Shown: one piece after another, positions 1-36,332 of the stretch
How the letters are laid out: each line of letters starts with the position of its first letter
How positions within the stretch are numbered: position 1 is the first letter of the stretch
IMG/VR virus record: IMGVR_UViG_3300038312_000251
Origin: an uncultured virus (IMG/VR IMGVR_UViG_3300038312_000251)
Lineage: Duplodnaviria > Heunggongvirae > Uroviricota > Caudoviricetes
DNA: 36,332 nucleotides
Direction: 5' to 3' (one strand)
Program-made: the position numbers and the translations under genes
The notes under the pieces: model-generated
The model's input: only the letters and a program-made list of their open reading frames with translations
What the model was told of the DNA's origin: nothing
Databases searched by the model: none

Positions 1-1060
1 CTTTTTTAGCAGGCTTTTTTGGAGCTTCTTCCGCTTCTTCATCATCTTCTTCAGGCTCTTCCACTTCTTCAGGCTCTTCCACCTTAGCAGCAGTTTTCTT
101 TGAAGGTGATTTCTTGTTCAGATTTTCTTCCATCTTTTTACGGTTTTCTCCCAACTTTTTGTCGATTTTCTGAACCGTGGCGGTGATGTGCTCCATCAAA
201 CTTTCGATGACTTCCAACGCTTCTTCAAGGGTGATTGCTTTCAAAAGTGGGGCACCGCTCCAGCAAATTTCATATTCAATTCCTGCTTTGTCCAAAATTT
301 CAACTGACTTGGTGAAAGTAAGTAAGTAAAGATTACACTTGATTGATTCATCAGCCTGAAGAGAACAATTTTCAACAAGAACCATGGAACGTTGAGAGTT
401 TTTACCTTTATGTTTGATAGTCACTCCAGCAGACGCAACCCAAGAATACGCATATTCACTTTCAGGAAACAGCTCTTTCAAGGGAGCAAAATGTTGTCTG
501 TCTTCTTCATTGTTTTTGGGGTCAAGTTTAGTCCCACGTTTTCCAACTTTTTTGTCAGCCGTTTTCTTTTCCTTAGCAGCGGCAGGTTTCTTTTCCTTAG
601 CAGGAGCAGCTTTCTTTGGAGTTTCTTCAACTTCTTCTTCTTCTACTTCCTCAACTGAGGAACGAATTGCTTCACGGATATCATCGTCAGACATAGACTT
701 TTTAACTTTTACGTCAAGGTCATTTTCCTTAATAAAGTCTTTCAACTCCGCTCTTGACATTCCATCAAAGTCATCGCTTTCTTCAGCTTCTTCTTCGTCA
801 TCCTCTTCAGCTTCTTCTTCCTCAACTTCTTCAGCCAAATCATCGTTTTCAGCTTCTTCAGGGTCAGTAGTTTCCTCAACTTCTTCAACGAAAGATTCAG
901 CAATCTCAACCAAGGTGTCGGTGTCTTCTTCTTCCATTCCGTCAATACCATTACTGGTAAGGATTTCAAGCAGTTGTTCACGTGCTTCTTCTTCAGTTTT
1001 CGCATTAATTCCTAATGCTTTCACTCTTTTTGCATTTGCTGCATTCAATTTTGTTGCCAT
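1..1060 (-). CDS. Highly acidic phage protein with HeH/Rho-N-like helical motif and Lys/Ala/Pro-rich linkers; partial, runs off the left edge
   Basis: Absent from the ORF track because there is no stop in the window. Manual translation from ATG at 1060: MATKLNAANAKRVKALGINAKTEEEAREQL...FDGMSRAELKDFIKENDLDVKVKKSMSDDDIREAIR...PKKAAPAKEKKPAAAKEKK...EEAPKKPAKK. A-rich leader. The Ser-rich + strand ORF 414-1094 is its antisense shadow. Confidence 0.85.
   Translation of the reverse strand, partial: MATKLNAANAKRVKALGINAKTEEEAREQLLEILTSNGIDGMEEEDTDTLVEIAESFVEEVEETTDPEEAENDDLAEEVEEEEAEEDDEEEAEESDDFDGMSRAELKDFIKENDLDVKVKKSMSDDDIREAIRSSVEEVEEEEVEETPKKAAPAKEKKPAAAKEKKTADKKVGKRGTKLDPKNNEEDRQHFAPLKELFPESEYAYSWVASAGVTIKHKGKNSQRSMVLVENCSLQADESIKCNLYLLTFTKSVEILDKAGIEYEICWSGAPLLKAITLEEALEVIESLMEHITATVQKIDKKLGENRKKMEENLNKKSPSKKTAAKVEEPEEVEEPEEDDEEAEEAPKKPAKK
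47..82. repeat. Perfect 18-bp tandem duplication (VEEPEE x2) within the acidic protein
   Basis: ttcttcaggctcttccac at 47-64 and 65-82. Confidence 0.9.
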
Positions 1061-1115
1061 TTTTTTACGATTTAAAATTGTTTGTTACTATTAAAACTTT
1101 GTTATTGTTAATTTG

Positions 1116-1757
1116 TTATTCTTCATCTAAACTGTAGCTTGAATAAACTTTTCTTTGTTGTAGTAAATCACTGCCGTATTTTTGAATCAAATAACTCTTT
1201 TGCATCTCTATTATATCTGCTACAGTAAAAGGTTCATCCCCACTATCAATCACTTGTTTCCTCATTTTTTTCTCATCATTGTTAAAATAAACTTTGTTAA
1301 GAATTTTTGTATTGTAACCCCGCAAGAAAAGACTGAAAACCGCTCTTTCTTTTCCCGTCAACCCTTCCAAAAGGTCAACACCCTTTACTATAAATTTGTT
1401 TTTTTCTGGCGAAATATTGGTATCATCTTCAACTCCATAATCATAATGTATGTCGTCAATTCTCATTTTGTAGTTTTCCCGACTTATATACTTCATGAAA
1501 TCACGCATCTTATTAGAACAAGCTGCTTCCAAATAGTATTTAATGGGAACTGGTTTTGTGGCTTCATTTCTGCGATATTTGGCCCATCGCCTTCCGTAAG
1601 ATTTAATTGAAGTGAAAATTTTAATCTTGAATTCTTGAACTAAATCTTCAAATTCAAAAGATAATTCCTCATAGGAGAAAATTTTGCTGGCATATCTATT
1701 AGCAAGATATTCATACCTGAAGTAAAGTTTCTCAGATATTTTGATGTTTTTGCCCAT
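1116..1757 (-). CDS. Phage-encoded sigma70/ECF-like RNA polymerase sigma factor
   Basis: Region-2-like 'LYFRYEYLANRYASK...EFEDLVQEFKIKIFTSIKSY...YYLEAACSNKMRDFMK' and region-4-like 'LLEGLTGKERAVFSLFLRGYNTKIL'; 213 aa. Confidence 0.7.
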   Translation of the reverse strand: MGKNIKISEKLYFRYEYLANRYASKIFSYEELSFEFEDLVQEFKIKIFTSIKSYGRRWAKYRRNEATKPVPIKYYLEAACSNKMRDFMKYISRENYKMRIDDIHYDYGVEDDTNISPEKNKFIVKGVDLLEGLTGKERAVFSLFLRGYNTKILNKVYFNNDEKKMRKQVIDSGDEPFTVADIIEMQKSYLIQKYGSDLLQQRKVYSSYSLDEE

Positions 1758-1789
1758 TTGATTTACGATTTTATTTACAATTTCTGCTA

Positions 1790-1820
1790 CGAAATTAATA
1801 CCTTTTTTTTAAACGGCAAA
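1790..1820 (-). promoter_or_regulatory. Bacteroidota-type primary-sigma promoter upstream of the phage sigma gene
   Basis: Minus strand TTTG (1820-1817), 19 nt, TAATTTCG (1797-1790). Matches the Bacteroides -33 TTTG / -7 TAnnTTTG consensus with one mismatch and canonical spacing. Confidence 0.6.
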
Positions 1821-1830
1821 ATTTTTAGTA

Positions 1831-1898
1831 AAAAATTATTGGGTTTGCCCAAAGATTTAACTATTGTTAAGAAAAACCCCAGGCAAACCCAACTATTT
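1831..1898 (-). terminator. Long stem-loop (terminator or RNA processing element) between the 144-aa gene and the sigma promoter
   Basis: 11-bp perfect inverted repeat TTGGGTTTGCC (1839-1849) / GGCAAACCCAA (1882-1892), inner TTAAC-N4-GTTAA hairpin, followed by a T-rich tract on the minus strand. Confidence 0.55.
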
Positions 1899-1914
1899 CT
1901 GTGTTACGTCAATA

Positions 1915-2349
1915 CTATAAAATTCTACAAATTTCATCTTTATTAGCAGTTTCATATTCTTGTAACTTTGCCGAATAAAGAATTAAAGTTCCATCTTCAT
2001 TAATTTGGTCTAAAATCCAAATGTCGCCCCTAAATGAAAAATCATTTCCGATAGCATAATAATTTTCCAAATCGGTTTTATTCATTTCAAATTTAGGTTT
2101 TCCAAGTTTATCGAACAATTCACCCCTCATCTCTTCCATCCTTTCAGAATTGTTCAAAATACTATCTAAACGATTTCTGCTTGCGATATCATTTATCTTT
2201 TCAACCTTATAATTCATCACCTTTTGATAATACGCTTTATCATTGGGGCTGAAATAAATTTTTTTTCTGAATTCAGCAATTAAATACTCTTTCTGTATAG
2301 CAAGAAAGTATTCCGCAACTGAAAGGTTTCTTGTTTTATTCGTTCCCAT
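1915..2349 (-). CDS. Hypothetical phage protein (144 aa)
   Basis: ATG-started ORF 7 nt downstream of the primase stop, same strand. Confidence 0.75.
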   Translation of the reverse strand: MGTNKTRNLSVAEYFLAIQKEYLIAEFRKKIYFSPNDKAYYQKVMNYKVEKINDIASRNRLDSILNNSERMEEMRGELFDKLGKPKFEMNKTDLENYYAIGNDFSFRGDIWILDQINEDGTLILYSAKLQEYETANKDEICRIL

Positions 2350-2356
2350 TTCACAA

Positions 2357-3325
2357 TTATTTTAATTTACCTATTACATCTGTATTGAACTCTTTAGGTT
2401 TTTGTAAATTAGCAAAAACGTCCATTGCTTCGGTTTTGCTACATTCATCAATATCCTTTTTCATTGTATAAGTTATACTTGTTACAAAATAATTTTCAAG
2501 CTCCAAGCCATACCTTTTAATATCTTTGATAGCGTCAAAATCATATAACAATATAACATTTGTGACTCCTTTCAACCTTAACTTTTTTGATTGTTCGGGT
2601 GAAATTTTTTTTCCAAAGGTACAAACACATTTTATATCTTCATCATCCCAAAGTCTTAAAAATTTATCAACCGCAATTTTATCAAAAATACCTTCGACTA
2701 AAATAACAGTTGAAGTCTTTTCAGTTATTTCATCATATCCAAATAACAATTCTGAAAACGTTGTTCCAATACTATTATTATATCTTAATTTATCATTGGG
2801 TACTTGTTTGGCTCCATATCTACCGACAAAACCTCTTATCTCACCATTATCATAAATAGGAACTAAAACATAATTTTCAAATTTTCTAAACAATGAAGTA
2901 GCTCCTATATTGTAACGCTTACAATCCTTAGAAGTTATTCCACGATTTTTAAGGTATTCCGTGCTTGCTACGGACACTTTCCACCCTGCGGGCATACGTA
3001 TAACAGGCAGCTCTTTAAGTTCAACCTCATCGCCCTCAAGCTCATCTTCCAGCATAGAACGTAAACTGTTAATAGTTTCCCTAACTTCTATGGTAGCACC
3101 GCCCAATAAATAAGTTTTATCAAGCTGTTTTAAAAGTTTATAAATACTTCCGTACTCACCGCATTTTTTACAATCAAATAATTGAGTTTCTTTACTAACA
3201 TACATGTGCCTCTCCTTGCCACAAAAGATGCAGTCGCATATGTATTGACCCCTACGATTGAGTTTAGGATTTATCAATAAATCTCTTAAATCCGTGTCAT
3301 TAATTTTCTTCGTTTTGCGCTTCAT
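2357..3325 (-). CDS. DNA primase (zinc finger + TOPRIM)
   Basis: CIFC...H...CKKC zinc-binding domain; TOPRIM 'VILVEGIFD', 'LLYDFDA', 'KDIDE'. Start placed at MKRKTKK (3325), overlapping the helicase stop; the ORF track extends to 3382. Confidence 0.9.
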   Translation of the reverse strand: MKRKTKKINDTDLRDLLINPKLNRRGQYICDCIFCGKERHMYVSKETQLFDCKKCGEYGSIYKLLKQLDKTYLLGGATIEVRETINSLRSMLEDELEGDEVELKELPVIRMPAGWKVSVASTEYLKNRGITSKDCKRYNIGATSLFRKFENYVLVPIYDNGEIRGFVGRYGAKQVPNDKLRYNNSIGTTFSELLFGYDEITEKTSTVILVEGIFDKIAVDKFLRLWDDEDIKCVCTFGKKISPEQSKKLRLKGVTNVILLYDFDAIKDIKRYGLELENYFVTSITYTMKKDIDECSKTEAMDVFANLQKPKEFNTDVIGKLK

Positions 3326-4683
3326 ATTCATCCCAATCCATTTCCATTGTACGTTTACGGTCATAGAACCTTGCGTAACCAAAGTTGTTACAAATATGAA
3401 TAGGCTCTCCGTTTTTATAATCCCTTAATTTATCAGTATGAAGTCTCATCATTTCTTCTCTTGCTTCATCCCTGGTTTGATTAATTGTTATGAAAATATC
3501 AAATGGACGAATTTTCCCTTTATCTTCACTTAACTGAGCACGTGTTATTACAAACTCAGGGTCATTTTTCATTTCTTCTGGAATATTACTACTTTGGGTT
3601 GCTGTGTGAACTACGGCATTAAATTCCATAGCAAGCATTTTCATTCCTTTTGATAATTTCGCTTGTCTAAATCTTTCTTCATGTGGAGTATAATTGTGTC
3701 CATCTCCTACCTCTAACAGCTCTAAATAGTCAATCACTATAACATCTATTTTACCGTAAATTTTTTCCATCTCTTTGACTTCTCTACGAACGTCATTGAG
3801 AGTTTTAGCATTAAACGTTTCTTCAGATGAAACAATAACGNNNNNNNNNNNNNNNNCTTAATTTTTTTATAATGCGTTTGGTTACAGACATCTTTTTAGC
3901 AGGAATATTACCAAGTTTAACGTCTTGATAAAGAGTGCCTGTCCAAGCTGCATCATAACGGTTTAAACATTGTTCACGTGTACCTTCCAATTGAAAATGA
4001 GCAACCCTGAATCCTTGTCTTGCTGCTGAAACTCCTACGTGAACTAAAACTTGAGATTTTCCCGAACCTGAATCACCTAACCATAAAACGCATTCGCCAG
4101 TCTCTGGCCCACCATACTCACCGCCTAAACGATAATCAATTTCATCAATTGTTGTTGGTATCTTATATCTAAACTTCCAATCTTCACTCCTGCGTTTAGC
4201 CTGTCTTTCAGCAAAATCACCGAACACGGTTTCAAATTTAGCATCCTGAATTGAGAATTTACTAAAATCGTCAGCGTATTTTACAAATAAATCCCAAGCC
4301 TTATCTTTATCACCCCTATTATATACATCAGCAATTAAATCATTAGCTTCAAGAAATTTCATCTTTTTGATAAACTTCTCAAAACTTTCTACCACTAAAT
4401 CATAACCGCCATTTTCATCAATTTCAATATCGGCAATTTCTCCTATTTTATCAAGAACCTTTTCATCATCCGAAAAATGTTGCTGAATTTGTCCCAGGGT
4501 TGGGACTTTTCCTGTTTTATCATATCTTACAGTTATCCATTGCCATAGTTTTTTTTCCGATTCAACTTGAAAATATGAAAATTTGAGATATTGTCTTGCT
4601 ATATCAAAAATTGTTCTTTTCTCCAATGATGCGGCCAATAACTCTATTACAAAACCGCTTGTTAAATTACTATCTTTTGCCAT
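3300..4683 (-). CDS. DnaB-like (SF4) replicative helicase; one gene, split in the ORF track by an N gap
   Basis: Walker A GDSGSGKS and FQLEG in 3823-4683; VIVIDYLELL and TATQS in 3300-3770. The reading frame VIVSSEETFNAKTLNDVRREVKEMEKI is open from the gap into the second ORF. Confidence 0.9.
3841..3856. other. Assembly gap (16 N)
   Basis: Run of N; produces the apparent frameshift in the DnaB-like gene. Confidence 0.98.
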
Positions 4684-5272
4684 AACCTCTTTTATCGTAA
4701 ATTTTTGGGTACTCTTGTTTTAAGAGTGATTTACATTCCTTTTTAAACAAACACGTTGCGCATTTTGAACTTTTATGAAAATACAAAGTGGTGTTAGCAA
4801 CGCACCATAAAAAACCCCTCTTTGTATTATGATAATCCGCTTTAAAACTTTCTTCAACTGGACGTAAACTTGTGACTATTTTTGATATACTGCTTTCTTT
4901 TTTTACAACATTTATGTCATGATTCTTTTTTAAACCAATCCTTGTTATATAAACGTTTGTAGATATATCATATTTATTCCAACGCTCAATAGCAGCTTTA
5001 CCAAAAATCCAACTGAACCGAACCTGTCTTGAATAATCTTTTATAGCACCATCGTTAAACCAACTTTGAATTCCATACTCTAAAAATTTTCTAACAAATT
5101 CTTCACCAATACGGTTTGAAAAAGTATCCATAAAATTTTCCCAACTTGCCGTATCAGAATTGTTACATTTGTAATTCACTTTACGTTTTGTAACCTGTTC
5201 TAATAATTCAATAAAAGTATCTACAGCATATCTGAATAATATTTGTCTTTTTCGATTATTTTTTGTTTCCAT
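4670..5272 (-). CDS. Hypothetical replication-module protein with C-terminal Cys cluster
   Basis: Likely start METKNN (5272; track 5299); 'WCVAN...HKSSKCATCLFKKEC' possible metal site; lies between the two helicases. Confidence 0.7.
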   Translation of the reverse strand: METKNNRKRQILFRYAVDTFIELLEQVTKRKVNYKCNNSDTASWENFMDTFSNRIGEEFVRKFLEYGIQSWFNDGAIKDYSRQVRFSWIFGKAAIERWNKYDISTNVYITRIGLKKNHDINVVKKESSISKIVTSLRPVEESFKADYHNTKRGFLWCVANTTLYFHKSSKCATCLFKKECKSLLKQEYPKIYDKRGYGKR

Positions 5273-6203
5273 ATTCCCATCCTTCTGGCAATTTATCATC
5301 TTTAAATATGTATTTATTTTTTAAACCATTATTTATACAAACTTTGCCCTTATTTCCAGGAGATTTTCCTAAAAAATATTTAGATAATTTAATTTTAGTT
5401 TCTTCGGAATGATGTTTACCTTTAAATGGATGATTTAAAGATACATATTTTTTAATATTTTCACGATGTTTTTCACTCAATTTTCTTCCAGTTAATTTTT
5501 CTGATAAATTCTTCCTTGATTCTTCTGACATAACAATTCCTTTATTCCAAGGAGTTTTACCTTTATGAGACTCGCTTAATTTTTTTCTTGTTTCTATTGA
5601 TGTTTTTTTACCTACGTTCCAAGGAGTTTTTCTTTTATTTTTTTCAGAAACTTTATTACTAACTTCTTTATTTTTCATTGGATTTTTATCTCCAATTTTT
5701 GATAAACCTATTTTTATTTTAGTTTCACGACTTAATTTCTTATTTTTGCCACTTTCAGACATTTTCTTTTTAGTTTCGTCAGAAAGTTTTTTACCTAAAT
5801 TTATATCACTTAATTTCTTTTTAGTAGATTCATCTAAACGTGAACTGTTACCTCCCCAAGCTATATTAGTTCCTCCTAATTTATATGAATAATGAGATTT
5901 TTCATGTTTTATATAATATTCTTCCATCTTGTCAAGACATTTTTGAGAACAAATTTCTGAATAAAATAAAACTTCACGTCTTATAAGTTTTCTCCAATTT
6001 TTAGGATAGTCTTGTTTTATTCTTTTCATGAAATCATTCCAAATTTTACCACTTCCTGGATAATTTGAAACATTTGAAGATAAAAAATGCTCCTTTCCTT
6101 TATTTTCCCAATGTTGACCTATATAAAATGGTTTGTTTTCATTAAACTTGTATTTTGCTATTATAGTGAATTTGTAAATTATTCCATCCATTTTCCTATC
6201 CAT
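5256..6203 (-). CDS. Free-standing GIY-YIG homing endonuclease with NUMOD3 repeats (Seg-like)
   Basis: 'GIIYKFT...FYIGQH', 'YPGSG', repeated 'KLSDETKKKMSES / SxETRKKLSESHKGKTPWNKG', C-terminal 'INNG...LPEGWEYG'; visibly more AT-rich than its neighbours. Confidence 0.88.
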   Translation of the reverse strand: MDRKMDGIIYKFTIIAKYKFNENKPFYIGQHWENKGKEHFLSSNVSNYPGSGKIWNDFMKRIKQDYPKNWRKLIRREVLFYSEICSQKCLDKMEEYYIKHEKSHYSYKLGGTNIAWGGNSSRLDESTKKKLSDINLGKKLSDETKKKMSESGKNKKLSRETKIKIGLSKIGDKNPMKNKEVSNKVSEKNKRKTPWNVGKKTSIETRKKLSESHKGKTPWNKGIVMSEESRKNLSEKLTGRKLSEKHRENIKKYVSLNHPFKGKHHSEETKIKLSKYFLGKSPGNKGKVCINNGLKNKYIFKDDKLPEGWEYGNKK

Positions 6204-7660
6204 TTTTTTAATATTTCATCCCAATCTTCACAAGAAGTATCTAAAATTCCAATATTTTTTTCTCCTATTCTTTTTACATAATTATCTAATCTTGCTTCAG
6301 AATGTTTAGAAAAATAAGCGTCATATAAATCAAAAAAGTCAATTATAACACTCTTTTTCTTAGTTTTTGTGGTTCCAAGCACTCTCCCGCAACGTTGAAT
6401 TATATTTGCTTCTTCAAGTCCTCCATCTACATTCAGTAATACCTGTGCAGCAGGCAAGGTAACTCCTTTTTTAAATATATTGGATGCTAATAAAAAACCG
6501 CCTTCACCTTCTAAAAATTCAGCCTTTGCTCGCTCACGCTCATCACTTCCATCTATGCCGCTGATAAAAGGTATTCCCGAAAGTATTTCAACGTTGCGTC
6601 CATGCTCTACGCTTTGGAAAAGCACAAGCGTTTTTAATCTTAGCTCACGAAGTATTTCTATCACTGAAAGTAGTATCTTATTTCTCAAACCGTTTTCAAA
6701 AATCAATTCTTTTCTGAATCCGTTATAATCTTCCACTTCTACGTCATACTCAATATCATTATGGTCAATTAGCAGCATGAATACTTTATAATCTGATAGA
6801 ACCTTACGTTTACGAAGTAGTGACTCAGAAATGTTGTAAACTACGTCACCGCTCCATTCCTTCAATTTTAAATTCTGAACCAATGTTCCCGCACGATATG
6901 GAGTTGCTGATAAACATAATTGGTATTCTAATTTCTTAGCTTTCTTGTAAGTCTTTAATTTAGCATCAGAACAATTTTCATGAATTTCATCCACACATAA
7001 AAACTTTAATTCCTTGAAATACTTCTCCAACTCCCTTTTCTTTTGTACGTCCTTACACCGTTTGGAAAATGTGCTTTGAATAGTTTGTATCATTGCTACC
7101 GTAACACGCTTTGAAATATCTACCAATCCAGCTCTTATTTCTCCAACTTCAATTCCACCGTAAGGTTCAAAGTATTCTTTAATATCATTAACCGCCTGAT
7201 TAAATAAGGTTGTATTATCAGTACAAAATAAAAAATTACCATCATCTGAATTAAGAAAAATTCTCAAAATCTCTGATGCAATAAAAGTTTTACCACCACG
7301 TGTAGGAACTACAATGATTCCAAACCTTTTTTTATAAAATGCTTCAACCGCTTTTTGCTGATGAACATATTTTCCTGACATTCTTGAATCAATCTCCGTT
7401 CCTTCTGGAATATTGAAATCATAATCATTTATTTGATAAGATAATTTGTGAACTCTTATATACTTTTCCAAAGTTGGTAACATACCAATTTTAAATGTCA
7501 ATCTACGTTTGTCAAATTTTTCAATTTTTTGTGAATAAGCATATGGGTCTGGGTTGCGGAAAGTCAATGCTTTTGCTACGTGTCTTATACCGTTTTTGCT
7601 TGACAGCTTGAATGAATACTCAAAATTGTTAATTCGTGATATGTTTACATCTATGGACAT
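6179..7660 (-). CDS. Superfamily 2 DNA helicase (UvsW-like/DExH)
   Basis: Motif I VPTRGGKT, II VDEIH, III LSATP, VI QRCGRVL; ATG at 7660 (track uses TTG at 7666). Confidence 0.9.
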   Translation of the reverse strand: MSIDVNISRINNFEYSFKLSSKNGIRHVAKALTFRNPDPYAYSQKIEKFDKRRLTFKIGMLPTLEKYIRVHKLSYQINDYDFNIPEGTEIDSRMSGKYVHQQKAVEAFYKKRFGIIVVPTRGGKTFIASEILRIFLNSDDGNFLFCTDNTTLFNQAVNDIKEYFEPYGGIEVGEIRAGLVDISKRVTVAMIQTIQSTFSKRCKDVQKKRELEKYFKELKFLCVDEIHENCSDAKLKTYKKAKKLEYQLCLSATPYRAGTLVQNLKLKEWSGDVVYNISESLLRKRKVLSDYKVFMLLIDHNDIEYDVEVEDYNGFRKELIFENGLRNKILLSVIEILRELRLKTLVLFQSVEHGRNVEILSGIPFISGIDGSDERERAKAEFLEGEGGFLLASNIFKKGVTLPAAQVLLNVDGGLEEANIIQRCGRVLGTTKTKKKSVIIDFFDLYDAYFSKHSEARLDNYVKRIGEKNIGILDTSCEDWDEILKKWIGKWME

Positions 7661-7673
7661 TTTCAAATTTTAA

Positions 7674-7774
7674 TATTTATTACAAGGTGACATTGACAGA
7701 GAAGTTTACCCCCTAAATCCCCCTATTGGTATTTATTACAAGTATGACATTGACAGTTGTGAGAAGTTTACCCC
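7674..7774. repeat. Two imperfect ~40-45 bp direct repeats immediately upstream of the replication module
   Basis: 7674-7712 TATTTATTACAAG-GTGACATTGACA-----GAGAAGTTTACCCC vs 7730-7774 TATTTATTACAAGTATGACATTGACAGTTGTGAGAAGTTTACCCC. Confidence 0.9.
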
Positions 7775-8018
7775 TTTGTTATCTTAGCACAGAGCTGTCT
7801 CACGTATTAACTTTGATTTTAGTAAAAAGAAAATGGAATTATTTTCATAACCCCATTACATCTTAACATTATAGACATCCAGCCCAACAGGCTCAAAATG
7901 GATAATAGAAATATTGCTTTTCTAATATTTTTATTCCCTCCGCCCTACCTGCCGATCACGGCCATTAATTGATTCAAATGGTCGCCAACCTGTTCCCATT
8001 TCTGAATTTCCTGCCGAA

Positions 8019-11000
8019 TCAATACAAGTCTAACATATCACCCCCATACATTGATGCTATTTCTTCTCTTGATAAAATTCTATTAATTATTTGAACATTA
8101 TTAACAGGTGAATCAAAATTAGTAACTCCTGAGAATCCTGTAATTGAAGGAGTAAAAGGAGTTCCAAATAAATATAAACTACCTTTAAAATTGCTTAGGT
8201 CAATTGCAGTACTCGCTATTATTTCAGCTCTTAATCCACCGCTGTTTTTATATAGTTTTAATAACCCGTTTGAATCACATGTTAAAGTGAACAATTTATC
8301 TACTATGGTTTGTGGATAATTAAAACCAGCCATAATAAGAGTATTATTGAAATGTAATTGATGATTTACTAAAAATAAAAATTGTTTGTTTTCAGAAAGT
8401 GGATTAAAAGCAATTAGTATTCTTTTTTTTCCATTCGTCGCCGCATTTATATTTGACCAGAAAGATATTGTCCAATTCCCCTCGCTTAAATCAATATTAA
8501 AAGATTGATTTATATAACAAGTGTCTGAAAAATGCAATGCTTTCTTATTTTTCTCTATAATTGATGGGTAAAACTCCCACAACTTCTTACCTTTACCCTC
8601 TATCCAATTTGGTGAATTAATTACTACTGGAGTGTTATTAATTTCTTCAATTACATTTTCACTATTGTTTAAAGGTAAATAAAGCAAATCTGCATATAAT
8701 TTATCATTAGAAACATTTGCTTCTATTGATTTTAAAAAATAACCGCTCTCTACTTTAATGTCTAAACCCTCTATAGGAATTTGAGTTTTTAAAATCACCA
8801 TAGCATGATAATTATCTCCCCCATCAAATATTCGTAATGAACTGTATTTACCTTTAGTCTGACAACCAGCTAATATCTGTTCAACACCTCCTATTGTAGC
8901 TTTACCAATATGTCTAAATCCATCCGACGCTCCCCCTTCATTCATTTCTCCTATACTAAATACAGTTTTCCAAGTTTCGCCGTCATCTATACTTCTAATA
9001 ATAGACGCCCCTTGAGAATCATTTGTTGAAATTCCACCTGAATATAAAGCATTATTTAATCTCTGTATTTGATAGTAACCCTTTCCATTAGATAATACAG
9101 GATAGAAATTAACGTCATCTACTGTTTTTATCAATGAATGCCCTCCAACAATAGATGTTTCACCAGTAATCAATCTAAATCCCTGTTCTGCATAAGCAAC
9201 CACATTATCAGATGATTGTATAGTTCCTGAAAGCCTTTCCCACGTTAACCCTTTATCGAGAGTTCTCATTACCGCTCCTCCCCCATCAAAACCTGCATAT
9301 CCTACTTCAGGGTTTTGAAATTTATCTACGTACACCCCATGAACATGTTGAAAATCCTTTGTCTCATAACATAAATTCCAAGTTATTCCATTGTCTATGC
9401 TTCGGAATATCTTTACATCCCATGCACTTTGGTATCTACCACATATAAGTTCCCCAGATGAAAATTGCCCCATACTTTTTTGAAATACAAAGCCGTCCCC
9501 ATCATCCATTATAGAAAAATCTAATACAATATTAAATGTATCATATGGAGCTTCAGACCTATATATTTTATTATTTTTAATAGTATAAATAATATCTCCT
9601 AAAGCAACAAACACTAATTTTCCACAATCAGGGGATATTACTTCCCAAGTAGTACCATTAAAAATACTAACAGAATTGGTATCAAATGAAGAAATAGGAG
9701 TACCATCACTCAACGTATCAACTCTTGCATTTACAGGAAGAGTATTATCAGTCAAAATGTCATAATTACCTTGTGATAAAATATCAAAAGGAATAAAGTT
9801 ACCTTGACTGTCTAATATACGTACATCACTAAAATTATTTTGCGCCTTTCCCTCAAAGAAAATATCGTTATTAGCTGGGGTAAATTTAGGCATATTCTTA
9901 TGAAAATTAAGAATAATAATTTTATCATCTCCTGCATATGCCCCATCTATATGGATATTCTCCGAATGATATTCACCCGCATTCTTAGCCTGATATAAAC
10001 CGTCAAAATCAATACCAGATAAACTGTTAACAATTTGCTTATCTTCATCTGTGTAATTGTTATCTGATAACCCCATCCCATCAACTTTGCTGACTTTGTT
10101 CGGTATGCTATCAACAAGTTCTTTATCTTCATCTGTGTAATTGTTATCTGTATAACTATATGTTAACTCCAAAGGAACTATTCCGTCAAACCAGCCATTT
10201 GGGTATTTAGATAATTCTATTTCAAACTCTTCTAAAGTAGGCTCATTACCTTCTCCGTATGTAGCAGTTAAATCGCATATCACTAAATTCTTAATCTTGA
10301 AAATAGACCCAACTGATTCAGCAGCACTGTTATATTCAGTGTTTAATGTAAATCCGACATTACTACTATTATTAAACTCTATGTATGAAATTCCACGTAA
10401 TTTATTCCATATATTTTGAGATGGATTATCAATAAATAAAGAGTTTTTTGCTGATGCGTCACGTATCGAAAAAATAGATATGCGATTACAGTTATTAGAT
10501 GTTACTAAAACATCAGCTCCAATATAGTACTTATGCCCTAATTTACTTAACTCATAAACACCCAGCCTAAGCACCCTTGGGTTTGGAGAAGTCCCATTGG
10601 ATGTCCCAATTAACATATTATCTTCATAAGACAACGTTACTCCTATTGAAGCACTCCCAATAGGGTTTCGATAGTCACTATTAATTGATAAGTTTTTCAA
10701 CCCTGTATTTATTTGCAATCTATTCCATAAAGATATATCGTACCATGCACTATCAGACAAGCCTACACCATTATATTGATAAGTTTCTATTTGATCTTCA
10801 GAGCGGTAAATAACAGTTAATCCTTGCTTTCTGTAAGAAGTAGGTACAGACACAATAGCATCACTGGAGTTATAATAACCACTTGATTTCGGAAACATAT
10901 AATCCATATTAATTATCAATGCTTCCGTTTTATTCAATTTCAGATTCACTTCACCCGCTAATTGATCCAATTCGCTCTTATCAGATGCGTTATATATTGT

Positions 11001-12134
11001 TACCCAGCCTGTTTCCGACCAACCAATATCTCCGCCTGCTATATCAGTGTTAATTTCAACAATTAATCCATCTTCCGGGTGTAAATACGACACAATAACA
11101 CCCATTGATAAGGCTTTAGGACATAGGACTAACAGTTTTTTTCGTGTTGTGGGTTTGTCTATTTCAAATTCGAGATTAAAGACTTTTGAATCTAATTTTA
11201 TCCAATATTTTGAATCAGACCAAACGGCATCATTTAACACATCGCCAGTTACATTGCGCCATATCTGATAATTGTTGTAACCCCCAAAGGTAAGTTGCTG
11301 TCCAGATTTTCTTTTTTCTTTTGGAACCGACAAAGCTGCTTCTGCAAATGTGGTTTTATCAGAGTAAAAGACGGATGTTTCGCCCGCTAATTGAACTATT
11401 TCATCATCAACCTCCTTCAATGTTTTTGGCGATGAAGCGTATCCGTGAGAAGCCTTTAGCGCAAGTTCATCAGTAACAGCCTTTTGAGACATTGTTTTAT
11501 TTATGTTCGTTCCTGTTGTTTGAACAATCTCAAAATTAAAACCGCTTTGTAATCTCCAACCATTTTCAGAACCTTCGTAACTATAATAACCATTTTCCGC
11601 TGGAGTTGTAGAATTTACAACTGTCACCAACTCTCCTATTTTTATCAAGCGTCCATCCGTTCCAATTGGATTGACCGAATCAGCGTTCATTGCTGCAACA
11701 GATGCATATGTTTTGCGAATATTATAACCGTAATAAAAGTTTGCTGATTCAGCACTACTAATTATATTGGTGTTGAAAGTGTAAGCAACCCAATGCTCCA
11801 TATTCCATAAAAGAATAACGAACACACCTTCCATTTCGCCAGTTGTTATTGAAATAGGATTGCCTTCATCATCAATGAAATTACTGAATGTCACTGTTCT
11901 GTCTTGACCAACGCCTGCGATGTAACAAACTTTACCTTGGTCTGGTTGAACTGGAACGGTACTTTCTTCTGCTAATCCTACCAGAGTGCTTGTAGATACA
12001 AGCTCAACGCTACGAACATAATCAAGCATATTCAAGGCATACGCTTGGTGTTTTGCAGGCTGAATCTCCGTTCCTGCCTGCCTGCCCATGAGAGCTTCTA
12101 TAATCAAATTCCTTGTGTCGTTATATCCTGCCAT
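8019..12134 (-). CDS. Mosaic tail fibre / receptor-binding protein with Asp-box beta-propeller and C-terminal LamG/ConA-like domain
   Basis: Last gene of the tail module. 'IVQTTGT...MSQKAVTDEL' fibre motif; Asp boxes SIDNGITW, TLDKGLTW, SIDDGETW; LamG-like 'WTISFWS...LTCDSNGLLKLYKN...VQIINRILSREEIASMY'. Confidence 0.8.
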   Translation of the reverse strand: MAGYNDTRNLIIEALMGRQAGTEIQPAKHQAYALNMLDYVRSVELVSTSTLVGLAEESTVPVQPDQGKVCYIAGVGQDRTVTFSNFIDDEGNPISITTGEMEGVFVILLWNMEHWVAYTFNTNIISSAESANFYYGYNIRKTYASVAAMNADSVNPIGTDGRLIKIGELVTVVNSTTPAENGYYSYEGSENGWRLQSGFNFEIVQTTGTNINKTMSQKAVTDELALKASHGYASSPKTLKEVDDEIVQLAGETSVFYSDKTTFAEAALSVPKEKRKSGQQLTFGGYNNYQIWRNVTGDVLNDAVWSDSKYWIKLDSKVFNLEFEIDKPTTRKKLLVLCPKALSMGVIVSYLHPEDGLIVEINTDIAGGDIGWSETGWVTIYNASDKSELDQLAGEVNLKLNKTEALIINMDYMFPKSSGYYNSSDAIVSVPTSYRKQGLTVIYRSEDQIETYQYNGVGLSDSAWYDISLWNRLQINTGLKNLSINSDYRNPIGSASIGVTLSYEDNMLIGTSNGTSPNPRVLRLGVYELSKLGHKYYIGADVLVTSNNCNRISIFSIRDASAKNSLFIDNPSQNIWNKLRGISYIEFNNSSNVGFTLNTEYNSAAESVGSIFKIKNLVICDLTATYGEGNEPTLEEFEIELSKYPNGWFDGIVPLELTYSYTDNNYTDEDKELVDSIPNKVSKVDGMGLSDNNYTDEDKQIVNSLSGIDFDGLYQAKNAGEYHSENIHIDGAYAGDDKIIILNFHKNMPKFTPANNDIFFEGKAQNNFSDVRILDSQGNFIPFDILSQGNYDILTDNTLPVNARVDTLSDGTPISSFDTNSVSIFNGTTWEVISPDCGKLVFVALGDIIYTIKNNKIYRSEAPYDTFNIVLDFSIMDDGDGFVFQKSMGQFSSGELICGRYQSAWDVKIFRSIDNGITWNLCYETKDFQHVHGVYVDKFQNPEVGYAGFDGGGAVMRTLDKGLTWERLSGTIQSSDNVVAYAEQGFRLITGETSIVGGHSLIKTVDDVNFYPVLSNGKGYYQIQRLNNALYSGGISTNDSQGASIIRSIDDGETWKTVFSIGEMNEGGASDGFRHIGKATIGGVEQILAGCQTKGKYSSLRIFDGGDNYHAMVILKTQIPIEGLDIKVESGYFLKSIEANVSNDKLYADLLYLPLNNSENVIEEINNTPVVINSPNWIEGKGKKLWEFYPSIIEKNKKALHFSDTCYINQSFNIDLSEGNWTISFWSNINAATNGKKRILIAFNPLSENKQFLFLVNHQLHFNNTLIMAGFNYPQTIVDKLFTLTCDSNGLLKLYKNSGGLRAEIIASTAIDLSNFKGSLYLFGTPFTPSITGFSGVTNFDSPVNNVQIINRILSREEIASMYGGDMLDLY
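10039..10150. repeat. Identical 28-bp direct repeat in the RBP (DNNYTDEDK x2)
   Basis: ttatcttcatctgtgtaattgttatctg at 10039-10066 and 10123-10150, 84 bp apart (in frame). Confidence 0.9.
10950..11402 (-). repeat. Pair of 24-bp junction repeats (QLAGE) in the RBP
   Basis: GAAATAGTTCAATTAGCGGGCGAA (11402-11379) vs GAATTGGATCAATTAGCGGGTGAA (10973-10950): 20/24 identical, exact 12-bp core, 429 bp apart in frame. Confidence 0.85.
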
Positions 12135-12145
12135 TTTATTTTAAT

Positions 12146-13042
12146 TTATGAGTATGACTCTGGTTCATATTGTTCTTCGTTGTAATTATTGAAATCTTCA
12201 ACTAAATTATAACTGATAATCAATTCAACTTCTTCCAAGTCTTCACGAATTTGCTTTTGCAAATATTCATTTATCAATTCTTCATTTGAAGCATATTTGT
12301 TTTTCTTTGGCTGTCTTTGAATCCAAATTCCAACAGCTTCTTTGGAATTAAACGTTTCTTTTATTAGAACGGAATTGTCCGATTTATTTTCAAATTTACC
12401 TAAAAATTCAACGATGAAATTTTCACTCGAAAGATAAGAACAGTCTAAAGGCACAGGCAGCACCGTTTCGTCACGTCTTTCAATCTTAAATTTAGTTTCT
12501 GATACTCTCTTTACCGTATATGTTTCATCATTGCTAAATGCCTCCTCAAACGCTTCCCACGTTCCTTCAATTCCGCTCTCCGATACATTCACAACTACAT
12601 TAAAAGGATACAAAACTATTTCTTCATCTTTCACAGCAGGTTTCATTACTTCTAACTCAACAGCAGCTCTATAAAATGAAGCGTCAAAAAATTCAGCGTT
12701 CAACGGCTCTTGATAACGGCTTGATATTTGCTCCATTTGATAATTAGAACCTACTGAAACTGCCGCAACCTTAAAAGCTGCTTCATCACCGTCATTAGCT
12801 ACAATTTTCAATTCAACATCTTTAACTGGATAATCAAATTGATTTATCAAACCAATTGCGATAGTTTCTTTTTGTCTTTTTTCAAGAGTGTATGCTGATA
12901 ACAAATCAAACAAAACATTCAAAGCTGCATTTGGAACTGGCGTGGACGAAATATAACCGCCCAAACTTTTACCAGCATCGCTTTGAGGACTGCTCGGTGA
13001 TTTTGCTAATGAAGTTCCTGCTCCTGTTAAATATATCATCAT
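12146..13042 (-). CDS. Putative baseplate/tail fibre-associated structural protein
   Basis: 298-aa ORF in the tail operon; N-terminal 'KSLGGYISSTPV' and 'GIWIQR' motifs typical of phage virion proteins. Confidence 0.6.
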   Translation of the reverse strand: MMIYLTGAGTSLAKSPSSPQSDAGKSLGGYISSTPVPNAALNVLFDLLSAYTLEKRQKETIAIGLINQFDYPVKDVELKIVANDGDEAAFKVAAVSVGSNYQMEQISSRYQEPLNAEFFDASFYRAAVELEVMKPAVKDEEIVLYPFNVVVNVSESGIEGTWEAFEEAFSNDETYTVKRVSETKFKIERRDETVLPVPLDCSYLSSENFIVEFLGKFENKSDNSVLIKETFNSKEAVGIWIQRQPKKNKYASNEELINEYLQKQIREDLEEVELIISYNLVEDFNNYNEEQYEPESYS

Positions 13043-13055
13043 AATTCAAAACTTT

Positions 13056-14501
13056 TTAAGAATAATTTCTGGTTTCATCTCGTGGTTCAATATCAGCAAG
13101 ATTTATATCAAAAGTGCTGTTTGAAAGAGTTTCAGGTTGTCCTTTTATATTCGTAAATTGAGCAATTGCTAAATTGCTAAAAGGATATTGTTTTTCACTA
13201 TCATCTATCATTCTGTATTTAATGGAAACTGTAACGCTTTCCGAAAATGATATTGATACAGATGGCATAAAAGTATGAAAATTAAATCTTGAAAAAGCAT
13301 TCCATATTGACTTCTTAAAGAAAAAAGGAATTTCTGGTTTATCAATATTTCCTGAAATTGAAACTTGATATTCTATTTCTTTGAAATCTGGTATAATCAC
13401 AAAATCATTGCCAGTTTCTATGATAGATGTATCAAATTTTGAAATATAAACAGCTTTATTAACATTATCGTCAATTTTAGCATATTTCATATTTTTTCTA
13501 TTTAACAACAACCAACCCCTAAACATTCCGTTTGGAATATCTCCAGTTCCTAAAAAATTGCATTTTCCCGAAACGATATTGAAAACATTAGTGGCTGAAG
13601 TAACATTAAAATCATGTTCTAAAACCGTGTATCCATGCTCTACAATGAGTTCAAAATTAGCTGATATAGTATCTACTGAATTAATCCCTCCAATTGTATT
13701 AACGTTCAATAAACTAACCAAAGGATTGTTTGAAGCATTTTCTACTTCAACCCCTTGTGTGTAAGGATTATTAAACAAATAATTTATCCTTTCATCTGAA
13801 ACAGACATTACCCCACCGCCATCAAACTCTATGGAAGCAAGAATGAATTGATTTTCATTTATAGCAGGTTTATCTTCTGAATCAACAATCGAAATATTGT
13901 ATGAATCATATTCATAAATCATTTTATTTTCTTCCAATGGTTGAAAACCTGGAGTGAATGTTCCAATAACGCTATAATTTAAACCAGATTCAACGGCAAA
14001 ATTTCCAGAAAGAATGGCAGAAGTATCTGAAATAACTCGGACAACTTCATACTCACTTAAATTTAATGAAGATTCAAATTTAACCTTTACAGGAAAATTG
14101 GATTGACCCCTCAAAACTTTTGTAAATTCAGTTCCTACTCCAGTCATAGAACCGTCCAAATTAATAGAAACAGTTCCACGTTCATTGTTTTTTACGGCTC
14201 TCGAAAGTATTAACCAACGCTTAACCCCAGTGTCATTTATGGTAAGCTCTAAACCGCTTTCCATTATGATAGCATCTAAATTAGAATCAAATGCCATTCC
14301 TGGATTTATAACAACCGTATCAGGTGAACCTGATTTAATTGTTACCTTAAAATTAGAATTGATATCATCTTGAACTATACCATATGATTTTATAAAAGAT
14401 TTAATGACTCTTTTGTAGCCATCTTCTTCTAAAAATTTCACAAGTCTTTGAAGTTCATTTACTTCCAAAAACAAATTTTCACTTGTTTTTAATCTTGACA
14501 T
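13056..14501 (-). CDS. Putative baseplate/tail fibre attachment protein
   Basis: 481 aa, beta-rich; N-terminal 'FLEVNELQRL...VVINPGMAFD' resembles fibre/baseplate N-termini; position after the wedge genes. Confidence 0.6.
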   Translation of the reverse strand: MSRLKTSENLFLEVNELQRLVKFLEEDGYKRVIKSFIKSYGIVQDDINSNFKVTIKSGSPDTVVINPGMAFDSNLDAIIMESGLELTINDTGVKRWLILSRAVKNNERGTVSINLDGSMTGVGTEFTKVLRGQSNFPVKVKFESSLNLSEYEVVRVISDTSAILSGNFAVESGLNYSVIGTFTPGFQPLEENKMIYEYDSYNISIVDSEDKPAINENQFILASIEFDGGGVMSVSDERINYLFNNPYTQGVEVENASNNPLVSLLNVNTIGGINSVDTISANFELIVEHGYTVLEHDFNVTSATNVFNIVSGKCNFLGTGDIPNGMFRGWLLLNRKNMKYAKIDDNVNKAVYISKFDTSIIETGNDFVIIPDFKEIEYQVSISGNIDKPEIPFFFKKSIWNAFSRFNFHTFMPSVSISFSESVTVSIKYRMIDDSEKQYPFSNLAIAQFTNIKGQPETLSNSTFDINLADIEPRDETRNYS

Positions 14502-14512
14502 ATCTTTTATTT

Positions 14513-16195
14513 TTAGTAATTACTCATAAACACAAACACATTAGTGCTGTCAAAAGGATACAAATACTTTTCTATAATATCTGTAATTTCAACCTTTGAT
14601 TGGTTATTGTTATTATTGCGAACATAAGTGTACAAAAATCTTGAACTTTGAATAAATCCCAAGCTGTGAGAATTTTCCGTTCCATCCTTTAAAGGTATGA
14701 TATTCGTTCCCCTGACTAACGGTCTTATTTTGTAATTCCAAATATTCACCTCTGAAGAAACTCCGTTGCTTATTAATTGTATTTTCGGCAATATGTATTT
14801 TACAAATGAATTATTGAAATATAAATTTGTTCCATATCCCAAATTAGTTTTACTTTCAGAAAGATTGCTTGATGAATAAGCGTGTATAATACCTCTTGCG
14901 TAATACCAACAATCTGTTCTCATATTAGTCAATTCTTTTTCAAAGAACGTTTCTGAGATACTGTCTCCATTTGGAGTTATGAAAGCATCGTTTAATCTGT
15001 TCTCCATTATATCAAACCCCTCAACTCCAAACAGAAGTTTTACACTTGATGAAACTCCCGAAACTATTCTGAAAGCGAAAGTGATTTCATAATCCATTCT
15101 ACTATCAGCAACATAAACGTTTTCAGAAACATCTTGTGTTAAATCAATTCTTCCAAGTCCTGTTTTACCGTTTGTCGCTTTTAAATTCAAAACGTTTTTG
15201 CTATCAAAAGATTTCAAAGAATGGCTTGCCGTTCCCTCATTGTTTAAAACGAAATTTGATAATGATTGAAAATCCTTAGTATTTTCTTTTGTTTTGTTTA
15301 ATAATTCAGATTGAGATGTTCCCTTGTACATTGGTGATGATTGTCTTAAACACCAACCTACTTTACTCAAAGGAATATTTTCATACAAAAGTTCATCACT
15401 TATTTTATTTCTTAAAAGTCTTACAAATTCTCCATCTATTGGAACAATTTTTCCGCTCGGCAAAACATCATTTTTTCTTTTAAAAATCATATTAGTGCCC
15501 CTTTGTCTTAGCTCATCATAAAGATGTTGAGAAAGATATTGAAGTTCTTCCAAAGTGATATTAGATTCATCAAAATAAACTCCATATTGTCGAACTTGTT
15601 CCCTCATCAAAGAAAAATCGTCTTTAAAGTTTTCAAACCTTTTAAAGAAACAAATAAACATTCCAAAAAACCTGGCTACTGAAAAGAATAAATCTATAAA
15701 ATCACGGTCTTCATTTTCATCATTATTTTCAGCTCTTTTTATATAATTAGGCAATATACCCCTGAAATACAATTTCTTGAAGATATTAGATTCAATTTCA
15801 TTCAAACAATCACTACCTATTATATTCTCAAATATGCTTGATGTTATCGTTGGAGCTACAAAACTGATTTCTTCTCTTGTTCCTAAAAATTGAATATCTA
15901 TGAATTCAATCACATCTGTTGCATCAGTACCAATTCTGGTATATCTTACTTCAATCAATAAAGAGTTTTCGGCAATAAATTGATTCTCAGATAAAGCAAT
16001 GTCGGTTAAAATTTTCCATTCAGTCCAAAATAAACTGTTGGTAGTACTCACTCTGAATTCCCTCTTCAAAGCTCTTTCTTCAGTTTCACCGATGATTGTA
16101 TCTGTATAACCAGAAAATGTTACCCTTCCGCTTATTTTAGGATTGACCCTTACAATCAAAACATCTCCTATATTGATTATAGTATTATTCATCAT
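14513..16195 (-). CDS. Putative baseplate wedge protein
   Basis: 560 aa, downstream of the J-like gene; 'LPNYI...DELRQRGT' resembles a gpI-type wedge segment. Confidence 0.55.
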   Translation of the reverse strand: MMNNTIINIGDVLIVRVNPKISGRVTFSGYTDTIIGETEERALKREFRVSTTNSLFWTEWKILTDIALSENQFIAENSLLIEVRYTRIGTDATDVIEFIDIQFLGTREEISFVAPTITSSIFENIIGSDCLNEIESNIFKKLYFRGILPNYIKRAENNDENEDRDFIDLFFSVARFFGMFICFFKRFENFKDDFSLMREQVRQYGVYFDESNITLEELQYLSQHLYDELRQRGTNMIFKRKNDVLPSGKIVPIDGEFVRLLRNKISDELLYENIPLSKVGWCLRQSSPMYKGTSQSELLNKTKENTKDFQSLSNFVLNNEGTASHSLKSFDSKNVLNLKATNGKTGLGRIDLTQDVSENVYVADSRMDYEITFAFRIVSGVSSSVKLLFGVEGFDIMENRLNDAFITPNGDSISETFFEKELTNMRTDCWYYARGIIHAYSSSNLSESKTNLGYGTNLYFNNSFVKYILPKIQLISNGVSSEVNIWNYKIRPLVRGTNIIPLKDGTENSHSLGFIQSSRFLYTYVRNNNNNQSKVEITDIIEKYLYPFDSTNVFVFMSNY

Positions 16196-16490
16196 ACATT
16201 AAGTTTTCATCTACTTTATTGTACTTATTCACATCATCATTTTCAAGCTCTATGATAAGTTCACCGTTTTCATTTAGTTCACCTACTTTATTTCCAACGT
16301 ATGAAAGCATCAGCTCACCTTCTTTTCCGTCAACGTTGTCTATTTCCATCGGTTTATCTAAAACTTGAGACTTAAACAAATCAGGTGTGGTTGAACCGTC
16401 AGCGTTCATATCAGCAAAACAATTTATTAAAAAAGTTCCACTAATTTTCTCAACCTCTGTTATAGTTTTTGTGCTCGCTTCTGTTTTCAT
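16185..16490 (-). CDS. Hypothetical baseplate-region protein (101 aa)
   Basis: Tightly coupled to both neighbours on the minus strand. Confidence 0.65.
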   Translation of the reverse strand: MKTEASTKTITEVEKISGTFLINCFADMNADGSTTPDLFKSQVLDKPMEIDNVDGKEGELMLSYVGNKVGELNENGELIIELENDDVNKYNKVDENLMYDE

Positions 16491-16491
16491 A

Positions 16492-17688
16492 TTAGATACT
16501 CATTAAAACTGTATTTGCATATGATTCATCAGGGCTGTTAGGGTAAAAGAATTGAGAAAGAACTCCTGAATTATCTTCTATTATATTACCATTGAGGTCA
16601 CGCAATACAAAGCTCCTAATGCGTGGTAACTGATACTTAGGTACGTTTACATCAGCCTGAGGATAAAAATGCGTATCAGGCACGTAACGAACCCCATTGA
16701 CTTGTTTAGCAGCAAATAACATATTTTCCCACTCAACTTTATTTCCGTATTTCCAAAAACGGTAATCAAACAATTTTGACATCTGAATTTGAATTTCCCT
16801 TCGTACACGGTCTTGGTCATAAGCAGGGTCAATGTCAACTCTAAAATCTACGTCAACCATTAACCAATTAACATTATTCAATTTCAAAGCATAATCGTTT
16901 GCTGTTCTTAAAAGCTCGGAAAGTGAAAGGAACTCTTCAGAGTTGCTTAATATTTCATTAAATTCAGCTTCACTAAAATCTTGACCGTTGACCGAAACTA
17001 CAATCAAATTTAATTTACCGTCAACGTCAATTCCACCTTTATAAACCCTCAAAACATTATTATTTATTTTCATGAAAATTTGTTCAAGGTATGAAATCGT
17101 TGTTCTTGACAACTGATTAATACTGTCTTTAATCCTTTGTCTGAATAAATCATCGCTTTCAAAATCTCTCCCACCTTCAGCTCTATATTCATTCGTGCAA
17201 GCAATATGACCTGTTGGAATAGGATTAACTTTATTAATAGACAAAGGGTCAACATTTGTCATTAACCCCGATTGATTACATCTTAATTTAGCATAAGCAT
17301 ATCCATTAACTCCGATTACAACATCATCTTCTAAAGAAAAAGTTATACCAGTTGTACTGATAAAAGTATGAACGTTCTTCAAATACGTTGTTCCTTCATC
17401 TCCGATAACTCTAACATAAGTTGAGCTTGAAGCAGCTCCGAACCTTGGTGAAACACCACGTATAATAGCTAAATTGTCTAAATACTCTCCATACGCAGTA
17501 TCTGGGAATATGTGTCCTTCAACGATAGATTGATTAACCAAACACTTTTGACCTACCTTAGCAGCTCCGTAAGCAATTCCATTTAAAACCGAATCATTGC
17601 CTACATCATTGACTTTATCGGTTTTGTTAAGAAAAATCTCCAAGAACATTTGTTTTAATTCCTGGATTGAAGTTATCCTTGTTATCAT
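16492..17688 (-). CDS. Baseplate J-like wedge protein
   Basis: 'TAYGEYLDNLA..RGV.PR..A', 'CNQSG...NV', 'EGGRDFESDDLFRQRI', 'QVNGV' are J-family hallmarks. Confidence 0.9.
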   Translation of the reverse strand: MITRITSIQELKQMFLEIFLNKTDKVNDVGNDSVLNGIAYGAAKVGQKCLVNQSIVEGHIFPDTAYGEYLDNLAIIRGVSPRFGAASSSTYVRVIGDEGTTYLKNVHTFISTTGITFSLEDDVVIGVNGYAYAKLRCNQSGLMTNVDPLSINKVNPIPTGHIACTNEYRAEGGRDFESDDLFRQRIKDSINQLSRTTISYLEQIFMKINNNVLRVYKGGIDVDGKLNLIVVSVNGQDFSEAEFNEILSNSEEFLSLSELLRTANDYALKLNNVNWLMVDVDFRVDIDPAYDQDRVRREIQIQMSKLFDYRFWKYGNKVEWENMLFAAKQVNGVRYVPDTHFYPQADVNVPKYQLPRIRSFVLRDLNGNIIEDNSGVLSQFFYPNSPDESYANTVLMSI

Positions 17689-18611
17689 ATCACTACTTTT
17701 TTCTCAGTTTTATAATCGTATTTTGTTTTTATCTCAACAACAACGTTCATTCCACCATTGTTATCATGATTAAAATCTATCACTTTTGCATATTCAAACA
17801 AATCGTTTTGTAAAAAATTATTTTGAATATCCATTACCAATTCTGGATAAGCAAATTGAACCGCAGAAACTCCTTTTATCAATTTATAATTTTTACCAAA
17901 CATAGTATTTTCAGGAACATCGCCACGATTTAATTCCATTAAAATATCGCACTTTTGCTCTACATTTAATTTGAATTCAACAATTGATAAATCATTGTTT
18001 TGAAAGGTTATTTTTCTTTCAATATCCTTACCATAAATTCTTTCTCCAATAGGCATATCCAAAATGCTGGTAACAACTACATCATTGGTATTATTTACCA
18101 TTACATTTATTGAAGACAATTTATCAATTTCCCAATCTGATTCATTCATATCGTTACTTAACATCAAATCAATCCAACTGGTACTTTCTCCACTTATTTC
18201 CTTAACGGTATTTGCTACATCTTCAATAGTTTTAAACCCGCCAATATCAGAAGCAACCTGTATGTAAGGTTGATAACCTCTCTTTGTTAATGAAGTCCTG
18301 CGATATTTTGGTAATTTATTTATTTTCTCAATCGTGTTATTCAAATCATCAATAATGTCCATCAATTCCCAATATCCACAATTTGAAAATTTATTAGAAA
18401 AGTTTTTAAATTGAATTAAAACATCTTTACAATCTGAAGTCAGTCTTTTTAAATCATTCAAATGTGAATTATCTATACTGACTGTTTCTCCTGAAAAATA
18501 TCGGTTTATAGCAGGATATGAATTCAACATAAAATCTCTATATCTCGTCAAAAAATCAATTAACGGATATTTTGTCACTTTTTGAAATTCTATTACAACT
18601 GTTTCTATCAT
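17685..18611 (-). CDS. Baseplate protein with C-terminal gp25-like region (sheath initiator)
   Basis: 'GKDI...NDLSIV...NVEQ...NRGDVPENTMFG' gp25-like; directly precedes the J-like gene. Confidence 0.6.
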   Translation of the reverse strand: MIETVVIEFQKVTKYPLIDFLTRYRDFMLNSYPAINRYFSGETVSIDNSHLNDLKRLTSDCKDVLIQFKNFSNKFSNCGYWELMDIIDDLNNTIEKINKLPKYRRTSLTKRGYQPYIQVASDIGGFKTIEDVANTVKEISGESTSWIDLMLSNDMNESDWEIDKLSSINVMVNNTNDVVVTSILDMPIGERIYGKDIERKITFQNNDLSIVEFKLNVEQKCDILMELNRGDVPENTMFGKNYKLIKGVSAVQFAYPELVMDIQNNFLQNDLFEYAKVIDFNHDNNGGMNVVVEIKTKYDYKTEKKVVI

Positions 18612-19393
18612 AACCCTATATTTAATGAACCTAAAGTGGCTCTTGAAACATCCTTTAAAATTCCACCAATTCCTTTTGCGATAGCATTTGAAGCAACCTT
18701 ACCGATAAATCTTTTGTCTGAATTGCCGTCCTGTCTTTTTACAGCTTCCGCAGGAGCAACCGCTTTCATTTCTACATTATAATACCAAAGCATATTATTT
18801 TCTACGCTTTGAGAAAATGAGCTTTGCATTACTTCTACTACATAATGGGTGTTTAAAGCGTAATTATTGAAAATCAAAATACAAGGATTTCCCTTGTCGT
18901 CAATCTTAAAGGATTCATCAATAATGTTTTTCAACATCTTTATCAATCCATATCCTGTTTTAATCAAAATGTCATCACCCATGAAATTAAAACCTAAATT
19001 TCCGCCAAAGAAAGGAATATTGGAAACTGATTCAACTTCTTTCATCCCCGTCAATAAACGAAATTTTCTTCCAAACGTTCCTTGAAGTGAAATATCTCTC
19101 GGAACAAACGTGCTATTAAATAATGTTGCAATCCCTTTATTTGTCTTTGTTATAGAAGCAATTTGAGTTTTGCTTTCCATTATATTGTTAGGCATTACAG
19201 CAAAACTCATAAACCCTTTTGTGTTTCCCGAACTATCTAACAATTCAAGAGAACACATATAATATTCAAAATTGTCTGGAGCAAGAGAATGTAACGCCCC
19301 TTTCCCTATTGTGAAAGCAGCTTCTCTTGCGTTTTCAACTACTGAATTAACCGTATTTCCAGCAATTCTACCAACTTGATTTATAAATGCCAT
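18608..19393 (-). CDS. Putative tail tube initiator / baseplate protein
   Basis: 'FAVMPNNI...DISLQGTFG...WYYNVEMKAV' tube-like fold pattern; synteny. Confidence 0.55.
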   Translation of the reverse strand: MAFINQVGRIAGNTVNSVVENAREAAFTIGKGALHSLAPDNFEYYMCSLELLDSSGNTKGFMSFAVMPNNIMESKTQIASITKTNKGIATLFNSTFVPRDISLQGTFGRKFRLLTGMKEVESVSNIPFFGGNLGFNFMGDDILIKTGYGLIKMLKNIIDESFKIDDKGNPCILIFNNYALNTHYVVEVMQSSFSQSVENNMLWYYNVEMKAVAPAEAVKRQDGNSDKRFIGKVASNAIAKGIGGILKDVSRATLGSLNIGL

Positions 19394-19429
19394 ACCCTTT
19401 TATTTCTTTTACAACTTAATAACTGCTCA

Positions 19430-19684
19430 TTATGATATAGTCCCAGTGCCTGGCCCAGTTGTCGTTCCAGCTCCAGTGGAAGTTGTTACTGGTATGCCTG
19501 GTTGAACAGTTACCGTTGCTGTTTTAATCCAAGCATCCACGCCATCTGCTACAGCATTCGCTATTGAATCAGCAAAATCTTGTTTTACTTTCTCTGAATC
19601 TGACTCGTTACTTATAGGAGCGTCCAGAGCTTCTTTTATTTTTTGTTTGAGTGTAGCTCTCAAACCTTCTGTATTGACAGACAT
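19430..19684 (-). CDS. Small spike-associated protein
   Basis: 84 aa immediately after the spike gene; Gly/Thr-rich C-terminus 'VQPGIPVTTSTGAGTTTGPGTGTIS'. Confidence 0.55.
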   Translation of the reverse strand: MSVNTEGLRATLKQKIKEALDAPISNESDSEKVKQDFADSIANAVADGVDAWIKTATVTVQPGIPVTTSTGAGTTTGPGTGTIS

Positions 19685-19686
19685 AA

Positions 19687-20583
19687 TTATTCCAAATTAG
19701 AAATTTTACTTTTGATTGTATCTAACTTCGCTTGTATAGCAGCAAAAGATGCGGCATTCACAGGTGTTGAAGTAGCTCCTACTGGAGAAATAACAGTTAT
19801 TGCTTGAATGGCTTTCAGCATCTCGTCCAATAAGTCCGCCAGTGTATTCCCTAACACCATCGGCTCTTTACCGCTATTGTGGTTTATCTTTTTGCTAATG
19901 ACGTCAACTTGTCCATCCTTACAGGTTATTTCATTTTCAAATTCATCTTTGTAAACCAATCCTAAACCAAGCTCATAAACAATACTGGTTTTGGTTTCTC
20001 CTTTATCCGAAATTTCAACTTCAATCTTTTGATTAGTTCCAATCTTTACTTTCTTTTCCGAACTTATATTCAATTCATTGTCTGAACTTATATTCAGAAT
20101 TGAATCTTTATTTTTAGAACCTAATTTAACATTTAACTCAGCTGGAGTTTCTTCATCACCTACTAAAACGATATCAAAACATGATTCATCTCCGTCAATG
20201 AATAATTCTACAAATTTTGTCTTATCACCGTTTTGTCTTTTTAATCTGAATTGGTTTTCAGCTAATGAATAATACTCATTTTGTTTTCTTAATACTCCGA
20301 CTATAACAGGTAATTGTGAAATAGCATCTTTGACCCAAACAACGGCAGTTCCACGATTTTCTTCATCGGTTGGAAAGGTTATATTTTGCATAACATTAAT
20401 ATCAGCATGTACACCGCTGAAATATCCGTAACCCTTACCACCGTTTATTGTTAAAGTGTTAGTGCGATAGCAATCATTTATATATTGCTCTCGGTCAATA
20501 TCCGATGGAACTACAACGAACCCTACTCCAGCACTACCTATGCCAGTATCAAGATTTCTTATTCCAATATATTCTTCTTCCAT
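19687..20583 (-). CDS. Baseplate central spike protein (gpV/Gp138-like)
   Basis: N-terminal 'P...G..VVWV...PVIVGVL' OB-fold-like; beta-repeat middle; C-terminal 'EPMVLGNTL...SPVGATSTPVN'. Confidence 0.65.
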   Translation of the reverse strand: MEEEYIGIRNLDTGIGSAGVGFVVVPSDIDREQYINDCYRTNTLTINGGKGYGYFSGVHADINVMQNITFPTDEENRGTAVVWVKDAISQLPVIVGVLRKQNEYYSLAENQFRLKRQNGDKTKFVELFIDGDESCFDIVLVGDEETPAELNVKLGSKNKDSILNISSDNELNISSEKKVKIGTNQKIEVEISDKGETKTSIVYELGLGLVYKDEFENEITCKDGQVDVISKKINHNSGKEPMVLGNTLADLLDEMLKAIQAITVISPVGATSTPVNAASFAAIQAKLDTIKSKISNLE

Positions 20584-20585
20584 CT

Positions 20586-22208
20586 TTAACTCCTTTTTAC
20601 AGCTCCAGTTTCATTCCTATAAAGATTTATGTTTTCCCAGAACACTTGTTGTTTAGACATAAAAAAACCAAAAGAATCAGTATTGACTCTCCATTTTGAA
20701 ATAACGTTTTTCCAATTATCAGAAGTTACTTTTTCAATATCAAAATCTTTTCCAAAATCAATTATATCGAAATAACTCATTTTTTTACCGCCAATATCCT
20801 TTCCATAAATATATGCGGGAAACATCCCCTTTGAAACATTCAAAGTAGTTGTTCTATTTGTACCGCCCATGTTCACTTCATAATTATTGGTAACAGAATC
20901 AACATAAAATAATTCACCAGAAGTGTGCATAATCAATGTTCCACGCTTTATCCTTCTGTCGCCAATAATTGTAATTGTACCTCTCCTTGTAAAAGGATTG
21001 TAAGCATTACTTTCAATCAAATATTTAAAATCACACAAAGCATTTCTTAAAATCCTATCTCCATTTTGCTTATTCTCATCCTTATCTGAATTAAATCTAC
21101 CTGAATAAGCAAAGTTGAAATAATTACTTTCTACAGCTAAAGGTCTGCTGCCCCAAACTGAAGCATATTCAGGAAAAAATACAGCTGGCATAAATAAATT
21201 AGCTTCACGAAAACCTAACAAATCAGCATAAGGGATGTATTGATACCAAGAATAAATACCTTGATTATTCCAAGATAAATCAGTTGTCAATATTTCATCC
21301 GCTTTTAGCTCTATGGTAGTTAAATCAATCATTCTTTGAAAACTCTCTTTATCAAAAGGTGGTTTTCTAACATACCAATAATATTGATTACCAAAGGTAT
21401 CTCCAGCAAATTCAACCAAAGGCTCTTGACAAACCTTTCGGAAAAAATTCAATAATGAACCCTGTTGAGTTGAAATTCCTGAATCTAACACCTGTTTTTC
21501 TTCTACAGAACTATCAATAACAAGTTTCACTATTTGCCATATACCAGGAGCAACCCTTTCATTAGCCAATGTTTCAACAGCTTTTGCTCTTTCCTTTGAA
21601 TCATTTTTTGAATATTCAGTAGCTGCTTCAACTGTTATGTCCGTTTTCTTTGAATACTTATAAGATGTTTGAGTTTTCAAAGAAGATGAATCAAAACTTA
21701 ACCAAGACTGGTCTCCATAATTTAAAACAGCATTTGTTTTTTTAGCAATTAATTTTTCTTTTGCTAAAAACCAATATTTGGGGTCAACGGGAACTGAACC
21801 ATAATTTCTTATCTCAAGGTGAAGATGTGGGCCAGTGGAATGACCAGCGTTTTTATCACCAGTTGCTCCTCCAGTTGTTCCTATTTTTTGACCTTGAATT
21901 ATATCATAACCAACATTAATGTAACTTTCAACACTATGTAGATGCATGAACAAAATATCAATGAAAACGCCTTCGCCAACCCAATGTCTTAAAGTAACAT
22001 ACAATCCAGCTCCGTTCTTTTGAATAGAACGTTTAACAATTTTTCCTGAAAGTGGTGCGTTTAAAATCGTACCTTGAGGAACTCCAAAATCAATTCCGTT
22101 ATGATTTTGTATTTTACCATTTATGTTACGTTTACCAAAATCGCTTGTAACGTATAATATCGGTTGACCGACTAAAAACCCCTTTTGAAATGTTTTATAA
22201 GTTGCCAT
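20586..22208 (-). CDS. Tail-associated M23 peptidase fused to C-terminal part of the baseplate hub
   Basis: M23 motifs HNGIDF (HxxxD) and STGPHLH (HxH); hub-like 'GSLLNFFRKVCQEPLVEF', 'GTITIIGDRRIKRG...FYVDSVTNNY...TTTLNVSKG'. Confidence 0.8.
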   Translation of the reverse strand: MATYKTFQKGFLVGQPILYVTSDFGKRNINGKIQNHNGIDFGVPQGTILNAPLSGKIVKRSIQKNGAGLYVTLRHWVGEGVFIDILFMHLHSVESYINVGYDIIQGQKIGTTGGATGDKNAGHSTGPHLHLEIRNYGSVPVDPKYWFLAKEKLIAKKTNAVLNYGDQSWLSFDSSSLKTQTSYKYSKKTDITVEAATEYSKNDSKERAKAVETLANERVAPGIWQIVKLVIDSSVEEKQVLDSGISTQQGSLLNFFRKVCQEPLVEFAGDTFGNQYYWYVRKPPFDKESFQRMIDLTTIELKADEILTTDLSWNNQGIYSWYQYIPYADLLGFREANLFMPAVFFPEYASVWGSRPLAVESNYFNFAYSGRFNSDKDENKQNGDRILRNALCDFKYLIESNAYNPFTRRGTITIIGDRRIKRGTLIMHTSGELFYVDSVTNNYEVNMGGTNRTTTLNVSKGMFPAYIYGKDIGGKKMSYFDIIDFGKDFDIEKVTSDNWKNVISKWRVNTDSFGFFMSKQQVFWENINLYRNETGAVKRS

Positions 22209-22209
22209 G

Positions 22210-23508
22210 TTACTTTTCCTTTGGTTTTAATTCTATAAATTTTGTTCTATCATTTCCCCAAGAATCAAACACATAACCAGGAACAACTTCAACGTTTGCT
22301 AATTGAGAAATTACACCTTTTAAAATAAAACCAATATCCATATTTATTCTGTTAGCAAATATATCAATTTCACCGCTTGGTCTTCTCAATCTGTTAACAG
22401 GATTATTGTAAACATTATTCATGAAATCAGCTTCTTTGATATCTCCTTGTTTACCTGTACTTTGGTCATTACCGAAAACAGTGCTTGGGTCAGAAGTGGT
22501 TGAAGGATTAAAAAAGAATGAGCCGTCTTCAATCAAAATTTTCATTAAATCCCTTCCTGTTATTTCAACCCACGCTTCTGAATTTTGAGAATTTGTCACA
22601 ACTTTAACATCATCAACTAAACCAATCATATCATACACTCCGCTTGAAATAATAGATTCAAGACTAAACTGGTCTTCATCTCCAAAAGCCCACCAATCTC
22701 TTTTCTTTTCCATTTCAAGTTTCTCGAACGAAATAAAGAGTAAATCATTTGATGAAATAAGCCAATTAAAATAATTAGATTCAATGTCATCAAACTCAGA
22801 TTTTGAATAATAATTACCATCAAATTTATACATCAATTCATCTTTCTCTCCCCTTCCTAATGTACCAAAATCTTCTCTATCAACTTCAGAAGAAATTTGA
22901 GTAACACCAGCGTTTCTTCCGCTTATTATAGGTAACTTTATTACAAAACTGCCGCCATTGTTTGTAACTGTTGTAGCTAATGAAATTATGTGTTTGCTTA
23001 AATCTGAAAATTGAGAAGTTTTTTTATTTAACCAATTTGTACCGCCTTTCTTACTTCTACCAGTCCAATAAAGACTTTTAAACCATCCAAAAACTTGACA
23101 ATCTAAACTTCTTTTGGAAGTAGTGTCTATTTTATAACCGTCATCTTGTAAAATATCTTGAATCTTTTCATCAGCAAAAGCATAAAAATCATCAGTATTA
23201 ACTTGTGCATTAGTCTGGCTTATCGACAATTCAGCAGTAACTTTACTTGGATTTATTTTCAAAACACAAGGAGTGGGTAACCACATATCGACAGTTAAAT
23301 CAGAAGCACTATTTGGATATTTACCTTTTGCCGCCTGTTCTATTTTTTTATCACCGTCAGACATTTGACTCCAAATAAATTCTCTATTCAATTCAAATAA
23401 ATCTTTAGGCTCTATTCCATAGATATGATTTCTTTCCATGAATTTTGAAATATTCATTTGTCTGCCTCTGTGATAAAGCAATATGTGATTATTGTTATCT
23501 TCAGCCAT
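22210..23508 (-). CDS. Putative N-terminal part of baseplate hub protein
   Basis: 'MIGLVDDVK...VEITGRDLMKILIE' gpD/gp27 hub-like motif; follows the tape measure gene. Confidence 0.55.
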   Translation of the reverse strand: MAEDNNNHILLYHRGRQMNISKFMERNHIYGIEPKDLFELNREFIWSQMSDGDKKIEQAAKGKYPNSASDLTVDMWLPTPCVLKINPSKVTAELSISQTNAQVNTDDFYAFADEKIQDILQDDGYKIDTTSKRSLDCQVFGWFKSLYWTGRSKKGGTNWLNKKTSQFSDLSKHIISLATTVTNNGGSFVIKLPIISGRNAGVTQISSEVDREDFGTLGRGEKDELMYKFDGNYYSKSEFDDIESNYFNWLISSNDLLFISFEKLEMEKKRDWWAFGDEDQFSLESIISSGVYDMIGLVDDVKVVTNSQNSEAWVEITGRDLMKILIEDGSFFFNPSTTSDPSTVFGNDQSTGKQGDIKEADFMNNVYNNPVNRLRRPSGEIDIFANRINMDIGFILKGVISQLANVEVVPGYVFDSWGNDRTKFIELKPKEK

Positions 23509-25526
23509 TACTTATTTCCTCCAGTTTTAGTAGTATTTGGAACTGGATTGGTAGTGGTTCCAATCATTTTACCAATTATTTCATTCATTTTTGAAATCAC
23601 TTCCGCTTTTCCCTTGCTCCAAGCAGTCAAGAACTCGGTTGATTGAATAGCATAAGCGTCTTTATTCAATTTTGCCCATTCATTTATAGCTCCCTGATTG
23701 GTTATATCACCAGACAAAAATGACCTTGGGTCTCCACCTTGGGTGAATTGATTAACATATTCATCAAGTCTATCTGGAGCAATATCAGGCAATAAAGATT
23801 TAAAAGCAAAATATCCCATTTGAGTATCTGTTCCGCCAAATTGAGAAGTTATTCTTTGAATAACCGCTTGCATGATTTTACCTTCATTCTCAGGATTTCT
23901 TAATTCACGGTCAATCAAATCCATACGTCCACCAGTTTCTGGGAATAAATCTGAAACAGAACTATAAATCAAAGCTCTCATCCTTTCGTTCATGGGATTT
24001 TGAATCATACTTTGAAACGATTGTATATCAGTTCCAATCCTTGAATCCTGAGTTATTCCTTGAACAGAAGAAAATGCGGCAAGAGTTTGATTCGCTACAT
24101 CATAATTTGGTCTATCAGCTCGGTTCATATATGAACCCATTAACTGTTGTTGAATATCGTATTTTTCCTGAACTCTTGTAAAATCGTTCATAGAAATTCC
24201 CGAACCTTCAATGTTTGATAAAATGCTGACCATTCTCATTAATGCGTCCGTTACATTAGTTCCATATCTATCATAACGTCCACCCTCTTGTAAACTACCT
24301 TGTTGTAGTGATAAATTCCTTTCTAAACCAACTTGTCTTAATGTTTCCGCAAACCAATCTTCTGAAGTGCCTCTTGCTTTTATTCTCCTTGCCGCTTCTC
24401 CGCCAAATTCATCCGCTGTAAATCCATAATCACTTATTTTAGTTCCGCCCATTGAAGCGTCAGGAATAATATCACCTAAATACCTTGAAGCATCTCCGCC
24501 AGATAATCCTGATGTTGCTCTTAAAGCAGCAAGGTCTGACATATTTTCATAAGACTCACCAGCTCCAGTCATCATCTTTCCAGCACCAGCTGCGAGTGCT
24601 ACCCAGCCTAAAAATTTCAAAGCTGTTTTTAAACCCATCCCAGAAAGTCCTGCGATAGCAGAACCTCCACCCATTATTGTTCCAGAAAGGTCTCCACTTT
24701 GTAAACCACTAAACATTCCCATAAGTCCTTGAGAACCTTGAAGCATGGAATCATAATAAGGTTTACCCTGAACTTGACCGCCACCGCTCAATGCTCTCCT
24801 CAGCTGTTCGTTCACATCGGCCAAACGTTTTCCAGCGTCCATAGCCCCTACTTCCGTTTCAGCTGAGTCACGCTCTAAAATCAATGCTTTTTGTTGCGCT
24901 CTTAATCTACCAATATATGAATCAGAAGTTCCAGATTCAGACTGTCTGTTGAAATATTCAGTAAGCTCTTTAATAGCAGAAGTCAATTCAGCTTCCGCTT
25001 TTGACCTTTCAGTTTTTTCTTGTTCAATTAAATCATTTTCTTCGGCATCAAATTTGCTACCAACACGTCTGTATTCCGCTTCTCTTTGTTGGTCAATTTG
25101 TTGGTCAAGAATGGAACGGTAAAAAGGGTCATTAGCATTAGCTCCTAAACTTGCTAATCCAGATTTCCTTTGTTCTTCCATTTGTTTATCAATGGCCTCA
25201 TATTCTCTGGACATTCTTTGATGCAAATCAGCTCTGCGTGAATCATAACGCTCCGAAATAGCGTCATTTACAACACCTTTTTGAGATTGTCCGTATTGAT
25301 TAATGATTTGAGTCATAGATGAAGAACCAGGAACTAACACAACGCCCCTCTGTTGCATTTCCCTACGAATATCATCAATCATCCTATCATTAGTTGGAAG
25401 ACTTGACCCCCCTCTTGAACCGCCTGATGCTCCACTACCGCCCCCTGAAGGATTGCGTGAAACGTCATCAAGCTCATTTCTTAATTGAGAGGCATTTCCA
25501 CGTATGTTTACCGTTACATCTGCCAT
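23508..25526 (-). CDS. Tape measure protein
   Basis: 672 aa, helical/coiled-coil with a Gly/Ala-rich hydrophobic segment; follows the tube and chaperone pair. Confidence 0.7.
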   Translation of the reverse strand: MADVTVNIRGNASQLRNELDDVSRNPSGGGSGASGGSRGGSSLPTNDRMIDDIRREMQQRGVVLVPGSSSMTQIINQYGQSQKGVVNDAISERYDSRRADLHQRMSREYEAIDKQMEEQRKSGLASLGANANDPFYRSILDQQIDQQREAEYRRVGSKFDAEENDLIEQEKTERSKAEAELTSAIKELTEYFNRQSESGTSDSYIGRLRAQQKALILERDSAETEVGAMDAGKRLADVNEQLRRALSGGGQVQGKPYYDSMLQGSQGLMGMFSGLQSGDLSGTIMGGGSAIAGLSGMGLKTALKFLGWVALAAGAGKMMTGAGESYENMSDLAALRATSGLSGGDASRYLGDIIPDASMGGTKISDYGFTADEFGGEAARRIKARGTSEDWFAETLRQVGLERNLSLQQGSLQEGGRYDRYGTNVTDALMRMVSILSNIEGSGISMNDFTRVQEKYDIQQQLMGSYMNRADRPNYDVANQTLAAFSSVQGITQDSRIGTDIQSFQSMIQNPMNERMRALIYSSVSDLFPETGGRMDLIDRELRNPENEGKIMQAVIQRITSQFGGTDTQMGYFAFKSLLPDIAPDRLDEYVNQFTQGGDPRSFLSGDITNQGAINEWAKLNKDAYAIQSTEFLTAWSKGKAEVISKMNEIIGKMIGTTTNPVPNTTKTGGNK

Positions 25527-25527
25527 G

Positions 25528-25875
25528 TTATTCTTTATTGAATTGTTCTAAATCTAAATTTTCAAAGTCTTCATCAATTTGAGATTCAGATAATTTAACA
25601 ACCTTTTTTTCTGAATTGTCTGTTAAGCCAAGAATTTCGTTTTCAATTTCTTCTTCATCAGCGTCATATTCAGTCAATGATTTATTTATCAAAAGTTCTT
25701 CTTGGTATTCTATCAACATGTCAATGAAATTCATTTCTCTGTGTTGTTTAGAACCGAAAGGAACGTGATATTTTTTTCTCCACCAAAAATCTATGGTGAA
25801 CCGATGCCAATCAAAAATAAAGTTATTTACTTTCTTCTTGAGTGTTTTCTTCTTGTTCAATATCGTTTCCGCCAT
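25528..25875 (-). CDS. Second tail assembly chaperone ORF (T-like)
   Basis: Between the chaperone and tape measure genes; overlaps the upstream ORF by 53 nt; 'WWRKKYHVPF' then an acidic tail. Confidence 0.6.
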   Translation of the reverse strand: MAETILNKKKTLKKKVNNFIFDWHRFTIDFWWRKKYHVPFGSKQHREMNFIDMLIEYQEELLINKSLTEYDADEEEIENEILGLTDNSEKKVVKLSESQIDEDFENLDLEQFNKE

Positions 25876-26227
25876 TTCCGCTTGCTGAATAAAGTTGTTT
25901 TACTAAATCATCATACCAAGGTTTGATTTGCACAAGATAAGTTTCAACAATATCTCTCACTTCATCCAATTGAAGATTGGCGTAATTTTTTACATCGAAA
26001 TACTTACCGACTGAAGGAACGCACACCTGAAAGAATGCGATAGCATCTACAAGGTCTAAAACCATATACATACTCTTTACCCCCGATGCCGACATAACAC
26101 CGTAACGATTGCTTGTAAGTGCTTGTTTTAATGATTCTATGTCAATCATCTGACCTACGTTTGGAAACTTAGCGGTGAAATTCCTTTCCCCAATGTTGAA
26201 CTTAATCTCTCTTTGAATTGCGTTCAT
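25823..26227 (-). CDS. Tail assembly chaperone (G-like)
   Basis: 134 aa, directly after the tail tube; 'FTAKFPNVGQMIDIE'. Confidence 0.65.
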   Translation of the reverse strand: MNAIQREIKFNIGERNFTAKFPNVGQMIDIESLKQALTSNRYGVMSASGVKSMYMVLDLVDAIAFFQVCVPSVGKYFDVKNYANLQLDEVRDIVETYLVQIKPWYDDLVKQLYSASGNGGNDIEQEENTQEESK

Positions 26228-26250
26228 AATACGATTTTTTATTGTTTATA

Positions 26251-26288
26251 AAAATAAAAAGGTACTACGTTTTCACATAGTACCCTTT
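26251..26288 (-). terminator. Rho-independent terminator after the tail tube gene
   Basis: Minus strand GGTACTATGT-GAAA-ACGTAGTACC-TTTTTATTTT: 10-bp stem with one G-U pair, GNRA loop, U tract. Confidence 0.9.
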
Positions 26289-26308
26289 CTATAACTGTTT
26301 CGTTTTGG

Positions 26309-26812
26309 TTAAACAACTCCATTATATAGAATTGGTTCCAAATACTCAAACTCTGTATCTCTGCCTGAAATTTGCCCTTCTTGAATATCAAAACCTTCAC
26401 GGGTCATAAAAGCTCCGATAGTTTTCGCAAAAGTTTCATATTTCGTTTGCACCAATCCAGTTTCAGCGTCAATTGCTCCGTCTTTAACTTTTCTGAGAAT
26501 TGATATCTCAAGTCCATCTTCTTGAAGCAATATTGCGTTCGCCCATTCTTCAACCGTTCCAGCATTTCTAAAAGCTCCTTTCTTCATCTTGTTCGCTAAA
26601 AGATTGAAGTTTATAGTATATGAGGAACAGCTCAATGAGCCTGTCCATTCCAAAGCAGGTAACTCGTCTGGATTTAAACGACCAACGCCAGTAACACGCC
26701 CACGTCTTATATTTTCGGTGACACGCACGTTTTTCATTTTTCCAACGGTAACGCTATTTATTTGAATGATTGCTAATGGAGCAGTCATCACTTTTTCATT
26801 CTTTGTTGCCAT
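26309..26812 (-). CDS. Tail tube protein
   Basis: 167 aa after the sheath; 'IIQINSVTVGKMKNV...VTGVGRLNP.E', C-terminal 'EFEYL'. Confidence 0.85.
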   Translation of the reverse strand: MATKNEKVMTAPLAIIQINSVTVGKMKNVRVTENIRRGRVTGVGRLNPDELPALEWTGSLSCSSYTINFNLLANKMKKGAFRNAGTVEEWANAILLQEDGLEISILRKVKDGAIDAETGLVQTKYETFAKTIGAFMTREGFDIQEGQISGRDTEFEYLEPILYNGVV

Positions 26813-26831
26813 ATCCGTTTATTTTTAATGT

Positions 26832-28454
26832 TTATATTTCTACTGAAAAATCCAAAACGTTACCAACAAAGAAAGTTTTATTCACAGGAATGTTCGGAAC
26901 AAAATCATAAGTGATATAAAAATTACTATTCTTAGCGGTCACTTTAACATTCTTCCAGGTAACAAGCAAATTATCATTTCCAGGATAAGCGACCAACGAA
27001 GCAAGTTTTGTTTCGGTAAAATTCTTAACCGATTGAGGTGAAGCCTGAGCAATCGTTTGCCCTGTAAATCTCACTTGCCCTTCCAAAATCAATTCTTTGT
27101 TAAGTTGTGATTTAATTAGTTCAACAGATAACTCAAAAGATTGACCGTCATCAGCAATCGTTTTCTTATTATCTAACAAAGTAGTTACGCCTTGATTTAC
27201 GCACCAATATCCTGAAACATTTCTCATATGTAGAATACCAGCCTGTAAAGCGTTTTCACGTTCACGTTTTTTCAAATCATAAACAAAACTTTGATACCCC
27301 ACACGCTTAAACGTCAAAGGTGTTTGAGGTGCTAAACCAGCGTTCAAACCTATTACAGCAGCGGCAAGATAAATTGAATTCAATTGTTTCGTTCCATTTC
27401 GGTCTTTTCTTGTAACGACTGGAGAACCGTGTACAACAACTACCTGACCAGAATTGTAGAACTTAGCAATTGATTCAGAACTATTAGATTCACCAAATAA
27501 ATCAGTATCGTCTTCACCACCTGCTACAACCATAAACTCGGTAAACTTAGCATCTTGTTTCAGGAAAGTAAAAAGTTTTGCGTTTGTATTTGCGTCAACC
27601 CCCTTACCATCTGCAGCGTTCAAATTGGAAGTCAAAAAGAACGTAACATCAAGTTCAGCAATTGCTTCAAGAACATCAGCATATTCAGTTCCACTTAAAA
27701 AAGTAGTTGTTCCGCCAGTAGCTAAAACTTGAGGAACTGCTGTTAATAAAGTTGCGTCTGCTCCTGTTTTTGAAACTACAAAGTGAGCAAGAACGCTTCT
27801 GGATGAAGATGCCCAATTGAATAACTCAGCCAAAGTGGTTAAATCTGGTGATTCGGCAATTAAGTTTGGAACCGCTTTATCAATAGGATAAACCCCAAAA
27901 GGCTCTCCGTCTTTGTCAACTCCTGAAAAAGAACCACGGAAAATTTGAAGTTTAAAAGTATCTACAGTGTCACCTGCTACAATCTTAGCAGCATACCCTA
28001 CTTTTAAAACGCTTTCAACTTCCACCCCATTTCCTACAACTCCTTCATTTTTACATTTTAAAGATAAAACATTACCCTCTGATAACGTTAAATCAATGTT
28101 AGCTGCTAAAGTAGTTGCGGCTCTCACATAGAATAACTTGGGTGCTCCCGCAGCTCCTGCAATGGGCGTGAAGATTTTTTCGGCAATATCACCGACTAAA
28201 CCGCCACCCATAAAAGCCAAGAAGTCCTCATAATTTTGGAACTCATACACGGATTTCAAACCCTGATTGAGCTCTCCTTGAACCCCTGAACCTCCAGCAA
28301 ATTCGTAAGTGCCGTTCATACTCAACCCAGTATCTATAATCATAACATTGCCAAAATCGCCAACGTTTGCTACAGAAGTTGGATTGTAAACGGTTGCAGC
28401 ATACGAACCAGGTTCAATGTAGTTCTTGCCTTGAAAATTTACAACTGTCGCCAT
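26832..28454 (-). CDS. Contractile tail sheath protein
   Basis: 540 aa; 'YIEPGSY', 'AAAVIGL.AG...PLTFK', 'LQAGIL', 'VNQGVTT' sheath motifs. Confidence 0.92.
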   Translation of the reverse strand: MATVVNFQGKNYIEPGSYAATVYNPTSVANVGDFGNVMIIDTGLSMNGTYEFAGGSGVQGELNQGLKSVYEFQNYEDFLAFMGGGLVGDIAEKIFTPIAGAAGAPKLFYVRAATTLAANIDLTLSEGNVLSLKCKNEGVVGNGVEVESVLKVGYAAKIVAGDTVDTFKLQIFRGSFSGVDKDGEPFGVYPIDKAVPNLIAESPDLTTLAELFNWASSSRSVLAHFVVSKTGADATLLTAVPQVLATGGTTTFLSGTEYADVLEAIAELDVTFFLTSNLNAADGKGVDANTNAKLFTFLKQDAKFTEFMVVAGGEDDTDLFGESNSSESIAKFYNSGQVVVVHGSPVVTRKDRNGTKQLNSIYLAAAVIGLNAGLAPQTPLTFKRVGYQSFVYDLKKRERENALQAGILHMRNVSGYWCVNQGVTTLLDNKKTIADDGQSFELSVELIKSQLNKELILEGQVRFTGQTIAQASPQSVKNFTETKLASLVAYPGNDNLLVTWKNVKVTAKNSNFYITYDFVPNIPVNKTFFVGNVLDFSVEI

Positions 28455-28498
28455 AATCTTTTGTTTTAATAGAATTTATTTCAATTTTCGTTTTATAT

Positions 28499-29203
28499 CT
28501 ATACTTGATTTTGAGAAGTATCATCTGTGTAGTCTATCATTCTCATGATGAAATAGAATTTTTTTGCTATTTCATTTTTTACAAGTTGAGGAACATTATG
28601 TTCATAAGTAAAAGATAAATTGATTACTTTATGAAACATAGGAACTGGAGCTAAATCATCCTGCATTAAAATATCGTTTCCCGATAATGAAGGAATGCGA
28701 ATGCCCATCAACTCCAAATGAGGAGTGAGCATTAGCAGCATACTTTTCACTACGTTATACACTACGTTCACTTCTGAAGAATTATTGCTTGTAATCATTA
28801 TTTGATACGTGCATTCGTACATCTGAGTGAAATATTGTTGAGTAGCAACCTTTTCTCCATTTTCCAAAACATCGTCTTCAATATATCCTTCATCCGCTCC
28901 GATTGTAGATTTACCTTGTTCTGATGGAAGTAAAATGTGCATAGAAATACTTTGAGCAACCTTTTGATTAAAACCGAAATTCACAGATAAATTTTCAGTT
29001 TTTTGAAACATTTTTTTAGCTTGCTTAAAATATTCATAAAGATTCATTTTAATAACTTTTCCATCTTCATCAACCCCTAATATTTTGTATAAAATAGTTT
29101 TGCTATCATCCGATAGGTTTTCAGCTAAATCGTTTCTCAATAACTTTACTATTGATTCTAAAGTATTGAAAATAACTATTTCTGGTAATAATATTCCGCT
29201 CAT
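28499..29203 (-). CDS. Putative tail completion/terminator protein
   Basis: 234 aa immediately upstream of the sheath. Confidence 0.55.
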   Translation of the reverse strand: MSGILLPEIVIFNTLESIVKLLRNDLAENLSDDSKTILYKILGVDEDGKVIKMNLYEYFKQAKKMFQKTENLSVNFGFNQKVAQSISMHILLPSEQGKSTIGADEGYIEDDVLENGEKVATQQYFTQMYECTYQIMITSNNSSEVNVVYNVVKSMLLMLTPHLELMGIRIPSLSGNDILMQDDLAPVPMFHKVINLSFTYEHNVPQLVKNEIAKKFYFIMRMIDYTDDTSQNQV

Positions 29204-30003
29204 AATGCTGTTTCTAAATAAGTCAAAACTTCATTTTCTACGATAGTATCAACGTCCGTTTTATCAATTGCTTCTTGAGCTAAATTATACGGCTTAATAC
29301 CTTTATGAATCCAACTCAATGGGTCTGAATTCGCTCCAGCTCTCCTAAACGTACCATAAGTGTTTTGTTTAGTTTGAGCATATTGCGCTCTCCGTTTCGA
29401 TAATCCTTCATAAATTGAATTCTTATGTTGATAAGTATCGTACAACATTCCACCTTTTTCATTCATTATAGCTTCTCTTGACAATGGAACTTCATACGGT
29501 GAAGGAATTTCAGGAGCAGTTAAACCGTGACCAGCACTCCTTTTCCTCATAACGTCATAAACTTCTTGAGGCATCTCTCCAGTGAACCCTGCTTGTCCTA
29601 ATGTTCCTGGAACTCCGATGCGAAAAGGAATTGTTAAATACCAATCACCGCCCTTATAAACTTGCATTCCTTTTTTGTTATAAACAGGAATGGTATATTT
29701 TACTTTTTTAGATTTTTTAAACCCTTCTTTGATATCAAAAGGTGAAGCACCTTGTTCTATCATATTGGGTAAAACTCCTGTTAGTACAATTTGTTTTGCG
29801 AACCTACCTTTATCAACTTTTATAAGATGCTGGGTATATTCAGGCAAAGTTGAATTCAATCTTTGTTTTGCCATTGCTTCCCAATTCATATAGATTGCCG
29901 CAGTAACCGCATTAACGCAAGTTTCTGTTAAGGTATCAACCGCAGATGCGGCTAAACCAAATTGGGCTTGTAACCCCGACAAATCTATTTCAATCGGTTT
30001 CAT
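29200..30003 (-). CDS. Neck/tail completion protein
   Basis: 267 aa; 'WYLTIPFR', 'YGTFRRA..NS.P.SWIH' as in Twort-like neck-region proteins. Confidence 0.6.
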   Translation of the reverse strand: MKPIEIDLSGLQAQFGLAASAVDTLTETCVNAVTAAIYMNWEAMAKQRLNSTLPEYTQHLIKVDKGRFAKQIVLTGVLPNMIEQGASPFDIKEGFKKSKKVKYTIPVYNKKGMQVYKGGDWYLTIPFRIGVPGTLGQAGFTGEMPQEVYDVMRKRSAGHGLTAPEIPSPYEVPLSREAIMNEKGGMLYDTYQHKNSIYEGLSKRRAQYAQTKQNTYGTFRRAGANSDPLSWIHKGIKPYNLAQEAIDKTDVDTIVENEVLTYLETAL

Positions 30004-30827
30004 TTTATCACTGAATTTTCAAATCCTTCTTCTCCAAATTTTTGCGAATCAAATATATAATGAGCCTTTCTTGCTAACACATTTATAGGCATGTCCTTTA
30101 ACTGTTCGTCTGAATAGGCACATCCTTGTTCCCTGACTCTCATCAGCTCACGGTTAGCATCTATAACATGAAAAACTGGGTAATGTGCGTACCTTATGGA
30201 TATGCTTATAGGGATTTCAGAAATATTACTTATATTAACATCTCTTACTTCAATTAAATCCTGAATGCCCAAACTGAATTCTATTTTGTTTCCCGAAATA
30301 ATAAAATCTTTTTCATCAACAGGAACTAAATGAGAATCATCAGAAGAGAAAAGATAAATATTGGTAATGAATAAAGGTTCATAAACTGGATAAGCAATTA
30401 TCTTTCCTTGGAATAAAATCGGATTTATTACTTCAGAATAATACGCTTCAAGCTGCGTCAAAATTATTCTATCCATAAACCCCAATTTATCCGTTCCCCT
30501 TGTAGTTATTGAAGAAGTGCCACGATTGATTTCACTCCAATCTTGATAACGTTTTTTGTTATCCATGTGCTGAGCTATAATCCTTGTTTCTCTCCTATCA
30601 ATAAAAAACCATCCTCTACCTAAACAATTTTTACAAGTGGAAAGTGCCTGGCCAGTAGCTCGGTCAACGCAAGGACATCTTAAAGCTCGGTCAATTAAAG
30701 CATCATACCCTTGCGACATTATGAGCTCATTGAAATCATGAACTCTCCATCCTACTTTTGGGTCAACGACTTCAGCAGGTGTTTGAAAGGCAACTGGTTT
30801 ATCTGATATTATACTTTTCTTTTCCAT
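30000..30827 (-). CDS. Head completion/neck protein with Cys motif
   Basis: 'CPC...CKNCLGRG' motif as in Twort-like neck proteins; synteny. Confidence 0.65.
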   Translation of the reverse strand: MEKKSIISDKPVAFQTPAEVVDPKVGWRVHDFNELIMSQGYDALIDRALRCPCVDRATGQALSTCKNCLGRGWFFIDRRETRIIAQHMDNKKRYQDWSEINRGTSSITTRGTDKLGFMDRIILTQLEAYYSEVINPILFQGKIIAYPVYEPLFITNIYLFSSDDSHLVPVDEKDFIISGNKIEFSLGIQDLIEVRDVNISNISEIPISISIRYAHYPVFHVIDANRELMRVREQGCAYSDEQLKDMPINVLARKAHYIFDSQKFGEEGFENSVIK

Positions 30828-30833
30828 CTTGCG

Positions 30834-31631
30834 TTACAATACTTCAAAAGGTATTCCCCTGTATTTACTTTTCAATGACGGCAGATTAGAATTGACATCA
30901 TCGGTATATTGTTTCATTCGTCCAGCGAAAAGTCCGCCAGTGGAACTTCTGGACAAAGGAGTGCTTTGACTAACACCATCTAAACTTAATTGAATAGAAG
31001 TTATACCAATTCCATACAAAACATCTCCTATAACAGCAAGAATATTCATAGCGGCAAACTTAGCTACAAAATCAAAAAGGTCAGCAGGAATTTTATCCCA
31101 TCCTGTAACATATCTTGGTCTCCAATAATTTGGAATGTAACTTTGTCCGAACCATCCTAAATGTGGAGAAAGTCCGTTATAAATTAAAGAGTTTTGCGTC
31201 ATTGTAGCTCCGCTCTTGCTTCCTGTGTTTGGAATGAGATAGACATTTCTGTATATAGCAACCTCAGCCTGTTTTTTAATCGACAACCATTCCCTTGGAT
31301 AAGTTATTTGACAAACGTCATTTATCCAACCTTCCAGATTATCAATATAAGCAATAGGATACATTGTTCTGATATACCCCCAAGACATGAATTCTTGTCG
31401 GTTAAAATCCCGATTTTCTTCTATGACTTGTTTTGTGAGTTTAATACTGAACAAACTTTCCACCTGCGTTTGAGCAGACTTGATGTGCTGAGATAAAGCC
31501 TGACTTGATATTTTCCTACCGTCACTTGAACAAGTTGGAATACCAAACAAGTAAATCTCTAACAATTCAGCAGGAGACATTATCATCTCTACGTTCTTGT
31601 TGTATTGTATTTTTAGTTTTAAACTCGGCAT
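30834..31631 (-). CDS. Head-tail adaptor protein
   Basis: 265 aa; 'YLFGI', 'YVTGW..IPADL', 'GITSIQLSLDGVSQS'; position after the capsid gene. Confidence 0.65.
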   Translation of the reverse strand: MPSLKLKIQYNKNVEMIMSPAELLEIYLFGIPTCSSDGRKISSQALSQHIKSAQTQVESLFSIKLTKQVIEENRDFNRQEFMSWGYIRTMYPIAYIDNLEGWINDVCQITYPREWLSIKKQAEVAIYRNVYLIPNTGSKSGATMTQNSLIYNGLSPHLGWFGQSYIPNYWRPRYVTGWDKIPADLFDFVAKFAAMNILAVIGDVLYGIGITSIQLSLDGVSQSTPLSRSSTGGLFAGRMKQYTDDVNSNLPSLKSKYRGIPFEVL

Positions 31632-31658
31632 ATCAGAACAATGTTAAAAGAGTTATTT

Positions 31659-32048
31659 TTACATTTCGTCAAACTTCTTCATCAAGTAAGCTGACATGAG
31701 TTTTTTGGAAGTGAGCTTTTTCCATTCTTCTTCTGGATAACCAGCTTCAGTTGCTACGTCCTTCATCTCTTCCAGCTTCATGTTTTTCAAACCTTCCTGA
31801 AAAGCATCCCTTTCGGAACTTTCTTCATTTTCGTCTTCAAGCTCATCATCATCTTCATCGATGTCTTCCGCTTCTTTTTCAGGAACATTCTTCTTGAGAT
31901 ATTCCCAATCATTAGTGCTATTTACAAGCTGTACTGCACACTTCGGTGATACGTCCGCTATTCCGTTACCATCGATGTCGATGAGTCCGTCAATAGGCAC
32001 GATTAGTTTCGTTGAAACTACCTTTGAATTTTTTGCTTTAATTTTCAT
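31659..32048 (-). CDS. Hypothetical protein after capsid gene; acidic, C-terminal HeH/Rho-N-like helices
   Basis: ATG at 32048 (track TTG 32057); 'LKNMKLEEMKDVATEAG...KKLMSAYL'. Confidence 0.7.
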   Translation of the reverse strand: MKIKAKNSKVVSTKLIVPIDGLIDIDGNGIADVSPKCAVQLVNSTNDWEYLKKNVPEKEAEDIDEDDDELEDENEESSERDAFQEGLKNMKLEEMKDVATEAGYPEEEWKKLTSKKLMSAYLMKKFDEM

Positions 32049-32065
32049 TTTATACAATTTTTAAG

Positions 32066-32100
32066 AAAAAAAGGGGCAGGAGTATCCACCCCACCCCTTT
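32066..32100 (-). terminator. Rho-independent terminator after the major capsid gene
   Basis: Minus strand AAAGGGGTGGGGTG-GAT-ACTCCTGCCCC-TTTTTTT. Confidence 0.85.
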
Positions 32101-32125
32101 CAATCAAGTTCAACTATTTTGTTAC

Positions 32126-33622
32126 TTATTTCACGAATTTTCCGATATTCACGAAACGAACCATTTTCTTGGGAGCATAAAGGAACGGTGTTCCATAAAG
32201 CAGAACCATAAAACGGAACGCTGGAGAAAGAACGGCCAAATCCATTTTCATAAGCGGTGCCAACTGAGCAAATTCAACAACTTCGTTATCGAACTGAGTA
32301 AGCATCGACTGGTCAGTGTCGGGCAAGAAACGGTTCATATCACGAATTGAAAGTGCGGCAGCTCCGTCATATCCACGGGTCAGGTCATCCAGGGAAACTT
32401 CAAACAGCGGGAAAAATTCTCCAGTAGCAGAACCACCGACTTTGGTACGGTAAATGCGATAAGCAGTTGCTTTATTCACACCACCACCATCGGTAAAGGT
32501 TAAATCAATCGCTCCACCTGCAACGGCTGTAGCTGCCGCAGTACTGTAGATTGACAAATCAGATTCACCGAAACGGTTGATTGCTGATACTGCGTAATAA
32601 ACATTTCCAGCATCCTCAGCAAAGAACTTACTTCCAGAAACTGCAGGTTGAACTGCAACAGGTGTAGTAACGTCCCAAACAGGTTTGGTTGGAGCTTTCT
32701 GAGAATTGGCAGCAGTGGTTGAATTTTTGCTCGGCAATTTCTTGAAGAACACGTCATGGTTCAAACCGATACGGCCAAACTGAGAATCAAACGCCTGAAC
32801 GTGCTGACCCATGATACCATTGGAAAGGGCATCGCTGTTCGGCATGATGAATTTGTTACCATAGAAATTCTTCACAAAGCTCGAAAGAACGGCAGGTGGG
32901 CCATAAATCTGCGTACCTAAACCGTAATTTTCAACGATAGAGTTTGCGGCAGTTTCAATAGCTTCTTCAGTCAAAGCAGAACCACGAAGGTCAACTACCA
33001 TTTCTGAATCCATGTAGTTTGCGTAAGATGCCCAAGCGTCAGACTGCTGTTGCTGAGCAAGAAAACCATTGAATTGTTCAGGAATGTGTTTTTCATTACC
33101 GAAATACAAACCCTGGTTCAAGGTACGCAAAATCCAAAGCGTTCCATCTTTAATAGTACGTTCCATAACGGAACCAATCATGGTGTTTACAAGGGTCATC
33201 TGGTGAGTTACACTCTTGGTTACACCAAGGTACTTCACCAACTGTGCCCTACGAACAAAGATGCTGTCTTCTTCTTCGGGCAGCTCTCCCTCTCTGTTCC
33301 ATCCGCCACGGTTAGCACCGTAAGAAGTCTGTTGATTGTACTCTTCAACTGTGTTGTAAGCAGCCTTCTTTGGAAGGTCTTTCCACAACCGAATGTCATT
33401 TTCACGAAAGGTGATGTGCTTCAGAGTTTTCTCCAAAGACTCAACCTTCAAGGGTGCACCTGAAGCTGTAGTCAGGTCTGCGGTATCACGGCCAGTAATT
33501 TGTTCTGCCGCCAACGCTTTGTTTAAAGCATCAACGTTTTCCGAACTACCTGCGCCAAAGTGAAACCCATCTTGCTGAGAGGCATAGCCATAATCAGCCA
33601 AATTGATTGATAATCTTTCCAT
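32126..33622 (-). CDS. Major capsid protein (Twort/SPO1-like)
   Basis: 'GAPLKVESLEKTLK.ITF', 'A.NTVEEY', 'LYFGN...EQFNG', 'LAPLMKMDLA', 'LLYGTP.LYAPKK'; GC-richer codon use; followed by a terminator. Confidence 0.92.
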   Translation of the reverse strand: MERLSINLADYGYASQQDGFHFGAGSSENVDALNKALAAEQITGRDTADLTTASGAPLKVESLEKTLKHITFRENDIRLWKDLPKKAAYNTVEEYNQQTSYGANRGGWNREGELPEEEDSIFVRRAQLVKYLGVTKSVTHQMTLVNTMIGSVMERTIKDGTLWILRTLNQGLYFGNEKHIPEQFNGFLAQQQQSDAWASYANYMDSEMVVDLRGSALTEEAIETAANSIVENYGLGTQIYGPPAVLSSFVKNFYGNKFIMPNSDALSNGIMGQHVQAFDSQFGRIGLNHDVFFKKLPSKNSTTAANSQKAPTKPVWDVTTPVAVQPAVSGSKFFAEDAGNVYYAVSAINRFGESDLSIYSTAAATAVAGGAIDLTFTDGGGVNKATAYRIYRTKVGGSATGEFFPLFEVSLDDLTRGYDGAAALSIRDMNRFLPDTDQSMLTQFDNEVVEFAQLAPLMKMDLAVLSPAFRFMVLLYGTPFLYAPKKMVRFVNIGKFVK

Positions 33623-33642
33623 TGTTCTCTTTTTATAAAGTG

Positions 33643-35163
33643 TTATTTAACGATTTCAATTCCATATTCGTTCTTGATGCGAGCAATAATATTTGAAGGC
33701 AATGATTTGGTTGCTTCAAAATGAGTCACTGCCTTACTGAATTCATCGTCAAACCCCTTAGAAAAAGTAGCTTGGTCAAGAATTTCGGCAACAACATTTT
33801 TCTGCCTGCTGATGCTCACCTGATTCGTTTTAGAACGCTCCGAACCTTCATTGCCAAAGTCATTTTCATTTGACTTAGCAAAATGTCGTTCAACTGGTCG
33901 TGCTGAAGATATTGATTTTGGAGCAGGAACTTCCGAACCAAACTGTTCAATCTTTTCTGATAGAACTGAAATTGTTTCGTCCTGAGCCTTCACAATATCA
34001 AGCAGCTCATTTTCACGGGCAGCTGCGGATTCAAGTTTTTGACTCGCATCCTTAATCATAACTCCAAGTGCTTTGATGTACTTAGAATTAATTTGATGAG
34101 AAGAAGCAATTGCTTTTTCAATACGGTCAAAACGGTTTCCACCATCTGCTTTTTTCACTTCGCCACCTTCTTCAGCTCCATCATCTTCTTCATCGTCTTC
34201 AGGAGCTTCTTCTGAAGTGTCGTCTTCACTCTCAGGTGCTTCTTCAGCTTTTTTAGTTGATGATTTTGCTTTCGTGATTGGCTTTTCTTGGGTTTGTCCA
34301 CCATCGGCATCACAACCCTTTTCAACGTCATTCTCTTCCACATCAAGCCCCAAAGCCTCATATGCTTTTTGAATGTCGTCATTTGTTACGTTTTTTCGTC
34401 CTTTCATTTTCGCAAAATTTATTAACATTAAATGAATTTTTTCTGCTTTCTCAATACTAATAGCTGGAATGTCTTTGAAAAGTCTTTCAATGACCTCTGA
34501 TTTTGAAAAAGTTTGATTTTTGATTTTCTTGTTTACTGATTCTTTCTTTAAAGCAGAACCACTTTCTGTGTTCATGCTTTTTTCTTCCGTTTCCTCAGTT
34601 TGTTCTGTTTCATCATAGTCTTCATAATCCTCATCAATTTCTCCCTTAATGATGTTGGCAAACGTCTTTGGATTTTTAGGTTGATGAGTTATCGCCACTC
34701 CAGTGATTATAGCTTTTAATATCTTTTTGTAATCAGGTGAATTTTTATTATCGGATTTACGCTTGATTACTTTACCTTCAATTGAATAACCTAAACGCCT
34801 TGTTTTTGAATCTTTTTCAAGAGTTTCAGCAAGCTCCCAAACGTCTTTCGCTATTCTGCTTGAAGGATATAAATCAGTTTCAATGTATAACCCTTCTGGA
34901 CGTATTTCTGCTTTTGAAGGCTCTCCGATAATAGTTGCTGGTTGACCTTTCGCTTGATGATGCCAATTAACCATTCCGCTTTCTAACAACGGCTTAATAT
35001 CAAAACCCTTGGGGTCAAGAAATTCTCCATCGCTATCTTCATCAGAAGTGGAAGCAATTCCACCCAATTTCATTAACTGTTCTCCAGTTGTTGGGTCAAT
35101 TACTTCTGTAGCTTTCTCAATGGGGCACCAAAATTTGAATTTATTTTCTTCTATCTTTGACAT
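33643..35163 (-). CDS. Prohead protease fused to acidic/coiled-coil scaffold domain
   Basis: 'GIAST..EDSDGE', 'VNWHH', 'IIGEP', 'RLGYSIEG', 'GVAIT..PKN' protease motifs in the N-half; acidic and coiled-coil C-half. Confidence 0.88.
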   Translation of the reverse strand: MSKIEENKFKFWCPIEKATEVIDPTTGEQLMKLGGIASTSDEDSDGEFLDPKGFDIKPLLESGMVNWHHQAKGQPATIIGEPSKAEIRPEGLYIETDLYPSSRIAKDVWELAETLEKDSKTRRLGYSIEGKVIKRKSDNKNSPDYKKILKAIITGVAITHQPKNPKTFANIIKGEIDEDYEDYDETEQTEETEEKSMNTESGSALKKESVNKKIKNQTFSKSEVIERLFKDIPAISIEKAEKIHLMLINFAKMKGRKNVTNDDIQKAYEALGLDVEENDVEKGCDADGGQTQEKPITKAKSSTKKAEEAPESEDDTSEEAPEDDEEDDGAEEGGEVKKADGGNRFDRIEKAIASSHQINSKYIKALGVMIKDASQKLESAAARENELLDIVKAQDETISVLSEKIEQFGSEVPAPKSISSARPVERHFAKSNENDFGNEGSERSKTNQVSISRQKNVVAEILDQATFSKGFDDEFSKAVTHFEATKSLPSNIIARIKNEYGIEIVK

Positions 35164-35173
35164 ACTTTTTTAC

Positions 35174-35208
35174 AAATAAAAAGGTCAAGAATTTAATTCT
35201 TTGACCTT
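35174..35208 (-). terminator. Terminator-like hairpin between lysis and head genes
   Basis: AAGGTCAA...TTGACCTT inverted repeat (35181-35208) followed on the minus strand by TTTATTT. Confidence 0.8.
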
Positions 35209-35234
35209 ATTATAACTGTCAATGTTAAATTGAT

Positions 35235-35567
35235 TTACTCTTCAGACATTGTTCTTCTTATCCAACCAAAAAAGAATTTTTGATTTGCAGGTTTTCTTTC
35301 CGTTATATTGATGTAGTATTTTATTTTCTCAATTCTTCTTGCGTTTATGTAATTTTCATACGTGATTTCATTCGTAACCCTTTCAAGACTATCTTTCAAA
35401 TTCTCTATTTCAGTTTTTAATTCTAAAATAAGAACCGTATCAGTTAAATAAATAACTTCTACCGAATGTATTGTATCTTGACTCTCACGCTCTATTATCT
35501 CACCGCCTGTATTCCCTTTACAGGAAAATAAAAAAGACAGTAGCAAGCATATAAATATCGTTTTCAT
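35235..35567 (-). CDS. Lipoprotein, candidate spanin
   Basis: Signal peptide II 'MKTIFICLLLSFLFSC', coiled coil 'LELKTEIENLKDSLERV'; overlaps the endolysin stop. Confidence 0.6.
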   Translation of the reverse strand: MKTIFICLLLSFLFSCKGNTGGEIIERESQDTIHSVEVIYLTDTVLILELKTEIENLKDSLERVTNEITYENYINARRIEKIKYYINITERKPANQKFFFGWIRRTMSEE

Positions 35568-35977
35568 ATCACTGAATTTAGTTTACTTAATAAAGCTGTA
35601 CTCATAACAGATGTTTCTTTCATTTTGAATTGCCTTTGAGAAAGTTTAATTGAAGTACCAACCCCCATATTAACGGCTGTATCATACATATCATTAGCAA
35701 CCCTTTGGTCTTTTATACTATCACCCCAAACTTTATCCCAAAATTCTTTTTTGTAAAAAACTTTTTCTAATGGTAAAAGTTCATTTCTTCGGTCTTTAAG
35801 GTTTTTTGGAAAATTAGATTTCTTCTTCTGTTCATCTACTATTTTCCACCCAGGCCAAGTTGGATGAAATTTACGGGCAATACCATGGTAAGTTTCTCCA
35901 CCGCTATCATCTGGGTCATTTACATAACCGCCTTCAAATTTTCCTGTTCTCGAATATGCTTTTTCAAAATCGGCCAT
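35564..35977 (-). CDS. Endolysin, glycoside hydrolase family 108
   Basis: 'FEGGYVNDPDDSGGETYHGI', 'FYKKEFW', 'YDTAVNMG'. Confidence 0.92.
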   Translation of the reverse strand: MADFEKAYSRTGKFEGGYVNDPDDSGGETYHGIARKFHPTWPGWKIVDEQKKKSNFPKNLKDRRNELLPLEKVFYKKEFWDKVWGDSIKDQRVANDMYDTAVNMGVGTSIKLSQRQFKMKETSVMSTALLSKLNSVI

Positions 35978-35981
35978 TTCC

Positions 35982-36320
35982 TTACTTTATTGTTAATTGA
36001 GATAAATCAATACAATCTTTATTTAACCAATCTAAAAGTTTATCAGATTTATCAGCATTACTTAATTTCAAAAAATCATCAACAGTTATTCCGTATGAAT
36101 CAAGATACATTTTGAATCCCTCTTCAAACAAAGCAATACGATTTCCCTTTTCGGTTATTTCTTGAAATTCTTTTGATAAGTCCTCAAGTTTTTCCGTTCC
36201 CTGAATAGCTTCAAAATAATCTCTTTGTTGATGAGGCTCTACCAAAGGGAACTTTCCTTTGAAGGGAATGATTTTGGACGGTTTTTTAAGAGCAACGTAT
36301 TTACTTGCTCTTCCACCCAT
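35982..36320 (-). CDS. Hypothetical phage protein (112 aa)
   Basis: ORF 4 nt upstream of the endolysin; the true start may lie beyond the window edge. Confidence 0.6.
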   Translation of the reverse strand: MGGRASKYVALKKPSKIIPFKGKFPLVEPHQQRDYFEAIQGTEKLEDLSKEFQEITEKGNRIALFEEGFKMYLDSYGITVDDFLKLSNADKSDKLLDWLNKDCIDLSQLTIK

Positions 36321-36332
36321 GACTGAAACAAA

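Follow-up and report, generated by a model that had tools for sequence, protein, structure and literature searches.

A short word of fixed spelling in phage tail-fibre genes, most likely a recombination joint

We describe a 15-nt word in the tail-fibre gene of an uncultured phage (the whole stretch of 36,332 nucleotides that was analysed is called the window below), which is most likely a recombination joint in phage fibre genes, a known kind of feature. At the DNA level the motif is conserved beyond the needs of the protein, as seen in 25 seams and two peptide controls. Fibre genes with the word have this short motif in common amid flanks that are unrelated on one or both sides, and the breakpoints of homology between them coincide with it. 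On balance, we favour the explanation that the word is a short in-frame homology seam for the exchange of fibre modules between phages.

Results

The tail-fibre gene and its repeated word

The gene at 8019-12134 is the final one in the tail/baseplate block and adjoins baseplate wedge, sheath and head genes. Its 1371-aa protein matches the PHROG tail-fibre family phrog_32680 at aa 662-705, and phmmer finds 951 relatives of it at E <= 0.001. The features referred to in the text are these:

8019..12134, minus strand: tail-fibre (receptor-binding) gene, 1371 aa, a single ORF
11463..12134, minus strand: N-terminal virion anchor, aa 1-224, kept in many relatives
11466..11492, minus strand: seam J1, peptide MSQKAVTDE, aa 215-223, conserved at the protein level only
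11379..11447, minus strand: shaft-repeat linker HGYASSPKTLKEVDDEIVQLAGE, aa 230-252, common to fibre genes with at least seven anchors
11380..11394, minus strand: site 1, word T-CAA-TTA-GCG-GGC-GA (x-Q-L-A-G-E), 5' edge of the putatively exchangeable distal part
10950..11378, minus strand: Module A, 143 codons, aa 253-395, between both words, a BLASTP relative of the domain after site 2
10951..10965, minus strand: site 2, second word T-CAA-TTA-GCG-GGT-GA, within ELDQLAGEV, from the repeat comparison
10710..10928, minus strand: small domain that follows site 2, aa ~403-475, from phmmer domains

An earlier note on this DNA had described two 24-bp sites, identical at 20 of 24 positions, with a 12-bp core, 429 bp apart and in frame, and the repeat search confirmed this description. 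The direct repeat occupies 10950-10973 and 11379-11402, and its exact 12-nt core, TCAATTAGCGGG, lies on the minus strand at 10954-10965 and 11383-11394. The spacing of 429 nt equals 143 codons in frame, and both copies read QLAGE within one ORF (aa 248-252 and aa 391-395). The 36-kb window contains no other site with at most one mismatch to the 12-mer. From the window alone the repeat is weakly beyond chance (P ~0.05 given both peptides), an exact run of at least 12 nt having arisen in 5.2% of 100,000 codon resamplings of both peptides with the codon usage of the window; further exact direct repeats, 12-13 nt long (D14, D17), occur in the fibre gene. It is mainly the other phages, with their locked codons and breakpoints, that place the repeat beyond chance. 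The window makes little use of two codons of the word, GCG (12% for Ala) and GGC (11% for Gly), and CAA and TTA are common there.

The nine codons of site 2 recur with 26/27 identical positions in the fibre gene L074/L268, where the flanks on both sides are unrelated, and P0014 retains QLAGE ahead of the same module as at site 2 (50% identity). From a close relative in run X2, 30 nt are missing across 10953-10990, at site 2. In other fibres the same small domain is preceded by other seams; the phmmer domain starts lie at aa 401-408 in P0008, P0014, P0022 and P0061. The claim that the two sites have unrelated flanks needs qualifying, since the module between them is distantly homologous to the domain that follows site 2 (Module A against aa 396-560, BLASTP E = 5e-5, 24% identity over 98 aa); a word-based search gave no further homologue of Module A. 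AT-richer sequence of foreign appearance had been placed after site 1. The GC content does fall, from 39.4% before site 1 and 37.8% in the 143-codon module to 32.1% past site 2, but the drop comes at site 2 or beyond it and not at site 1. A low-confidence structure model (mean pLDDT 31.9) hints at helices on both linkers.

Spelling of the word in other phages

Seams were gathered blind to codons from viral, metagenome and genome contigs, which gave 25 distinct strings. T-CAA-TTA-GC has the same spelling in 25/25 of them and GCG-GGC-GA nearly so; in the pooled strings positions -1 to +7 are invariant, and five of five silent positions inside the block from -1 to +13 are fixed or nearly so. The T precedes CAA in every string, behind seven different codons, and the amino acids that flank the word on either side change while the word stays. 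The nine conserved codons directly upstream show free synonymous variation.

In a sample ascertained by the upstream peptide alone, 23 of 61 matches continue as xxQLA, and these represent 18 distinct strings. The Q of the word is CAA in 18/18, vs 3/16 for the Q six codons upstream, and the L is TTA in 18/18, vs 0/18 for the upstream L. The A is GCG in 16 strings and GCT in 2, the codon after it is GGC in 15 and GGT, GAC or GTC in one each, and the V codon is GTT in 15/15. Given QLAG and codon usage in those fibre ORFs, the spelling CAA TTA GCG GGC is expected with a probability of 0.006.

The same spelling was reached by other routes, namely in L117/L314 and L316 (found via MSQKAVTDE), in L223 and L268 (found via ELDQLAGE) and in L190 (a genome contig). 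Ten QLA[GDV] instances outside the 25-string pool included no fibre seam with other codons. The control peptides behave differently: the codons of EELDQFAGE, from an unrelated family, vary freely, and so do all four-fold codons of MSQKAVTDE, whose viral matches are fibre-like in 26/26 cases. Among the matches of CAATTAGCGGGNGAA listed in viral contigs we read 7/116 as fibre seams, and the rest look like chance occurrences.

The suggestion that the constraint acts on the DNA is thereby upheld: 0/25 codon-blind seams use another Q or L codon, and silent sites are locked inside the motif and scrambled in the neighbouring conserved peptide. Freely varying QLAGE codons, the mark of a linker kept for its protein alone, were not seen in any of the 25 seams.

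Breakpoints and distal cassettes

When fibre genes with the same anchor are compared, their DNA homology ends 8-26 nt into the word (mode 12-15) and sets in again with the stop codon. Beyond the word lie at least 20 different distal continuations, and word and linker together are common to fibre genes with at least seven anchor types; in the genes compared the word always lies at the junction of linker and domain. Two same-anchor groups, of 8 and 4 genes, both diverge directly after it, and between L126 and L133 the 2546 nt that lead up to +13 are 100% identical. Between anchor groups the genes are alike only at -33 to +14 (47-50 nt, 82-92% identical), and the identity of L314/L316-type genes with the window hardly exceeds the word itself. 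Contigs of 3/4 runs share with the window only 11379/80-11417/26, being unlike it on both sides, and contigs of 3 runs part from it at 11379-11382. The anchor of P0001 is 95% identical as far as QLAGE and the sequence beyond is unrelated. L132 is a recent mosaic of the L126 anchor and the L122 cassette, which are joined within a block common to both (-102 to +13). Not every join is word to word, because L129 has two tandem linkers. In L149 a related cassette follows IADVESDV and the word is absent. The evidence of exchange consists entirely of natural mosaics, for example L132.

That the word marks a cassette boundary is borne out, since many unrelated distal modules follow it and homology breaks there in the genes that carry it. 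The narrower expectation of homologues breaking at the core applies to these genes, but the anchor family of the window mainly ends elsewhere. The word is absent in 147 of the 150 best anchor relatives (QLAG occurs in 3/150), and the 139 anchor alignments stop at aa 110-139 in 66 cases and at aa 220-229 in 33. To judge by these alignments, the family breaks mainly at the MSQKAVTDE seam, ~25 aa upstream of QLAGE, and not at QLAGE itself. Sequences diverge past this peptide. The contig of record 24 shares only 11464-11493 with the window, and the DNA of L117 is 78% identical as far as window position 11466.

Search for a recombinase and for structure at the word

The earlier note had envisaged a site-specific recombinase acting at the two sites. 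The data do not support this: conservation is one-sided, stopping abruptly on the 3' side of the 25 strings with no second half-site, the word has no dyad symmetry, no hairpin is predicted (DNA folds of both sites and both strands, z -1.26 to +0.96), and the window holds two direct copies and no inverted one. No enzyme is linked to the sites either. A recombinase is missing among the 35 window ORFs (PHROGs), a resolvase (PF00239) was found in 0/4 related contigs, and a tyrosine integrase (PF00589) lies ~4.3-5.6 kb away in 2/4 of them and is absent from the 90%-complete related contig and from the window's 35 ORFs. Among the related viral contigs, 4 have a match, with one copy of the word apiece, and neither they nor the window contain silent alternative cassettes. 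Joints indicative of a 429-nt deletion or of a circle, likewise proposed for a search, did not occur in contigs of 4 runs.

The word shows no promoter-like excess, the sole terminator-like match relies on a window-specific downstream arm, and no fold at the word is better than shuffles. A NUMOD3 homing-type endonuclease is encoded at 5256-6203 of the window and was found in 0/5 contigs.

Two other systems were considered and rejected. A diversity-generating retroelement does not agree with cassettes that are unrelated in sequence instead of being point variants, nor with a gene without a long repeat pair (longest 43 nt) and a window in which none of the 35 ORFs matches a reverse transcriptase. 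Integron-like attC cassettes were dismissed on the same fold z-scores, which indicate no structured site.

Discussion

The proposed seam is the 15-nt word at the distal end of the shaft-repeat linker (HGY...KTLKxVDDExx), read as x-Q-L-A-G-E/D. In a cell that is co-occupied by two phages, or by a phage and a prophage, the word and the part-conserved linker would offer a short stretch of perfect match, in frame, where recombination or template switching could set in. A second crossover would then fall in conserved DNA downstream of the fibre gene, and therefore the whole distal cassette would be replaced with the frame kept. Lineages that keep the word would retain access to a common cassette pool, and it could be because of this access that the word stays unmutated; we infer that lineage-level selection or conversion maintains it. 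The two direct copies in the window bracket Module A, a relative of the domain that follows the second of them; this fits a stacked or duplicated linker-plus-domain unit. The same repeat could add or drop the 143-codon unit in frame, an event of which no case was seen. Swapping at the seam would also explain why metagenome assemblies of these phages break in the fibre gene.

Several observations run counter to the homology seam. Fifteen identical bases are short for homologous recombination of the RecA or RecT type. The word has sharp edges and silent sites drift in the conserved peptide beside it (33 nt), which is unlike simple selection for more homology; a protein recognition site would fit this pattern equally well or better. 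The word-free cassette of L149, the tandem linkers of L129, the 30-nt gap at site 2 in the X2 relative, the 147/150 relatives without the word and the lack of the predicted 429-nt deletion in the contigs belong here as well.

An alternative is that the word serves as a recognition site for a sequence-specific phage or host enzyme which starts a break or strand transfer at the seam, such as a nicking or homing-type endonuclease, a recombinase acting on a half-site or the machinery of a Chi-like signal, and that exchange is targeted beyond what homology would guide. The sharp-edged block from -1 to +13, with silent positions fixed inside and scrambled in the neighbouring peptide, is what such a site would look like; the L314/L316-type genes match the window over little beyond the word, and the window does encode a NUMOD3 endonuclease. 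AGCGG within the word, the Chi sequence of Bacillus subtilis, a species that may not be the host, was also counted in its favour. However, no enzyme travels with the word (resolvase 0/4, integrase 2/4 and several kb off, window endonuclease 0/5), dyad, conserved right half and hairpin are all missing, and CAATTAGCGGGNGAA elsewhere resembles chance background. It is rather doubtful that the word is a true recognition site aiming recombination at the fibre joint across unrelated phage groups; if it were, it would be a shared 'socket standard' for host-range cassettes. Less probable still is a role of the silent sites in nucleic-acid functions other than exchange, for example a programmed translational pause that aids trimeric fibre folding, or a regulatory or RNA-binding site, with the match to the cassette edge merely reflecting a domain boundary. 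The rare GCG and GGC codons, the constant position at the linker-domain junction and the helices modeled with low confidence on both linkers would suit a pause, but pausing does not explain why the common codons CAA and TTA are fixed too. Nor would such roles account for the T that is fixed through seven codons, and the missing promoter-like excess, the dependence of the lone terminator-like match on a window-specific arm, the lack of folds that beat shuffles and the working of L149 without the word all weigh against them.

The model of the earlier note in its strict form, in which a dedicated recombinase encoded elsewhere works like a shufflon or invertase system to insert, stack or excise modules inside the phage genome, is very improbable. 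It is consistent with two in-frame direct copies 429 nt apart and with the DNA-level lock, and of the genome, at least ~98 kb in size, our analysis covers 36 kb. Against it stand the direct orientation of the repeats, the single copy without silent cassettes in each of the 4 related contigs, an asymmetric site, the 35 scanned ORFs without a recombinase, the contigs of 4 runs without a deletion or circle junction, and variation that is found between phages and not inside one genome. Hardly any weight can be given to QLAGE as a protein-level linker spelled alike by chance or codon bias. The window taken alone (P ~0.05) would allow it, and a repeated pentapeptide is not rare in a 1371-aa protein, but 25/25 codon-blind instances share a spelling expected at 0.006 per instance, the controls MSQKAVTDE and EELDQFAGE vary freely, and neighbouring amino acids change while the word remains constant.

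Comparison with known systems

Invertible tail-fibre segments and shufflons are operated by Gin at gix (Mu), Cin at cix (P1), Min (p15B) and Rci at sfx (R64), each with its recombinase gene next to the segment, with crossover sites that are inverted and dyad-symmetric, and with alternative segments within one genome. Our case resembles them in having a crossover site at the constant/variable junction inside the fibre gene, in frame. It differs from them in that an adjoining recombinase and inverted dyad sites flanking alternative segments were not found here.

Closer are the T-even adhesins. According to Trojet et al. (2011; PMC3157838), who cite Tetart et al. (1998) for the gp37 motifs and the glycine-rich motifs of gp38, short conserved motifs part hypervariable stretches, and exchanges that make chimeras take place in or near these motifs. 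As there, a short conserved motif lies in a host-recognition gene and exchange appears to occur at it. Our phages, on the other hand, are uncultured ones of fermenter/digester-type metagenomes with a different motif, which is a single sharp-edged 15-nt word beside drifting silent sites; replacement takes in the entire distal cassette as far as the stop codon, and this is known from sequences rather than from crosses.

In lytic E. coli phages, according to Pas et al. (2023; PMC10408124), conserved DNA motifs flank receptor-binding-domain sequences and are proposed as recombination hotspots; they outdo their surroundings in conservation, are common to several genera and are read as aids to exchange. 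Such motif hotspots are used as a category in a preprint (bioRxiv 10.64898/2026.05.12.724579). The route of exchange is not new in kind, recombination at conserved fibre-gene motifs being already published (PMC3157838, PMC10408124). Both the E. coli motifs and our word are conserved DNA bordering an exchangeable binding domain. The E. coli hotspots are ~30 aa long and set by identity thresholds, whereas here five codons are locked, and the lock is demonstrated at silent sites against an internal control.

Phage host range is set by the swapping of tail fibres. It can be tested whether such a seam persists through selection for exchangeability or owing to a dedicated enzyme, and whether the joint can be used as a natural in-frame splice point to predict, or to build in laboratory phages, compatible combinations of anchor and binding domain. 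The present motif is an unusually clean natural case: a five-codon joint frozen in its spelling while its neighbours drift, shared by at least seven anchors and at least 20 distal ends.

The fibre gene and its two sites

The tail-fibre gene is a single long ORF, the last in a block of structural genes of myovirus type that also encodes the major head protein, a protease, sheath and baseplate wedge. It has a PHROG tail-fibre match, and phmmer finds 951 relatives at E <= 0.001.

Features of the tail-fibre gene
8019-12134 (-): tail-fibre ORF, 1371 aa
11466-11492 (-): MSQKAVTDE seam, aa 215-223; peptide in 26/26 viral matches, in diverse fibre genes
11380-11394 (-): site 1, with the 15-nt word T-CAA-TTA-GCG-GGC-GA (x-Q-L-A-G-E)
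10950-11378 (-): module A, the 143 codons between the sites
10951-10965 (-): site 2

The earlier note had pointed to paired 24-nt sites, 20/24 identical and 429 nt apart. The pair is present as described and each site encodes QLAGE (aa 248-252 and 391-395); the exact 12-nt core that they share is TCAATTAGCGGG on the coding strand (11383-11394 and 10954-10965). Judged from the window alone the repeat is weak evidence, because an exact run of at least 12 is reached in 5.2% of resamplings (two peptides fixed, codon usage of the window) and because the gene contains further exact repeats of 12-13 nt. The claimed GC drop does not lie at site 1, the values being 39.4% before this site, 37.8% in module A and 32.1% after site 2. 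Nor are the flanks unrelated in the case of module A, which can be aligned (E = 5e-5) to the domain that follows site 2. The linker (the shaft-repeat peptide before the word), QLAGE and a domain occur twice, with distantly related domains, which fits a stacked or duplicated unit. Single-sequence structure prediction of aa 205-560 was unusable (mean pLDDT 31.9).

Elsewhere in the gene (window 8968-8995 / 9376-9403 and aa 908-970), weak BNR/Asp-box and Sortilin-Vps10 matches and a 28-nt repeat (SIDNGITW / SIDDGETW, spacing 408 nt) suggest that the distal domain may be a sialidase-like beta-propeller. A tandem DNNYTDEDK(E/Q)(L/I)V repeat lies at 10024-10066 and 10108-10150 (-) (43 nt, 88% identical, 84 nt apart). 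The viral contig L311 starts exactly there, with 95% identity, and therefore this repeat may be another seam or an assembly break point.

Codon usage of the word

The proposal that QLAGE is constrained at the DNA level is supported by seams collected without regard to codons, which share one spelling, and by two peptides conserved only as protein, which do not. The seams were gathered by searching for the upstream peptide, KTLK[QE]V[DE]DE, in every possible codon spelling; this matched 12 viral, 49 metagenome and 19 genome-contig loci, the metagenome and genome-contig matches being mostly chance. The continuation xxQLA was present in 23 of the 61 viral and metagenome matches and yielded 18 distinct 48-nt strings. 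In these, the Q of the word is CAA in 18/18 and the Q six codons upstream in 3/16; the L of the word is TTA in 18/18, and the upstream L never is. The A of the word is GCG in 16 strings and GCT in 2, the following codon is GGC in 15, and V is GTT in 15/15, while in the upstream peptide every codon for T, L, K, V and D is in use. Given the codon preferences of these fibre ORFs, CAA-TTA-GCG-GGC is expected with a chance of 0.006 per instance.

The spelling agrees in loci reached via the anchor (the N-terminal virion part, aa 1-224) or the MSQKAVTDE peptide (L117/L314 and L316), in fibre-type ELDQLAGE matches (L223 and L268) and in a genome-contig match (L190). Pooled over all these routes, and limited to in-frame QLA[GDV] with seam-type context in ORFs no shorter than 100 aa, the set comprises 33 instances, which make up 25 distinct strings. 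Counted from the C of CAA, positions -1 to +7 are invariant in these strings, and at +8 to +13 between 22 and 25 of the 25 agree; the base preceding CAA is T, behind seven different codons. Of the 10 QLA[GDV] instances excluded, one was a word-bearing seam too near a contig end and the others lay in non-fibre or short frames. Among the controls, MSQKAVTDE has 26/26 fibre-like matches with all four-fold codons used, and the codons of EELDQFAGE, from an unrelated family, vary freely. Among the matches listed by an exact-pattern scan with CAATTAGCGGGNGAA, most are chance; the scan is biased towards the word and served as a lead only.

Homology breakpoints at the word

Homologous genes were expected to part at the core. 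This is true of the genes carrying the word; it does not hold for the wider anchor family, which breaks mostly at aa 110-139 and aa 220-229. Alignment fails directly past ...GGCGA both among eight genes that share one anchor (about 82-94% DNA identity) and among four that share a different one. In all-against-all blastn the upstream HSP ends at +8 to +26 (mode +12 to +15), and the loci L126 and L133 are 100% identical over 2546 nt, up to +13. Homology resumes at the stop codon of the fibre gene, where a conserved intergenic stretch lies, and therefore the replaced unit is everything from the word to the stop. Different anchor groups have only -33 to +14 in common. In Logan contigs of four runs, one of them possibly the source, the contigs of other phages in three match only 11379/80-11417/26 and are unlike the window on both sides, and loose contig ends lie at 11379-11382 in three. 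In the protein relative P0001 the anchor is 95% identical up to and including QLAGE and the rest is unrelated, and L132 consists of the L126 anchor and the L122 cassette (the exchangeable distal part), joined through the block -102 to +13. Some joins are not word-to-word, as in L129, which has two tandem linkers, and L149, which has a related cassette behind IADVESDV.

The conserved intergenic stretch (GGACGATTTGAACTAAAA...) directly follows the stop codon in one phage group (L127, L135, L152 and L156), forming the 3' boundary of the swap, and L130 has about 1.1 kb extra between the stop and this stretch. A 6-nt inverted match between the word and the conserved post-stop DNA (GTTCAA / TTGAAC) in one phage group was judged to be chance. 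The linker itself is part of a shaft repeat arranged in tandem, with units of about 18-19 aa (KAxHGYxxxPKTLKxVDDE), of which 1-3 copies precede the word (L124, L144, L174, L149); no Pfam family matches the window protein in the linker region.

MSQKAVTDE, which lies some 25 aa upstream of the word, is the main seam of the anchor family. The 139 anchor alignments include 66 with an end at aa 110-139 and 33 with one at aa 220-229, as against a single alignment for each of aa 250-259 and aa 260-269; QLAG is carried by 3 among the 150 best anchor representatives. The codons of MSQKAVTDE vary freely and the sequence diverges after the peptide, which is a useful contrast to the codon-locked QLAG word. 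The N-terminal anchor found a single locus, L117, in the viral-contig search, and tblastn against named phages gave one weak match. Assembly breaks at MSQKAVTDE as well, the L147 contig beginning at window position 11469. Public assemblies of these phages end repeatedly within about 60 codons of the seams (L117, contig end; L129; L132; L147, contig start), a pattern that the coexistence of several fibre variants in one sample would be expected to produce.

Site 2 and module A

The nine codons of site 2 recur, with 26/27 nt, in another fibre gene, L074/L268, whose flanks are unrelated. The protein relative P0014 matches the module after site 2 with 50% identity and retains QLAGE ahead of this module, behind a KTLK-type linker. 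Counting against site 2, a close relative in sequencing run X2 lacks 30 nt across 10953-10990. For module A, no homologue was detected beyond the protein itself; aa 381-700 have P0014 and weak matches only, the viral loci being uninformative. Neither a 429-nt deletion variant nor its joints were seen in Logan contigs of four runs. Contigs of runs X3 and X4 cover the anchor and/or the post-site-2 module but not module A; as none of them spans the gap, this is no evidence for a variant lacking module A. Runs with small shares of the words were not drawn on for habitat.

Homology seam or recognition site

The evidence does not support a dedicated site-specific recombinase, as had been proposed. 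The conserved block is one-sided and has no dyad, DNA at the sites folds no better than shuffles, and no conserved internal promoter, terminator or hairpin was found there. Copies in the window are direct only, four related contigs have one copy each, and silent cassettes were found neither in the window nor in these contigs. No linked enzyme emerged: the 35 scanned ORFs of the window, past whose position 1 the metagenome contig extends for about another 87 kb, include no recombinase, a resolvase is found in 0/4 related contigs, and an integrase in 2/4, several kb away and absent from the 90%-complete contig. Since, in addition, mosaics such as L132 look like ordinary phage-to-phage exchange via shared blocks, we lean, if only slightly, towards a short homology seam of which the word is the in-frame, perfectly matched core. 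Such a seam would poorly explain why the frozen stretch is limited to 15 nt and the adjoining 33 nt, which also encode conserved peptide, drift, and for this reason we keep the explanation that the word is a recognition site, unlikely as we consider it.

The NUMOD3 endonuclease of the window, tried as a shared partner of the word, was rejected, being present in 0/5 related viral contigs. It is a free-standing homing-type enzyme (5256-6203 (-), three NUMOD3 motifs, phrog_314) within the replication module. A DnaB-like helicase is seemingly split in two ORFs (3300-3770 and 3823-4683 (-), 52-nt gap), one matching profile positions 166-421 (N-terminal part), the other 455-592 (C-terminal part). 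Either a frameshift or an intervening element could account for this, or the split could be genuine.

Relation to known systems

In the literature neither the DNA core TCAATTAGCGGG nor the peptide KTLKQVDDE was found, matches to 'qlage' were unrelated words, and searches by topic gave no description of a QLAGE-word seam. Exchange within or near conserved motifs is established for the adhesin genes of T-even phages (PMC3157838, citing Tetart 1998), and conserved DNA motifs around the regions coding for receptor-binding domains are proposed hotspots in E. coli phages (PMC10408124; bioRxiv 10.64898/2026.05.12.724579). The fibre seam resembles both the T-even motifs and the proposed hotspots. Thus motif-based fibre exchange is already known in kind, and the QLAGE-word seam is a new, well-controlled instance of it.
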